Source: an uncultured Trueperaceae bacterium
GTDB lineage: Bacteria > Deinococcota > Deinococci > Deinococcales > Trueperaceae
Length of the DNA stretch: 64,000 nt
Direction of reading: 5' to 3'
Assembly (NCBI GenBank): GCA_963815215.1
Contig: CAWFFU010000009.1
Span: forward strand, 1-64,000
Under the pieces are notes generated by a model, which saw nothing but the letters and a program-made list of their open reading frames with translations, ran no database searches and was not told the DNA's origin. The position numbers and the translations under genes are program-made. Positions 1 through 64,000 of the stretch are shown in pieces (positions within the stretch are counted from its first letter, which is position 1; every line of letters starts with the position of its first letter).

Positions 1-72
1 CCGGGCAGCCGCGCCTGCCCCACGGCCGGATACTTCCTGGTCGCCCTCGCGCGCAGACGGTAGAGTGCGGGT

Positions 73-2235
73 ATGAAGTCGGGAGCGGAGATGGGGGGCG
101 GGGGCCCTTACACCGACCGGGAACCGGACGCCCCGGCTGTTGGGCGGGACGCCCCCGCCGTCGTCCGCGTCAAGCGGAACTTCTACCTGTTCCTGTTGCC
201 GCTGCTGGCGGCCGTGGTGCTGGTCACCGGGATCCTCGGCGCGCCCGGCTCCTTCGATCAGATCGTCCTGCCCGCCGTCAGCGCCGTGATGCTGCTGATG
301 CTGCTGCCGGTGTACGGTCGCTGGCTCCCTCCGCGCTACATCGAGAGGGCGGTCTTCGGTCTCTTCGCGTTGCTGTACCTGAGCAAGCTGGCGATCAGCC
401 TCTCCGAGGCCGAGAACCTCTACCAGATCTTCGTGTGGACGCCGCTGCTCTATGTGCTGGCGTTCCTGATGTTCGATCCAGGACCCGGACTCATCGCCTC
501 TGTCATCGTGCTGGCCGTCTCGTCCGGTGTGGCGGTGACCGGCGCGCTGCTGACGGCGATCCCGGCCCGCAGTCTGTTCGAGTACTACCTCGCGAACGGA
601 CTGCTCGTCTCCATGGTCTACGGGCTCTCGCGCCTGAGGCGCGACGTCGCTTCGCTACAGACCCAGCTCGTGGGCATGCGGCAGCTCGCCCACGAGGACG
701 TCCTTACCGGGTTGCCCAACCGCCGTGCGCTGGAGGCGATCCTCGACAGGGCCATCGCGCTGGCGGAGCGCCGGACCCAGGACGTGGGCGTCCTCCTGTT
801 CGACCTCGATGACTTCAAGCGCGTCAACGACGAGCACGGCCACGATGCCGGCGACCAGGTGCTGCGCGGCGTAGCGCTTCGTGGCGAGAGCGTGCTGCGG
901 CGCCCTGATGTCTTCGGCCGCTGGGGCGGGGAGGAGTTCCTGGTGATCACCCCCGGGATCGACCTGCCCGGCGCCATGCGCGTGGGCGAGCGCCTTCGCG
1001 AGGCCCTCGCCTCCCACCCCTTCGGGGATACCGGGACGGTGACGGCGAGCTTCGGCGTGACGACCTACCACCCCGGCGACACCACCGAGACGCTCCTGAA
1101 GCGCGTCGACGACGCGCTCTACCTGGCCAAGCAGAGCGGCAAGGATCGGGTCGACGCCCTGGCGCGCGAGATGGTGGAGCACGTCGTCCTGCCGGCCCTC
1201 GCCCGACCCTTCCCGCCGGTCGAGCGCGACACCGAAGCGCTGCAGCGCAACACGCTGGCGTGGTTGAAGGCCTTCGAGGTGGCGCCGCCCGAGACGCTCT
1301 ACCGCTGGGTGGCCGCGGTCCAGCCCGGCTGGCTGGCCGGCCACATGCACCACACCGATGACGCCGGCGCTCTTCAGATCGTGTCGGACTGGACCTTCTG
1401 GATGTTCCTGCACGACGACCACTGCGACACCAGCGCCGCCGGGCGCCACCCCCGCTACCTGATCGACCTGCACCAACGCCTGCTCGGCGTGCTCGCCGGC
1501 GACGACCCACAGCCGCGCGACGGCGCACTGGCGGCGTTGCTGGCCGACCTGCGCACGCGCCTGGAGGCGGCCGCCGGCGCGGACGCCGTCCGGCACTTCG
1601 CCGACGCCACCGATCGCTACTTCGCTGCAACCCGCTGGGAGGCCGCCAACCGTGCCAACGGCACCCCGCCCGACCTGGAGACGTACCAGCGCATGCGCCT
1701 GCTGACCAGCGGCCTGCAGGTGCACACCGTCCTGCTGCAAGCGCTGGAAGGCGTACCGACGTCCACCCACCCGCTGGCGAAGGCGCTCTATGCGTCGGCG
1801 GACCTCGCCGTGTGCTGGGCGAACGATATCTACTCGCTCAACAAGGAGGTCCAGGAGGCGGACATGCACAACCTGGTGATGGCCCTGCAATCGACCCACC
1901 ACATGGGCCTCGACGCCGCGTTGGGGCGGGCCGCACGCATGCACGACGAGCAGGTCGCCGATTATCAGCGCTTGCGCTCGTCGGTCGACGCCCAGGACGG
2001 ATCGGAGCGCACGCAGCTGCTGACGATCGCACGGGCGCTGGAGGCGCGCATGGGGGCCAACGTGGCCTGGTCCGAGCGCTGCAGCCGGTACCGCGCCGCG
2101 GTGACGGTGCGGGTGTCCGCCGATACGTCCACAGACCCGTCAACAGACGCATCCACAGACGCATCCAAAGACGCATCCAAAGACGCATCCGCCGACCCCA
2201 AGGCCGCCGCATCAGCCACCGAGAGCGGCGCCTGA
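73..2235 (+). CDS. Membrane diguanylate cyclase (GGEEF) fused to a C-terminal class I terpene synthase domain
   Basis: About 6 hydrophobic N-terminal segments. DVLTGLPNRR, DLDDFKRVNDEHGHDAGD, I-site RRPD and GGEEF (925-939). Then DDHCD (1414-1428), NDIYSLNKE (1822-1848) and WSERCSRY (2068-2091). No internal stop. Confidence 0.9.
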   Translation: MKSGAEMGGGGPYTDREPDAPAVGRDAPAVVRVKRNFYLFLLPLLAAVVLVTGILGAPGSFDQIVLPAVSAVMLLMLLPVYGRWLPPRYIERAVFGLFALLYLSKLAISLSEAENLYQIFVWTPLLYVLAFLMFDPGPGLIASVIVLAVSSGVAVTGALLTAIPARSLFEYYLANGLLVSMVYGLSRLRRDVASLQTQLVGMRQLAHEDVLTGLPNRRALEAILDRAIALAERRTQDVGVLLFDLDDFKRVNDEHGHDAGDQVLRGVALRGESVLRRPDVFGRWGGEEFLVITPGIDLPGAMRVGERLREALASHPFGDTGTVTASFGVTTYHPGDTTETLLKRVDDALYLAKQSGKDRVDALAREMVEHVVLPALARPFPPVERDTEALQRNTLAWLKAFEVAPPETLYRWVAAVQPGWLAGHMHHTDDAGALQIVSDWTFWMFLHDDHCDTSAAGRHPRYLIDLHQRLLGVLAGDDPQPRDGALAALLADLRTRLEAAAGADAVRHFADATDRYFAATRWEAANRANGTPPDLETYQRMRLLTSGLQVHTVLLQALEGVPTSTHPLAKALYASADLAVCWANDIYSLNKEVQEADMHNLVMALQSTHHMGLDAALGRAARMHDEQVADYQRLRSSVDAQDGSERTQLLTIARALEARMGANVAWSERCSRYRAAVTVRVSADTSTDPSTDASTDASKDASKDASADPKAAASATESGA
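2128..2190 (+). repeat. In-frame 12-nt tandem repeat (STDA/SKDA) in the C-terminal tail
   Basis: tccacagacgca / tccaaagacgca units, about 5 copies. Confidence 0.85.
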
Positions 2236-2361
2236 GCCCGCCTGCCGCCTCTGGATCCGGAAGACCGCACGCGGGCCGCCGAGTCGCACCGCCGAATCGC
2301 ACCGCCAGACCGCACCGCCAGACCCGGCTCACGGAACCCAGTCACGGAACCCAGCTCACAA

Positions 2362-2394
2362 GTGAGGGGGGCGCCCATCGGGCGCCCCCCTCAC
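2362..2394. terminator. GC-rich hairpin between convergent genes
   Basis: gtgaggggggcgccc-atc-gggcgcccccctcac, perfect 15-bp stem. Confidence 0.7.
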
Positions 2395-2436
2395 GCTCCC
2401 GCCTCCGGCGGGGAGCCGTCGTGTCGGCGGCGTACG

Positions 2437-3963
2437 CTAGTTCGTCACCTTGAACGCGTAGCGGAAGTGGAACTTGTGGGGGTGATCCTGCCAGGTGAGG
2501 ACGGCCTGCCGGTACAGGAAGGGCTGCTCGTCGACCGCGCTGTAGTCCTTGTTGCGGTAGAACGACGGGTACAGGTCGATGTAGTGCCAGCCCGGCGCCC
2601 AGCTCGCGGTGACGGGGACGACCACGTCGCCGTTGGTGCTGAAGCCGCAGCCGTACCCCAGGTAGACGTTGTCGATCACGACGGCGAAGATGTTGGTGGT
2701 CTGGGTCCAGCCCAGGCCCTTGACATGGATGGTGATCTTGGTCCCGACCGGTCCTTCGGTCGGCTGAAGCGGCAGCCCCACGACGCCGATGTCGAAGTGG
2801 GTGCTGGCGACCACCTTGTCGCCGACCATGGCCTGGAGCCGGTGCTCGCCGCCGAGGGCGTCGGGGTACTGGAACGGGAGGTCGAAGGCCCCGCTGGCGT
2901 CCGTCTTCACCGTCTTCACGGGCACGGTAGCCGCCGAGTAGGCCGACTCCGTCACGCGCGAGCCGCTCATGGTGGAGAAGGCGAGCGCCACGTCGCTGTT
3001 GGCGGGCAGGCCGCGTCCGTGGATCTGGGCGTCCGTGTAGACCCCCGCGGCCTTGGGATCGACCCAGAGCTTCGGCCCACTGCCGCTGGGCTCGGAGCCG
3101 GCGATCGGCGCCTGGCTCTGCTGCTCGATGGGCTTGGGCATCAGCGCCGGGCCGTCGGTCACCGTGAACATGAACTGCGGCTCGGGCAGGTAGCCGTAGG
3201 GCGAGGAGCCCAGAGCCAGGTAGGGCGCGTCGAAGGGCGCATCGCGAAGCTCGACGAGATGCTTGCCCACCCGTCCCGTCGCCGGGATCACGAAGTTGGC
3301 GGTGCCGTGCGTCTCGACGGCGGTGACGAAGCCGGTGATGGCGTTGTCGTAGGTGAGGGCGTACCACGAGATGTTGTTGATGGCGTCGACGCCGGTGATG
3401 CCCACGTGGATGTCGGTGCCCACGGGGCCGCTCTGCGGCGACATGGTGGCGTGCATCTCCACGTAGTAACCGGCCTTGTTGACGTTGTCGCCGTTCTCCT
3501 GGACGTAGATGTCATGGTTTCCGCCGAAGCCCTCGGGAACCGTGAAGGCGGCCGAGAACGCGCCGTCGGAGCCGACCGTGACCGTGGCGAGCGGAACGCT
3601 CCGCTGGTCGAAGGTGCGTCCCAGGAAGTTGCCGGTGTAGTCGCCGTTCTTCATCTCCAGCTTCCACTGGCCGTCGAAGGCGGCCCACACGACGCTGAGG
3701 CTGGCGCCCGGCTCGAAGCCCGAGCCACTCAGCGTCGCCTGCGATCCGACGATGCCCTTGGCGGGGGTCACCTGGATCTCGCCCTTGATCCCGTTGGGGA
3801 AGGTGGCCTGACTGGTGGCCGCGTTGCCCTGCGCCGAGGCGCCGGCGAACAGCATGCCTGCGGCCAGGAACAGCACCGTCCATACGGCGCGGGCGCCCAG
3901 GCGCGGTTCATGGATTCTCGTGTTCACGGTTTCCATCTCCATCTCGTAGATCGTGTCCCTCAT
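2437..3963 (-). CDS. Exported beta-rich protein with repeated PxxGPVGT (IPT/TIG-like) modules; start uncertain
   Basis: Signal peptide (AVWTVLFLAAGMLFAGASA); internal repeats PAKGIVGS, PQSGPVGT, PTEGPVGT. Confidence 0.7.
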   Translation of the reverse strand: MRDTIYEMEMETVNTRIHEPRLGARAVWTVLFLAAGMLFAGASAQGNAATSQATFPNGIKGEIQVTPAKGIVGSQATLSGSGFEPGASLSVVWAAFDGQWKLEMKNGDYTGNFLGRTFDQRSVPLATVTVGSDGAFSAAFTVPEGFGGNHDIYVQENGDNVNKAGYYVEMHATMSPQSGPVGTDIHVGITGVDAINNISWYALTYDNAITGFVTAVETHGTANFVIPATGRVGKHLVELRDAPFDAPYLALGSSPYGYLPEPQFMFTVTDGPALMPKPIEQQSQAPIAGSEPSGSGPKLWVDPKAAGVYTDAQIHGRGLPANSDVALAFSTMSGSRVTESAYSAATVPVKTVKTDASGAFDLPFQYPDALGGEHRLQAMVGDKVVASTHFDIGVVGLPLQPTEGPVGTKITIHVKGLGWTQTTNIFAVVIDNVYLGYGCGFSTNGDVVVPVTASWAPGWHYIDLYPSFYRNKDYSAVDEQPFLYRQAVLTWQDHPHKFHFRYAFKVTN

Positions 3964-4087
3964 ATTCGTACATCCTCATCCAGATTTAGAGCATAGGACG
4001 GGCGCCCTCGCTGCCGCTCGTTGAGCAACATGCCTTGATTCGCGGTAGGGGGCGCCCGGGAGTTACGTGCCTCGGCTCAGCGGAGGG

Positions 4088-4660
4088 CTATCCGAGCATC
4101 CAGTACCACCAGCGGTGCTTCTCGTAGCGCCGCAGCAGGGAGTCGACCCCCCAGATGTGGCCCGCGCCCATCGACGCCAGCGCGAAGAACGCGAAGATGG
4201 CGATGATCTGGACGTCGAACCAGCCGCTGGTCGGCGGCAGGCAGGCGGTGTAGAAGCTGAGCATGATCAGCGTGCCGGCCAGTGCCGCGAGGCGAGTGAG
4301 GAAGCCGCTGACCATGGCGAGGCCGATGGCCCCCGTGCCCAGGATCAGCAGCCAGAGGACGAGCTGATTTCCCCACAACGCCGTGTAGACCTGCCCGATG
4401 GGGCCCTGGACGACCCCGGGCAGCAGGGCGCTGGCGCCGGTCCAACCGTCCCAGCCCCCGCGGAAGAGCTTGTACGCCACCTGCAACATGCTCAGGCCAA
4501 GCGCCATGCGCAGCGCGAAGAGGGCGAACTCGCCGATCGAGAGCTTGGCGCTCTGGCCGAGCTGCTCCTCGGGCCGGTCGAAGCGGGAGCCGCTCCGGTC
4601 GTGAGCGGCCCGCTCCTCGGCAGCGAGGCCGGACATCCGTTGACGATCCGGAGCGGCCAT
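4088..4660 (-). CDS. DoxX / TQO DoxD-like membrane protein
   Basis: LRMALG...GLAMVSGFLTRLAA...GAGHIWGVDSLL; about 4 TM segments. Confidence 0.75.
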   Translation of the reverse strand: MAAPDRQRMSGLAAEERAAHDRSGSRFDRPEEQLGQSAKLSIGEFALFALRMALGLSMLQVAYKLFRGGWDGWTGASALLPGVVQGPIGQVYTALWGNQLVLWLLILGTGAIGLAMVSGFLTRLAALAGTLIMLSFYTACLPPTSGWFDVQIIAIFAFFALASMGAGHIWGVDSLLRRYEKHRWWYWMLG

Positions 4661-4664
4661 CTCG

Positions 4665-5162
4665 TTACCTCTTCTCGACCGTGATCAGGGTCGGGTAGCC
4701 TTCGGCGGTGGGGTAGTCCTGGTTCATGGGCGTCCAGGTCACCGTGTTGCCGGAGCTGTCCGTGACGATGAGCTGGTACTTGAGCACGCCCGTCGGATAC
4801 ACGGGCGGGATGACCCAGCCGGCCGCCCACATCCACACCTTGGGATCACCGCTGTGCGGGTGCTCACCGAGCGCGAGGTCGACGGTCTTGCCGTCTTCGA
4901 GCTTGGCCGTGACCTTCATGCCGAGCTGCTTGGCCTGGTCGGGCGTGACCACTTCGCCGGTCGCGGTGCTGTACACCTTGGCCAGCCATACGACCTGCTC
5001 ACCGGTCTTGAACGTCGAGATCAGCACGCAGCTGGGCCCGGCGGCGTTCTGGCTGCCGCGCACGACCTCGGCCTGCAGGTAGTAGGCCGGACCTGCCGCG
5101 AACGCCGTGCCGACGATCGCTGCGAACGCCAGGGCGGTGACGAGGAACTTGATCTTACGCAT
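4665..5162 (-). CDS. Exported hypothetical protein
   Basis: RBS aggagg at 5173-5178 (minus strand); signal peptide MRKIKFLVTALAFAAIVGTAFA; first gene of a 3-gene minus-strand unit. Confidence 0.75.
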   Translation of the reverse strand: MRKIKFLVTALAFAAIVGTAFAAGPAYYLQAEVVRGSQNAAGPSCVLISTFKTGEQVVWLAKVYSTATGEVVTPDQAKQLGMKVTAKLEDGKTVDLALGEHPHSGDPKVWMWAAGWVIPPVYPTGVLKYQLIVTDSSGNTVTWTPMNQDYPTAEGYPTLITVEKR

Positions 5163-5278
5163 CACTGAATCGCCTCCTAATGAACTGAACGATCCCGCTC
5201 CACGGGAATCATCCCGGTCGATCATCCTCCCTCGGGAAGTTGCGAAGACAGGGACAAACATACCGCCCGGGACGCAAG

Positions 5279-5298
5279 ACACCCCCACGGGGTATACG
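5279..5298. promoter_or_regulatory. Possible CsoR/RcnR-family operator
   Basis: acacccccacggggtatacg: C-tract/G-tract pseudo-palindrome upstream of the 5162 operon. Confidence 0.35.
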
Positions 5299-5661
5299 CT
5301 CTGCATCGGGTCTGTCGCGTTGGGAAGGGGCTTCCTGCAGACGCCTCGTGCGCCCCGGTGGAGCGGCGAGCGCACGCCGTGGTGCGGGAAGGATGGGTGT
5401 GGTTGACGGCCACGGGACGATTGACCCCCTTCAAGGATCCCGAGCGTGGAAGGACCACTTCGATGCTAGCGGACGGCGGGTCCCGCGGAGGGTAGCAAAC
5501 TGCACGAAATCGGTCAGGATTCGTTCATCGACCCCTCATCTTCGGGGGTCTCATCGCCGCATCGCTCGGCTACCTTCGGCTGCCCGCGGCCCGTCCGCGG
5601 TTGCACCGCGGCCGACCCCGCCCGACGTCCCGGCGGGACCCGGCGCCGCCCCGTAAGCGGC

Positions 5662-7911
5662 TCAGTCCGCCTCGTTCAGCGCCAGGAACGCGTCCACCAC
5701 CGCGGGGTCGAAGTGCCCGCCCGTCTCCTTCCGGATGTGGGCGATGGCCTCGTCGTGACTCCATGCCGGCCGGTAGGGACGATCGCTGGTGAGCGCGTCG
5801 TAGACGTCCGCCACCGCGAAGATGCGCGCCGCCAGCGGGATCGCTTCGCCGCTCAGCCCCATCGGATAGCCGGAGCCGTCCCAGCGCTCGTGGTGGGCGG
5901 CCGGGATGGCGAGCGCGGGCTTCAGGAAGTGGATGGGCGCCAGCAGGTCGGCGGCGAAGATGGTGTGCTGGCGCATGCGCGCCCACTCCTCGTCGGTCAG
6001 GGCGCCAGGTTTCTGGAGGATGGCGTCGGGCACCCCCATCTTGCCGATGTCGTGGAGCAGCGCGCCGCGCCGGATGTGGACGAGTTCCTCCTCGGGCCGG
6101 CCCATCGCGCGCGCCAGGCGCAAGCTCAGCTCGGTCACCCGGCGCGAGTGCCCTTCGGTCTCCTTGTCGCGCAAGTCGAGCGCGCGCGACCAGCCCTCGA
6201 TGGTGGCGTCGTAGGCGGCGCGCAGCTCCTGGTTGCTGGCCGCCAGGTCGGCGACAAGCGCCGCGTTGTCGATGAGGATGGCGCCCTGCGTCGCCACCGT
6301 GACCAGGAACTCCAGCCAGTCGGGTCCGACCTCGAGCGGGCTGCGGTGGGCCACCACCAGGCCGCCCCGCAGGCCGCCGCGCGCGTACATGGGCGCGGCT
6401 GCGAGCAACTCGAGGGGCAGCGGGGGCGCACCGGCGTCCGCGCCCAACGCCCCTTCGATCTGCGGCCGCCCCCGGGCCAGGTAGGGCGTCCCGTCCAGGA
6501 TCGCGCGACCCACGACGCTGGCGTCTGCCGACAGGCGCCGGGCCGCGGCCGGGAAGCTCGCCCCACGCGCTTCGAGGAGCTCCAGCTCGGAGCCGTCCGC
6601 CGCAGCGACGTAGGCGGCGGCCACATCGATCCCCAGGCCCTCGCGAGCGGCCTCGAGGAACGTCCCCGCCGCCGACCGCAGGTCGGTGCCGGCGGTGATC
6701 GCCGTATCGATGCGCCGCAGCGTCGTCAGCCGCTGGACCTGCGTATGCAGGTCGCGGTTGAGCACGCGGATGTTCTCCCGCGCCAGCGCCTGTTCGGTGA
6801 CGTCCCGCTTCGCCGCCACGAAGTGCTCGATCGCCCCGCGGGGACCGATGACGGGCGTGATGCTCATCGCCTCGCGATACTCGGAGCCGTCCTTGCGGCG
6901 GTTGATGAGCTCGCCGCTCCACGGCCGCCCCGCCGTCACGGTCTCCCATAGCGATCGGTAGAAGGCGGGGTCCTGCCGTCCCGAGCCCAGCATGCGGGTG
7001 TGCGAAGCCACCAGCTCGTCCTCGCCGTAGCCCGTCAGCCTCAGCGCATGCGGGTTCGCCCATTCGATGAAGCCGTCGGGGTCGGTCACCACGATCCCCA
7101 CCGGGGCGGCCTGCAGGGCGGTGAGCTGCAGCCGCAGGCGCGCCTCGCCCTCCTCCTCCCGGGTGCGATCGATGAGCGTGCCCACCAGGGTGCGCTCCCC
7201 CTCCAGCCTGACCACCTGCTCCAGCGCCTCCACCGGCACCACCGAACCGTCGCGGCGCAGGCCGCGGAACCGGAAGCGCCGGATCTCGTCCCCGGCGTCC
7301 TGCAGGTCCGCGACGTCGTCGGCCACCCAGGCGTGGTCCTCCGGGTGCACCACGTCGGCCGGCACGAGCCGCTCCACCACTTCCTCGGGCGTGAAGTCGA
7401 AGATCGCGGCGAAGGCCGCGTTGACGTAGGTGAAGCGACCCTCGCGGATGGAGTAGGTCCCGGCCAGCACGTTCTCCGCGATCTGTTCCAGGTGCCGCTC
7501 GTTGGCCCGTAACTCGTGCTCCAGCGCCCGGTGGCGCTCGAGCGCGGCCCTGAGCTGACGATCGCGGTTGCGCCAGAGCCCCACGGCGACTCCGAACGCC
7601 ACCGTGACCAGGGCGGTCGGCACGCCCGGTACCGTCAGGCTCGAGAAGGGAGCGGCATGATCGAGCACCGTCGCCGTCAGGGTCGAATGCAGTAGCAGCG
7701 CGACCAGGGCGGAGGCGACGCCGCCCACCAACCCGTAGCACCAGCCGGCCACGGCCACCGGCAGCAGCATGAGCGCCGCCGTGTCCACGGCCAGCGCCGG
7801 CTCCAGGGCGAAGAACGCCACCCCATAGACAACGAAGCCCCCGATGACGGAGGCGACCTCCCCGGCGGTCTGCCGTCCACTACGCGTCACTGACAACCCA
7901 TCCCCTGACAC
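5662..7911 (-). CDS. Membrane PAS-PAS-GAF HD-GYP phosphodiesterase
   Basis: N-terminal TMs; PAS motifs (VHPED, NRRKDGS); ETEGHSRRV, LLHDIGK, HHERWDGSGYP, AVADVYDALTSDRPYR. Confidence 0.92.
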   Translation of the reverse strand: MSGDGLSVTRSGRQTAGEVASVIGGFVVYGVAFFALEPALAVDTAALMLLPVAVAGWCYGLVGGVASALVALLLHSTLTATVLDHAAPFSSLTVPGVPTALVTVAFGVAVGLWRNRDRQLRAALERHRALEHELRANERHLEQIAENVLAGTYSIREGRFTYVNAAFAAIFDFTPEEVVERLVPADVVHPEDHAWVADDVADLQDAGDEIRRFRFRGLRRDGSVVPVEALEQVVRLEGERTLVGTLIDRTREEEGEARLRLQLTALQAAPVGIVVTDPDGFIEWANPHALRLTGYGEDELVASHTRMLGSGRQDPAFYRSLWETVTAGRPWSGELINRRKDGSEYREAMSITPVIGPRGAIEHFVAAKRDVTEQALARENIRVLNRDLHTQVQRLTTLRRIDTAITAGTDLRSAAGTFLEAAREGLGIDVAAAYVAAADGSELELLEARGASFPAAARRLSADASVVGRAILDGTPYLARGRPQIEGALGADAGAPPLPLELLAAAPMYARGGLRGGLVVAHRSPLEVGPDWLEFLVTVATQGAILIDNAALVADLAASNQELRAAYDATIEGWSRALDLRDKETEGHSRRVTELSLRLARAMGRPEEELVHIRRGALLHDIGKMGVPDAILQKPGALTDEEWARMRQHTIFAADLLAPIHFLKPALAIPAAHHERWDGSGYPMGLSGEAIPLAARIFAVADVYDALTSDRPYRPAWSHDEAIAHIRKETGGHFDPAVVDAFLALNEAD

Positions 7912-8052
7912 GCCACCTTGCGATCAGCCTCGCCGACCGGGAAGCACGCAACTCTTACGCCCCCACGCAATGCGTGCTCGCCCGCGCACGTCGGCCTGCC
8001 GACAACCTGGCTGGGCGCCGCATCTATAGAGTAAGCCGAGACGGAGGCTAGC

Positions 8053-9132
8053 ATGCGCTATCGACCCCTCGGCAGGACCGGAACGCTGGTCTCGGAGCTG
8101 TGCCTCGGCACCATGACCTTCGGCGGCCAAGGCATCTGGGAGGCCATCGGCAGCCAGCAGCAGACGGAGGCGACCGCCCTGGTGCGGCGCGCGCTCGAAG
8201 GCGGCGTGAACTTCCTCGACACCGCCAACGTCTATTCCATGGGCGCCAGCGAACGGCTGCTGGGCCAGGCCCTCAAGGACCTGGGGGTGGACCGCAGCCA
8301 GGTGGTGCTGGCCAGCAAGGTGCGCGGGCGCATGGCGCCCGGCGTCAACCAGTCGGGGCTGAGCCGCGCTCACATCGTCGACCAGGTGCACCGCAGCCTG
8401 GAGCGGCTCCAGACCGACCACCTGGACCTCTACCAGATCCACGGTTTCGACCCGCTCACGCCGCTGAAGACCACCCTTCGCGCCCTCAACGACCTGGTGC
8501 GCGAGGGTACGGTGCGCGCCATCGGCGCCAGCAACCTGGCAGCCTGGCAACTCGCACGTGCGTTGTGGATCAGCGACGTGGAGGGGCTCGAGCGCTTCGA
8601 GAGCCTTCAGGCCTACTACACCGTGGCGGGGCGGGGCCTGGAGCGGGAGGTGGCGCCCCTGTTGATCGACCAGGGCCTGGGCCTGATGGTGTGGAGCCCG
8701 CTGGCCGGCGGCCTGCTGTCGGGCAAGTTCGACCGTGCCACCGCCAAGGCCGGCGGCGCCCGGCGCGACAGCTTCGACTTCCCGCCCGTCGACCGTGAGC
8801 GGGCGTGGGACGTCGTGGACGTCATGCGCGACATCGGCGGGGCGCACGGCGTCAGCGTGGCGCAGATCGCACTCGCCTGGTTGCTCCATCAAGATGTCGT
8901 CACCAGCGTCATCATCGGCGCCAGGTCGATGGCCCAGCTCGAGGACAACCTCGCCAGTCCGGACATCGCGCTGTCGGCCGACGAGCTGGCCCGCCTCGAC
9001 GCGGCGAGTGCGCTGCCGCCCGAGTACCCGGGCTGGATGGTCGCGCGGCAAGCGGGCGACCGCGACCTCGCACACCTGTCCGAGAGCGCGCCGCCGGTGC
9101 TGGGGGGCGAGCAAGCGAAGACGTCGTCCTGA
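8053..9132 (+). CDS. Aldo/keto reductase
   Basis: LCLGTMTFG, DTANVYS, DLYQIH, WSPLAGGLL; RBS ggagg. Confidence 0.95.
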   Translation: MRYRPLGRTGTLVSELCLGTMTFGGQGIWEAIGSQQQTEATALVRRALEGGVNFLDTANVYSMGASERLLGQALKDLGVDRSQVVLASKVRGRMAPGVNQSGLSRAHIVDQVHRSLERLQTDHLDLYQIHGFDPLTPLKTTLRALNDLVREGTVRAIGASNLAAWQLARALWISDVEGLERFESLQAYYTVAGRGLEREVAPLLIDQGLGLMVWSPLAGGLLSGKFDRATAKAGGARRDSFDFPPVDRERAWDVVDVMRDIGGAHGVSVAQIALAWLLHQDVVTSVIIGARSMAQLEDNLASPDIALSADELARLDAASALPPEYPGWMVARQAGDRDLAHLSESAPPVLGGEQAKTSS

Positions 9133-9258
9133 GGCCGCGCCCGGACCGCAGCGGCCGCACGGCGGTGCGCGGGTTCGGGCACGAGGCGAGGGGGCACACG
9201 AGGAACAGGCGCGCGAGGAACAGGCGCGAGAAGATCGCGTGTCCGGCCGGCGCGGCGG

Positions 9259-10677
9259 CTAGGGCGTTGCGGTGCCGGGCGTTGCGGCGGGCGCCGCGGT
9301 CGGGTCCGCCGCGGTCGGGTCCGCCGCGGTCGGGTCCGCCGCGGTCGGGTCCGCCGGTGCCTGGTCCGCTGGTGCCTGGTCCGCCGGTGCCGATTCCCCT
9401 CGGGGTCCGGCGTCGGGCGCCCCCTCCCGGACGGAGCCGCCCACCAGGCTCTCGCTGAACGTGCGGATCTCGGGGCGGAACGCCGCGCCCACCGCGACCA
9501 GCAGCTCGAGCGCGCCGGCCCCCGCGAACAGCGCCGTCAGGTCCCACTTCGCGACCGCGCCGGAGAGCGCCTGCGAGACCGGCACCAGCCCCGTGTTGGT
9601 GAGCATCAGGATGCTCATCATGCGGCCGAGCATCGCCTTGGGGGTGCGCGCCTGCACCCAGGTGAACAGCAGGATGGCCGCGTAGCCGTTGCCCACGCCG
9701 AGCACGAGCAGCAGGCCGAAGTCGATCCAGGTGGACCCCAGGAAGCCGAGCGCTCCCACCACCAGCCCGAACGCCGCCAGGAGGCCGATCAGGAGCACGC
9801 GCATCGCGGCGCCGCCGATGCGCGGCAGCGAGCCGGCCAGCACGAAGCCCACGAGGTTGCCCCCGGAGTAGGCGGACATCAGCAGGCCGAACGCCAGCGC
9901 GCCCTGCGGGAGTCGCTGGTCGGCCAGCACCGGGATGCCGACCAGCAGCGGGCCGATCAGCAGCAGGTTGACCGCGGCGAGCAGGAGCACGACGAGGCGC
10001 AACGGCCGGTCCGACCAGAGGTAGCGCACGCCGCTGAGGATCGAAGCCCACATGCCCTGCGCCTCCTCGGCGCCGTCCTCGAGCGAGCGGGCGGCGGAGC
10101 CGATCAGGGCCAGACAGGTCGCGGACACGGCGAAGCTCACCGCATCGATGGCGAACGCCAGGCCGATGCCCGCGAAGGAGCGGGCGTAGGCGCCGATGAC
10201 GATCCCGGCGAGGGTGGGACCCAGGAAGCCGACGAGCTGCCCCAGACCCATCACGACCGAGTTGCCCGCCTGCAGATCGCGTTCCTCGACCAGCGTGGGC
10301 ACGATGCTGTTGGCGGCCGGCACCGCGAAGCCCGCCACCAGGCCGAAGGCCAGCGCGAAGGCGTACAGCATCCAGGTCTGGGCGGCGCCCGCGAACACGA
10401 TGGCGGCCAGGAGCCCGGTCAGCGCGAAGCGCACGACGTCCGACGCGATCATGATGGCGCGCGGCGAGAACCGGTCGGTGATGGCGCCGCCGATCAGCAT
10501 GAACGCAGCGCGGGGCACGCCCTCGAGAGCCAGCACGATGCCCAGCGCGAGGGGGTCGCCGGTGAGCCGCAGCGCCAGCCACGGCATCGCGACCAGCGCG
10601 AACTGGTCGCCCAGCAGCGACGTTCCGGTGCCGACGGCGAGGAGCCGGAAGGCGGGGAGGGCGAGGACGCGCTTCAC
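9259..10677 (-). CDS. MFS transporter (DHA3-like)
   Basis: About 12 TM segments; GGAITDRFSPR motif A; GTSLLGDQF. Confidence 0.9.
   Translation of the reverse strand: MKRVLALPAFRLLAVGTGTSLLGDQFALVAMPWLALRLTGDPLALGIVLALEGVPRAAFMLIGGAITDRFSPRAIMIASDVVRFALTGLLAAIVFAGAAQTWMLYAFALAFGLVAGFAVPAANSIVPTLVEERDLQAGNSVVMGLGQLVGFLGPTLAGIVIGAYARSFAGIGLAFAIDAVSFAVSATCLALIGSAARSLEDGAEEAQGMWASILSGVRYLWSDRPLRLVVLLLAAVNLLLIGPLLVGIPVLADQRLPQGALAFGLLMSAYSGGNLVGFVLAGSLPRIGGAAMRVLLIGLLAAFGLVVGALGFLGSTWIDFGLLLVLGVGNGYAAILLFTWVQARTPKAMLGRMMSILMLTNTGLVPVSQALSGAVAKWDLTALFAGAGALELLVAVGAAFRPEIRTFSESLVGGSVREGAPDAGPRGESAPADQAPADQAPADPTAADPTAADPTAADPTAAPAATPGTATP
9291..9390 (-). repeat. In-frame 15-nt tandem repeat (ADPTA/ADQAP) in the MFS tail
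   Basis: ccgcggtcgggtccg x4 plus ggtgcctggtccg variants. Confidence 0.85.
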
Positions 10678-10854
10678 GGCGCCCGTCCCGTGCGTCCTCC
10701 GGGCGCCCGACGCGTCGTCCCGTCGGCGGCGCGCCGGCCGAGGGGGGCGGCGATGCGCGGAAGGGTGCGTTCGGATTCGTTCGCCGGTGTCCTCACGGGT
10801 CGCCTCCGGGGCCGTCGTCCCCTCCGCGCACCACGGGCGCCGAGGAGCGTCAGA

Positions 10855-10883
10855 AGTATAGGCGCACCCTTACATATTGACAA
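10855..10883 (-). promoter_or_regulatory. Sigma70-type promoter upstream of the MFS gene
   Basis: Minus strand TTGTCA-17 nt-TATACT within an AT-rich patch. Confidence 0.7.
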
Positions 10884-10907
10884 GTATTGCTTTACACTCT
10901 GTCAGTT

Positions 10908-11471
10908 CTACGCGTGCTTGCGAGGCCCCATCGCGCCGCGCGGGCCCGTCTCGGCGCCGTCGGCCACGCGGTCCGCGGGTCGGGCCTGGGGCGCCGCCGC
11001 CTGCCGCGCCCAGCGTGCCGCGCGCTCGAGCTCGCCCTCCTTGAGCGGTCCCTCGGTCCCCTCCACCAGGAAGCCCTCGCTCGCAACGGCCGGCCGGCCG
11101 CCGGCCCGCACCAGCGCCCGCTCGATGCGCCGCGCTGCGTAGGCCGACGGCCCCAGCATGCGCACGAAGAAGCTCAGCACGGCATTGTGCGCGTCCGCGA
11201 TGACCAGGCGCGTGTCGAACGCCGCCACCCGCACGTTCTCCAGGCTCCCGGCGGGCAGGCCGCCGAGCAGCGTGGAGACCGTCGGCAAGGGCCGGAACCG
11301 CTGCGTGGGCGATCCGACGATCAGCAGGCCCGCCTCGGCGAGCGCAGCGGGCGTCGCCTCGGCGACCGGCAGCAGTCGCACCTCGCCTTCGGGCCGCAGC
11401 GCGTCGGCGACGGCCTCCGCGACGCGCGCGGTGTTGCCGTACATGGAGTCGTAGACGACCAGGATCCGCAT
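10908..11471 (-). CDS. Flavodoxin-family protein
   Basis: VVYDSMYGNTARVAEA, GSPT, AAFDTR. Confidence 0.85.
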   Translation of the reverse strand: MRILVVYDSMYGNTARVAEAVADALRPEGEVRLLPVAEATPAALAEAGLLIVGSPTQRFRPLPTVSTLLGGLPAGSLENVRVAAFDTRLVIADAHNAVLSFFVRMLGPSAYAARRIERALVRAGGRPAVASEGFLVEGTEGPLKEGELERAARWARQAAAPQARPADRVADGAETGPRGAMGPRKHA

Positions 11472-11723
11472 GGTTGCGCCCCTCTCCGCACGTGCGCCCG
11501 GCACCCGTCAGATCAGCAGGATGCACGTTCACCGGTCACGTCGGGAGGACGATCTTGCCACAGCGGCCGTCGGAGAACGCCGGACCCCCTCGGCACGGCC
11601 CGTCGCCGGCGGGACCGCCGCGTCCCCTGCGGCGGCCGCCGGCCCCGACCACCCGCCCCGACCACCCGCCCCGGGCGCCACGTCCCCGGTGCCGTCGCCT
11701 GCCGGCGGCGCGGCCGACCCTTC

Positions 11724-12146
11724 CTAGGCCCCGGCCTCGAACGCCGGGTTCCACACCACCTCCCAGAGGTGGCCGTCCGGGTCCTGGAAGCAGCCCGCAT
11801 GGCCGCCCCAAAAGGTGTCGGACGCGCGTTTCACGATGGTGGCGCCGGCGGCCTCGGCCTGCGCCATGACGGCGGCCACCGCCTCGGGGCTGCCAACGTT
11901 GTGGCCGATGGTGAACTCGGTGGCGCTGCGCGGCGTCTCGGCGATCCCCGTGTCGTGCGCGATGGAGCGCCGGGGCCACAGGGCGAGCTTGACGCCGCCC
12001 TGCAGGTCGAAGAACGCGACGGCCCCGTGCTCGAACTCGGTGCCGACGATCCCTTCGGTGGGCAGCCCGAGCCCGTCGCGGTAGAAGCGCACCGACGCCT
12101 CCAGGTCGTCGACGCCGATCGTGAGGACCGTGATCCTGTTCTCCAT
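11724..12146 (-). CDS. VOC/glyoxalase family protein
   Basis: ITVLTIGVDDLEASVRFY...FWGGHAGCFQDPDGHLWEV; RBS aaggag. Confidence 0.9.
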   Translation of the reverse strand: MENRITVLTIGVDDLEASVRFYRDGLGLPTEGIVGTEFEHGAVAFFDLQGGVKLALWPRRSIAHDTGIAETPRSATEFTIGHNVGSPEAVAAVMAQAEAAGATIVKRASDTFWGGHAGCFQDPDGHLWEVVWNPAFEAGA

Positions 12147-12340
12147 GCGGCTCTCCTTCCGCTCCGCGCTCCGTCCGACCTCTCCCCCGTCCGGTCGCGC
12201 CCCCGCGCGACCGGACGCTTCGCGCGGAGACGACCTCCGGCATCGCTCGGGCGACGGCCGGGGGGGCAGGGGCCCGCATACCGCCGCCGCGCATCCTCGA
12301 GCGCCGGGCCGCGGCCGCCGGCCACGTCCGCAGGCCCCGG

Positions 12341-12384
12341 ATGACACTTTCATGACACTCCCCCCGCCGCACCCTCCGTACGAT
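12341..12384 (+). promoter_or_regulatory. hemA promoter: 11-bp-spaced direct repeat plus -10 box
   Basis: atgacact-ttc-atgacact (12341-12359); TACGAT at 12379-12384, 8 nt before the GTG start. Confidence 0.6.
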
Positions 12385-12392
12385 GGGACCTC

Positions 12393-13586
12393 GTGGAACG
12401 ACTGGCATTGATGGGCGTGTCGCATCGCAGGGGCGGCGCCCGCGCGCTCGAAGCGTACCAACAGGCGTACGGCGAGGGGGGCGACCTGCTGCGCGGCGCG
12501 GGCCTCCGGGAGTTCGTCCCGATCGTCACCTGCAACCGTTGGGACGTGGCGATGGTGCTGCCCGACGGACTCGAGGTGGAGGACGTGCGCCGCCGCCTGG
12601 CGCTCGACGGGCAGGAGCGCCCGTACGCCTTCGTGGCGGACGGCGCGCTGGAACAACTCGCGCGGGTGGCGTCGTCGCTCGACTCACTCAACCCCGGCGA
12701 GGACCAGATCATGCGCCAGGTGCGCGAGGCCTATCGCGAAGCCCAGCGTGCCAAGCGCACGGGGGCCACCACCGCCTTCGCCTTCGACACGGCGCTGCGG
12801 GTGGCCAAGCGGGTGCGCCGCGAGGTGGCGCTGGCGCCCGTGAACGCCTCGCTGTTCAGCCTGGCGCGCCCCCAGCTCGAACCGCTGCTGGCCCAGGGCG
12901 GCAGCGTAGCGGTGCTGGGTGCCGGCGAGATGGGCGCGCTGGCCGCCCGCGCGCTGGCCGAGCTGAGCGGCGTGCGCGTCGTCGTCGCCAACCGCACGCT
13001 CGAGCGCGCCGAGGCCGTGGCCCGCGCCAGCGGGGCCGAGCCGATGGCGCTGTCGCACTTCCTGGCGGGCCCACCCGACGTCACGGCGCTGGTCTGCGCC
13101 ACCCCGGTGCGCCACCTGGCCGACGCGGTGCTGCTGGGCCGGCTGCCGTCGCTGGAGCTGGCCGTCGACCTCGGCATCCCGCGCAACGTCGACCCTGCGG
13201 CCGCGCAGCGGCGCGGCGTGCGGGTCCTCGACGTCGACGGGCTGCAGGCCGCAGGCCGCGAGCGCAGGAGCGAGCTCTCCGGCAAGCTGGCCGAGGCCGA
13301 GCGCATCGTCCGCGCCGAGCTCGACGACGCCGTGCAGGCCTGGACCGAGCGGCAGCTCGGCCCCTCCATCCGCCGGCTGCGGGCGCTCTACCTCGACACC
13401 ATCGGTGACGCTCTGCCGCCCGAGGCCGCCGAGCGGCTGGCGCACAAGTTCGCCCACGTGCCGGTCAAGGGGTTGCGGGCGCTGGCCCGCGAGCACGGCC
13501 TCGAGGCGGCCCGCACCTTCCTGGACGAGGCGGGTCTGAGTGAGGCCGGCCTGGCCGACGCCGCCGAATCCGGGGACGCCTCGTGA
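12393..13586 (+). CDS. hemA: Glutamyl-tRNA reductase
   Basis: TCNR catalytic Cys, SLDS..GEDQI, GAGEMG, NRT, DLGIPRNV. Confidence 0.93.
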   Translation: MERLALMGVSHRRGGARALEAYQQAYGEGGDLLRGAGLREFVPIVTCNRWDVAMVLPDGLEVEDVRRRLALDGQERPYAFVADGALEQLARVASSLDSLNPGEDQIMRQVREAYREAQRAKRTGATTAFAFDTALRVAKRVRREVALAPVNASLFSLARPQLEPLLAQGGSVAVLGAGEMGALAARALAELSGVRVVVANRTLERAEAVARASGAEPMALSHFLAGPPDVTALVCATPVRHLADAVLLGRLPSLELAVDLGIPRNVDPAAAQRRGVRVLDVDGLQAAGRERRSELSGKLAEAERIVRAELDDAVQAWTERQLGPSIRRLRALYLDTIGDALPPEAAERLAHKFAHVPVKGLRALAREHGLEAARTFLDEAGLSEAGLADAAESGDAS

Positions 13587-14533
13587 GCCGGCTCCCCGAC
13601 TACCTGCGCGGCGTGCGCGGCCGGCCCGGCGAGGGGACGGTCGTGCGCATCGCCACGCGCAGCAGCGCGCTGGCGCTGCACCAGGCCCAGAGCATCGCGG
13701 CGGAGCTGGAGGCGCTCGGTTGCGGCGTCGAGCTGGTGCGCGTCGAGACGCAGGGGGACCGCGACATGAGCCCGTTCGCCGCGCTGGGGGGGCAGGGCTT
13801 CTTCACCAAGGCCGTGCAGGAGGCGCTGCTGGACGGCCGCGCCGACCTGGCGGTGCACTCCCACAAGGACCTGCCGAGCGCGCCCACGCCGGGCCTGGAG
13901 ATCGGCGCGGTGCCGGCGCGGGCCGACGCCCGCGACGTGCTGGTGATCCGGCCCGACGCCGTCGACGCGGCCCAAGGCCCCCTCCCGTTGCGCTCGGGCG
14001 CGGCGGTCGGGACCAGCGCCGCGCGCCGCCGCGACCAGCTCGGCCGCATGCGCCCCGACCTGGAGCTACGGGAGATGCGCGGCAACGTGCCGACGCGCCT
14101 GCGCAAGCTGCGCGAGGGCGCCGCCGACGCGCTGGTGCTGGCGGCGGCCGGCCTCGACCGGCTCGAGCTCGGCCTCGAGGGTCTGACGGCCGTGCGGCTC
14201 GAGCCCGAGACCTTCGTGCCCGCGCCGGCGCAGGGGGCGCTGGCCTTGGAGATCCGCCGCGGCGACGACGCGCTGGCCGCGCTCCTGACCGAGATCCACG
14301 ATCTGAAGGCCGCCCTGACGGTGTCGGCCGAGCGCGGGCTGATGGCGATGCTGCAGGGCGGCTGCCAGCTCGCGCTCGGCGCCCACGCCCGCCTCGACGG
14401 CGGCGCGGTGCGGCTGCGCGCGTACTACGAGGGCGCCGTGGTCGAGGCCGAGCACCCCACCGGCGAGGGCGCCGCCATGCTGGCGTTCGAGGCGCTCGGC
14501 CGGCCCCATCCCGCCGGGAGCGGCGCCGCATGA
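13583..14533 (+). CDS. hemC: Hydroxymethylbilane synthase
   Basis: IATRSSALAL.QA, GFFTKAVQ, AVHSHKD, RGNVPTRL, GGCQ. Confidence 0.95.
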   Translation: MSRLPDYLRGVRGRPGEGTVVRIATRSSALALHQAQSIAAELEALGCGVELVRVETQGDRDMSPFAALGGQGFFTKAVQEALLDGRADLAVHSHKDLPSAPTPGLEIGAVPARADARDVLVIRPDAVDAAQGPLPLRSGAAVGTSAARRRDQLGRMRPDLELREMRGNVPTRLRKLREGAADALVLAAAGLDRLELGLEGLTAVRLEPETFVPAPAQGALALEIRRGDDALAALLTEIHDLKAALTVSAERGLMAMLQGGCQLALGAHARLDGGAVRLRAYYEGAVVEAEHPTGEGAAMLAFEALGRPHPAGSGAA

Positions 14534-15337
14534 GGATCGTCCTGACCCACGCGGCCGGCCGCTTCGAGGGCCTGGCCGCGGCCCTGCAGCGGCGCGGCCA
14601 CACCGTCGCGTCGGCGCCGCTGATCGCCACCCGGCCCCGCACCGGCGAGGACGTGCGCGCCGCGGCGGCGGCGCTGCTGGCGCTGCCCTGGCTGCTGTTC
14701 ACCAGCCGCTCGGCGGTGGAGGCGTGGAGCGCGCTGGCGGTGGGCTGGCGACCCGCCGATGGCGCCGACCGCCGCGGGACCGACTGACGCCGCGCCGCGC
14801 CTGGGCGCGGTGGGGCGGCCGACGGCCTCGGCGTTGCGCGCCGCGGGGGCGGAGCCGGCGCTGGTCGCCGAGCGGTCGTCGCGCGCCGCCGTCCTGGCCG
14901 ACGCCTTCCTGCGCCATCCGCAGGCCGCCGGCCCGGTGGGCCTGCCGCAGGGCGACCGGGCGTTGCCGACACTGCGCCGGGCGCTGGAGCGCGCGGGCTT
15001 CGAGACCCGGCCGCTGGTGTTGTACGAGACCGTGACTCAGCCCTGGTCGGGCGACGCTGGTGACGCCGACGCTGGTCACGCCGACGCCCGGGCTCCGGAG
15101 CGCGCTTCCGAGCCCGAGCTGGTGGTGCTGGCCAGCCCTTCGGCCGCCGACGCCCTGCCGCAGGCGATCGCGGCGCACGCCACGCTCGTCGCCATCGGAC
15201 CCACCACCGCGGCCGCGCTCGAACGCCGCGGGCTGGCCTGCCGCCAGGCGCGCTCGCCCAGCGTGGGGGGCGTGCTGGCCGCCGTCGACGCCCTGGCGGC
15301 CGGCGACGGGCACGATCACGAAGGAGGCAGCGCATGA
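14530..15337 (+). CDS. hemD: Uroporphyrinogen-III synthase, broken by a +1 frameshift near 14750-14790 (probably an assembly error)
   Basis: Frame 1: MRIVLT...LLFTSRSAVE to a stop at 14787. Frame 2 continues: AVGRPTASAL...LYET...ASPSAA...IGPTTA. Confidence 0.8.
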
Positions 15338-16548
15338 GTCGAACCCTGGAGCGTGGCGCGGGCAAGATCCTACGGGGCACCGACCCGCGCGACCCGGACG
15401 CCCGCGACGACGACGGGGCGGGAACGGGAACGATGCCGACCCTGCTGGCGCGCCCGCGGCGGCTGCGCACGACCGCGGCGATGCGGGCGCTGGCGAGCGA
15501 GACGGCGCTGCAACCCCACCAGCTGGTGGCCCCCTTCTTCGTGACGGCCGGGCGCGACGCCGTGGAGCCGATCGCTTCGCTGCCGGGCGTCTCGCGCCTC
15601 GGGACGGAGCCGCTGCTGCGCGAGCTCGAGCGCGCGCTGGAGCTCGGCATCCGCTCGACGGTGCTCTTCGGGGTGGTGGACGGCAGCGCCAAGGACGCCC
15701 ACGCGCACGCCGCCGACGATCCGCAGGGACCGGTGGCGGCGGCGCTGCGGGCGGCGCGCGCAGCCTTCGGCGACGACCTGGTGCTCATCACCGACGTGTG
15801 CCTGTGCGGCTACACCGATCACGGCCACTGTGGCCTGCTGGCGCCGACGCCGCGTGGCCTGGTGGTCGACAACGACGCCAGCCTGGGCCGTCTCGCCGCC
15901 ATGGCGCTCGCCCACGCCGAGGCCGGCGCCGACCTGGTCTCCCCCAGCGACATGATGGACGGCAGGGTGGCCGCGATCCGCACCGCGCTCGACGGCGCCG
16001 GCTACGAGAACGTGGGGGTGCTGTCGTACGCCGTGAAGTACGCGTCGGCCTTCTACGGGCCGTTCCGCGACGCGGCCGGCTCGGCGCCGAGCGGCGGCGG
16101 TGACGGCGACGGTGACGGCGACGGTGACGGTGACGGTGCGGCGGCGGGCGGCACGGCGCGCTCCGGCGGCTGGGGACGCGACCTGCCGGTCCACCACGAC
16201 CTGGTACCGCCCGAGAACCGCGCCACCTACCAGATGGACTACCGCAACGCCCGCGAAGCGCTGCGCGAGGCCGCGCTGGACGAGGCCGAGGGCGCGGACA
16301 TGCTGATGGTGAAGCCGGCTCTCCCCTACCTCGACATCCTGGCGCGCCTGCGTCCGCGCACCCAGCTCCCGCTGGTGGCCTACTTCGTGTCGGGCGAGTA
16401 CGCCATGATCAAGGCGGCGGCCGCAGCGGGCGCTCTGCACGAGCCCTCGGCGGTGCGCGAGGCGCTCACCGGCATCCGCCGCGCCGGCGCCGACCTGATC
16501 ATCACGTACCACGGCATCGAGGCGCTGGAGAAGGGCTGGCTACGGTGA
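15334..16548 (+). CDS. hemB: Porphobilinogen synthase (Zn-binding type)
   Basis: RPRRLR, DVCLCGYTDHGHCG, SPSDMMDGR, KYASAFYGPFRDA, MVKP. Confidence 0.97.
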   Translation: MSRTLERGAGKILRGTDPRDPDARDDDGAGTGTMPTLLARPRRLRTTAAMRALASETALQPHQLVAPFFVTAGRDAVEPIASLPGVSRLGTEPLLRELERALELGIRSTVLFGVVDGSAKDAHAHAADDPQGPVAAALRAARAAFGDDLVLITDVCLCGYTDHGHCGLLAPTPRGLVVDNDASLGRLAAMALAHAEAGADLVSPSDMMDGRVAAIRTALDGAGYENVGVLSYAVKYASAFYGPFRDAAGSAPSGGGDGDGDGDGDGDGAAAGGTARSGGWGRDLPVHHDLVPPENRATYQMDYRNAREALREAALDEAEGADMLMVKPALPYLDILARLRPRTQLPLVAYFVSGEYAMIKAAAAAGALHEPSAVREALTGIRRAGADLIITYHGIEALEKGWLR

Positions 16549-16576
16549 TGGGGACGGGGTTCCCGGAGCGTATTTC

Positions 16577-16611
16577 TTGACAGGGTATCGACTTTCTCCT
16601 GACAACATACT
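16577..16611 (+). promoter_or_regulatory. Putative regulator boxes and promoter upstream of the sensor kinase
   Basis: TTGACA (16577), TCGACT (16588), CTGACA (16599) at an exact 11-bp period; CATACT at 16606-16611. Confidence 0.5.
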
Positions 16612-16629
16612 GCTGGGCAAAGGCTGACC

Positions 16630-17847
16630 GTGCCCGGCCCAGACGCACCCACGCGCACGCTCGGCTCGCGCCGCTGGGCCCGCTCCCGGGCGGCCACCCG
16701 CGTGGCCTTCGGCGTCATCGTGGTGTTCGTGCTGACGCAGGCGGCGTGGTGGATCGTCTTCGAGTTCCGCACCATCCACCAGGCGACGCAGGCACAGCTC
16801 GCCGCCTGGGAGAACGACGCGCGGCTGGCCAACGAGGTGCTGGCCCAGGCGGGCGGCGGTGCGGCCAGCGACGCTACGCTGCAGCAGCGCATCCTGAGCC
16901 GCTACCCGCACCTGGCCTACCGGGGGAGCCTGCCGGGCGGCAGCTTCGTGGTCGACCCCGCCAGCCGGCAGCGCTTCTTGGCGACGCAGGACCGTCACCT
17001 ACGCATGTTCGCCTTCGAGGGGCCGACCTTCGCGTTGGTGGTGCTGTCGATGCTGCTGCTGATCGCCGCCACGCTGCGCAGCGAGCGTGAGCTCAAGCGG
17101 CGCCAACAGAACTTCCTGTCGGCCATCACCCACGAGTTCAAGACGCCCATCAGCACCCTCAAGCTGCTGGTGCAGACGGTGCAGATGCGGAGCCTGCCGC
17201 CCGCCAAGCAGGAGGAGTACCTCAAGCGCATGGAGGCCGAGCTCGACCGGCTCGAGCGCACCAGCGAGCAGGTGCTGGCGAGCGCCCGCCTGGAGCACGC
17301 CGAGCAGACCCCCGGCTTCGCCCCGTTGGAGCTCAACCACGTCGTCCAGGGCATCGTCGGCGCCGCCCGCTCCGGCCTGGAGGCGCGGGGCGCCCTGCTC
17401 AAGGTCGACTACGCCCCCGAGCCGCTGCCCGTCTCGATCGACCCGGACGCCTTCACGGTGGTCCTGAACAACCTGCTCGACAACGCCGTGAAGTACACTC
17501 CCGGGGCGGAGCGGCCGGTGCGCGTGAAGCTCGAGCGCCGGGGCGACCTGATCGAGGTCCACGTCGACGACCAGGGCGTGGGGCTCAAGGAGGGCGAGGA
17601 GGAACGCGTGTTCGAACGCTTCTACCGGACCGGCGACGAGATGACCCGCGAGTCGGAGGGCGTCGGTCTGGGCCTGCACCTGGTGCGCAGCATCACCGAG
17701 GCGATGAACGGCTGGGTGCGCTCCGGTGCCAACCCCGACGCCGAGCGCGGCTCGCGCTTCACCGTGGTGCTGCCGCGGCGCGTGGTCGCGACCGAGCTCG
17801 AGCGTGACGCGGTCGGCGCGGCCGCCGGGCGCCGGGGAGCGTCGTGA
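16630..17847 (+). CDS. Membrane sensor histidine kinase
   Basis: Two TMs; THEFKTP H-box, NLLDNAVKY, DQGVG, FERFYR, GLGL. Confidence 0.95.
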   Translation: MPGPDAPTRTLGSRRWARSRAATRVAFGVIVVFVLTQAAWWIVFEFRTIHQATQAQLAAWENDARLANEVLAQAGGGAASDATLQQRILSRYPHLAYRGSLPGGSFVVDPASRQRFLATQDRHLRMFAFEGPTFALVVLSMLLLIAATLRSERELKRRQQNFLSAITHEFKTPISTLKLLVQTVQMRSLPPAKQEEYLKRMEAELDRLERTSEQVLASARLEHAEQTPGFAPLELNHVVQGIVGAARSGLEARGALLKVDYAPEPLPVSIDPDAFTVVLNNLLDNAVKYTPGAERPVRVKLERRGDLIEVHVDDQGVGLKEGEEERVFERFYRTGDEMTRESEGVGLGLHLVRSITEAMNGWVRSGANPDAERGSRFTVVLPRRVVATELERDAVGAAAGRRGAS

Positions 17848-18605
17848 CGGCGGCGCCGCGTCCGGCCGCGGGCACGCGCACGGACGCCGCGCGGGTGCTG
17901 ATCGTCGAGGACGAGGCGGCGCTGGCCGCGGTGCTGGCGGACAACCTGCGCGAGGAGGGGCTGGCCGTGAGCACGGCGCCCGACGGCGTGACCGGCGAGC
18001 AGCTGTGGGCCGACGAGCGCCCGGATCTGGTGGTGCTCGACGTGATGCTGCCGCGTCTCGACGGCTTCACGCTGTGCGAGCGCATGCGCGACGCCGGCTA
18101 CGACACGCCGGTGCTCTACCTCAGCGCCCGCGGCGAGGCCGACGACCGGGTGCGGGGGCTGCGCGCGGGAGGGGACGACTACCTCCCCAAGCCCTTCCAC
18201 CTGCCCGAGTTCCTGTTGAGGGTGAAGGCGCTGCTGCGACGCCGCGGCTGGGCCGGGCAGGCCCCGCGCGCGGGCTTCCACTTCGCCGGCCACTTCGTCG
18301 ATTACCGCTCTTGGACGGCCGAGCTCGCCGGCGGTGGACGCGAGCCGCTGGGGGAGCGCGAGTTCCGCATCTTCCGGGTACTGGCCGAGCGCGCCGGCGA
18401 GGTCGTCAGCCGCGACGACATCCTCGACGCCGTGTGGGGCGGCGACGCCTTCCCGTCCAGCCGCACCGTGGACAACTTCGTGCTGCGGCTGCGCAAGCTG
18501 TTCGAGCCCGACCCGTCGGCCCCGCGCTACTTCCACAACGTCTGGGGCGTGGGCTACCGCTTCACGCCCGACGGCGAGGCCGAGGAGGGCCCCATCGATG
18601 CCTGA
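17844..18605 (+). CDS. OmpR/PhoB-family response regulator
   Basis: LIVEDE, LDVMLP, DDYLPKPF, winged helix RTVDNFVLRLRK...WGVGYRF. Confidence 0.95.
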   Translation: MTAAPRPAAGTRTDAARVLIVEDEAALAAVLADNLREEGLAVSTAPDGVTGEQLWADERPDLVVLDVMLPRLDGFTLCERMRDAGYDTPVLYLSARGEADDRVRGLRAGGDDYLPKPFHLPEFLLRVKALLRRRGWAGQAPRAGFHFAGHFVDYRSWTAELAGGGREPLGEREFRIFRVLAERAGEVVSRDDILDAVWGGDAFPSSRTVDNFVLRLRKLFEPDPSAPRYFHNVWGVGYRFTPDGEAEEGPIDA

Positions 18606-19686
18606 CGCAACGACCGACGAGGCGCTGTTCCTGCGTGCCGCACGTGGCGAGGACACCCCGCGCGCGCCGATCTGGATCATGCGCCAGGCGGGCCGCTACC
18701 TGCCGGAGTACCGCGCCCTCAAGGAACGCCACAGCTTCTGGGAGATGGTGCGCACGCCCGAGCTGGCCGTCGAGGTCACCCTGCAGCCCGTGCGGCGCTT
18801 CGATCTGGACGCCGCCATCCTGTTCAGCGACATCATGACGCCGCTTCCGCCGATGGGGGTGGACCTCGACTTCGACCCCGGGCCGGTCTTCGCCGAGCCC
18901 GTGCGAACGCGCGCACAGATCGACGCGCTCGCCGTGCCGGACGGGGGAGAGCTGGCGCCGTTCGTGGCCGACGCGCTGCGGCTGCTGCGCGCGGCCTCGC
19001 CCGTGCCCGTGATCGGTTTCGGAGGCGCGCCTCTGACGCTGGCGGCCTACGCCGTGCAGGGCGGGGGCAGCAAGGACTTCGCCGCCTTCCGCGGCTTCCT
19101 GCGCGCCGAGCGCGCCGCCGCCCACGCGCTGCTCGACAAGCTCGCCGAGGTGACGCTGCGCTACCTGCGCATGCAGATCGACGCCGGCGCTCAGGCGCTG
19201 CAGCTCTTCGACTCGTGGGCGGGGCTGCTGGACGAGCGCAGCTACCGCGAGTTCGGCCAGCCCTACGCGCAGCGCGTGCTGGAGGGGCTCGCCGACGCGG
19301 GCGTGCCGCGCATCTACCTGGCTGTGGACGCCGGCCATCTGTACCCGGCGATCGACGAGCTGGCCGCCGACGTCGTCAGCGTCGACTGGCGCCGGCCTCT
19401 CTCCGCCGTGCGCCGCGCGCTGCCGGGCAAGACGCTGCAGGGGAACCTCGACCCCGCGGCCCTGCTGGGCCCGGCCGAGGCCCTGGCGCCGGAGGCCGAA
19501 CGGGTGCTGCACGAGGGTCTGGGCGGGCCCCACGTCTTCAACCTCGGCCACGGCATCCTGCGGCAGACCGACCCCGATGCGGTGGCGCGGCTGATCGACG
19601 TGGTGCACGGCTTCGACCGGCGCGCCGCGGCCTGGAGCGACGCCGTGCCCCGGCGGCCGTCCGCGGCCGGCAGAGGGCGCGCGTGA
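18598..19686 (+). CDS. hemE: Uroporphyrinogen decarboxylase
   Basis: PIWIMRQAGRYLPEY, AILFSDI, QLFDSWAG, QGNLDP, FNLGHG. Confidence 0.97.
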   Translation: MPDATTDEALFLRAARGEDTPRAPIWIMRQAGRYLPEYRALKERHSFWEMVRTPELAVEVTLQPVRRFDLDAAILFSDIMTPLPPMGVDLDFDPGPVFAEPVRTRAQIDALAVPDGGELAPFVADALRLLRAASPVPVIGFGGAPLTLAAYAVQGGGSKDFAAFRGFLRAERAAAHALLDKLAEVTLRYLRMQIDAGAQALQLFDSWAGLLDERSYREFGQPYAQRVLEGLADAGVPRIYLAVDAGHLYPAIDELAADVVSVDWRRPLSAVRRALPGKTLQGNLDPAALLGPAEALAPEAERVLHEGLGGPHVFNLGHGILRQTDPDAVARLIDVVHGFDRRAAAWSDAVPRRPSAAGRGRA

Positions 19687-20633
19687 GCCGGCGCGAGCGC
19701 GTCGTCGAGGTCATGCGCTCCGGGCAGGCCACGCTGATCGACGGCTTCGAGGCGATCGACGGGCAGGGCCGCTTCCGGGAGCATGCCTGGGACCGTCCCG
19801 GCGGGGGAGGCGGCAGCGCCCGGGTGCTCGAGGGCGGCCGCGTCTTCGAGCGTGCCGGCGTCAACCTCTCCGTGGTGCACGGAGACGCCGTCCCGGACAG
19901 CCTGGCGCGGCAGCATCCCGCCGCCGCCGGCAAGCCCTTCTTCGCCACCGGGGTATCGATGGTGCTGCATCCGGCCAATCCCTACGTGCCGGCCTTCCAC
20001 GCCAACTTCCGCTACTTCGAGACCGGCGCCGAAGGCGACCCCGACGCGATCTGGTGGTTCGGCGGCGGCGCCGACATGACGCCCAGCTATCCCTTCGCCG
20101 AGGACGCGGTGCACTTCCACCGCCGCCTCGAGGCCCTGTGCGCGCGCCACCCGGGCGTCGCCGACTACCCGCGCTGGAAGGCCCGTTGCGACGACTACTT
20201 CACCGTCCGGCATCGCGCCGAGATGCGCGGCGTGGGCGGCATCTTCTTCGATGAGATCGGCGCCCCCGAGGGAGGCGACTTCGCTTCTGAGCTGGCGTTC
20301 GTTGCCGACGGCCTCGGATCGCTGCTGGAGAGCTACCTGCCGGTGGTCGAACGGCGCATGGACCTGCCCTTCGGCGAGCGCGAACGCGACTGGCAGCTCT
20401 ACCGGCGCGGGCGCTACGTCGAGTTCAACCTGGTCTACGACCGGGGAACGCTGTTCGGGCTGCAGACGCAGGGCAACATCGAGGCGATCCTGATGTCGAT
20501 GCCGCCGCTGGCGCGCTGGACGTTCGACCTGCGCCCCGAGCCCGGCAGCCCCGAGGCTGCGGCGCTGCCGTTCTTCCAACCGCGCGACTGGGCGGGCGCG
20601 GAAGCGCGGGCGCTCGAGGGCGGCACGCCGTGA
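19683..20633 (+). CDS. hemF: Oxygen-dependent coproporphyrinogen III oxidase
   Basis: FERAGVN, HPANPYVPAFHANFRYF, WWFGGGADMTP, RGVGGIFFD, RRGRYVEFNLVYDRGT. Confidence 0.96.
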   Translation: MSRRERVVEVMRSGQATLIDGFEAIDGQGRFREHAWDRPGGGGGSARVLEGGRVFERAGVNLSVVHGDAVPDSLARQHPAAAGKPFFATGVSMVLHPANPYVPAFHANFRYFETGAEGDPDAIWWFGGGADMTPSYPFAEDAVHFHRRLEALCARHPGVADYPRWKARCDDYFTVRHRAEMRGVGGIFFDEIGAPEGGDFASELAFVADGLGSLLESYLPVVERRMDLPFGERERDWQLYRRGRYVEFNLVYDRGTLFGLQTQGNIEAILMSMPPLARWTFDLRPEPGSPEAAALPFFQPRDWAGAEARALEGGTP

Positions 20634-20717
20634 CCGGCGAACGATGCGTCGCGCTGCGCTCCGGCCGGGAGCGGTTCGGCGGCTGCCGCGCCCAACCCCT
20701 GAGAGGACGGTGACCGC

Positions 20718-21830
20718 ATGGGCAACGGACCCACGGGAATCGTGATGATGAACCTGGGAGGGCCGAAGGACCTCAGCGAGGTCCAGCCCTTCCTGCTCGA
20801 GCTCTTCGCCGACCGCGAGATCATCCAGCTGCCGCTGCAGGACTGGCTCGGCCCGTTCATCGCGCGCCGCCGCACCAAGAGCGTGCAGCGCAACTACACC
20901 GACATCGGCGGCGGCTCGCCCATCCTGAAGTGGACCGAGGAGCAGGGGAGGGGCATGGTCGAGCGGCTCGACCGGCTGTCGCCCGACACCGCTCCGCACA
21001 AGTTCTACGTGGCGTTCCGCTACGTCCACCCCAAGAGCGAGGACGCGCTGAAGGCCATGAAGGCCGACGGCGTGAAGCGCGCCGTGGCGTTCACGCAGTA
21101 CCCGCAGTTCTCCTGCTCCACCACCGGCTCCTCGCTCAACGAGCTGTGGCGCGCCGCGAAGCGACTCGACCTGGCCGACGCCTTCGAGTGGAGCGTGCTC
21201 GACCGCTGGCCCACCCACCCGCGCTTCGTGGAAGCGATGGCGAAGACCGTCGAGGACGGCCTGGCGCAGTTCAGCCAGGACGACCGCGAGGACGCGCTGA
21301 TCGTGTTCAGCGCGCACTCGCTGCCGATGAGCGTGATCAACCGCGGCGACGCCTACCCCGGCGAGATCGGCGCCACCGTCCACGAGGTCATGGAGCGGCT
21401 CGACCACGGCTACGAGTACCTGATCAGCTACCAGAGCTCGGTCGGGCCGGTGCCCTGGCTGGGGCCGTCGACCGAGCAGGTGGTCAAGGACCTCGGCGCC
21501 AAGGGGCGCAAGAACGTGCTGGTGGTGGGCATCGCCTTCACCAGCGACCATATCGAGACGCTCCACGAGCTCGACATCGAGTACGGCGAGCTGGCCCACG
21601 AGGTGGGCGTCTCCAACTTCAAGCGCGCGCCGGCCCTGAACGGCCTGCCGCTCTTCCAGGACGCGCTCGCCGAGGTGGTGGCCGAGCACCTCGCCAGAGG
21701 CGAGGCCTGCACCCGCCAGTACGGGCTGCGTTGCCCCGGCTGCACCAACGAGCAGTGCCGCGCCATCCTCAATCCGGTGGCGAGCTACCGCCGCACGGCG
21801 CTCGGCGCCAACGGCGAGACGAAGCGCTGA
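20718..21830 (+). CDS. hemH: Ferrochelatase, animal/fungal-like, with [2Fe-2S] ligand motif
   Basis: NLGGP, GGGSP, QYPQFSCSTTGSS, FSAHSLP, WLGP, FTSDHIETL.ELDIEY, C-terminal CPGCTNEQC. Confidence 0.95.
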   Translation: MGNGPTGIVMMNLGGPKDLSEVQPFLLELFADREIIQLPLQDWLGPFIARRRTKSVQRNYTDIGGGSPILKWTEEQGRGMVERLDRLSPDTAPHKFYVAFRYVHPKSEDALKAMKADGVKRAVAFTQYPQFSCSTTGSSLNELWRAAKRLDLADAFEWSVLDRWPTHPRFVEAMAKTVEDGLAQFSQDDREDALIVFSAHSLPMSVINRGDAYPGEIGATVHEVMERLDHGYEYLISYQSSVGPVPWLGPSTEQVVKDLGAKGRKNVLVVGIAFTSDHIETLHELDIEYGELAHEVGVSNFKRAPALNGLPLFQDALAEVVAEHLARGEACTRQYGLRCPGCTNEQCRAILNPVASYRRTALGANGETKR

Positions 21831-21833
21831 GGC

Positions 21834-21859
21834 CGGGGCGGGCGACGGCGCCCGCCCCG
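21834..21859. terminator. Hairpin after hemH
   Basis: cggggcgggcg-acgg-cgcccgccccg. Confidence 0.55.
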
Positions 21860-21984
21860 TTGGGGGATGCGAGCGCGCGGCGCCCGTCCCGCCCGGCCCA
21901 CCGCCCGCGCGGTCCCGGCCCGGCCGCCCGTTCCCGCGAAGCGGCGCTCCGGCGCCCCCAGCGCTCCGGCGCCCTACGCCGGGC

Positions 21985-22516
21985 TCAGCCCTCCGGCGGC
22001 CGCCCGCTCTGGAACGGCAGCGGCTCGCCGGTCTCCAGGAGCGTCTTGAGACCGCTCAGGGTCTCGTACCAGCCGCCGCCGGCGCCGCTGTCCTCGGCCT
22101 GACCGGAAGCGACGGCCTCCCACATGGGTGCCCCCGCGAGGTCGTGCGTCACGGTGAGCCTGGTGACGCCGCCGCGCACTGGGTCGATCTCCCAGGTCAG
22201 GCGCGTCGCGGCCTCCGCGGCGAGCTCGGGGGTCATGGTCAATGCTCCAGGTCTGCACCAGGCGCCGCGGCGGGTCGACCTCGAGGACCTCGCCCTCCCC
22301 GATCACGTCGGGGATCTCCGGGAAGGCCTTCATGCCCTCGTTGGCGTGCGCGCGGAAGGCGCCTCCGGGACGCAGGTCGTACGCGACCAGCGGGGCGTAG
22401 CCGTAGCGCACGGTCCACTCCGGCCGCGTGATGGCGTCCCAGACCGCCTGCGGCGGGGCCTGGATGTAGATCCGGTACACGTGGACGGTACGGGGGGATC
22501 CTGCGTCAGCGCTCAT
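21985..22516 (-). CDS. SRPBCC/AHSA1-domain protein with a +1 frameshift near 22240
   Basis: VYRIYIQAPPQAVWDAIT...GEVLEVDPPRRLVQTWS, continuing in the next frame as TRLTWEI...LTVTHD...GW...LSGLKTLLETG. Confidence 0.8.
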
Positions 22517-22573
22517 CGTCATCGCTCCTCGTGGTTGTCGGTCGCGCGGCCGGCCGCGTGGCACGGGCGCCGT

Positions 22574-23356
22574 TCATCGGTTCGCCCGCGGCGCGGCGTA
22601 GCGCAGCGATCCGGGCGTGGTCAGCGCCTCGCCGGTCTCCAGGTAGGTCTTCAGGCCCGACAGGACCATCGGCCAGCCGCCGTAGAGCTGCGCGTCGGCG
22701 CCCTCGGGGAGCTCGTCGTGGGTGACGAGAAGGCGGCACGAGTCGCCGACGGGGTCGATCTGCCAGGTCACGCGCGAGACGCCCATGGAGCGGACCTCGT
22801 CGCTCCAGAGCGCGCGGAAGCTCTGGACCAGGCGCCGCGGCGGCTCCACCTCGAGGTTCTCGCCCTCCCACAGGAGGTCGGGCACCGCGCGCGACCGGGC
22901 CTCGTAGTGGGAGCCGACGGTCCAGTCGGTCACGATGCCGACGCCGAAGTGGAAGATGCGCCGCTTCTCGGGATCGGTGATCGCGTCCCACAACCGCTCG
23001 GGCGTCGCCTTGATGTAGATCTCGAACACGCGTTCCATCCTGCTGGCCTCCAGCTCGTGCTTGAGTCCGCTCAGCGCGGCGACCCAGGGCTCGGCGAACT
23101 TGCTCACCCAGCGGTCGTGGACGAGGCGGATGGGGACGGGGTTGAGGTGGTGCAGCTTCTCCCTTCCGGAACGGCGGGTGACGATCAGGCCGGCGTCTTC
23201 GAGGACGCGCAGGTGCTTCATGACCCCGAAGCGCGTCATGGTCACCTCGGCGACGAGCTCGCCGAGCGTGCGGCCGTCCCGCTCGAAGAGCCGGTCGAGG
23301 AGGAGCCGGCGGGTGGGGTCCGCGAGCGCCTTGAAGATGGGGTCGTCGTCCTCCAC
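22574..23356 (-). CDS. ArsR/SmtB HTH-SRPBCC fusion regulator
   Basis: FKALADPTRR...MTRFGVMKHLRVLEDAGL followed by an SRPBCC domain. Confidence 0.9.
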   Translation of the reverse strand: MEDDDPIFKALADPTRRLLLDRLFERDGRTLGELVAEVTMTRFGVMKHLRVLEDAGLIVTRRSGREKLHHLNPVPIRLVHDRWVSKFAEPWVAALSGLKHELEASRMERVFEIYIKATPERLWDAITDPEKRRIFHFGVGIVTDWTVGSHYEARSRAVPDLLWEGENLEVEPPRRLVQSFRALWSDEVRSMGVSRVTWQIDPVGDSCRLLVTHDELPEGADAQLYGGWPMVLSGLKTYLETGEALTTPGSLRYAAPRANR

Positions 23357-23363
23357 ACGGTGG

Positions 23364-23393
23364 ACTATAGGTGACTATCTGGTCACACGTCAA
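23364..23393 (-). promoter_or_regulatory. Promoter and operator of the ArsR-SRPBCC operon
   Basis: TTGACG-18 nt-TATAGT with the palindrome GTGAC-N6-GTCAC (23371-23386) in the spacer. Confidence 0.7.
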
Positions 23394-23496
23394 GCATCGA
23401 TCACCGCTCCGGCCTAGACCCGCTCGGCGCACGCCAAGCGCGGCCCGCCACGCTCCCGCCCGGCCCCCTAGCCTTCTCCCAGGAGAGGAGGTGGCC

Positions 23497-24226
23497 GTGG
23501 GCCGCAGCGTCATCGCACGTCCGGCAGGCGGCGGCCCGCGCCGCCGCCGGCACGCGCGCCGCACGCCCCATCACCGGGCGCCTCCTAACCGCGCGCCTCC
23601 TAACCGCCTGCCTAGCGGCCGCCCTCCTGGCCGCAGGGCCCGGCGCCAGCGCCCTCGGCGTGGTCCGCAGCATGCGCTGGCGCGCCCACCCGTACCGGGT
23701 CACGGCAGGGTCGGCAACGGCAGGGTCGGCAACCGCAGGGTCGGCAACCGCAGGGTCGGCAACCCTCCCCGTGGCGTTCCTCCAGCACGGCCCGCGCGAC
23801 TGCGGCCCGGCGGCGCTCGCCACCGTGCTCGCCTGGCGCGGCCGCCCGGCAGGGGAAGCGCCCATCCTCCGCATCGCACACCTGCGCGCCGACGGCGTCA
23901 GCCTCGCCGAGCTGGCGCGACTGGCGGCCGCCTTCGAGCTGCCGGGCGCCTGGTACGCCGTCCCTCGCCACAGCCTGGGCTCGCTGCCCGTGCCCTTCAT
24001 CGCCCACCTCGGCGGGCCGGGCGCCGGGCACTTCGTCGTGGTGCGCCGGCTGCTGCGGGGGTTCGTCCTGCTGGCCGATCCGGCACGCGGGCTGGTGCTC
24101 GAGCGCGAGGCCCGCTTCGCACGCTCCTGGACCGGCCGTGTGCTGCTCTTCGACGCTGCAGTCGCTGCTGCGGGCGCCGGCGCGGGCGCTCCCAGCACGC
24201 CGCCGGCCGCGCCGGGGGCGCCGTGA
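23497..24226 (+). CDS. Stand-alone exported C39-family cysteine peptidase; the 5' end apparently has a +1 frameshift
   Basis: Q..PRDCGPAALA (Cys), GVSLAELARLA, GHFVVV (His), LADPARG (Asp), F...WTG. In-frame upstream signal-like stretch RLLTACLAAALLAAGPGASA. Strong RBS aggagaggagg with a GTG at 23491/23497 in the adjacent frame. Confidence 0.8.
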
Positions 24227-25707
24227 GCGCGACCCTCGCCGGGCCGGCCGGCGCGCGCCGTGTGCCCGGATGCCGGTCCTGGAATTGTGCGTTGGCCAGC
24301 GGCACGCTGCTGGTGATCGCCGGTCGCCCCTGGGGCCTGGGCTGGCTGGCGTTGGCGGCGTTCGTGCCGCTGCTCGCCGCGCTGCGCTCGGAGACGAGCG
24401 GTGTGCGTGCCGGGCTCCTCGTCGCCGTCACGGCGTCCGGCGCCGCCTTCGTCGTGGTCGAGGCGCTCGGCCCGCTGGCGCCGGCGCTGGCGCCGCCTCT
24501 GGCCGCGGTCTCCACCCTCCCGTTCGCGGCCGCGGGCGCGCTGGCGCCGCGCCTGCGCCGGGCGCTGGGGGCCCGCGCCCTGCTGGCCGCCTTCCCGCTG
24601 TTGTGGCTGGCGGCCGAGGCGCTCCCCGGCCAGGGCTGGCTGCTGGGTCGCTTCGCCGCTCCGCTCTTCGTCGTCGGGTACAGCCAGGCCGGCCTTCCCA
24701 CCATGCAGCTCGCGCGCCTCGGCGGCGTCGCCGCGGTGAGCCTGGCGGTGCTCGCCTGCAACGCGTTGCTGGCGCTGGCGCTGGTGGAGCGCGCCGGCTG
24801 GGCGCTGGCGGGCCTGGCGGCACTAGGGGCCGCCGTCTCGGTGACGGCGCTGACCGCGCCCCCGCCGCCCGGCGTGCGCTCGCCCACGGTTCCGGTCACC
24901 GGCACCGCCGCCGTCCGGGTGGTGCAGCGGGCCTTGCCCGACGCCGCGTACGCAGCGGCCGCGGCCTTCCCGGCCGTGCGTGCGGCCCTGGTGCGCGGCT
25001 TCGTGGCAGGCGCCCGCGCCGTCCCGCTGCCCGGCGGGCCCGGCCTGACGATCGCTCCCGAGGGGGCGTTGCCCGGCCCGCTGCCCGACGTGGGGCGCAG
25101 CGGGCTCGAGCCGTGGCTCGAGGGCCTCGGTCCGGCCCTGCTCGGAGGCCCCGCGCGCGTCCCCGGCGGGGTCGCCAACGCCGCCTTCGCCTGGCGTCGC
25201 GGCTCGCTGGAGCGCGTGTACGCCAAGCGCCGCCTGGCCCCCGTCGCCGAAGCCGATCTCGTCCCCGGCCGGGGCTCGACCGTGGTGACCATCGGCGGGG
25301 TGCGTGTGGCCCCGCTCATCTGCTTCGAGGCCGCCTTCCCCGGGCTGGCGCGCCAGGCGGCCAACGAGGGCGCGCAACTGCTGGCGGTCCTCACCAACGA
25401 CGCCTTCGGCCGCTACCTGGGGACCCCCTGGCAGCACCTCCGCCTGGCCCGGTTCCGCGCGGTGGAGACCGGCCTGCCGCTGGCCTTCGCCTCGAACGCC
25501 GGTCCCAGCGCCGTCATCGACAGCGCCGGGCGCGTCCTCGCCCGGACGGGGATCGGTCGACGCGGCGCAGCACTGGCCACGCCGAGGCTCGACGCCCGGC
25601 CGACCCCCTTCCTGAGGTGGGGGGACTGGCCCGGCACGTTCGCGCTGGTGGGAAGCGTCCTGCTGGCGCTCGTGGCGGGGGCGAAGGGAGGTCCCCCCAG
25701 GTCTTGA
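24223..25707 (+). CDS. Apolipoprotein N-acyltransferase (Lnt)-like membrane nitrilase-fold enzyme
   Basis: Multiple TMs; APEGA (Glu), YAKRRLAP..E (Lys), PLICFE (Cys), LTNDAF, ARFRAVETG, SNAGPSAVID; GTGA overlap with the peptidase stop. Confidence 0.88.
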   Translation: MSATLAGPAGARRVPGCRSWNCALASGTLLVIAGRPWGLGWLALAAFVPLLAALRSETSGVRAGLLVAVTASGAAFVVVEALGPLAPALAPPLAAVSTLPFAAAGALAPRLRRALGARALLAAFPLLWLAAEALPGQGWLLGRFAAPLFVVGYSQAGLPTMQLARLGGVAAVSLAVLACNALLALALVERAGWALAGLAALGAAVSVTALTAPPPPGVRSPTVPVTGTAAVRVVQRALPDAAYAAAAAFPAVRAALVRGFVAGARAVPLPGGPGLTIAPEGALPGPLPDVGRSGLEPWLEGLGPALLGGPARVPGGVANAAFAWRRGSLERVYAKRRLAPVAEADLVPGRGSTVVTIGGVRVAPLICFEAAFPGLARQAANEGAQLLAVLTNDAFGRYLGTPWQHLRLARFRAVETGLPLAFASNAGPSAVIDSAGRVLARTGIGRRGAALATPRLDARPTPFLRWGDWPGTFALVGSVLLALVAGAKGGPPRS

Positions 25708-25747
25708 TGTCGTTGCGGCCCTCGCCCCCTGTCCCTTGGGAGGAAGC

Positions 25748-26579
25748 ATGTTCCGACACCGGTTCCGACGAGCCCCCACGCCCGGAAGCCATGATCGCCG
25801 CTCCACCCGGCGCGGTCCCCGCGCCCTGCTCGCGGCGACACTCGCCGCCACGTTCCTCGTCCCAGCCCTGCTCGCGACCGTCGGCCTGGCCGCCGTCGCA
25901 CCCTCGGCCGCCGCACCCTCGGCCGCCGCGCCACCGACCACGAGCGCCGATCTCGTTAAGCCCGACCTCGCTGGCAACGACCTCGCTGGCAACGACCTCG
26001 GCTGGCAACGACCTGGCTGGCAACGATCTCGTCGCCCTCGGCATCGCCGGCCGCCGCGTCGAGCCCGACGACCTGGCGCGCATCGGCGGAGGCTTCTGCA
26101 CCACCTGCTCGGACGGCGGTGGTGGGGGCGGGGGCGGCGGCGGCACGGGCACCAGCGGCTCGCCGACCACCACGGGTAGCCCCTACTGGGAGACCTACCG
26201 TGTGTCGCTCACCTCCAGCTCGACCACCCCGTCGTCGCTGGTCAACAAGATCAACAACTACTCGGGCCTCACCATCAACGGCACCTTCCAGTACACGCGC
26301 AAGGTCGTGCGCGACGTGCAGTTCTCCGGCGGCTACGCCAACCTGGTGCGGGCCTCCATCGGCGGGGAGGTGAGCCGGTCCACGCAGACCTCCGTGACCT
26401 ACCCCATCGCGCCCCACACCTACGGGAAGCTCTACGTCAGGTACCGGACCGAGCGACGGACCTATTACGGGCACGAGTACCAGGACTTCTCCGATGGCAC
26501 CCGAACGATCGTGGGCAGTGAGTCGGGCCCGTTCCTCAGCACCTCGACCATCCTCGGATACGTGACGGGCGCACTCTAG
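25748..26579 (+). CDS. Exported double-glycine-leader precursor with CxxC, Gly linker and aerolysin-like beta domain; +1 frameshift at 26000-26001
   Basis: RBS ggagg; hydrophobic signal; (DLAGN)n; VEPDDLARIGG-G; FCTTC; poly-Gly; Ser/Thr-rich alternating beta pattern ending SVTYPIAPHTYGKLYVRY. Confidence 0.7.
25964..26024 (+). repeat. 15-nt tandem repeat x4 with one 16-nt unit
   Basis: gacctcgctggcaac x2, gacctcGgctggcaac, gacctggctggcaac. Confidence 0.9.
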
Positions 26580-26650
26580 CGGCCCGCGTGAAGCTGTGCC
26601 GGGGGCGCGCGGCGTCCCCGGCACAACGCCGGAACGCACAGGAGGGATCC

Positions 26651-27733
26651 ATGCTCCGACCGAACGCCACCGCGGGCCCGCCCATGCCGGGCGTCCTCGC
26701 GAACGACATGCGGGCGTTGGCCTCGGCGACCGAGCCGGCCGCGGCTGCGCCGCTGCCGAACGGCGGCGCGCTCACTGCGTTCAGGCTCACCGCAGTCAGG
26801 CTCACCGCGTTCGCGCTCACCGCGTTCGCGCTCACCGCCGGCCCGACAACGGCGCTGGCCGCCCCCGGCCTGACGCTCGCCCCGGGCATCGCCTTCGCCT
26901 GGACCGCTCCAGGCACCGAGGGTCTGCTGACGTTCCGGTTCGAGCGCGGTCCGTCGCCCAACGAGCCGATCACCGGCGTCGCCCTCACGGCCCGGCATCT
27001 CACCGTCACCGGCTACCGGTTGGGGCCCGACGACGACCGCCTCAGCCTGCGGGTCCGCGCCGACGCGCCCGGCATCATCGAGGTGCCCTCGCTGCTGGTG
27101 CACACACGCTTCGCGCCGCCGCAACGGCTCCGTGCCGGAGCCGCCGAGGTCGTCGCGCTGACGCAGCAAGGGGGTCCGCTGCGCCTCGTGCGCTGGACGA
27201 GCGACGACGAGCTGGGTCTGTATGCGGCCTTCGCCCTCGTCAACGACTCGGCCCTCCCCGTCACCGTGCGTCGCTTGCGCTATGCGCCCGAGCCGCTCGA
27301 CCGCGGCCTGGCGCTGGTGGCGACGGGCCCGCCGACCGCCTTCACCGCGTGGGAGGAGGACGTGCTGGCCCGCATGGCGCCCGCTTTCGCCGCCTTCCTC
27401 GAAGGGCACGGCCGCTCGCCCACCGTCGCGGCACGGCCGATCCCGCCCCCATCGCTGGCCTTCCCACTGCGAGGAGGCCTCGCCGACGCGTCCTGGCGGG
27501 CGCCCGATGCGCTCTCGGAACGGCTCGAGCCGGGAGCGGCCCTGTTCGTGGCGCTCACCCCCGCCGCCTTCAGGAGCTACGTACACGATCTGACCATCGT
27601 GGCGTCGCCGGTGGTCGGCTTCACGATGGGCGCGAACGCGGCCTGCTGCGAGCTCCAGGGCGTGCCCGCCGCCATCCAGCACCCTCCCCGGTTGCCCCCT
27701 GCTTCCGCCCGGCCGCGGACCGCCGGCCGATGA
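26651..27733 (+). CDS. Hypothetical exported protein
   Basis: RBS ggagg; (LTAFA)n hydrophobic signal-like stretch ending ALA; ATGA overlap with the next gene. Confidence 0.6.
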   Translation: MLRPNATAGPPMPGVLANDMRALASATEPAAAAPLPNGGALTAFRLTAVRLTAFALTAFALTAGPTTALAAPGLTLAPGIAFAWTAPGTEGLLTFRFERGPSPNEPITGVALTARHLTVTGYRLGPDDDRLSLRVRADAPGIIEVPSLLVHTRFAPPQRLRAGAAEVVALTQQGGPLRLVRWTSDDELGLYAAFALVNDSALPVTVRRLRYAPEPLDRGLALVATGPPTAFTAWEEDVLARMAPAFAAFLEGHGRSPTVAARPIPPPSLAFPLRGGLADASWRAPDALSERLEPGAALFVALTPAAFRSYVHDLTIVASPVVGFTMGANAACCELQGVPAAIQHPPRLPPASARPRTAGR

Positions 27734-29211
27734 GCGCACGCGGCGCGGCCCGTACGGCCGGCCTAGCCACCACCACCCTGGTCATCGCCCTAGCCCCCGT
27801 CCTGCTCGCCGCCACCGCGAACGCCACAGCAACCACCGCAGCGACCACCGCAGCGACCACAGCGGCGACCACAGCGGCGACCGTCGCTTGGGCGGTCGCG
27901 CCCGTCCCCGCGCCCGCCGCAGCACCGGCCACCGCAGCACCGTCGCCCGTCCCCCCATGGCTCGCCGCCGTGCGCGACGCCGCCTACGCTCGCGCCTACG
28001 ATCCCCTCACGGGGGAGGCGCTCGATGCCGCCCGGAGGGAGCGGCGTCGCGCCGCCGCGGGCGCGCTCCCGTCATTGCGCTTGAGCGAACGCAGCCACCT
28101 CGGCTGGGACGGTGGTTACCGGCTCACGTTCGACGCCGGCGTCAAGATCCCCCTGCTGGCGCCCGGCCAGCCAGCCGATGCCCGGTTGACGTCGCTGCGC
28201 CTCGCGATCATCCGGCGCCAGCTCGCGGCCGACCGGCGGGCGCAGGTCCACGACACCCTCGCGCGGGCCGCCGCCCTGCTGGCCACGCGCGCCCGCACGA
28301 CGGCCCTGGACGAGCTGGCGCTGGAGCTGGCCCGGGACGACCCGGCGCGGGACGACCCTGCACGGGACGACCCGGCATTGGGCCGCGCGCGCGCCGCGGA
28401 CGCGCCCTCGCGGACCGTCGTCGACGCGCGGCTCCTGCTGGCCGGTCGCGGCGCTCAGGCGCGGCAGGCCCGCAGCCTGCGCGCCGAGCTGGCGCGGGCG
28501 CTGTCGCTACCGTTGCCGGCGGCCGAGCGCCTGTCCGCCCCGCCACGACCGGGCGCGGCGCCCCTTCCGCTGCTCGCGGCGCTCGGCTTCCGGGCCAACG
28601 ACCTCGATCCCCGCCGCTGCCTGGCCGCCAGCGACGTCGCCTTGCTGGCGCGTCTGTCCGTCGACGAACGGCGCGCCGACCGGCGCTTCCAGGAGGCCCG
28701 TGGCGCTGTGCGCGTCGACCTGGAGCTGAGCGGCGCGCTCGAGGTCGGCAGCGACCAGCTCGAAAGCGGCCAGATCGGCAGTGGCGAGCCCGTCACCGCT
28801 TCCACCGCGCGCGTGGCCGTCTCCGTCCGGCTGCCCCCGTGGAGCCCCGCCTCGGGCACGGCCTCGCTCTCGGGCGGCGTGGCCGGCCTGGAGCAGGAGT
28901 CGACCCTGACCTGGCCCAACCGGGCGCCCGGTCCACCGCCACCGGACGACCCGACCGCGGACCGCTCCACGGACCCCATCGGCGAGGCCGAGCATGCCGT
29001 CCTTACGCAGCTCGACCTGTTACAGGGCCAGGAGCGCGACCTGCTTCAGCGCCGTTCCGTGCTCGTCGCAGCAGGGTCATGGGCGCCCGTGCGGACTCCG
29101 GACGATGCCTACCTACGCGCCACCCTCGCTCTGCAGCTCGCCGACGTCGACCAGGCGCTCGCGGTCACCGCTCTCGATGCCGCATCGCTGTGCGGCGCGC
29201 TGCCGCCGTGA
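27730..29211 (+). CDS. TolC/outer-membrane-efflux-like protein (divergent)
   Basis: Signal peptide; long Ala/Arg/Leu helices alternating with short beta pairs (LPSLRLS...GVKIPLL; VDLELSG...VSVRLP). Confidence 0.5.
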   Translation: MSARGAARTAGLATTTLVIALAPVLLAATANATATTAATTAATTAATTAATVAWAVAPVPAPAAAPATAAPSPVPPWLAAVRDAAYARAYDPLTGEALDAARRERRRAAAGALPSLRLSERSHLGWDGGYRLTFDAGVKIPLLAPGQPADARLTSLRLAIIRRQLAADRRAQVHDTLARAAALLATRARTTALDELALELARDDPARDDPARDDPALGRARAADAPSRTVVDARLLLAGRGAQARQARSLRAELARALSLPLPAAERLSAPPRPGAAPLPLLAALGFRANDLDPRRCLAASDVALLARLSVDERRADRRFQEARGAVRVDLELSGALEVGSDQLESGQIGSGEPVTASTARVAVSVRLPPWSPASGTASLSGGVAGLEQESTLTWPNRAPGPPPPDDPTADRSTDPIGEAEHAVLTQLDLLQGQERDLLQRRSVLVAAGSWAPVRTPDDAYLRATLALQLADVDQALAVTALDAASLCGALPP

Positions 29212-29277
29212 GCGCTCCGGAGCGGCAACGCCGGGTGCCTACACGGTACGCACCGCAATGCACACCGGTCCGGTATC

Positions 29278-30828
29278 GTGCTGGACGTGGACGACCGTCG
29301 CCAGGACGTCGGGCCTTCGCGCCCGGCCCCCACCCGCGGGCCGCGGCGACCGCGCGTGGCGGTCGTCGGGGCCGGCATCACCGGCCTGGCGACCGCCTAC
29401 CGCTTGGAGCGGTCCCGGCCCGACGCGGAGGTGGTCGTGTTCGAGGCCGCTCCCAACGTCGGCGGCAAGGCGCGGACCTCCGTGCGCGACGGCTACACCG
29501 TCGACTGGGGGCCGAACGGCTTCCTGGCGGCGGTCCCGGAGACGCTGGCGCTGGTGCACGACCTCGGGCTCGACGACGAGCTGCAACCCGCCGCCGACGC
29601 CGCGCACCGCCGCTACCTCTACCGAGGCGGCGGTCTACGCCCCCTGCCCACCAGCCCGCCGGCCTTCCTCGCCAGCGAGGTGGTGCCGCTGCCCGGCCGG
29701 CTGCGGGCCGCGCTGGAGGTCGTGCTGGCCTCGCACGGCGTCGGCGAGGAGAGCGTGCACGCCTTCCTGGCGCGCCACTTCGGCCGCAGCTTCGCCGACG
29801 CCCTGGCCGACGCCTTCGTCTCGGGGATCACCGCCGGAGATCCGCGCGAGCTGAGCGTCGACGCGCTCTTCCCCCGGCTGCGGGCCATGGAGCGGCAGCA
29901 CCGCAGCCTGCTGCGGGCGCTGGTGGCGCAGCAGCGCGCCGCGCGGCGCGCGCGCCCGACCGGAGTGGCCGGAGCGGTCGGAGCGGAGGGGACCGCGGCC
30001 CCGGCGCGCGGCCCCGGCGCGCCGCGCGGGCGCCTGACCTCGTTCCGCACCGGCGGCATGCAACGCCTGCTCGACGCGCTGCAGGCGGCGTTGCGCGCAG
30101 ACGTTCGGCTCAGCACGCCCGTCGCCGGGCTCGAGCCGGTCGCCGGCGGCAGCGGCTACCGCTTGCGCTTCGCCGGCATCGCGTCGCCGGCGGGCCCTGG
30201 GGCGGGCGCCAGAGCGACGTCCGACGCCGGGTCCGAGAGCTTCGACGCGGTGGTCCTCACCACGCCGGCCCCCGCGACGGCCGCGTTGCTGAGGCCGCAC
30301 CTGCCGGCTGCGGCCGACGCGCTGGCGGCCATCCCCTACGCCGGCGTGCGCGTGCTGGGGCTGGGCTTCCACCGCCTCGATGTGCCGCGCGAGCTCGACG
30401 GTTTCGGCTTCCTGGTGCCGCGTGGTCAGGGGGTTCGCAGCCTCGGCGTGCTGTGGACCTCGAGCCTGTACCCCGACCGCGCTCCGCTGGGGAGGGTGCT
30501 GCTGCGGGTGCTGGCGGGCGGGCGGCTCGACCCGGCGATGCTCGCGCTGGACGATGACGAGGCGCTCGCGCTGGTGCGCCGCGACCTCCACCTCACCATG
30601 GGCATCGCGGCGGAGCCCGAGTTCGTGGCTACCGCGAGCTGGCCGCAGGCCATCCCGCAGTACACGCTGGGACACGCCGCACGCGTGGCGGCGCTCGAAC
30701 AGGCCCTCGAAGCGCTGCCGGGCGTGCATCTGGCGGGCAACGCCTACCGCGGGGTGGGGGTCAACGACTGCGTACGTGAAGCGGAGCGCGTGGCGGCCGC
30801 GCTCGCCGACAGCTTCGGCACGCCATGA
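29278..30828 (+). CDS. hemY: HemY-type flavin protoporphyrinogen/coproporphyrinogen oxidase
   Basis: VVGAGITGL, GGKART, GPNGF, GITAGDP..LS...FP, GFGFLVP, AIPQYTLGH, GNAYRGVGVNDC. Confidence 0.93.
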   Translation: MLDVDDRRQDVGPSRPAPTRGPRRPRVAVVGAGITGLATAYRLERSRPDAEVVVFEAAPNVGGKARTSVRDGYTVDWGPNGFLAAVPETLALVHDLGLDDELQPAADAAHRRYLYRGGGLRPLPTSPPAFLASEVVPLPGRLRAALEVVLASHGVGEESVHAFLARHFGRSFADALADAFVSGITAGDPRELSVDALFPRLRAMERQHRSLLRALVAQQRAARRARPTGVAGAVGAEGTAAPARGPGAPRGRLTSFRTGGMQRLLDALQAALRADVRLSTPVAGLEPVAGGSGYRLRFAGIASPAGPGAGARATSDAGSESFDAVVLTTPAPATAALLRPHLPAAADALAAIPYAGVRVLGLGFHRLDVPRELDGFGFLVPRGQGVRSLGVLWTSSLYPDRAPLGRVLLRVLAGGRLDPAMLALDDDEALALVRRDLHLTMGIAAEPEFVATASWPQAIPQYTLGHAARVAALEQALEALPGVHLAGNAYRGVGVNDCVREAERVAAALADSFGTP

Positions 30829-30830
30829 GC

Positions 30831-30864
30831 GTGCTGCGGGGCCCCGTGTGGGGCCCCGCAGCAC
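30831..30864. terminator. Hairpin between convergent genes
   Basis: gtgctgcggggcccc-gtgt-ggggccccgcagcac, 15-bp stem. Confidence 0.7.
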
Positions 30865-30925
30865 GTCGGTCGGGCGGCACCGCGCCGGCGGCGGCGCGCG
30901 GCCGCCTGCCGGCGGGATGCGTGCG

Positions 30926-31780
30926 CTACAGAGCGCTCCCGTTGTACGTGATGGTGTAGCTGCTGCAAGCGTTGAAGGTGATCGCCAGGGTGTTGCCCTG
31001 GTTGTCGGCGTAGTGCACCGATCCGCCGTCGAAGCCGCTGCTGCAGGTGCTCGAGTAGTGCGCGCCGCTGGAGGTGCGCGTCAACTCATAGCGGCCGTCG
31101 CTGTCCTGGAAGGTCACCTTGCCGTTGAAGGTGAAGGTGCCGGCGGCGAACGGATCGCCGGCGCTGTCGGCCTGGTAGGTCGGGGTCCCCTGGACCTCGA
31201 GCATCGTGGTGCCGCTCGGCGCTGCGAAATCGAACCGCAGGTCGTAGTCGAGCGTGTAGGCGCCCGCCGTACCCTCGGTGAGATCCCAGTTCAGGTTCTC
31301 CGTGATGCTGCTCGTACCGCTGCCGTCGGTGGTGCTGATCTTGAGGTCCTTGATGGTGGCCTTGGTGCCGCTGTACGGGTCGTTGTCGTTCTTGTCGGAC
31401 TCGCTGAGGGTCCCCGTGATCGACATGGAGGTGGACCCGCTCGTCATGCTGCAGTCGTAGGTCTCCGTCGCGGTGGCGTACCAGCCGTCGTTGTCAGCGT
31501 CGATGGGGCTCGCCGGCGAGAGCGACGGGCAGTTCGACGTCGCCGCGGGCAGCAGCCCGTTGACCCCGAGCGACTGCGCCCCGATGCTCAGGGGCGAGTA
31601 TCCGGAGGGGGAGATCATGCTGATGACGAGCTGATCGCCGACCATGCCGGTCGCCGCGATCTGCGCTGCGGCAGCCTGTGTGAGGGGCTGGGTAGGAACC
31701 GCGCCGCCCCCACAGGCGGTCAGCAGGACTGCGAGTCCCATGCTGGATGCAAGAAGTAGGCCAATGGTGATCCGCCTCAT
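30926..31780 (-). CDS. Ser/Thr-rich lipoprotein
   Basis: RBS aaggag; lipobox LTA-C; four further Cys residues; DADNDG loop. Confidence 0.8.
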   Translation of the reverse strand: MRRITIGLLLASSMGLAVLLTACGGGAVPTQPLTQAAAAQIAATGMVGDQLVISMISPSGYSPLSIGAQSLGVNGLLPAATSNCPSLSPASPIDADNDGWYATATETYDCSMTSGSTSMSITGTLSESDKNDNDPYSGTKATIKDLKISTTDGSGTSSITENLNWDLTEGTAGAYTLDYDLRFDFAAPSGTTMLEVQGTPTYQADSAGDPFAAGTFTFNGKVTFQDSDGRYELTRTSSGAHYSSTCSSGFDGGSVHYADNQGNTLAITFNACSSYTITYNGSAL

Positions 31781-31886
31781 ACGTTCACTCCTTTCGGCGC
31801 ACCCACCTTAATGGACCGACGTCCGACGACGCCGTGCATATCTCACGGACATCTCATCCGGCGCCGCCAGTCGCCCGGGCGGGACG

Positions 31887-31895
31887 TGCTACAAT
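31887..31895 (+). promoter_or_regulatory. Extended -10 promoter of the rpsF operon
   Basis: TGcTACAAT about 195 nt upstream of rpsF. Confidence 0.5.
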
Positions 31896-32088
31896 TCGAA
31901 TTTGCCGCGTTCGCCCCTGGCAGCGCGGCATGCGAGCCCACGCTGGGGAGGGCTGTGACGCGGGCCGAGGGCCGGCCGGGAGGCCGGGCCCGGTCGTTGC
32001 GTGTCGGTCGACGCGGGCGGCGCTTCGGCGCCGTCGCCGGCGATCGGCACGTTCGAGCGGCAGCCACCAGCTCTGGAAGGAGGTGCCC

Positions 32089-32436
32089 ATGTCCGAAGCA
32101 AACTACGACCTGAACGTCATCCTGGACCCGAATCTGAGCGAACCGCAGCTCCAGACCGAGAAGGATGCCGTCACGGCTCAGGTGGAACGCGCCGAAGGTG
32201 AGATCGTGGCGTTGGACGAGTGGGGCAATCGTCGCCTCGCCTATCCGATCCGCAAGCTCAACGAGGGCTACTACCTGATCTACCGCCTACGCCTATCGAG
32301 TGAGACGCCGAAGGCGATCGAAGCCGCCCTGCGCCAGCGTGATAACGTGATGCGCGTACTGGTGGTCAAGGACCGTCCCGAGTGGAAGACCCGCAAGGAG
32401 TCGCGGGAGAAGGTGGTGGCCGAGGCCGGCGCCTAG
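32089..32436 (+). CDS. rpsF: 30S ribosomal protein S6
   Basis: YDLNVILDPNL...WGNRRLAYPIRK..EGYY; RBS aaggaggt. Confidence 0.95.
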   Translation: MSEANYDLNVILDPNLSEPQLQTEKDAVTAQVERAEGEIVALDEWGNRRLAYPIRKLNEGYYLIYRLRLSSETPKAIEAALRQRDNVMRVLVVKDRPEWKTRKESREKVVAEAGA

Positions 32437-32477
32437 CCGGCAGCGTGCCCCGTCTTCCTTGAGCCGAGGAGAGTTCC

Positions 32478-33299
32478 ATGGCACGAGGCCTGAACAACGT
32501 GTACCTGGCCGGCACCCTGACGCAGGCGCCCGAGTTGCGCTATACGCCTGGGGGACTGGCCATCCTGGAGCTCAGCCTGGCAGGGAACGATCACGTCCTC
32601 GGTGACGACGAGAAGATGCGCGAGCTGGCCTGGTACCACCGGGTCACCGTGTTCGGCGCTCAGGGCGAGTCCCTGGTGAACCAGCTCGAGGCCGGCATGC
32701 CCGTGTTCGTGGAGGGCCGGCTCAACTACCGCAGCTGGGAGTCGCAGGACGGGCAGCGCCGCGCGGCGCTCGACGTCGTGGCGCAGCGTGTCGAGGTGCT
32801 GACCGTCGGCGCGCGGGGCGGCGAGGCCACCGTGACCGACGCCAAAGGGCAGCATCGCCTGCGGAACGCGCTCAACGAGGTGCTGGTCATCGGCAACCTC
32901 ACGCGCGACGCGGAGCTGCGCTACACGCCCAGCGGCAGCGCCGTCACGCGCTTCAGCGTGGCCGTCAACGAACGCTTTCGCGATCGCAGCGGCAACGACC
33001 AGGAGCGCACGCATTACGTCGACGTGAACGTCTGGCGCGAGCTGGCCGAAGGCACCGCGGAGCTCTCCAAGGGAGACCCGGTGTTCGTGTCCGGCCGCCT
33101 CGTCAACGACTCATGGACGGACAAGGACGGAAATCGGCGGTTCACGACGCGCTTGGAAGGCTCGCGCGTCGAGTTCCTGACCCGCGGTCCCGGTAGTGGT
33201 GGAGCCGGGACCCGCCCCGAGAAGGTGTCTCAGGGTGCCCAGGCGAGTCAGCTTGACATCGATGAAGAGTTCCCACCGGAAGAGGATCTGCCTTTCTAG
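32478..33299 (+). CDS. ssb: Single-stranded DNA-binding protein with two OB folds (Deinococcus-Thermus type)
   Basis: Two ELRYTP OB domains; acidic tail EEDLPF. Confidence 0.97.
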   Translation: MARGLNNVYLAGTLTQAPELRYTPGGLAILELSLAGNDHVLGDDEKMRELAWYHRVTVFGAQGESLVNQLEAGMPVFVEGRLNYRSWESQDGQRRAALDVVAQRVEVLTVGARGGEATVTDAKGQHRLRNALNEVLVIGNLTRDAELRYTPSGSAVTRFSVAVNERFRDRSGNDQERTHYVDVNVWRELAEGTAELSKGDPVFVSGRLVNDSWTDKDGNRRFTTRLEGSRVEFLTRGPGSGGAGTRPEKVSQGAQASQLDIDEEFPPEEDLPF

Positions 33300-33575
33300 A
33301 TGCCACGAGAACGGGATTCGAAAGAGCGTCGCCGTCGCGGCGGCGGACGCCGCGGCCGTAGGCCGAAGGTCTGTGCTTTCTGCACGGGCGAAGCAGAGAT
33401 CATGGACTACCACGACGGAAGGATGTTGCGGCGCTTCATCAGCGACACCGCCAAGATCCTGCCCCGTCGTCGCACGGGCACGTGCGCCAAGCACCAGCGT
33501 AGGCTCGCAACCACCATCAAGCGTGCTCGCTCACTCGCCATCATCCCGATTACGGAGAAGTTGGTGCGGAAGTGA
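33300..33575 (+). CDS. rpsR: 30S ribosomal protein S18 (Zn-ribbon form)
   Basis: CAFC, KILPRRRTGTCAKHQR. Confidence 0.96.
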   Translation: MPRERDSKERRRRGGGRRGRRPKVCAFCTGEAEIMDYHDGRMLRRFISDTAKILPRRRTGTCAKHQRRLATTIKRARSLAIIPITEKLVRK

Positions 33576-34021
33576 ACGTCATCCTGCTCGAACCCGTCGA
33601 CGGCCTCGGTGAGGCCGGCGAGGTCGTGCGGGTGCGCCCCGGGTACGCCCGCAACTTCCTGGTGCCACAGGGGCTGGCCCTGCCGGCCACCGAGGCCAAC
33701 CGTGCGGAGCTCCAGGCGCGGCTGGCGCAGCGTGCCCGCGTCCTTGCCGAGCGCAAGGGCGACGCCGAACGCCTGCAGGAGATGCTCGGCGAGGCGACCC
33801 TCGAGATCAGCGTGAGGGCCGGCGAGGAACGCATCTACGGCTCGGTCGGCAACAAGGACATCGCGCAGGCGCTCAAGGCCGCCTACGACGTCGTGATCGA
33901 CCGCCGCAAGATCGTGCTGCAGGAGCCGATCAAGACGCTCGGCGAGTACGTCGTTCCCTACCGCCCCCACCCCGACGTCACCATCGACCTGAAGGTCGTG
34001 GTGCGCGCCGACGAGGCCTAG
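33572..34021 (+). CDS. rplI: 50S ribosomal protein L9
   Basis: VILLEPV.GLG..GEVVRVRPGYARNFLVP. Confidence 0.97.
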   Translation: MNVILLEPVDGLGEAGEVVRVRPGYARNFLVPQGLALPATEANRAELQARLAQRARVLAERKGDAERLQEMLGEATLEISVRAGEERIYGSVGNKDIAQALKAAYDVVIDRRKIVLQEPIKTLGEYVVPYRPHPDVTIDLKVVVRADEA

Positions 34022-34080
34022 CCCAGGGCCAGGGCACGACCCGCGGCCCCCGGCACCCGCCGGCGGGCCCACGCTCGATC

Positions 34081-34127
34081 ACGACGCGGCCGGCAGGCTC
34101 CGGAGAGGAGCCTGCCGGCCGCGTCGT
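34081..34127. terminator. Bidirectional hairpin between rplI and pyk
   Basis: Perfect 21-bp stem acgacgcggccggcaggctcc with a 5-nt loop. Confidence 0.8.
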
Positions 34128-34144
34128 CGTGTCGGGAACGGTGC

Positions 34145-36954
<2,810 letters not shown>

Positions 36955-38052
36955 TCAGCCGGTCCGCAGGGGTACGACCATCGCCAGGTAGCTGGGGTCG
37001 CCGAGATCCGCGACCACGCTGGGTGCGGACGTGGGGCCGCCTCCGGAGAACGACAGCCGGACGTCGCCGGTCGCGGGCCCGAGGGCATCGACCAGGTACT
37101 TGGCGTTGTAAGCGAGGGCGATCTCGGGGTCCGTGCCCTCCTGCAGGACATCGATGGACTCCTGGGAACGCCCGTACGTCCCCTCGGCGGTGATCTGCAG
37201 CACCCCGTCGCGAACGAACAGGTCGACGCGGTTGTTGGCCGTCTTGTCGGCCATCAGCGCCACGCGCGACACCGCTTCGGCAAGCTTGGGCGCGTCCAGG
37301 GTGATCGATACCGGGAAGGTCTTGGGGATGATCCGCTCGTAATCGGGGAACGTACCGTCCATGAGCTTCAGGTTGAGGCTGAAGCTGCCGCTCTGAACGC
37401 TGAGCTGGCCCTCGGACAGGCCGAGGCGGGACTCCCCCTCGTCCAGGATCCGGGTGAGCTCGTCGACGCTGCGGCCGGGCACGACCACGTCGCCCTCCAG
37501 ACCGGTCGCGGCATCGAGATGGTAGTAGGCCAGGCGGAACCCGTCGGTCGCGACCGCCCGCGTCGTCGTCGGCCCCAGCTCCAGCTTGACGCCGCGGAAC
37601 ACCGCCTGGTAGTCCGCCACCGCCGCCGCATAGCGCACGCTTCCCAGGGCCTTGACGAGTTGGGCCGCGTCGAGCGCGCCTGTGAGGTGGTCGGAGAAGA
37701 CGAGTTGCGGTGCCGATGAAGGCGCCATCAGCTGGAGCTTGGTGGCGAAGGTCCCCGAGGACAGATCGAGCTCCTTGTCGCCGAACTCCAACTCGACCAG
37801 ATCGTCAGGGAGGGCACGGACCACCTGGCTGAAGACGTGCGCGGGGAGGGCATAACTGCCCTCGCCCTGGGCGTCGGCCGCGAAACGTGCGCGGATGTCG
37901 ACATCCATGTTGCTGCCGCTGAGTTCGATGCCGTCCTCGCTGGTGTCGATACGGAGCAGGCTCAGCCCGGGGTTGCTGCTTCGGCTCGGGATGATCCTCT
38001 CGACGTGGGCAAGCGTGTCGGCCAGGGTCTTCTTGGGAACGTGAACTTTCAT
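36955..38052 (-). CDS. dnaN: DNA polymerase III beta clamp
   Basis: AVATDGFRLA, GTFPDYERIIP, AYNAKYLVDAL, VVPLR. Confidence 0.96.
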   Translation of the reverse strand: MKVHVPKKTLADTLAHVERIIPSRSSNPGLSLLRIDTSEDGIELSGSNMDVDIRARFAADAQGEGSYALPAHVFSQVVRALPDDLVELEFGDKELDLSSGTFATKLQLMAPSSAPQLVFSDHLTGALDAAQLVKALGSVRYAAAVADYQAVFRGVKLELGPTTTRAVATDGFRLAYYHLDAATGLEGDVVVPGRSVDELTRILDEGESRLGLSEGQLSVQSGSFSLNLKLMDGTFPDYERIIPKTFPVSITLDAPKLAEAVSRVALMADKTANNRVDLFVRDGVLQITAEGTYGRSQESIDVLQEGTDPEIALAYNAKYLVDALGPATGDVRLSFSGGGPTSAPSVVADLGDPSYLAMVVPLRTG

Positions 38053-38449
38053 GCGTATCTCCCGTACGGCATTGTCTACGAGCATACCCGATAGGAACGC
38101 TGAACAACGCGTTCCGAGTGCCTTCTCGAGGCTTGTGATCGGAGCGAGGGAACCTCGGCAAGAGACGGGGGTGAGGGTGTTCTCCCAGGGAGAGTGGAAC
38201 CCCCTATAACCGTAGGGGCTGTGGAAACTGTGGAGAAGTGTAGGGAGCCCCGACGGCAACGTGATGGCGGCTGTGGAGGGTTCTGTGGATAAGGCGATGT
38301 GCGCTGTGGACAACACTTCTGATACTCCACAGGTATCCACAGGGCGAACGGGCGGTGAGGTTGTGCACAGGTTCGTCCACAGCCTGTCCACACGTTATCC
38401 ACAGACTTGTCCACAGGTGCCGGGGCCGGTCGGGCGGACCGCCCGACGC
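38053..38449. other. oriC: Chromosomal replication origin oriC
   Basis: About 12 DnaA boxes in 38220-38415, including perfect TGTGGATAA (38284-38292) and TTATCCACA (38395-38403); located between dnaA and dnaN; lower GC. Confidence 0.92.
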
Positions 38450-39784
38450 TCACATCAGGCTGGCTTTGAGGTCGCGGACGGTGCTCGCGAGCACCTTGTC
38501 GGACTGGATCTGGTCGCCCACCTTCTGGACCGCGTACATCACGGTCGAGTGATCGCGACCCGAGAAGTACTGCCCGATCTCCGGATAGGAGTGGGGCGTC
38601 AACTCGCGGATCAGGTACATGGCGATCTGACGCGGTACGACCAGCTCCTGGCGCCGCCCTTTGCCGCGCACGTCGACCGTGTCGACTTCGAAGCGTTCGG
38701 CCGTCACCCGCAGGATGTCGGCCATGGTCAGGCTCAACTCGCCGGGAGCGAACACGTCCGAGAGCGCCTTGGCGACCGTCTGCTGATCGAGGGTCGCCTG
38801 GTTCATCGAGGCGAACACGATGGCGCGCACCAGCGCGCCTTCCAGCTCACGGATGTTCGAAGTGACGTGGCGAGCGATGTAGTCGAGGACCTCCGAGGGG
38901 ACCTTGACGCCGCGATACTCGGCGTTCATCCTCAGGATCGCGATGCGTGTCTCCAACTCGGGGGCCTGGATGTCGGTGATCAGGCCCCACTCGAAGCGGC
39001 TGCGCAACCGCTTCTCGAGGGTGGGGATGTCCTTCGGGGGGCGGTCGGACGACAGGATGATCTGTTTGCCGGACTCGTAGAGGGCGTTGAAGGTGTGGAA
39101 GAACTCCTCCTGCGTGCGCTCCTTGCCGGCGATGAACTGGATGTCGTCGATGAGCAGGAGGTCGATGGTGCGGTAACGATCGCGGAAGGAGACCATGCGG
39201 TCCTCGCGGATCGCGTTGATCATCTCGTTGGTGAAGGCCTCCGTCGTCGCATACTCGATCACCAGGTTGGGATAGCGCTCGGTCACGGCGTGGCCCACCG
39301 CGTGCATGAGGTGGGTCTTGCCGAGGCCGGCGTCCCCGTACAGGAACAGCGGGTTGTAGGCGCGGCCCGGCGACTCGGCGACGGCCAGGGCGGCGGCGTG
39401 CGCCAGGTTGTTGTTGGGGCCCACCACGAAGTTGGAGAACACGTACTTGGGATTGAGGCGGGGCTTGGGGGCGGGCACCGCCGGCCCCGACTCCTGGTGT
39501 GTGCTGAACATGTCCTGCTGCTCGATGGTCTGGAACGGGACGACCTGGAAGGCCACGCGCGGCGTGTCCGCGCCGAGGTCGGTGAGGGCCCGCTCGATGA
39601 CCTCGGCATAGTGTCCCTTGAGCCAGTCGCGGGCGAAGGAGTGCGGCACACCGACCAGGAAGGCGCCGTTCTCGAAGCCGAGCGGCTTCACCTGGCGGAA
39701 CCAGGTGCGGAACTCGACCTCCGGGATCTCTTCCCGGAGCGCCTCGAGGATGTCCTCCCAGATCGCTTCGTCGCGGCTCAGCAT
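38450..39784 (-). CDS. dnaA: Chromosomal replication initiator DnaA
   Basis: [42 protein letters not shown]. Confidence 0.98.
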
Positions 39785-40250
39785 TCCAGCGGTGGTCCTC
39801 TCGCCCGCCGCAACGGCGGGCCGGGTCGCATACTTGGTGAGACGCGCACGGCCGGGGAGGCCTAGGTCGGGATGGTCCCGGCTGGCACGGCGTATCGGGC
39901 GCCGGGGATGACCCTGGCGCGGGCCGCGCCGAACGGCTCCGAGGCCGGTCCGGTGCGGCGGTTCAGGGACGCAGTCTAGCAGAACCCGGCGGGCGGTCCG
40001 GGGGGTGGTTGGAGGCGCCGCCGGCAGGGCGTGACGAACGGTGCGGAGGCTGCGGCGGAGGCGCCGGAGGCATTCGGGTAGCGGGGCGGATCGGGGGGCG
40101 GACGCTGCTCGGACGGGGCGGGTTGCGGAGGCTAGGTGTGGGGCGCATGCGGCGGGGTAGGCTGCCGGGGTAGAGGAGGGAGGCTCGCGAGGCGCGGCCC
40201 GCGCCCCCTCGGGACGGACAGGGAAGGACCGACAGGGAAGGGTGGAAGGC

Positions 40251-42068
40251 ATGCAGTTCGACGTGATTGTCGTCGGCGGCGGTCACGCCGGGATCGAGGC
40301 CAGCGTCGCGGCCGCGAGACTGGGAGCGCGCACGGCGTTGGTGCTGCCGAACCCGGACACGATCGGCGTGATGCCGTGCAATCCGGCCATCGGCGGTCCC
40401 GGCAAGTCGCAGCTGGTGTTCGAGATCGTGGCGCTCGGCGGGGTGATGGGGCAGCTCGCCGACGAGACGGCCATCCACGCCCGCACGTTGAACGCGAGCA
40501 AGGGTCCGGCGGTGCAATCGCTGCGCGTGCAGAACGAACGTGACGGGTACGCCGTGGCGGCGCGCGCGCTGGTGGAGTCGACGACCGGTGTGGAGATCGT
40601 CCGGGCCGAGGTGGCATCGCTGACGGTGGAGGACGGGGCGGTGGTGGGGGTCGAGACCACCGATGGCCGCAGACTGCGGGCCCCGAGCGTGGTGCTGTGC
40701 ACCGGCACCTTCCTCGCCGGCGTGGTCTGGTACGGCAAGCAACAGCGGCCGGCGGGGCGCCAGGGGGAGGCTCCGGCGCGGCACTTGTCCGCCAGCCTGC
40801 GGGCGAGCGGGCACGAGCTGATGCGCTTCAAGACCGGCACGCCGCCGCGCATCCGCGCCGACTCGGTCGACCTGGGCGCGCTGCAGGAGGTCCCCCCCGA
40901 CGACCCGCCGCGGAGCTTCACGGGCACGGCCGGGCCCAGGGTCCGGCACTCGCCCACCTGGCTGACGCGCACCACTGCGCGCACGCACGAGCTCATCAAC
41001 GCCAACCTTCAGGCCTCGGCCATGTACGGCGGGGAGATCGAGGGGCGGGGACCGCGCTACTGCCCGTCGATCGAGGACAAGGTCGTGCGCTTCGGCGACC
41101 GCGATCATCACCTGCTGTTCGTCGAGCCGGACGGCGTGAACACCAGCGAGCTCTACCTGCAGGGGTTCTCGAGCTCGATGCCGCCCGTGTTGCAGGACGA
41201 CATGATCCGTACCTTGCCGGGCTTCGAGCGCGCCGTGATCCAACGCTACGCCTACGCGGTCGAGTACGACGCGCTCGACCCCACGCAGTTGGCGGTCACC
41301 ATGATGTCGCGCCGTCTGCCCGGGCTGTTCAGCGCGGGGCAGATCAACGGCACCAGCGGCTACGAGGAGGCGGCGGCGCAGGGTTTGGTCGCGGGCGTCA
41401 ACGCGGCGCGGTTCGCGGCCGGCGCGGAGTTGGTGACCGTCCGGAGGGACGAGGGCTACATCGGGGTGCTGCTCGACGATCTGGTGAGGTGGGGAGTCGA
41501 TGAGCCGTACCGGATGTTGACGTCGCGGAACGAGTTCCGATTGCTGCATCGACAGGACAACGCGGCCGAGCGGTTGAGCGCGAAGGGTCATCGCTGGGGC
41601 CTGGTGGACGAGCGGCGGCTGGCCGCCGTGCGGGCCAGCGTGGCGCGGGTCGAGCGGGAGGCGGCCCGGCTGGGCTCGGTTCGCCATCAGGGGGATCCCG
41701 GCACCAAGATCCTGTGCCGGCCGGGCATGGATCATGCCGCGGTGACGGCCTTGGTGGGGGCGCCGGACGAGCCGCTCGACCGGGACGAGGTCGAGCGGGT
41801 GGAGATCGTGGTCAGGTACGCCTCGTACATCGAGCGTTCCAAGAAGCACCTCGACGAGCGGAGTGAGTACGAGGGGCTGAGCCTGGCGGGGGTCGACTTC
41901 GAAGGGGTCGCGAGCCTGTCAACCGAGGGGCGCGAGGTGCTGCAACGCGGGGCGCCGCACACGCTGGGCGCGGCGCAACGTCTGCGCGGCGTGCGCGATA
42001 GCGACGTGACGGCTCTCCTGGTGCACATGAAGACGCGCGGTGTTTCACGTGAAACTGTCGCCACCTGA
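40251..42068 (+). CDS. mnmG: tRNA uridine-5-carboxymethylaminomethyl modification enzyme
   Basis: [57 protein letters not shown]. Confidence 0.97.
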
Positions 42069-42654
42069 AGCGCTCGGCCGATACCGGGCGCTACTCGACC
42101 GCTACCACCGGACCCTCGACCTGGTCTCGGACCGCGGCCTGGGCGATCTCGACCGGCTCCTGGCCGAGGCGGACCGGTACGCCGACGTGGTGGGGCGGGT
42201 TGCGCCGGACGCGCGCACGTTACTGGACGTGGGGTCGGGGGCCGGGTTGCCGGGCGTGGTGTTGGGCGTGAGGCTCTCGGGAGTACGGGTGGTGTTGAGT
42301 GAGCGGCGGCGCAAACGCGCGGCCTTCCTGACGCTGGTCTGCGCGCAACTCGGGCTCGACAACGTCGAGGTGGTGCAGGGGGACGTGACGGAGCTGGTGG
42401 GGCTCGATGCGGAGGTGGTGGTGGCGCAGGCCGTCGGCACGTTCGAGGAGGTGGCCTGGCTCACACGGCGGGCGAGGCGTGTCGGCTCGGTGTTGCTCAG
42501 CCGCAAGGGTCCGAGCTGGCGTGACGAGGTGGCGGCGGTCGAGGCCGCTGTTGGCGCGGCCGTGACCGTGGTGGCCGAGGAGCCTCTCGGACACCGTGGT
42601 ACCCTCGTCGCACTGCGCTTCGCAGGAGGAACGGCTTGCCCATCATCGGTGTGA
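42040..42654 (+). CDS. rsmG: 16S rRNA m7G527 methyltransferase (start may be 42049)
   Basis: [21 protein letters not shown]; directly follows mnmG. Confidence 0.88.
42041..42056. other. parS: parS site
   Basis: tgtttcacgtgaaact, 15/16 match to TGTTTCACGTGAAACA; overlaps the mnmG end and rsmG start. Confidence 0.9.
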
Positions 42655-43394
42655 TCAATCAGAAGGGCGGCGTGGGCAAGACCACGACGGCGGTGAACTT
42701 GTCCGCGGCCCTGGCGGAGCGGCGCCGGATCCTGCTCGTCGACCTCGATCCGCAAGCGAATGCCAGCAGCGGGGTCGGGATCCATCGTCCGTTGCGCACC
42801 GTGTACGACGTCTTGAGCGGGCGGGCGTCGGCGCGGCAGGCGGTGGTGCGGTCGCTGCAACCGAACCTGGCGGTGCTGCCGGCGTCGGCGGATCTGGCGG
42901 GTGCAGCCGTCGAGCTCGACGCGAGCGCCGACAACCTGCTGTTGCTTGCGCGCTCGTTGATCGGCGTGCGGCCGAACTTCGACTTCATCGTGCTGGATGC
43001 GCCGCCATCGATGGGAGCGCTGACGCTGAACGCGCTGGCGGCTGCCGATCACCTGATCATCCCGCTGCAGTGCGAGTACTATGCACTCGAGGGGATCGCG
43101 GGGATGATGGACACGGTGGAGCGCGTGCGGGGGTCGCTGAATCGCGAGCTGAGGATCTTGGGGATCCTGTTGACGATGTTCGACAGCCGCACGAAGCTGT
43201 CGCAGCAAGTGGAGGAGAACGTGCGGCGACACTTCCAGCGGGAGGTGTTCAGGACGGTGATCCCGCGCAGCGTACGGCTGGCCGAGGCGCCGTCGTACGG
43301 ACAGTCGGTGCTCGAGTACGCACCGATGTCGTCTGGCGCGCTGGCGTACCAGAGCCTCGCGGAGGAGGTCATCGATCGTGTCAGCCAAGGCTAG
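42636..43394 (+). CDS. parA: Chromosome partition ATPase Soj/ParA
   Basis: NQKGGVGKTTT, DLDPQAN, QCEYYALEG, VRLAEAPSYG. Confidence 0.96.
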   Translation: MPIIGVINQKGGVGKTTTAVNLSAALAERRRILLVDLDPQANASSGVGIHRPLRTVYDVLSGRASARQAVVRSLQPNLAVLPASADLAGAAVELDASADNLLLLARSLIGVRPNFDFIVLDAPPSMGALTLNALAAADHLIIPLQCEYYALEGIAGMMDTVERVRGSLNRELRILGILLTMFDSRTKLSQQVEENVRRHFQREVFRTVIPRSVRLAEAPSYGQSVLEYAPMSSGALAYQSLAEEVIDRVSQG

Positions 43395-44196
43395 GGGTCT
43401 GGGGCGGGGTCTGGATGCGTTGCTGCCCAAGGTGCAGGGCGGGGTTCAGCAGATCGCGGTGGAGCGGCTGGTGGCTTCACCGCATCAGCCGCGCAAACGG
43501 ATGGACGAGGCCGCGATCGCTGAGCTGGCGGCGTCGATCGCCGAGCGAGGGGTGCTGCAACCGATCCTGGTACGTCCCCGCGGCGACGACTTCGAGATCG
43601 TAGCCGGGGAGCGGCGGTTCCGGGCTGCGCAGCGCGCGGGGCTCGGGAGCATTCCGGCCGTCGTGCGCGAGCTCGACGACCGGGAGACGCTCGAGGTCGC
43701 GATCGTCGAGAACCTGCAACGTGAGGACCTGAATCCGGTCGAGGAAGCGCAGGCGTTCAAGCAGCTGATGGACTTCGGGCTGAATCAGGAGCAGGTGGGC
43801 CGCGCGGTGGGAAGGTCCCGCAGCGCCGTGGCCAACAGCCTGCGCCTGTTGACGCTGCCAGGGGAGGCGGTGGACGCGCTCGAGCGCGGCGACATCTCCG
43901 CGGGACACGGGCGGGCGGTGCTGGCGCAGGGTGAGGACGACCGACTGTGGGCCCTCGACCGGATCCTCTCGCGCGGGTTGTCGGTGCGGGAGGCGGAGGC
44001 GCTCAAGCGTCCGACGGGGGGCAGAGGTGCGCGCGGGAGCGGCGACGGTCGCTATGTCCGGCTCGAGGAGGATCTGAGTCGGCACGCCGGCACACAGGTG
44101 CGGATCCGCGGCGGCAAGCGCGGCCACATCGAGTTGCACTTCCACACCGAGGATGAGTTGACGCGTCTGTTGGAGTTGCTCGGCTACCAGGCGTAG
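43378..44196 (+). CDS. parB: Chromosome partition protein Spo0J/ParB
   Basis: [36 protein letters not shown]. Confidence 0.96.
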
Positions 44197-44226
44197 GCGG
44201 GGTCGAGCGCGCAGCAGCGCTGCAGA

Positions 44227-44242
44227 TGTTTCACGTGAAACG
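44227..44242. other. parS: parS site
   Basis: tgtttcacgtgaaacg just downstream of parB. Confidence 0.9.
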
Positions 44243-44456
44243 GGTGTACCGCCGAGTCCCTACAGGCTGTTCCTGGGGCTCGGGAGCCGTGTCGCTGGTG
44301 GTACCATGCCGACGGAGCCTGCGGGGTCCCCCCTCGCGCGGCGCCGGCGCCCTCCGGGCTCGCTGCGACCCTCGAAGTCGAGCTCGGGTGGGTGGCGCCC
44401 CACGGCGATGCCGGAACGGACCGCAGGCGAACGATGTGTTGATGCGAGGAGATCCT

Positions 44457-45434
44457 ATGAAGAACCCAGTTCGCGTAGCGGTGACCGGCGCGGCGGGACA
44501 GATCGGCTACGCGCTGCTGTTCCGTATCGCATCCGGCGAGATGTTGGGCAAGGACCAGCCCCTCATCCTTCAGTTGCTCGAGATCCCCCAGGCGATGAAG
44601 GCCCTGGAGGGCGTGGTGATGGAGCTCAACGACTGCGCCTTCCCGCTCGTGCGCGGTATCGAATCGTCCTACGATCCCAACGTGGCGTTCAAGGACGCCG
44701 ACTTCGCACTACTCGTGGGCTCGCGCCCCCGCGGCCCGGGCATGGAGCGCAAGGATCTCCTCGAGGCCAACGGCGCGATCTTCACGGTCCAGGGCAAGGC
44801 GTTGAGCGACCACGCGTCCCCCGACGTGAAGGTCCTGGTGGTCGGGAACCCGGCCAACACGAACTGCCTCATCGCGCTCAACAACGCACCCAAGCTGAAG
44901 CCCGAGCAGTTCACGGCCATGACCCGACTGGATCACAACCGGGCCATCAGCCAGCTCGCGGACAAGGCGGGAGCGCAGGTAGTCGACGTCGAGCGCATGA
45001 TCATCTGGGGCAACCACTCCGCCACGCAGGTTCCGGACGTGACCCACGCCACGGTGGGCGGACGTCCCGCCACGGAGCTGGTGGACGCGGATTGGGTCGC
45101 TGGGAGCTTCATCCCGACCGTTCAGAAGCGGGGCGCCGCCATCATCCAGGCGCGCGGAGCCTCGAGCGCCGCCTCGGCCGCCAACGCCGCGGTCGACCAT
45201 GTCCGCAGCTGGGCTCTCGGCACGCCCGAGGGTGACTGGGTGAGCATGGGCATCCCCAGCCGCGGCGACTACGGTGTGCCGGAGGGTTTGGTGTTCTCCT
45301 TCCCCGTGCGGGTCGCCGACGGCGCGATCGAGGTCGTCCAGGGCCTGGACATCCCCGAGCCCGTCCGTCAGCGTATGTCGGTCACGCAGACCGAGTTGGA
45401 GGAGGAGCGGGCGGCGATCCAGAGCCTGCTCTAG
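44457..45434 (+). CDS. mdh: Malate dehydrogenase
   Basis: [37 protein letters not shown]. Confidence 0.97.
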
Positions 45435-45642
45435 GCCGGCGTTCGGGGTCGTTGGCGCGCTTCGTGCGTGCGCGACGGCCGTCCGGACGGTGGTGGTCCC
45501 GGGGCCGCGCGGTTGTCGAGCGCGGCCCCGGGTCGGTGCCGGGGGCGGGCCGCGACATCGGAAGAAATCGGAAGCGTTCCGATTATGCTATGCTCTGCGC
45601 AGCGCGGGGAGCCGCGACGTGGGTCGGGGAAGGTTTGCAGAC

Positions 45643-46173
45643 GTGGCACGAAGCGAGCGCTCAACAACAGATCCCGGGAGACCGGATGGCACCGGTGTGG
45701 CCGGATCCCGAGGGACGGGCGCCGAGCCGGCAGCCACGGGGCCGCGCTCCGTGCTCAAGGAGTACGGCCTGCGCTTCAGCCGGCCACGCGAACGGATCGT
45801 GGCGTACCTGCTCGAAGAGGACAAACACGTCAGTGCTGAGGGGCTCTACCTGGCGCTCAAACAGCGCGGGGAGAACCTGAGCCTATCGACGGTCTACCTG
45901 AACCTCAACGTGCTGGCCGAGGCGGGGCTGGTCCGGGAGTTCAAGGGTGCGTCGGGGCAGGCCTTCTTCGACAGCAACGTCACGCCCCACTACCACGTGA
46001 TGTGCCGGCAGACGGGCGAGATCCTCGACGTCCCGGCGCCTACCGTCGACGGCAAGCCGCTCGGCCGTTTCCTCAAGGAGGCGATCGAAGCCGCCACCGG
46101 CTGGAAGGTCGATGAGCCGCGCCTGAGCCTCACGGGGTTGTCGCCCGAGGCGCAGGAGACCGACGACGATTGA
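45643..46173 (+). CDS. Fur-family regulator (PerR/Irr-like)
   Basis: HVSAEGLY, SLSTVYLNL..L.EAGLV, FDSN..PHYHVMC. Confidence 0.88.
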   Translation: MARSERSTTDPGRPDGTGVAGSRGTGAEPAATGPRSVLKEYGLRFSRPRERIVAYLLEEDKHVSAEGLYLALKQRGENLSLSTVYLNLNVLAEAGLVREFKGASGQAFFDSNVTPHYHVMCRQTGEILDVPAPTVDGKPLGRFLKEAIEAATGWKVDEPRLSLTGLSPEAQETDDD

Positions 46174-46226
46174 CCCGGCGTTCGTGCCCGCCCACGGGTG
46201 GCGGGCGAGCCGGTAGAATCCTCAGC

Positions 46227-47075
46227 ATGACCCAAGGAGAGTTCGCCCCCCGCGGCTTCGCCGTGCGGGAGCCGGTTGGCAACGACGATCTGCGCGCACT
46301 CGAGGACCTCCAGGTCGAAGTGTGGGGGTTCGACGAACGCGAGGCGGTCCCGGCCAGCCATTTCCGGGCGGTGCACCACGCCGGAGGCATGGTGCTCTGC
46401 GCGTACCTCGAGGACCGGCTGATCGGCTTCGCCTACGGCTTCCCGGCGCTCCCTCACGGCGCCTGGACGCACGGCGTGGGGCTCCACTCGCACATGGTCG
46501 GGGTGGGGCGCAGCAGGCAAGGGACCGGCGTGGGCCGTGCGCTCAAGTGGGCGCAACGCGACTGGTGCCTGGAGCGGGACATCCCCTGGATGAACTGGAC
46601 CTTCGACCCCATCCAGGCCCGGAACGCCAGGCTCAACTTCTACCACCTGGGGGCGCTGAGCCGGGAGTACCTGGTCGACTTCTACGGCACCATGCCCGGC
46701 AGCCTCGGTGGGAACCAGGCGAGCGACCGCTTGATGGCCTTCTGGGACCTTAGGTCGCGCGACGTCACCCTTCGTGCCGAGCGCTACGCGGTCGGGTTGG
46801 CGCCGGAGCCGGCGCCGCTGAGGCCCGCACCGTGGTGCCTGCGGCGGGGTCCGGACGGCGAGCCGCAGCGGGTGGGGGTTCCGGCCGATACGGACGCGTT
46901 GCGGGTGGCCGTACCGGAGGACGCGAACCGCCTGCTGCGCGAGGACCCGGGGGCGGCGACGCGCTGGCGCACGGCCGTGCGCGAGGCGATGGCCCCCGCC
47001 ATCGCCGACGGCTTCGTGGTGACGGCGTTCGAGGGAGAGGGCTACCTGCTCGAGCGCGGCGAGCGGGAGTCATAA
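46227..47075 (+). CDS. GNAT-family acyltransferase
   Basis: HSHMVGV...GVGRALK..QR, WTFDP...RNA.LN...LGA; leaderless TAGAAT 7 nt upstream. Confidence 0.85.
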   Translation: MTQGEFAPRGFAVREPVGNDDLRALEDLQVEVWGFDEREAVPASHFRAVHHAGGMVLCAYLEDRLIGFAYGFPALPHGAWTHGVGLHSHMVGVGRSRQGTGVGRALKWAQRDWCLERDIPWMNWTFDPIQARNARLNFYHLGALSREYLVDFYGTMPGSLGGNQASDRLMAFWDLRSRDVTLRAERYAVGLAPEPAPLRPAPWCLRRGPDGEPQRVGVPADTDALRVAVPEDANRLLREDPGAATRWRTAVREAMAPAIADGFVVTAFEGEGYLLERGERES

Positions 47076-47118
47076 CGCGGAACTTGAAAGTCCAGCTTCG
47101 ACGAATAGAAAACCAAAC

Positions 47119-47147
47119 TTGACAAAATGACAAGTCGCCCCTATGAT
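47119..47147 (+). promoter_or_regulatory. Near-consensus sigma70 promoter
   Basis: TTGACA-17 nt-TATGAT with an A-rich UP-like tract upstream. Confidence 0.8.
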
Positions 47148-47163
47148 TCTGGTCAAGGAGGCG

Positions 47164-47388
47164 ATGACCGTGTACGGATGGACCCACGAGCGGATCGGCC
47201 ACATGCGCATCGACGAGCTGCGCAGGCAGGCGTTCGTCGGCGCCCAGATCCGAAGGGCGCGCGGCCGGGTCGGCTCGCGCATCGCCGCGACATTGCGCGC
47301 ATGGGCCGAACGGCTGGAGGCTCCCACGGGCATCATGACGGGCCCGTGGCGCGAGGACTTCCGGCCGCGTGCGGCGCGGCGCGTTTAG
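47164..47388 (+). CDS. Small hypothetical protein (74 aa)
   Basis: RBS aaggagg right after a strong promoter. Confidence 0.55.
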   Translation: MTVYGWTHERIGHMRIDELRRQAFVGAQIRRARGRVGSRIAATLRAWAERLEAPTGIMTGPWREDFRPRAARRV

Positions 47389-47514
47389 CGCGACGCCGCG
47401 CCGAGCGTGAACGCGCCCGGCCTGTCGCGAGAGCGGCGCAGCGTCGAGAGCGAGGCGCAGCGACGAGGTTGAGCGACGAGATTGAGCGACGAAGTCCAGA
47501 GACGAGGCCATGAC

Positions 47515-48489
47515 GTGAACGAGAGCGAACGCATCCACAAGATGGTCGAAGCGGGCACCATCACCGAACGTGAGGCGGAACGTCTGCTGAGCGTCCTGCG
47601 CGAGATCGACCAGGCCGACGGCGAGCTCGCGGCCAGCGCGGCGGCGATGGAGGACGAGGCCCGGCGGGTCGAACGCCTGGACGGGCCGGAGCCGGCGGCC
47701 GCGGCCGCCGATGCCGGCACAACCGCGGCCGGAGACGCAAGCGCGACCGAAAGCGCGGGCCGGGAACCGGTCCCCGGCGCGGTTCCGGTTCCGGCGGCCG
47801 AGGCACCCGCCGGATCGCGTGGGCCCGCGTCCGCGGAGCCGGGCGCCGCCGCCCCCCGGGACACCCGCTGGGTGCGTGTCTCGCTGCTGGCCGGCGACGT
47901 GAGCGTCCGGGCCGACCCGGACGTCGACGAGGTGGTGGTGCGCGGCGACACCGAGAGCGTGCGGGTCGAAGCCACGGCCGACGGCTTCACGGTCGGACAC
48001 GCCAAGGGTGAGGGGCAGGAGAGCTGGGTCGACCGCTTCCTCTCTCGCATCCGCTCGGGCCACGTCGAGCTCCGCGTGCCGGCCGGCTACGGCGTCGATC
48101 TGGCCGTCACCGCCGGCGACGTCGAGATCCGCGGGGTGCCGTTCCTGCGGGGACGGCTGACGTCGGGCAATCTCGACGCGCGCGGCCTGCAGGGCATCGA
48201 CTTCACCACCGCCGCCGGCGACATCAACGTGGAGATGACGCTGACCGAGGGCCGGCATAGCCTGCGAGCCACCGCCGGCGACGTCAGCGTGCGCCTCGGG
48301 GCGGGCTCGGACGTCGAAGTCGACGGCTCCGTCTCTATCGGCAGCGCCTCGGTGCGCGCGCCCGGCTTCGAGGTGGACCGCCGCGGCGTGGGGCAACGGT
48401 TCCGGGGTCGGGTCGGGGCCGGCCGCGCCCGGCTCGATCTGCACGTCACGACGGGCGATGTGGATGTGAAGGTGAGCGATGAACGCTAG
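47515..48489 (+). CDS. DUF4097 beta-repeat protein with a SHOCT-like N-terminus (YvlB/LiaX-like)
   Basis: ERIHKMVEAGTITEREAERLL; repeated xxxGDV strands. Confidence 0.75.
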   Translation: MNESERIHKMVEAGTITEREAERLLSVLREIDQADGELAASAAAMEDEARRVERLDGPEPAAAAADAGTTAAGDASATESAGREPVPGAVPVPAAEAPAGSRGPASAEPGAAAPRDTRWVRVSLLAGDVSVRADPDVDEVVVRGDTESVRVEATADGFTVGHAKGEGQESWVDRFLSRIRSGHVELRVPAGYGVDLAVTAGDVEIRGVPFLRGRLTSGNLDARGLQGIDFTTAAGDINVEMTLTEGRHSLRATAGDVSVRLGAGSDVEVDGSVSIGSASVRAPGFEVDRRGVGQRFRGRVGAGRARLDLHVTTGDVDVKVSDER

Positions 48490-48886
48490 CGAGGAACGAC
48501 GCCGGATCCTGGACCTGCTGGCCGCCGGACAGATCAGCGCCGAGCAGGCGGCCGAGCTGCTGGAAGCCGTGGGGCCGGGGGGCGGGTCGCTACCGGCTGC
48601 TCCGGTCAAGGGTATCGCCCGGCTTCTGCGCATCTCGGTGGATGCCACCCGGCCCGACGGCAGTCGAGAGGCCACCGTTCGGATCAACGTCCCGCTGGGC
48701 CTGGCGAAGTTCGCCGGGCGCTTCCTGCCGCCCGAGGCGCGCCGCGAGCTCGAAGGGCAGGGGATCGACCTGTCGTCGTTGCTCGACTCCCTGAACGCCG
48801 ACGTGCCCGACGGCCGTCTGGTGGACATCGACGCCACCGACGAGGAGAAGGGCACCACCGCCAAGATCATCATCGAGGTGGTCTGA
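48479..48886 (+). CDS. SHOCT-like domain protein
   Basis: ERRRILDLLAAGQISAEQAAELL...VRINVPL. Confidence 0.75.
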   Translation: MNASEERRRILDLLAAGQISAEQAAELLEAVGPGGGSLPAAPVKGIARLLRISVDATRPDGSREATVRINVPLGLAKFAGRFLPPEARRELEGQGIDLSSLLDSLNADVPDGRLVDIDATDEEKGTTAKIIIEVV

Positions 48887-49338
48887 TGCTTCGGTTCCGG
48901 CGCCTGGATGGCCCCGGCCTCCGTGCCTACGTCGACGAGCTACGGCCGCGTGTGCTGGTCGTGCGCATCCGTGCCAAGCGGTTCCGCCTGCTGTGGGCGG
49001 TCCCCATGGCGCCCTTCGAGGAGCTGCTCGCCTTCGCATTGGGGCTGGCCTTGCTGGTCCCGACGGCGGCGCGGTTCCTGCCCGAGGCGAGGCGCGCCCG
49101 GTTCGAACGCCGCGGCGGCCTCGTGGCGGCCGCGAGCCAGGCGGCGGCCGGTGCCTACGTCGTGAGGGAGTCCGGTGATCCCGGCAGCGTAGCCGCTCAG
49201 GAGCTGCCCCAGGGACTTCTCGCCCGGCTCTCGCTCATCGCCGCAGGAGGCCTCGGCGAGGCGCTGCGGCTCCCGCCCGGCACGCCCTACCTGAGCGTGC
49301 AGGGCGAGGGCGTGACCATCGACGTGCGCCCCTACTGA
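48886..49338 (+). CDS. Hypothetical protein
   Basis: TGATG coupling within the operon. Confidence 0.55.
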   Translation: MLRFRRLDGPGLRAYVDELRPRVLVVRIRAKRFRLLWAVPMAPFEELLAFALGLALLVPTAARFLPEARRARFERRGGLVAAASQAAAGAYVVRESGDPGSVAAQELPQGLLARLSLIAAGGLGEALRLPPGTPYLSVQGEGVTIDVRPY

Positions 49339-49379
49339 GCCGTGCGCACCTTGCCAGATCCGAACGAGGGAGACGCATC

Positions 49380-49763
49380 ATGACGAGACTTCCCATGCCC
49401 ACCGCCTGCCCGGTCACCGGCGAGCCGCTGACCGTGACACGGCTGGAGTGCGAGGCCAGCGGCGTGGCGATCGAAGGTCGCTTCACGCCCAACGAGTTCG
49501 CCTTGCTGCCCGAGGAGCAGCTCGAGTTCCTGCGCATCTTCGTGAAGGTGCGCGGCAACCTGAAAGAGGCCGAGCGGGTGCTGGGGCTGAGCTACCCCAC
49601 CGTCCGGTTGCGTTTCGACACCCTGCTGCGGGCGCTCGGCTACGAAGCCGGCCCCGACGCCGGTGAGGAGCGATCGGGCGTGCTGGAGCGGCTGGAGAAG
49701 GGCGAGATCAGCGCCGAGGAGGCCACCCGGCAGCTGCAGACGCTCAAGCGCCGCGGCGCTTGA
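49380..49763 (+). CDS. DUF2089-family protein (Zn-ribbon-like, HTH, SHOCT)
   Basis: CPVTG..L.VTRLEC, RGNLKEAER.LGLSYPTVR.R, LEKGEISAEEA. Confidence 0.85.
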   Translation: MTRLPMPTACPVTGEPLTVTRLECEASGVAIEGRFTPNEFALLPEEQLEFLRIFVKVRGNLKEAERVLGLSYPTVRLRFDTLLRALGYEAGPDAGEERSGVLERLEKGEISAEEATRQLQTLKRRGA

Positions 49764-49986
49764 GCGGCCCGGCACTCGCCCGCGACCGCGAGCGGCGGCC
49801 CGAGCGTCAGTCCGGGCGGCGGCTCGAGCGGCGCCGACGGGCGAGCCGGCTCGGGTTGCGCCCCTTCGAGCCCGGTGGGCCGCAAGCAGCGCGCCGGTTC
49901 ATCGAGAAACGGGCAGTGGGACGCAGATTCTGCCGTGCATCCCATACCACGGCGGGCCCGGAGGGCTTCGGTATACTGACCACTTG

Positions 49987-51210
49987 ATGGCGGACTACTA
50001 CGAGATGCTCGAGGTCGAACGTGAAGCGGACGGGGCCCAGGTCAAGGCGGCCTACCGGAAGCTGGCCCTGAAGTACCACCCGGACCGCAATCCCGGCGAC
50101 CGCGAGGCCGAGGAGCGCTTCAAGAGCATCAACGAGGCCTACGCGGTGCTCTCCGATCCCGAGAAGCGCAGCCGCTACGACCGCTTCGGCAGCGTGGACG
50201 AGTCCGCCACCTTCAGTGGCGACATCTTCGACATCTTCGCGTCGGTGTTCGGCGGCAACATGGCGGGCGCACGGCCGCGCCAGCGCGGTCAGCCCGGCGA
50301 GGATCTCGAGGCCCAGCTCAGCGTCACCCTCGAGCAGGCGCGTGAGGGCGAGACCGTCGAGATCGAGCTCAACCGTTACACCACCTGCGAGCGCTGTCAT
50401 GGCGATCGGGCCGATCCCGACGGCGCCGGCAAGCAGTCCTGCCCCACCTGCCACGGCGCCGGTCAGGTGCGCGCCCAGGCGCAGTCCTTCTTCGGCACGG
50501 TGGTGACCACGCGCAGTTGCCCGCAGTGCCACGGGCTGGGGGAGATCGTCACCGAACCCTGCACCTCCTGCGCCGGTCTGGGTCGCAAGGAGAGCCGCGA
50601 ACCGGTCGAGGTGAAGCTGCCGCGCGGCATCGACGGGGGCTACCGCCTGCGCGTGACGGGCGCCGGCAACGCCGGCGTCGACGGCGGCCCGCCCGGCGAT
50701 CTGTACCTGTTCATCGACATGGCGCCGCACGAGCACTTCCGGCGCGACGGCGACGACCTGTGGTTCGACCTCCACGTGGGGCTGGCGCAGGCGACGCTGG
50801 GCTCGAGCTTCGAGGTCCCGACCCTGGACGGGCCCGAAGTGGTCGACGTCCCCGCCGGCACGCAGTCCGGCTCCGAGGTGCGGCTACGCGGCCGGGGGAT
50901 GCCCCGGTTGCGCCAGATCGGCAGCGGCGACCAGGTGGTGCACATCGTCGTCGACACGCCCAAGCGGCTGTCGGCCAGAGCCCGCGAGCTGCTGCTGGCC
51001 TACGCCGACGAGGCCGGCGAGGAGATCCACGAGCGCGAGACGCTGCTGGAGCGGGTCAAGCACCTGTTCGGCGGCCGGCGCAAGGATCGAGGCGCCGGGA
51101 GCGCCGCGGACGACGGCTCCGAGCACAGCCGCGAGGGCACGGGGGCGCACCGCAGCAAGGTCGGTGGCGCCAAGGTCGGTAGCGCCAAGGTCGGCAGCGT
51201 CGACGAGTAG
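49987..51210 (+). CDS. dnaJ: Chaperone DnaJ
   Basis: J domain with HPD; four CxxCxGxG-type repeats; TATACT upstream. Confidence 0.95.
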   Translation: MADYYEMLEVEREADGAQVKAAYRKLALKYHPDRNPGDREAEERFKSINEAYAVLSDPEKRSRYDRFGSVDESATFSGDIFDIFASVFGGNMAGARPRQRGQPGEDLEAQLSVTLEQAREGETVEIELNRYTTCERCHGDRADPDGAGKQSCPTCHGAGQVRAQAQSFFGTVVTTRSCPQCHGLGEIVTEPCTSCAGLGRKESREPVEVKLPRGIDGGYRLRVTGAGNAGVDGGPPGDLYLFIDMAPHEHFRRDGDDLWFDLHVGLAQATLGSSFEVPTLDGPEVVDVPAGTQSGSEVRLRGRGMPRLRQIGSGDQVVHIVVDTPKRLSARARELLLAYADEAGEEIHERETLLERVKHLFGGRRKDRGAGSAADDGSEHSREGTGAHRSKVGGAKVGSAKVGSVDE

Positions 51211-51216
51211 CCCCCG

Positions 51217-52155
51217 CTAGCTCCGTTCTTCGCCTTGCAGCGCCTCCCGGCGGCGGCGCAGCCACACCCGCAACTCGCCCTCCACCTGCTCCGCGACCTC
51301 GGGGACGTGCCGGGCCTCCGGCTCCTTGCGGAACCAGGTGCGCTGGCGGCGCGCGTACTGCAGCGTCGCGATGGTGACGGCGAGCTCCGCCTCATCCAGC
51401 GTGCTGCGGCCCGCGAGGTGGGTGGCGACCTCCTTGTAGCCGATCGCCTGGAGCGCGGTCGGCTGCTCGGGGTAGGCCTCCAGCAAGGCGCGTACCTCCT
51501 CGACCAGGCCGTTCTCGAACATGTGCCGCGTGCGCTGCCGGATGCGCGGCCGTAGGGCATCGAGCGTCGGCAGCAGCGCGACCTTGTCGTAACGGAACGC
51601 GGGGGTGGTGTGCGGGAAGGCGCTCGGAGGGCGCCCCGTGCGTCGAAGCACCTCGAGCGCGCGGATGACGCGGCGCGGGTTGCGCTGGGCGCGCGCGGCG
51701 TCGCCGGGGCTGAGGCGTTCGAGCTCCGCCACCATCCTCTCCAGGCCGTTCTCCTCGAGATCCTTCCAGAGCGGCGCCTGTGCTTCCGGATCGGCCGGCG
51801 GCGCGGTGGGGAGCCCCTCGGCCAGGGCCCGGATGTAGAAACCGGTGCCCCCGACCACGAGCGGCAGGCGTCCGCGCGCCAGCACGGCCGCCAGCGCCGC
51901 CTCGGCGGCATGCACGTAGTCTGCGACGGAGAAGGCCGTGGCCGGGGTGACGATGTCGAGGAGATGGTGCGGCACCCGCTCGCGCTCGTCGCGGGCGGGC
52001 TTGGCGGTGCCGATGTCCATGCCTCGGTAGACCTGCATGGCGTCGGCGGCAACGATCTCGAGACCCAGGTCTTCGGCCAGGAGCATCGCCAGGGAGCTCT
52101 TGCCGGAGGCCGTGGGCCCGCCGAGAATCGGGATGAGAACGGCCGCAGAGGCCAC
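51217..52155 (-). CDS. miaA: tRNA dimethylallyltransferase
   Basis: GPTASGKS, DAMQVYRGMDIGTAKP, VGGTGFY, YARRQRTWF. Confidence 0.96.
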   Translation of the reverse strand: MASAAVLIPILGGPTASGKSSLAMLLAEDLGLEIVAADAMQVYRGMDIGTAKPARDERERVPHHLLDIVTPATAFSVADYVHAAEAALAAVLARGRLPLVVGGTGFYIRALAEGLPTAPPADPEAQAPLWKDLEENGLERMVAELERLSPGDAARAQRNPRRVIRALEVLRRTGRPPSAFPHTTPAFRYDKVALLPTLDALRPRIRQRTRHMFENGLVEEVRALLEAYPEQPTALQAIGYKEVATHLAGRSTLDEAELAVTIATLQYARRQRTWFRKEPEARHVPEVAEQVEGELRVWLRRRREALQGEERS

Positions 52156-52202
52156 GTGCCTACGCTAACAGACCCCTCGGAGGCGGGTGCTAAACTCGCC
52201 GC

Positions 52203-52586
52203 ATGGAGATCGAGAAGTTCGGCTCGGGCGCCGACATCGAGGAGCTCCTGGCGGTGCGCGACCGGATCGAAGCGCTCACCCAGACGGGTTCATCGGGCGA
52301 CAGCATGTTGCCGAGGGTGGACCTGCTCGACCTCGGCGACGCCTACCAGATGTTCGTCGAGGTGCCGGGCGTGTCCCTCTCGAGCCTCGAGGTCGCCCTT
52401 CAGGGCCGGGACCTGGTCGTCGCGGGGCTGCGCGAGAACCTGCCCGACGAGACCGGCATCGTGTTCAGCGAGCGGCCCAACGGACCGTTCCAGCGCACCG
52501 TCGAGCTGCCCGGCGAGGTCGACCGCGAGGCCACCACCGCCCACCTCCACTCCGGCCTGCTCGTCGTCAATCTGCCCAAGGCCTGA
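52203..52586 (+). CDS. Small heat-shock protein (Hsp20)
   Basis: EVPGV, ERPNGPFQRTVELP, GLLVVNLPK. Confidence 0.9.
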   Translation: MEIEKFGSGADIEELLAVRDRIEALTQTGSSGDSMLPRVDLLDLGDAYQMFVEVPGVSLSSLEVALQGRDLVVAGLRENLPDETGIVFSERPNGPFQRTVELPGEVDREATTAHLHSGLLVVNLPKA

Positions 52587-52632
52587 CCCCGACGGTGACG
52601 CGCCCGTCGCCGAGCGGCCGAGCCGGTGAGCG

Positions 52633-53746
52633 TTGGTGAGGCTCCCGGTGGAGCACGTCCCCTTCCCGGTCGAGCCCCGCTACAGCGTGCGCCCCACGCT
52701 GCGCCGTTGGGAGGCGGGCGACCGCGGGCATCTGCGCCTCGACGCGCGCTACCCCGAGTACCTGACCGAGAAGCTCCGACTGCTGCGCAGCGACCCCGCC
52801 GGTTGCCGTGTGCTGGCGCCCGACGTCGACCGCCGGGCTCTTGCCGGCGCGCTCCTGCACGTCGCCGAAGGGCTGGCGCTCGACGCGGCGATGCACGGGG
52901 CGCAGGCCGGTGCTGCAGGACGGGGCGCAGGACGGGGCGGGACCCGAGGCGCCGGCGCCAACCGCCCCCGCCCCCATCGTGGTCGATGACGGCGGCGTGC
53001 GCTTCCCCCTGCTGGGCATCGCCCTGCACGGACCCGGCTGGGACCTCTCCCGGCACGAGCCTGCCACCCGCGTCGCCGGCCTGTCCTCCGATCTCCTGGC
53101 GCGCGTCGGCGACCACCTGGCCGGGCTCGAGCCGCTCGAGCGGCTGGCCGACGCCCTCGCCCTGGCCGTTCAGGAGGACCTGGTGGTGATGGCGGGCGCG
53201 GCTCCGCCCGAGCCCGCCGGACGATCGGCCCCGGTCGCGCCGACCGCGCCGGCGGACGGCCGCGCCGAGCTGCTGCACGTGTGCTTCCCCAGCGCCTGGG
53301 ACCCGGCGGCGCGGGCCGGCGCCGGCTTCGCCGCGCTGCATGCGCCGGTGCCGCACAATGGGGCCCTGCTGTCGGCGGCGGGCCGGGTGGTGCAGGCGAT
53401 GGTCGCCAAGGGACCCTTCGTGCGTTACGTGTGGAGCCTCGCGGCCGACGACGCCCTCGACCGCAACCCGCGCCGCCTCGGCGAAGGGGTTCCGGCGAGC
53501 GAGCCGGCGGGCGTGTGGTTCCGCGTCGAGCGCCAGACCGTCCTGCCGCTGACGGCGTCGCAGCGGGCCCTGTTCACCATCCGCGTGTACCGCGCCCCGC
53601 TGCCGAGCGTGCTGACCTCGCCGGAGCGCGGCGCGGTGCTGGCGTCGGCGCTCCGTTCGATGGACGCTTCGCTGCTGGCGTACAAGGGCGTGGGCGGTCT
53701 GCGCGCGGCGCTACTGGCGTACCTCGACGACCGAAACGCCGGCTGA
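52633..53746 (+). CDS. DUF3445 / heme-dependent oxidative N-demethylase alpha-like protein with a +1 frameshift near 52910
   Basis: VQEDLVVM, CFPSAWDP, LHAPVP, FRVERQT, LFTIR; N-terminal part lies in the adjacent frame. Confidence 0.75.
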
Positions 53747-53778
53747 GCTCCCGGCGCGCTCCGGGTCACGGCAGTCCC

Positions 53779-54657
53779 TCAGGGGATCGACACGTCCAGG
53801 TCGCCGTGCACGCCGCCCAGCACCACGACGTCGTTGTTGTTCAGGTAGTAGCGCAGCCGGCTGCCCTCCAGCACGTCCTTGCCCTGGGTGCTCCGGGCGG
53901 GCGAGCCGGCGAGCAGCGCCACCCCGGCGGCCTCGTCGAGCTCGAGGCTGTCGGCGGTGGTCACCCGGTCCTGGGAGGTCACCTTGACGTTGCCCATCAG
54001 GGTGGCGTGGCGGGTCTGGGTATCGAAGCGCATGCTGTCCGCGCTGGCGGTGAGCGCCGGCGAGTCGCCGGCGGCGGCACGGACGAGTTCGATGGGGCCG
54101 TCCATGGTGCCGGTGTCGCTGCCCTGGTCGAGGAAGAAGCGGGTGCCGCGCACCGTGGTGCGCCCCTGCACCATCGTCACGCTCGGCGCCTTCGTGCGCT
54201 GCTCGCTGCCGATGCAGCCCGGCCGGTCGAGCGTCACGGTGCCGTCGTAGAGCTCGAGCGTCTGGTCCTCGCCGGCGGCGGCGTTGCTGCCCCCGGCCGC
54301 CTGCTCCGGCGTCAGCACGATGGCGACGTTCGAGCGCAGCTCGGTGTCCTTGCCCACGCGGGTGTCGACGTAGCCGGGAGCGGGACCGTAGAGCAAGGCC
54401 TGCCGCTTGCCGGTCTGGCAGTTCGGGTTGTTCCCGATGAACCGCGCGCCGTCGGCGTACTGCGCCTTGAGGGTCACCACGATGGTGGTGTCCTTGCGCG
54501 TCAGCGTCACCTGCGACTCGGTCTGGGCGAGCGCGGTGGACGCCAGCAACAGCGCGCCCACCGCGCCGAGCGCGCGCCGGGCGAGGCGAACGGCCCGCGC
54601 GGGCGCTGCGGTGCGCCGGCCGTCCGCCGCCGGGTGCGGGACCCGGCGCGCGCCCAT
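53779..54657 (-). CDS. LptA/OstA-like exported beta-jellyroll protein
   Basis: Signal peptide; LMGNVKVTS...ADSLE...LAGSPARSTQGKDVLEGSRLRY. Confidence 0.7.
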   Translation of the reverse strand: MGARRVPHPAADGRRTAAPARAVRLARRALGAVGALLLASTALAQTESQVTLTRKDTTIVVTLKAQYADGARFIGNNPNCQTGKRQALLYGPAPGYVDTRVGKDTELRSNVAIVLTPEQAAGGSNAAAGEDQTLELYDGTVTLDRPGCIGSEQRTKAPSVTMVQGRTTVRGTRFFLDQGSDTGTMDGPIELVRAAAGDSPALTASADSMRFDTQTRHATLMGNVKVTSQDRVTTADSLELDEAAGVALLAGSPARSTQGKDVLEGSRLRYYLNNNDVVVLGGVHGDLDVSIP

Positions 54658-55685
54658 CAGGGGGTCGAGTTACCCGAGTTGCCCGCGCCGCTGCCGGCGG
54701 CCGGCGTCATGGCGAACGCCGCCTTGTCGAACGCGCTCGGCGCCGAGGCGTCGATCGCCTCGAAGTAGTCGTACTTGACGTCCTGCTTGATGCGGTCGGC
54801 ACGCAACGAAGAGCCGTTCTTGCTGTCCACGGCGGTAGCCGGCTGGCCGGGCGTGCCGAGCACCTCCGCGATCGCCTGGCTGTCGTCGAAGAACACGGTG
54901 GCGCCCTTGCTGGTGATGGTGCCGTCCACCACGGTCACGTTGCCGGTGGCGTAGAGCTTCTTCTGATCGGTGAGGACCCGGATCTCGTCGGCGGTGATGA
55001 TGAGCTTCTTGCCGTCGGCGTCGGTGCGGGTGATGGTGGCCTGGCCGCCCTTCTGGGTGAGCTCGCCGAGGTTGCGCTTCTCCTCGAACACCAGCGTGCC
55101 CGCCTCGGCCGCCTGGTTGCCGTTGACGAGCGAGACATGCCCGCTGCTGGTCGAGCGGTCGGTGTCGACGTCGAACTCGACCCGATCGGCCGTGATGTGG
55201 ACGGCATCGCCGCCGGTCTTCTCTGGCGCCACGGTGATGTCGGCACCGCCTGTCAGCGTGCCGAGGCCGCTCGCCTCGCTGTAGGTGAGCTCCGGGCCGC
55301 TGGCGGTGAGGCGTCCGCGCTCCACCTTCACGCCGCCATCGAAGGTGGCGGTGCGCTGGCCGCCCTTGAAGATCGAGACCCCGTCCGGCGCCTTCAGAAC
55401 GGCATGGTGCCCGTAGATGGTGAGCGTCGAGACGGTGGCCTTCATGCCGAACGGGTCGGGGTGCTGGTACACGATCGGCCCGAAGCGGAGGTTGCCGGAC
55501 TGGGTACCGCCGCTGTCGTTGATGGTGATGACGCGCTTCTGGTTCGTCTGGGTGGGCGCGTTGGGGCTGGCGGGCGCACCCGCGGAGCCGCCGCCGCCCG
55601 CGGGCGGCGGGCTCTGGTCCTGCGCCACGCCGATCGCGGTGCTCGCGACCAGCAACAGCAAGAGGAGGAAGCGTGGCGATCTCAA
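54657..55685 (-). CDS. LptA/OstA-like exported protein
   Basis: TTG start with RBS aaggag; signal peptide; repeated ITAD...GNVTV strands. Confidence 0.7.
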   Translation of the reverse strand: MRSPRFLLLLLLVASTAIGVAQDQSPPPAGGGGSAGAPASPNAPTQTNQKRVITINDSGGTQSGNLRFGPIVYQHPDPFGMKATVSTLTIYGHHAVLKAPDGVSIFKGGQRTATFDGGVKVERGRLTASGPELTYSEASGLGTLTGGADITVAPEKTGGDAVHITADRVEFDVDTDRSTSSGHVSLVNGNQAAEAGTLVFEEKRNLGELTQKGGQATITRTDADGKKLIITADEIRVLTDQKKLYATGNVTVVDGTITSKGATVFFDDSQAIAEVLGTPGQPATAVDSKNGSSLRADRIKQDVKYDYFEAIDASAPSAFDKAAFAMTPAAGSGAGNSGNSTP

Positions 55686-56251
55686 GGGGACTCCTTCCCG
55701 GGCGACGACACGACGAACTCGCCGTAACCGACCGTGCCGGGACCTCCGGCCTGGAACGTAGTGAAGTCGAAGCCGATGCGCATGTCCTCGAACACGATGG
55801 TGTTCTTGTCGGGGTCGGTGACGGTCACGCGCGGGACCTCGAAGGTGCCGCTGCGCTGGTTGATGAGCACCTGACGGCCCTTGGCGCCGACCATGTCGAG
55901 GTTGACGTCCTCGCTCACGAGGTGAGCCTGGATGTGCTCGCCGTGCAGGTTGTCGTTGCTGTCGATGACGATGCGATCCGACGCCAGCGTGAAGTCGGTC
56001 TTGCCGTCCACCATGCGCCGACCGTCCTGGATGTTGCGCAGGGTCGTGTCCTGCTTGTTCGGGTCGTAGCGGACATCGGGTGAGCGGAACGACCACACCG
56101 CAGTCGGGTCGGCCTGTGGGTAGAGGGCGACCGTGGCGTCGTGAAGATCGATCGTGACGTTGGGGACCGGCCGCTGGCGTTGTGGCAGCAGGGCCACCAC
56201 CACTAGCGTGGCGATCACCGCCACCAACGCGAGAAGAGCCACTCTGGGCAC
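55682..56251 (-). CDS. LptC-like single-pass membrane protein
   Basis: N-terminal TM followed by a beta-rich domain; first gene of the trio. Confidence 0.5.
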   Translation of the reverse strand: MPRVALLALVAVIATLVVVALLPQRQRPVPNVTIDLHDATVALYPQADPTAVWSFRSPDVRYDPNKQDTTLRNIQDGRRMVDGKTDFTLASDRIVIDSNDNLHGEHIQAHLVSEDVNLDMVGAKGRQVLINQRSGTFEVPRVTVTDPDKNTIVFEDMRIGFDFTTFQAGGPGTVGYGEFVVSSPGKESP

Positions 56252-56395
56252 ACCCGAATCTACCAGCGCAGGGTGCTGAGAAGGGTGACGTCGTGCGCTG
56301 GAGTCTTCATGCGGCCCGCGGCGGGCCGGCGCGGCCGCCCGCGCAGGCCGGCCACGCTCCGGTCCGGAGCGCGCCCGGCAACGGGGATGCGCCGC

Positions 56396-56872
56396 CTACT
56401 CGTAGTGGACCGAGACCACCTTGTAGTTGATCTTGTTCGCGCCCAACGGAAGCTCGACCCGATCGCCCGCCCGCTTGCCGAGCAGGTTCTGCCCGAGCGG
56501 GGACTCGTCGGAGATCTTGTTGTCGAGGACGTCCGCTTCGTGCGTGCCGACCAGATGGAAGACGATGCGATCGCCGGTGGTGTCCTCGAGCTCGAGGCTG
56601 GCACCCAGGCGGGCGGCGGCGTTCTCGCCCTCTTCGGCTTCCACGACGACGGCTCGGTGCACGATCTCCTCCAGATCCGCGATGCGGGCTTCGTTCGCGC
56701 TCTGCAGTAGACGCGCTTCGTCGTACGCGGCGCTCTCCCGGAGGTCACCGTCGGCGATGGCTGCTCCCATGTAGTTCGAGAGCTCCTCGCGCTTCTCCTC
56801 CTTCAGATAGCGCAACTCCTCTTTGATCTTCTCCAAGCCCTTGGGTGTCAGGTAGATGGCTTCCTTGGCCAC
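56396..56872 (-). CDS. greA: Transcription elongation factor GreA
   Basis: LTPKGLEK, GDLRESAAYDEA, ISDESPLG. Confidence 0.92.
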   Translation of the reverse strand: MAKEAIYLTPKGLEKIKEELRYLKEEKREELSNYMGAAIADGDLRESAAYDEARLLQSANEARIADLEEIVHRAVVVEAEEGENAAARLGASLELEDTTGDRIVFHLVGTHEADVLDNKISDESPLGQNLLGKRAGDRVELPLGANKINYKVVSVHYE

Positions 56873-57062
56873 GGCTTCACTCACCTCACAGCTCTCGTGC
56901 GTTCGAGCCGAGATCCACACGGCATCGGCCCGAGCGGCCCGGCAAGAACCGGGTCCGGGTCTGGATTATACGTCCGGTCGCCTGGGTCCCGGACGGCTCC
57001 GATACGCGCCCTCCCGGCGACGTCCACGAGCGCCGCGCTGGACGGGTCGGGTAGGCTCGAGC

Positions 57063-58241
57063 ATGAACGCAGCGAAGCGGACTCCGACGAGCGGCGTGAC
57101 GAGCGGCGCGCCGCGCAGCCTGGCATGGCTCGAGCGCCTGGTCCGCACCGACTCGGTCAACCCCGCGTTGGTGCAGGGCGCCGCAGGGGAGGGCGCCATG
57201 GCCGACCTGGTGGCGGCGTGGGGCGAGCAGCGGGGGCTGGAGGTCACGCGGCTCGAGCCGCAAGCCGGCCGCCCCAGCGTGGTGCTCGTCGCGCGCGGCA
57301 GCGGCGGCGGCGCGAGCCTCATGCTCGACGCCCACCTCGACACGGTGGGCGTCGAGGGGATGGACGCGCCCTTCGAGCCGCGCCTCGAAGGCGGCCGGCT
57401 CTACGGCCGCGGCGCGCTCGATATGAAGGCGGGGCTGGCCGCCGCCATGAGCGCGCTCGAGGCCGCGGCCGCCGCCGACCTGCGGGGCGACGTGCTGTTG
57501 GCCGCCGTCGCCGACGAGGAGCACGCTTCGATCGGGACCGAGGCGGTCCTGGAGCGTTTCGGCGCCGACGCCGCCATCGTCACCGAGCCCAGCAACCTGG
57601 AGCTGCAGCTGGCGCACCGCGGCTTCGCGGTGTTCGAGCTGGAGACGTTCGGGGTGGCGTCGCACACCTCGCAGCCCGAGCGCGGGGTGAACGCGGTGAC
57701 GCACATGGGACGCGTTCTCGCCGGGATCGAACGCCTCCAGGCCGCGCTGACGGAGCGGGCCCCTCATCCGTTGACCGGTCACGGGGTCGCCCAGGTGGTG
57801 CGCATCGAAGGGGGCGAGCAGCTGTTCGTGACGCCGGCCGGGTGCCGCGCCAGCTACGAGCGGCGCACCCTGCCCGGCGAGTCGCGCGCACAGGTCGAAG
57901 CGGAAGTGCAGGCGGTGCTGCAGGGCGCGGCACAGGGCGCGCCCGGTTTCCGAGGCCATGCCGAGCTGACGCTGCTGCGCGAGCCGTTCGAAGTCGACAG
58001 CGACGCGCTCGTCGTGCGGCTGGCCGAGGCGCACGCCCGCCGCGTGCTGGGGCGCGAGGCCGTCGTGGCGGGCGCCCCCTACTGGACCGATGCCGCCCTG
58101 CTGCAGGCCGCCGGCATCCCCACCCTGGTGCTGGGGCCGTCCGGCGAGGGCATGCACGCCGCCGACGAGCACGTGGAGCTGTCCAGCGTGGCTGCGCTGG
58201 AGGCGATCCTGGACGGCGTGATCGCGGAATTCTGCGCGTGA
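57063..58241 (+). CDS. M20 metallopeptidase (ArgE/DapE-like deacylase)
   Basis: HLDTV, GRGALDMK, DEEH, TEP, HAADEHV. Confidence 0.92.
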   Translation: MNAAKRTPTSGVTSGAPRSLAWLERLVRTDSVNPALVQGAAGEGAMADLVAAWGEQRGLEVTRLEPQAGRPSVVLVARGSGGGASLMLDAHLDTVGVEGMDAPFEPRLEGGRLYGRGALDMKAGLAAAMSALEAAAAADLRGDVLLAAVADEEHASIGTEAVLERFGADAAIVTEPSNLELQLAHRGFAVFELETFGVASHTSQPERGVNAVTHMGRVLAGIERLQAALTERAPHPLTGHGVAQVVRIEGGEQLFVTPAGCRASYERRTLPGESRAQVEAEVQAVLQGAAQGAPGFRGHAELTLLREPFEVDSDALVVRLAEAHARRVLGREAVVAGAPYWTDAALLQAAGIPTLVLGPSGEGMHAADEHVELSSVAALEAILDGVIAEFCA

Positions 58242-58278
58242 GGCGTTCTGCGCGTGAGGCGCGCGTAGCCGTCAGCGC

Positions 58279-60852
58279 CTACGGTTCGGGCGCGCCGTCG
58301 GTCCCGCCCGCCGGCACCACCGCGCTCGCCTCCCGCCACCGTCCGTCCCCGTCCTGCCGGAACGGGATCCACAGCAGCCCGACGTAACGGGTGGTGATGT
58401 CACTGCTCCTGGGCAGCACCCGCACAGGCTCGAGCTCCAGCGCGTCGGCGTCCTTCAGCTCCAGCGCGTCGAGCGCGGTCTTGAGCTCGTCCTCGAGGTC
58501 GCGGAGCTGCGCCTGCACCTGTTCGACGACCTGCCGGGCGCGCTGAGCGTCGGCGCTCTCCTTGGGCACCCGGTTGATGCTGCGCAGCGCGGTGCTGACA
58601 CCCGTCGCCGAGGCGCCGCGGCGCCCCAGGAAGGAGCCGAGCAACGCCGTCCCGACGCTGATGGCGGCGTCGACCTTGCGCTGGCCGGCCTGCTGCGTTT
58701 CGCGCTGCGCCGCCCGCTCGGCGCGGCTCAGGCGCCCGCGGAGCGTGTCCATCTTCGCCTCGAAGCGCTGCCGGAGCTTCTCGCGCTCGGCGTCCCGGAC
58801 CTCGCGTGCCGCCTGCCGGCAGCGCACGCGGAAGTCGCGTTCACTCTCCCCGACGGTGCCGGTGAGCTTGGGCGCGCTGCAGCGCCACAGCGTCAACGCC
58901 GCCTCGCCGCGCAGGTGCCGTTCGAACAGCTTCGTCCAGGCGGCGACGGAGGCCCCGGTCAGCGGCACCTCGGGCAGCGGGCGGTAGCCCACGCCCGCCT
59001 GGGGGTCACGACTCAGCGCGTTGAGATCGAGGGGCCCGGAGCGGCCCTCGACCCATTCGATGGGGGCCGGCCCGTCGACCGGTTCCACCACCCGGCCCAC
59101 ACGCCGCCGCGCGTCGACGTCCAGCGTGGCGCGCACGTACGCCACGTCGGCGATGCCGGCCACGTGGAGCACGTACGCCGCGCTGTCGGCGGGACCGCCG
59201 GCGGGACCGTCGAGGGGAGCGAAGAGTTGCGGGACGTCGGGCGGGAGCACAGGCGGCGCTACGGCGGAAGGCGTCGTCGCGGCCGCGCCCGGCGGCGCGG
59301 GGACGGCCGCGGCGGCTGCACCGTCCGCGTCGGCCGCATCGTTCACGCCGGCTGTGGCGGCGGTGGCGCCCGTGGAGCGCGCCGTCGTGGGCGCCGGCGC
59401 ACCCGCAGTGGACCTGGACCCGGACCCGGACCCGCCGGCCGCCACCGGGTCCGGCTGCGCCTCGGGCAGCCGCCGCAGCTGCTCGCGCGACAACGGCCCG
59501 GCCAGGTAGGACATCGCCCAACGCGTCTGGAACAGCACCGGTTGGCGGTCGTGGACGTTGTGCAGCAGGAAGGTTCGCTTGGGCAGACCACTGATCAACG
59601 CCTCGAGGGCGGCGGGGTCCGGCGCGTCGGAAGCGGCGCCGCGCAGCCCCTCCATCACCCGCGCCTTGTCGCGCTCGGTCTGCAACCGGCCGATGAACCA
59701 GCTGCCGGCGTTGGCCAACCCCTTGTAGTCCAGATCGACCGGATTCTGGGTCGCCAGCGCCAGCCCCACCCCGAAGGCGCGCGCCTGCTTGAGCAGGGTC
59801 AGCAGCGGCTTCTTGGTTGGGGGTTGCGCTACCGGCGGCATCAGCCCCATCAGCTCGTCGACGTACAGCAGCGCCCGCAGGCTGGTCGTTCCGCGCTGAG
59901 CGCGCGTCCAGGCCACCACCTCGTTGAACAGCAGCGCCAGGAAGAAGGTGCGCTCCGCTTCGGACAGGTGGCCGACGGTCAGCACCGCCACGCGCGGCCG
60001 GCCGGCCGGATCGTAGAGCAGGCTCTGCACGTCCAGCGCATCGCCCTGCGTCCAGATCTCGAAGCCGGGGGCGGCGAGCAGGTTGTTGAGCCGGAGCGCC
60101 AGCCCCATGCGCTCCCTGGCGGGGTAGACGGTGTCCAGCTCCATCACGCCGATGGTGCGCACCGGCGGCCGCTGCACGTCGCGGATCAGGTCGGCGATGG
60201 TGAGATCGGTGCCGGCGCGCCAGGCGTGGTCGAGCAGGGTGGACAGCAGGATGTGGTCGCGGCTGGTCAGCGGATCGGCATCGATGTCCAGCAAGGTGAG
60301 CAGCGCGGTGACGGTGGTCTCGAGGCGCTCGCCGAGCAGGTCGGGGTCCGCCAGGACCTCGGCGCTCGGCGCGGCGAAGGAGCGCAGCACCGACAGCGGC
60401 CGGCCGGCGCTCGAGCCCGGCGTGTACACCCGTAGCTCGGCGGCCGCCTTCAGCCGCGCGATGCGGTCCGGCTGCATGCCCCAGGCGGCCAGCCCGTCGC
60501 GCCAGGTCTGTGCCTGAGCGGCGGCGTAGGCGGCCGCGGTGAGGCCCCGGCGATCGGCTTCACCGGCGTCCACCCAGGGCTCGAAGTCCTCCGGCCGCAG
60601 CTCGGGGAAGGCCAGCGCCAGGTTGGTCAGGTCCCCTTTGGGGTCGATCGCCAGCACCGGCACTCCGTCCAGGGCGGCCTCCTCGATGAGGTCGATGCCC
60701 AGGCCGGTCTTGCCGCTGCCGGTCATGCCCACGATGACGGCGTGTGTGGTGAGGTCGTTGGCGTCGTAGAGGAGATCTTGGTCGGTGAGGCGGTGGCCTT
60801 CCGGCTCCACCTCGCGCCCCAGGTAGAAGGCGCCGAGCTTCTCGAAATCCAC
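58279..60852 (-). CDS. HerA/FtsK-like (DUF87) P-loop ATPase with a C-terminal coiled coil
   Basis: THAVIVGMTGSGKT, IDPKGD, YVDE, KQARAFG, ATQNP. Confidence 0.85.
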   Translation of the reverse strand: MDFEKLGAFYLGREVEPEGHRLTDQDLLYDANDLTTHAVIVGMTGSGKTGLGIDLIEEAALDGVPVLAIDPKGDLTNLALAFPELRPEDFEPWVDAGEADRRGLTAAAYAAAQAQTWRDGLAAWGMQPDRIARLKAAAELRVYTPGSSAGRPLSVLRSFAAPSAEVLADPDLLGERLETTVTALLTLLDIDADPLTSRDHILLSTLLDHAWRAGTDLTIADLIRDVQRPPVRTIGVMELDTVYPARERMGLALRLNNLLAAPGFEIWTQGDALDVQSLLYDPAGRPRVAVLTVGHLSEAERTFFLALLFNEVVAWTRAQRGTTSLRALLYVDELMGLMPPVAQPPTKKPLLTLLKQARAFGVGLALATQNPVDLDYKGLANAGSWFIGRLQTERDKARVMEGLRGAASDAPDPAALEALISGLPKRTFLLHNVHDRQPVLFQTRWAMSYLAGPLSREQLRRLPEAQPDPVAAGGSGSGSRSTAGAPAPTTARSTGATAATAGVNDAADADGAAAAAVPAPPGAAATTPSAVAPPVLPPDVPQLFAPLDGPAGGPADSAAYVLHVAGIADVAYVRATLDVDARRRVGRVVEPVDGPAPIEWVEGRSGPLDLNALSRDPQAGVGYRPLPEVPLTGASVAAWTKLFERHLRGEAALTLWRCSAPKLTGTVGESERDFRVRCRQAAREVRDAEREKLRQRFEAKMDTLRGRLSRAERAAQRETQQAGQRKVDAAISVGTALLGSFLGRRGASATGVSTALRSINRVPKESADAQRARQVVEQVQAQLRDLEDELKTALDALELKDADALELEPVRVLPRSSDITTRYVGLLWIPFRQDGDGRWREASAVVPAGGTDGAPEP

Positions 60853-60982
60853 GTTTTCCCCTCCCCATCGCGTTTCTAGGTGCTGGGAGTATAGCCCGGC
60901 GGCGCGCCGAGCGCCGCCGCCGGTGCCCGCCGAGCGAGGCCGTGGCGCCGGGCGACTCGGGCGCGCGGCGGCCGCGAGCGCC

Positions 60983-61633
60983 TCAACCCACGTGCCGGCG
61001 CAGCCAGCCGACCAGCGGCTCGCCGTCGGCGAACACCGCCAGGATGCGGTCTCCGGCCTCGGGCGTGAACACCCACGGCTCGAGCCGCCAGTTGCGCACC
61101 GCTGCCAGCCCCTTGCGGCGCAGCAGGTCGATGCGCGGGTGGTCGGGTTCGAAGCCGCGGGGGGCGCGCTTCAGCTCCTCGCCGTGGAGGGGATATCCCT
61201 TGGCGCTCAGCTCCGCGACGATGCGCTCGAGCTGGCGGCCGCTCGGGTCCGCCGCCACCGCCTGGCGGAAGGCCGCCAGCGCCTCGCCCTCCATGCGGTA
61301 GGCGCCGACCGCGACGAACATGCCTTCGGCGTCGAGGTGCACGTGGCGGCCACCGACCGCGCGCGGGCCGCGCCCCCCGAACGACACCGCCGCGTTCAGC
61401 TTGTACGGCCGCTTGTCCTTGCTGAAGCGCACGTCGCGGTGCGGCCGGTAGAGGTGGCCGTCGCCGAACAGCCCGGAGAGGGAGCGCTCGAGCTCCTGCA
61501 TCGGCGCGCGCACGTGCTCCTCGTAGCTCGCGCGGTGCGCGTCGAAGAAAGCCTTGCTGTTGTCCGCGGCGAGCTCGCGGAAGAAGGTCACGGCCTCGGG
61601 GTGGAATCCCTGGAACGGAGGCGGTTCGGCCAT
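60983..61633 (-). CDS. DUF2461-family protein
   Basis: FFRELAADNSKAFF, RPHRDVRFSKDKRPYK, LKRAPRGF. Confidence 0.88.
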   Translation of the reverse strand: MAEPPPFQGFHPEAVTFFRELAADNSKAFFDAHRASYEEHVRAPMQELERSLSGLFGDGHLYRPHRDVRFSKDKRPYKLNAAVSFGGRGPRAVGGRHVHLDAEGMFVAVGAYRMEGEALAAFRQAVAADPSGRQLERIVAELSAKGYPLHGEELKRAPRGFEPDHPRIDLLRRKGLAAVRNWRLEPWVFTPEAGDRILAVFADGEPLVGWLRRHVG

Positions 61634-61701
61634 GGCTCCAGCCTAGCCGAGAGCCGCGGGGCACACCACGTCGCCTGTGGCGCGGTGCGTGCAGCGGGGC
61701 A

Positions 61702-62292
61702 TCAAGGCTCGAGGCGCACGCGCAGCGCGCCCAGCAGCCCCAGCGCATCCGGCAGGGCTACACGCATGCCGGCGAGGCGGTTGTCGCAGGGGTCGACGCG
61801 GTAGTTACGGGCGCCCCGCAGGTCGGCGTCGCGTAGATCGATGCGGTGGAACACGGCGGCGTCGAAGTCCGTGCCGGTGAGGTCCACGCCACGCAGGTCG
61901 CACGCCTGGAACTCCGCCTCGCGTGCGGTGCAGTCGCGCAGGACGCAGCTCCGCAGGTCGAGATCGCGGAAGCTCGCGAGTGTCAGGTCGCAGCCTTCCA
62001 GGCTGAGCGAGATCCCCACGGCGTCACGCCGCACGTTGCCGAAGCGCACGCCCGTCAGCCGGCAGTCGCGGAAGGTCGTCCAATGGAGCAGCGCATCGGA
62101 GAGGTCGACCATGGCGAGCTCGCACCCCTCGAAGGTGCAGTCGGTGAGGTGAGCACCCCGCAGCGAGGCCTCGGAGAGGTCGCAGCCGTGGAAAGCGCAG
62201 TCGCTCACGAGGGCGCCCGCAAGGTCGGGCAGATCGCCGTCGCGGCCGGTGAAGGTGGCGCCTTCGATGCGGATCGGCTCCTGCCGGGACAT
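61702..62292 (-). CDS. Pentapeptide-repeat protein
   Basis: Repeated (A/C)DLxx units. Confidence 0.9.
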   Translation of the reverse strand: MSRQEPIRIEGATFTGRDGDLPDLAGALVSDCAFHGCDLSEASLRGAHLTDCTFEGCELAMVDLSDALLHWTTFRDCRLTGVRFGNVRRDAVGISLSLEGCDLTLASFRDLDLRSCVLRDCTAREAEFQACDLRGVDLTGTDFDAAVFHRIDLRDADLRGARNYRVDPCDNRLAGMRVALPDALGLLGALRVRLEP

Positions 62293-62482
62293 GGGCCCCA
62301 GTGTAGGCGAAGGCGACCGATCGAGCCCGGCGGTGCGTCGCCCGTCGCGTTCAGAACAGCGTCACACCGACCGCGAGGTGCGTGGAGTGGAGGGTGGCGG
62401 CGATGCTGGTGGCGCCCTGCTCGATCGCGGCACGCGAGGCGTTCCGACGCCGCACGGGCTGCTGCTAGAATCGAAGCCGCAC

Positions 62483-62559
62483 GGGCCCTTAGCTCAGTCG
62501 GTCAGAGCAGTCGACTCATAATCGATCGGTCGCTGGTTCAAGTCCAGCAGGGCCCACCA
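62483..62559 (+). tRNA. tRNA-Ile2 (anticodon CAU, lysidine type)
   Basis: GGGCCCT/AGGGCCC acceptor stem, A73, encoded CCA, anticodon loop CTCATAA, GGTTCAAGTCC; resembles ileX-type tRNAs; TGcTAGAAT promoter at 62463-62471. Confidence 0.88.
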
Positions 62560-63137
62560 CGGTTTCCTCGTCGGTGACGGCACTTCTGCGACTGCGTTTG
62601 ACGTCTGTTGGTGGACGTTCGTGGCATCTGTGTGCCGATTGCTTGAACGTCAACTGGTTCCTGAGCCTCGAGTGACCTCCTCGCCTGTGTTCCGTGCTGG
62701 CTCAACGCCCGGGGTCCTGTCCGGTGCGCCGCGTGAGCGGCCCCGCCTCGCGCGGCTGCCGCCGTCTTGTGGGGTCCGCCGGGCCACATCCATGGTCGGC
62801 GGGTCGGCAAGCAGTGGCTCTGCTACGCCAGGGGTAGGGTCGACTTCGAACGGAGTGTGACTTGGCTGCCAGGCCTCGGGCCCAATAGCGCTTCCTGTCG
62901 TATCGGTCGTGGGGTTTGCCAGTGGGGGTGCGGGTGCTGGGGGTCTGGCGTGATTGTGAACATTCCGTAGGCGTTGGGTGGGCGGAGTATGTTGCCGTAT
63001 GGAAGGACTGTCAATGTATCGGGTTCTGCACGTCGTCGTCCGAAGTGTCGTGGCTGGGTGCGTGCGGGCAACCGGGGGAAGCAGCGAGACCATAACGCTT
63101 GTCGAGATCCATCGGGCATGACCGTTTGGAGGCCGTT

Positions 63138-64000
63138 GTGAGGTACCGTCTTTCCCTCGTCGTGGTTGCGTTTGGAGTGGCCGTCCTCATCGCGGGGTGC
63201 ACCCAGCAGCCTGCGCCCGCCCCGATGGTGACCTCGTTGACGTCGAGTGCGGTGACGCTCGCCGCTTCCGGTGGGTCTGCGACCCTGAGTTGGAGCGGAA
63301 GCAACGTCACGGACTACAGCCTGACGGTGACTCCGAGCGCGGGCGTGATGGTGAACGGGACTGCCTACCGTGGCAGCGTCGACCTCGCGACCAGCACCGG
63401 CGCGAGCGTGACACTGCCGAGCAATGGCACCAGCAGTAGCGTTGCCTACACGTTCACGTTGACGGCGGCCGGAGGCAGGGGCACGACGGCATCGACGAAG
63501 ACCATCAAGGTGACGGTGGGAGCGGCTGGCCCGAGCATCGCTAGCTTCACGGCTAGCCCGAGCAGCGTGAGTAGCGCAGGTGGGTCCTCGAACCTGACTT
63601 GGACTGGCGGCGGCGTGACGGATTACAGCCTGACGGTCAGCCCGAGCGCGGGCGTGCAGGTCAATGGTTCTGCCTACAGTGGCAGCGTTGATCTGGCGAC
63701 CAGTACCAGCGCCACGGTGACGCTGCCGAGCACCAGCGGCGCGACCGGGGTGACGTACACCTTCATCCTGACGGCGTCGGGTGTCAGCGGCACCACGCCG
63801 GCCACGGAGACCGTTACGGTGGCGGTGGGGACTGCCGACCCGGCGATCGGCAGCTTCACGGCTAGCCCGGCGAGCGTGAGCGCTTCGGGCGGGTCCAGTA
63901 GCTTGTCGTGGACCGGTAGCGCGGTCACGGATTACAGCCTCACGGTGAGCCCGAGCGCGGGCGTGACGGTCAACGGGACTGCCTACAGTGGCAGCGTCGA
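63138..64000 (+). CDS. Surface lipoprotein with tandem 103-aa Ser/Thr-rich Ig-like repeats (runs off the window end; absent from the ORF track)
   Basis: RBS ggagg, GTG start, lipobox IAG-C; TDYSLTV recurs at 63309, 63618 and 63927 (309-nt period). Confidence 0.85.
   Translation, partial: MRYRLSLVVVAFGVAVLIAGCTQQPAPAPMVTSLTSSAVTLAASGGSATLSWSGSNVTDYSLTVTPSAGVMVNGTAYRGSVDLATSTGASVTLPSNGTSSSVAYTFTLTAAGGRGTTASTKTIKVTVGAAGPSIASFTASPSSVSSAGGSSNLTWTGGGVTDYSLTVSPSAGVQVNGSAYSGSVDLATSTSATVTLPSTSGATGVTYTFILTASGVSGTTPATETVTVAVGTADPAIGSFTASPASVSASGGSSSLSWTGSAVTDYSLTVSPSAGVTVNGTAYSGSV

Follow-up and report, generated by a model that had tools for sequence, protein, structure and literature searches.

Architecture of the fusion gene

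The window analysed here, a 64,000-nucleotide stretch of a contig from an uncultured Trueperaceae bacterium, carries at one end a single open reading frame (73..2235, + strand) that starts with ATG, contains no internal stop and encodes 720 amino acids followed by a stop codon. Its GC3 (0.91) matches that of the adjoining real genes. The gene encodes a membrane sensor, a GGDEF diguanylate cyclase domain and a class I terpene synthase in one frame; both catalytic domains score above their Pfam cut-offs and full-length homologues exist elsewhere. The first-pass annotation had described an uninterrupted frame combining a transmembrane region, GGEEF and RxxD motifs and the motifs of terpene cyclases, and all of these are present in the translation. 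Translation may begin at ATG 73 or at the in-frame ATG 91: a database copy of the protein (P0002) is 100% identical but six residues shorter (714 aa), a length that initiation at ATG 91 would give. The sequence TAGAGT is found at 61-66 and GGGAG precedes ATG 91. The N-terminal segment (residues 1-27, 73..153, +) is variable and unconserved, with pLDDT below 50 at residues 1-25 in the AlphaFold2 model of the 720-aa protein (mean pLDDT 81.8, pTM 0.49).

Six long helices are predicted in this model at residues 28-207. The first five (residues 28-54, 61-82, 87-111, 117-133 and 136-158; 154..546, +) are predicted membrane helices of a polytopic sensor module of the MASE type, and the sixth (residues 165-207; 565..693, +) is a stalk, modelled as one continuous helix that leads from the membrane into the GGDEF domain. 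Stalk residues 189-209 show no length variation among the 22 homologues. Assignment to a particular MASE family is tentative: the protein of the window gave no match to MASE6 (PF20966) at E <= 1, this profile is matched at E <= 0.01 by three of the 22 homologues, and the homologue P0010 (63% identical) passes the cut-off (29.8 bits vs 27.4, residues 32-183). Clusters of MASE2, MASE6, MASE7 and MASE8 came up at 0.87-0.91 in an Atlas feature search and serve as leads only. The membrane module is also present in 52 fetched proteins devoid of a synthase, nearly all of ~340-420 aa.

The GGDEF domain (residues 206-359; 688..1149, +) was identified with PF00990 (144.5 bits vs a cut-off of 23.8, E 3.1e-42) and with the NCBIfam profile TIGR00254 (148.6 bits vs 37.4). 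Its active-site motif is GGEEF (residues 285-289; 925..939, +), invariant in 22/22 sequences. Many diguanylate cyclases, but not all, carry an inhibitory RxxD site that precedes GG(D/E)EF by five residues, and such a site is found here at exactly this spacing (R276-R-P-D279; 898..909, +), with R276 and D279 invariant in all 22 sequences. The same is true of D244, D246, K249, N252, D261 and K353, which we take, by equivalence to PleD, to be the metal- and guanine-binding residues. Foldseek matches to this half of the protein correspond to active cyclases with stalk helices, among them DgcB (PDB 6ttr, a coiled coil plus GGDEF structure, TMt 0.88), PleD and the phytochrome-linked 5llw. These features suggest that the domain is of the active type, producing c-di-GMP from GTP with product inhibition through RxxD.

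The N-terminal half thus has several known counterparts. Stand-alone MASE-type membrane GGDEF cyclases (~350-420 aa) present the same membrane module, stalk, GGEEF and RxxD motifs, and the coiled-coil cyclase DgcB of Caulobacter has a comparable stalk and GGDEF domain, but these stand-alone proteins terminate after the GGDEF domain, whereas the protein of the window runs on into a terpene synthase. No EAL or HD domain was matched by Pfam in the fusion protein, which is not of the GGDEF-EAL or GGDEF-HD-GYP type. The same genome encodes a 669-aa TM-GGDEF-EAL paralogue (G000:C8:96180-98189, - strand) that shares 32% identity over residues 35-358. This paralogue has the same membrane module and stalk and likewise carries a second catalytic domain straight after the GGDEF domain; it differs in that this second domain is an EAL c-di-GMP phosphodiesterase, belonging to the same pathway, and in having the motif SGDEF.

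The C-terminal terpene synthase domain

Residues 372-674 (1186..2094, +) correspond to a class I terpene synthase alpha domain of the sesquiterpene-cyclase type. Pfam detected Terpene_syn_C_2 (PF19086) at residues 439-629 with 135.1 bits (cut-off 23.7), and positions 2-314 of the 345 positions of the NCBIfam selinadiene-synthase profile align to residues 372-680, indicating a complete synthase rather than the metal-binding half alone. The closest solved relative is the (+)-T-muurolol synthase of Roseiflexus castenholzii (PDB 9hqd, E 1.6e-47; also 9hqi and 9hqm, among others), which has the same alpha-helical class I fold and aligned motifs, with a domain length, ~305 residues, that agrees with that found here. 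It is followed among the matches by epi-cubenol, epi-cubebol and avermitilol synthases. Structural comparison of the synthase half with solved cyclases by Foldseek gave TMt values of 0.86-0.90 at 32-33% identity over ~302-308 columns; the rmsd ranged from 2.1 to 3.5 A, and nine of the ten top-ranking chains fell within 2.1-2.3 A. The 1-epi-cubenol, 10-epi-cubebol, avermitilol and selinadiene synthases are related bacterial sesquiterpene cyclases of the same fold class. T-muurolol synthase and its kin are soluble, single-domain proteins of ~310-365 aa, whereas the corresponding domain here makes up the last third of a membrane protein of 720 aa.

Class I terpene synthases are characterized by a DDxxD motif, an NSE/DTE triad, a pyrophosphate-sensor arginine and a C-terminal RY pair. 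All four elements could be located. The DDxxD metal-binding motif (D448-D-H-C-D452; 1414..1428, +) aligns to DDQCD of T-muurolol synthase, with D448, D449, C451 and D452 invariant in 22/22 sequences; the NSE triad (N584-D-I-Y-S588-L-N-K-E592; 1822..1848, +) is invariant in all 22 at N584, D585, S588, K591 and E592; and the RY pair (R672-Y673, in WSERCSRY; 2086..2091, +) is equally invariant. The putative pyrophosphate sensor, R542 in YQRMRLLTSG (1696..1698, +), aligns to the corresponding Arg of T-muurolol synthase; this role is one that we assume from the terpene synthase literature. R542 is invariant in a 16-sequence alignment and is conserved in at least 90% of the 22 homologues, being the one exception among the catalytic residues of both domains, which are otherwise invariant over 22 sequences with 36-84% identity to the protein of the window. 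Conserved metal- and diphosphate-binding motifs are equally expected in a pure ligand-binding domain. Conservation in the homologues extends beyond these motifs to aromatic and pocket positions, among them W440, W522, Y538, C581 and W582.

The synthase half most likely converts farnesyl diphosphate (FPP) into one conserved sesquiterpene, probably cadinane- or muurolane-like. This product class is a guess from the nearest relatives (33% identity), since no NCBIfam equivalog cut-off was reached, whether for selina-4(15),7(11)-diene synthase, the highest-scoring (111.4 bits vs 450), for 4-epi-cubebol synthase, the next (106.7 bits vs 500), or for isoafricanol, delta-cadinene and other synthases; the protein is accordingly not assigned to a named product family. 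Two polyprenyl diphosphate synthases encoded in the genome could supply the substrate, and the fusion gene harbours the only PF19086 domain of its genome. The domain is followed by a disordered, low-complexity acidic tail (residues 675-720; 2095..2232, +; pLDDT below 50 throughout), part of which is encoded by a 12-base tandem repeat in 5.2 copies (2128-2190). This tail is kept only as far as the closest homologue.

The covalent association of a class I cyclase with another catalytic domain has precedents. Bacterial geosmin synthase has two alpha domains. In fungal prenyltransferase-cyclase chimeras (PMC11474042), a class I cyclase is joined to a prenyltransferase. In these cases the partner works within the terpene pathway, providing substrate or a second cyclisation, whereas the partner here is a second-messenger synthase equipped with a membrane sensor.

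Distribution, origin and integrity of the fusion

The fused architecture is present in 21 of the 364 genomes of the phylum, distributed over two families and detected down to ~38% identity, a patchy distribution as for an accessory function. Among these carriers, 19 have uninterrupted full-length frames, with several genomes closed or nearly closed, in one the gene is divided between two contig ends, and another shows a frame change near residue 600. One carrier, Deinococcus metalli, is cultured; its protein (WP_184109956.1) is annotated only as "diguanylate cyclase". PF19086 exceeds its cut-off in 22 of the 364 genomes and is fused to TM-GGDEF in 21 of them; the single synthase that stands alone belongs to a different and distant type, so that no reversion to separate genes was seen. 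Both domains are carried by all 22 aligned homologues, and a search with the synthase half alone recovered 14 long proteins, all of them GGDEF-synthase fusions. The homologues are thus fusions as well, rather than pairs of genes.

Both halves are under purifying selection, as estimated from five pairwise comparisons (dN/dS of 0.22-0.32 for the GGDEF half and 0.18-0.46 for the synthase half). In the synthase tree, a branch with support 90/65 sets apart the 25 fused proteins, as does a branch in the TM-GGDEF tree (SH-aLRT 97). Both trees are compatible with a single fusion event. The nearest relatives outside the fused clade are stand-alone proteins for each half (TM-GGDEF proteins of ~350-420 aa and synthases of ~290-355 aa), which bears out the first-pass statement that the two enzymes are normally separate. 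Among the best 150 of 500,828 matches in a representative search (down to ~173 bits), six fused representatives were followed by single-domain proteins only. A related-loci search of genome contigs retained 80 loci, all with matches to residues 12-406 only, in which the GGDEF pattern was dominant. We could not find the combination of GGDEF and terpene synthase domains described in the literature, as judged from titles and abstract openings, in line with the earlier remark that no characterised fusion was known; it is apparently undescribed.

The two halves are connected by a short junction (residues 363-371; 1159..1185, +; pLDDT below 50 at residues 364-370) that contains an in-frame ATG at 1171 (M367). 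Misassembly or a frameshift at the junction could in principle mimic a fusion, as could a separate synthase initiated at this ATG, and the position of the gene at a contig end overlapping another contig is of the kind that would raise this concern. Contigs C1 and C9 each encode the identical protein, giving the appearance of a second copy; C1:31752-42629 equals C9:1-10894 at 99.74% identity (blastn), a contig-end overlap, and the two were therefore counted as one gene. Against an artefact, these overlapping contigs agree in the protein they encode, contigs from two studies cross the junction with 0 differences (X1 over 661-1568 and X3 over 1078-1280), and the same single frame recurs in 19 other genomes. 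The fusion ORF is real DNA without misjoin; the interval 1140-1200, which had been singled out as the place to look for a stop or a misjoin, contains neither in the bridging contigs. The free synthase once suggested from ATG 1171 fares no better, as M367 is kept in only five of 22 homologues, the preceding bases (GCGCGAG) are not a good ribosome-binding site and no promoter-like site was found on the + strand within the gene. We consider an artefact or a two-product gene largely refuted and very improbable. None of the 20 runs listed for the gene is an RNA run.

The length of the junction is nearly fixed. Counted from R359 to P374 it is 16 residues in 21 of the 22 homologues, at identities down to 36%, with a single exception of 15 residues, and R359, V360, P374 and L376 are invariant among the aligned homologues (n=22). 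This conservation bears on whether the protein could be simply two independent active enzymes on one chain, the fusion ensuring their equal expression and placing the cyclase at the membrane for the exit of a hydrophobic product. The low confidence of the model at the junction and C-terminal tail only, together with the pTM of 0.49, would fit such beads on a string, the close stand-alone relatives of both halves work alone, and no conserved partner genes accompany the fusion. A mere tether could vary, yet this one is constant in length with invariant flanking residues, and fusion in 21 of the 22 genomes with PF19086 again sits poorly with independence. We regard two uncoupled enzymes as a somewhat improbable explanation. 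The geometry between the domains has no confident prediction, because pTM is 0.49 and pLDDT falls below 50 at the junction.

Genomic context and possible coupling of the two activities

No gene is conserved beside the fusion across genera, and synteny is observed only inside the genus, leaving the fusion without a pathway context. A gene encoding a PAS-PAS-GAF-HD-GYP protein lies at 5662-7911; of the loci compared, only that of the close relative G003 has it near the fusion, while G002 has other genes at this place and the G008 and G007 loci end short of the corresponding distance. In G019, an unrelated PAS-GAF-GGDEF-EAL gene adjoins the fusion, and in G012 the fusion is found by sugar ABC transporter genes. 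No prenyl synthase, P450 or methyltransferase gene was found near the fusion at the compared loci. A fixed cyclase-phosphodiesterase pair and a terpene gene cluster were considered and rejected on these grounds. Searching the window and 15 kb of upstream contig with Rfam for riboswitches and other RNAs yielded only a tRNA (62483-62556).

The lack of tailoring or export genes alongside would suit a synthase domain acting mainly as a sensor, which would bind FPP or GGPP with Mg2+ and report the supply of isoprenoid or lipid precursors to the diguanylate cyclase, turnover being slow or incidental. The conserved DDxxD, NSE, Arg and RY elements are all ligand-binding elements, and the synthase occupies the position held by the EAL domain in the paralogue of the same genome. 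Against this, sensor domains of GGDEF proteins are usually N-terminal to the GGDEF domain and the protein already has an N-terminal membrane sensor; the conservation also reaches the aromatic and pocket positions listed above, and the domain is folded like cyclases known to work. We regard a mainly sensory synthase as unlikely.

Conversely, the terpene may be the main output and the GGDEF domain chiefly a regulator, with c-di-GMP, produced locally or by other cyclases of the cell, locking the dimer when bound at RxxD and switching terpene synthesis on or off. The invariance of RxxD would fit, the genome contains many other GGDEF genes (22 matches) as sources of c-di-GMP, and HD-GYP or GGDEF-EAL genes are close by in two lineages. 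Degenerate receptor GGDEF domains do exist. A mere receptor need not keep the catalytic GGEEF motif and the substrate-binding residues, yet both are invariant here, and this possibility appears to us the least probable of those in which the fusion is functional.

The reading that we favour, while placing it a little short of an even chance, is that of a single enzyme, anchored in the membrane and probably a dimer, which would have two catalytic outputs and mechanically coupled domains. The coupling is proposed because the junction is short and constant in length and has been retained since one ancient fusion event. The six-helix MASE-type module would sense a membrane or envelope cue, which would travel down the fixed-length stalk helix to the GGDEF domain; this domain would convert GTP to c-di-GMP and be product-inhibited through RxxD, and the terpene cyclase would act on FPP at the inner face of the membrane. 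The geometry of the GGDEF-GGDEF dimer may depend on the state of the synthase, either open or closed over substrate and Mg, in such a way that a single membrane signal would govern an intracellular messenger together with a terpene that is hydrophobic or volatile.

A more specific proposal, possible but on the doubtful side, is that messenger synthesis and terpene cyclisation gate each other via a rigid junction, in either direction: c-di-GMP bound at RxxD, or the pairing of GGDEF domains, would control terpene formation, or closure of the synthase over FPP would control c-di-GMP synthesis. If such mutual gating were true, a cue would be sent out simultaneously in two forms, an intracellular messenger and a sesquiterpene signal, the latter diffusible or volatile, and the protein would be the first direct physical link from c-di-GMP signalling to terpenoid metabolism.

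Most work on bacterial terpene synthases treats them as soluble biosynthetic enzymes that stand alone, and to our knowledge the role and regulation of most bacterial terpenes are largely unknown. GGDEF cyclases, as far as we know, normally have sensors or c-di-GMP-degrading domains as fusion partners and not enzymes of other metabolisms. In a few bacteria related to Deinococcus, the fusion physically ties a c-di-GMP signalling enzyme to a terpene-making one. Searches of genomes by product name will have overlooked this synthase, since the public name is "diguanylate cyclase" only. The fusion offers a one-protein system for asking whether terpene synthesis can be allosterically switched, and the cultured and harmless carrier D. 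metalli makes genetics and headspace chemistry feasible. Its conservation hints that, in these bacteria, the sesquiterpene may belong to a behaviour controlled by c-di-GMP, for example life on surfaces, responses to stress or signalling between cells.

The fusion gene and its distribution

The gene at 73-2235 (+) is a single open frame with an ATG start, encoding 720 amino acids, and its third-position GC content (0.91) is that of the adjacent genes. Two Pfam domains lie well above cut-off in this one frame, GGDEF (residues 206-359; 144.5 bits versus 23.8) and Terpene_syn_C_2 (residues 439-629; 135.1 bits versus 23.7), which confirms the diguanylate cyclase/terpene synthase fusion claimed by the first-pass annotation. 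The synthase half is complete, because residues 372-680 align with positions 2-314 of the 345 in the NCBIfam selinadiene-synthase profile. All motifs claimed there could be read from the translation: RRPD (276-279), GGEEF (285-289), DDHCD (448-452), R542 within YQRMRLLTSG, NDIYSLNKE (584-592) and R672-Y673 within WSERCSRY.

The fusion is not an artefact, and the strongest support for this is comparative, i.e., the fused homologues in other genomes. The PF19086 domain scores above cut-off in 22 of 364 genomes of the phylum, and in 21 of these it sits in a TM-GGDEF-synthase frame, so that the homologues are not two separate genes. The frame is full-length and uninterrupted in 19 of the 21, the window's genome included; it is divided between two contig ends in G045 and shows a frame change near residue 600 in G103, an assembly of 290 contigs. 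The only PF19086-positive genome lacking the fusion, G329, encodes a distant stand-alone synthase (315-aa frame, 23% identity). The architecture is conserved across two families and seven genera; in the window's genus it is present in 5 of 10 genomes (window's included), some of the five non-carriers being only 70-89% complete. A word-indexed protein search retrieved 18 clusters (P0002-P0019) with both Pfam domains at 39-100% identity. An exhaustive search covered 1.84 billion representatives at 50% identity; among the best 150 of its 500,828 matches, six fused representatives, full-length or truncated, scored 361-953 bits, below which no score exceeds 222 bits. Of the long matches listed further down, not one contains both domains according to local profiles of each module, which detected both in 23 of 272 fetched proteins. 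With the synthase half as query, all 14 long proteins returned were GGDEF-synthase fusions, and the only close match among short proteins (P0122, 83%) is a fragment on a 1216-base contig in which the end of the GGDEF domain is still present. True stand-alone synthases share at most 37% identity.

The reads point the same way. Over 1140-1200, where a check of the reads had been proposed, short-read contigs from two public sequencing runs bridge the domain junction with 0 differences: one from X1 (record 2) spans 661-1568 and one from X3 (record 18; other study) spans 1078-1280. Since the assembly may derive from the X1 sample, X3 is taken as the independent witness. Contigs of both runs lack 13 bases at 2329, in the spacer after the stop codon, which is filled by three overlapping 13-base repeat arrays (2276-2359); array copy number thus differs among samples. 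Inside the gene, a tandemly repeated 12-base unit, present in 5.2 copies (2128-2190), codes for the protein's acidic Ser/Thr/Asp/Ala/Lys tail.

Two identical gene copies, on contigs C1 and C9 of the window's genome, were rejected as a contig-end overlap and counted as one gene: the last 10.9 kb of C1 (31752-42629) correspond to the first 10.9 kb of C9 (window 1-10894) with 99.74% identity. The overlap looks unresolved and would link C1 to C9; because of it, genes within 1-10894 are counted twice in genome searches.

Public databases already list the fusion proteins, naming them "diguanylate cyclase", as in the cultured carrier Deinococcus metalli (P0129, WP_184109956.1). In the accessible parts of the literature that connects terpene synthases or cyclases with c-di-GMP and diguanylate cyclases (GGDEF) or with Deinococcus, we did not find a description of the fusion, a mention in a genome-mining table being possible; PMC11450739 is unrelated to it. 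The novelty lies in the combination, each domain being an ordinary member of a known family.

Conservation, junction and predicted structure

Residue conservation was taken from an alignment of 22 sequences that share 36-84% identity with the window's protein. In the cyclase, D244, D246, K249, N252, D261, R276, D279, the whole RWGGEEF and K353 are invariant. In the synthase, the invariant binding and motif residues include D448, D449, C451, D452, N584, D585, S588, K591, E592, R672 and Y673, accompanied by W440, W522, Y538, G547, C581 and W582; R542 shows no variation in the first 16 sequences, and at least 90% of all 22 keep it. Following the literature on PleD and bacterial terpene synthases, we take the conserved residues to have metal, nucleotide or diphosphate binding roles. 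Nei-Gojobori dN/dS values against five orthologues ranged from 0.22 to 0.32 in the GGDEF part, from 0.18 to 0.46 in the synthase part and from 0.34 to 0.72 in the membrane part, and are too high if anything, as dS is probably underestimated at a GC3 near 0.9. A GGDEF domain serving as a c-di-GMP-responsive switch that controls the synthase appears improbable, and a synthase acting on the cyclase as a prenyl-diphosphate sensor rather unlikely.

The AlphaFold2 model, built from 22 homologues, has a mean pLDDT of 81.8 and a pTM of 0.49, at which the arrangement of the domains is not to be trusted. Residues 28-207 are modelled as six long helices, the sixth forming a stalk that leads into the GGDEF domain, followed by a seven-residue low-confidence junction (364-370), an entirely helical synthase domain (372-674) and a disordered tail (675-720). 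The stalk segment 189-209 has equal length in all 22 homologues, and the distance from the invariant R359 at the GGDEF end to the invariant P374 at the synthase start is 16 residues in 21 of them and 15 in one. Beside this constant spacing, two uncoupled activities on one chain seem a somewhat unlikely arrangement.

The suggestion that an ATG at 1171 might yield a free synthase fared less well. The corresponding M367 occurs in only 5 of 22 homologues, Tyr being the commonest residue at that position, no good ribosome-binding site was found in the bases preceding the ATG, and a simple scan of the + strand detected no promoter-like site inside the gene; a conserved free synthase starting there is therefore unlikely, judging from these sequence features. 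As an account of the locus, an artefact or an internal start has very little probability.

Relatives of the two halves

Among solved proteins, the one closest to the synthase half in sequence is (+)-T-muurolol synthase (9hqd, E 1.6e-47); the 10-epi-cubebol, avermitilol and selinadiene synthases rank behind it. The motifs of the synthase half match the crystallised T-muurolol synthase residue by residue in the alignment, and the model superposes on the Roseiflexus castenholzii enzyme with TMt 0.86-0.90 and 32-33% identity. The rmsd is 2.1-3.5 A, nine of the ten best chains lying at 2.1-2.3 A; 1-epi-cubenol synthase is the next best structural match. As every one of these nearest relatives cyclises farnesyl diphosphate, most of them being of the cadinane type, our guess is that the product may be a sesquiterpene; the synthase stays below every NCBIfam equivalog cut-off, and so no product can be named. 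The window's genome encodes two polyprenyl diphosphate synthases and no PF19086 domain besides the fusion gene.

In a synthase-domain tree of 25 fused and 10 stand-alone sequences, which omits P0002 (identical), P0008, P0012, P0013 and P0122 (truncated or of doubtful start) and P0127 (short), the fused sequences all fall on one side of a branch (support 90/65; 91% of bootstrap trees). They also do so (SH-aLRT 97) when the tree is built on the membrane-plus-GGDEF part, with 25 fused sequences and 28 stand-alone relatives selected at a membrane-module E-value below 1e-14. Both trees are unrooted, and both halves fit a single fusion event. As a protein of its own, about 350-420 aa long, the membrane-plus-GGDEF part forms a common family. 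A paralogue in the window's genome (L107, C8 96180-98189 (-), 669 aa; 32% identity over residues 35-358) combines the same membrane module with an SGDEF-type GGDEF domain and then EAL, so that the synthase occupies the place of the paralogue's c-di-GMP phosphodiesterase domain. Frames of about 660-685 aa resembling L107 and matching query residues 4-364 or so are found in many relatives.

Genomic context and proposed function

The fusion gene is flanked by opposite-strand genes. The one upstream is for a melibiase-like hydrolase and the one downstream (2437-3963 (-)) for a protein of 508 aa with only a weak TIG-domain match; no prenyl synthase, P450 or methyltransferase gene was found near it. 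Two genes without Pfam matches follow, encoding 190 aa (4088-4660 (-)) and 236 aa (4665-5375 (-)). This co-directional trio (2437-5375) is kept in the close relative G003, where the 508-aa gene has an adjoining, diverged second copy. Located 3.4 kb downstream of the fusion gene, 5662-7911 (-) has a product of 749 aa in which N-terminal membrane helices are combined with two PAS domains, GAF and an HD-GYP-type domain (HD_5), likely a c-di-GMP phosphodiesterase; outside the window's genome it was seen near the fusion only in G003, and neighbours in other genera differ. At locus L013 of another genus (G019, contig C9, about 6645-8897 (+)), a PAS-GAF-GGDEF-EAL gene is convergent with the fusion gene, their ends eight bases apart. 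Despite about 20 GGDEF matches, PilZ (PF07238) was not detected in the window's genome (97% complete), nor in the controls Deinococcus radiodurans and Thermus thermophilus, so c-di-GMP receptors here must be of other kinds.

We tentatively favour, at a little under even chances, a dimeric membrane receptor-enzyme in which one cue sets both c-di-GMP synthesis and sesquiterpene formation. The MASE-type module would govern the pairing of two GGDEF domains via the stalk, in the manner of other cyclases with stalks, and the fixed-length junction would hold the synthase domains, which may take part in the dimer geometry. A single cue could thereby lead to c-di-GMP synthesis and to a sesquiterpene made at the membrane.
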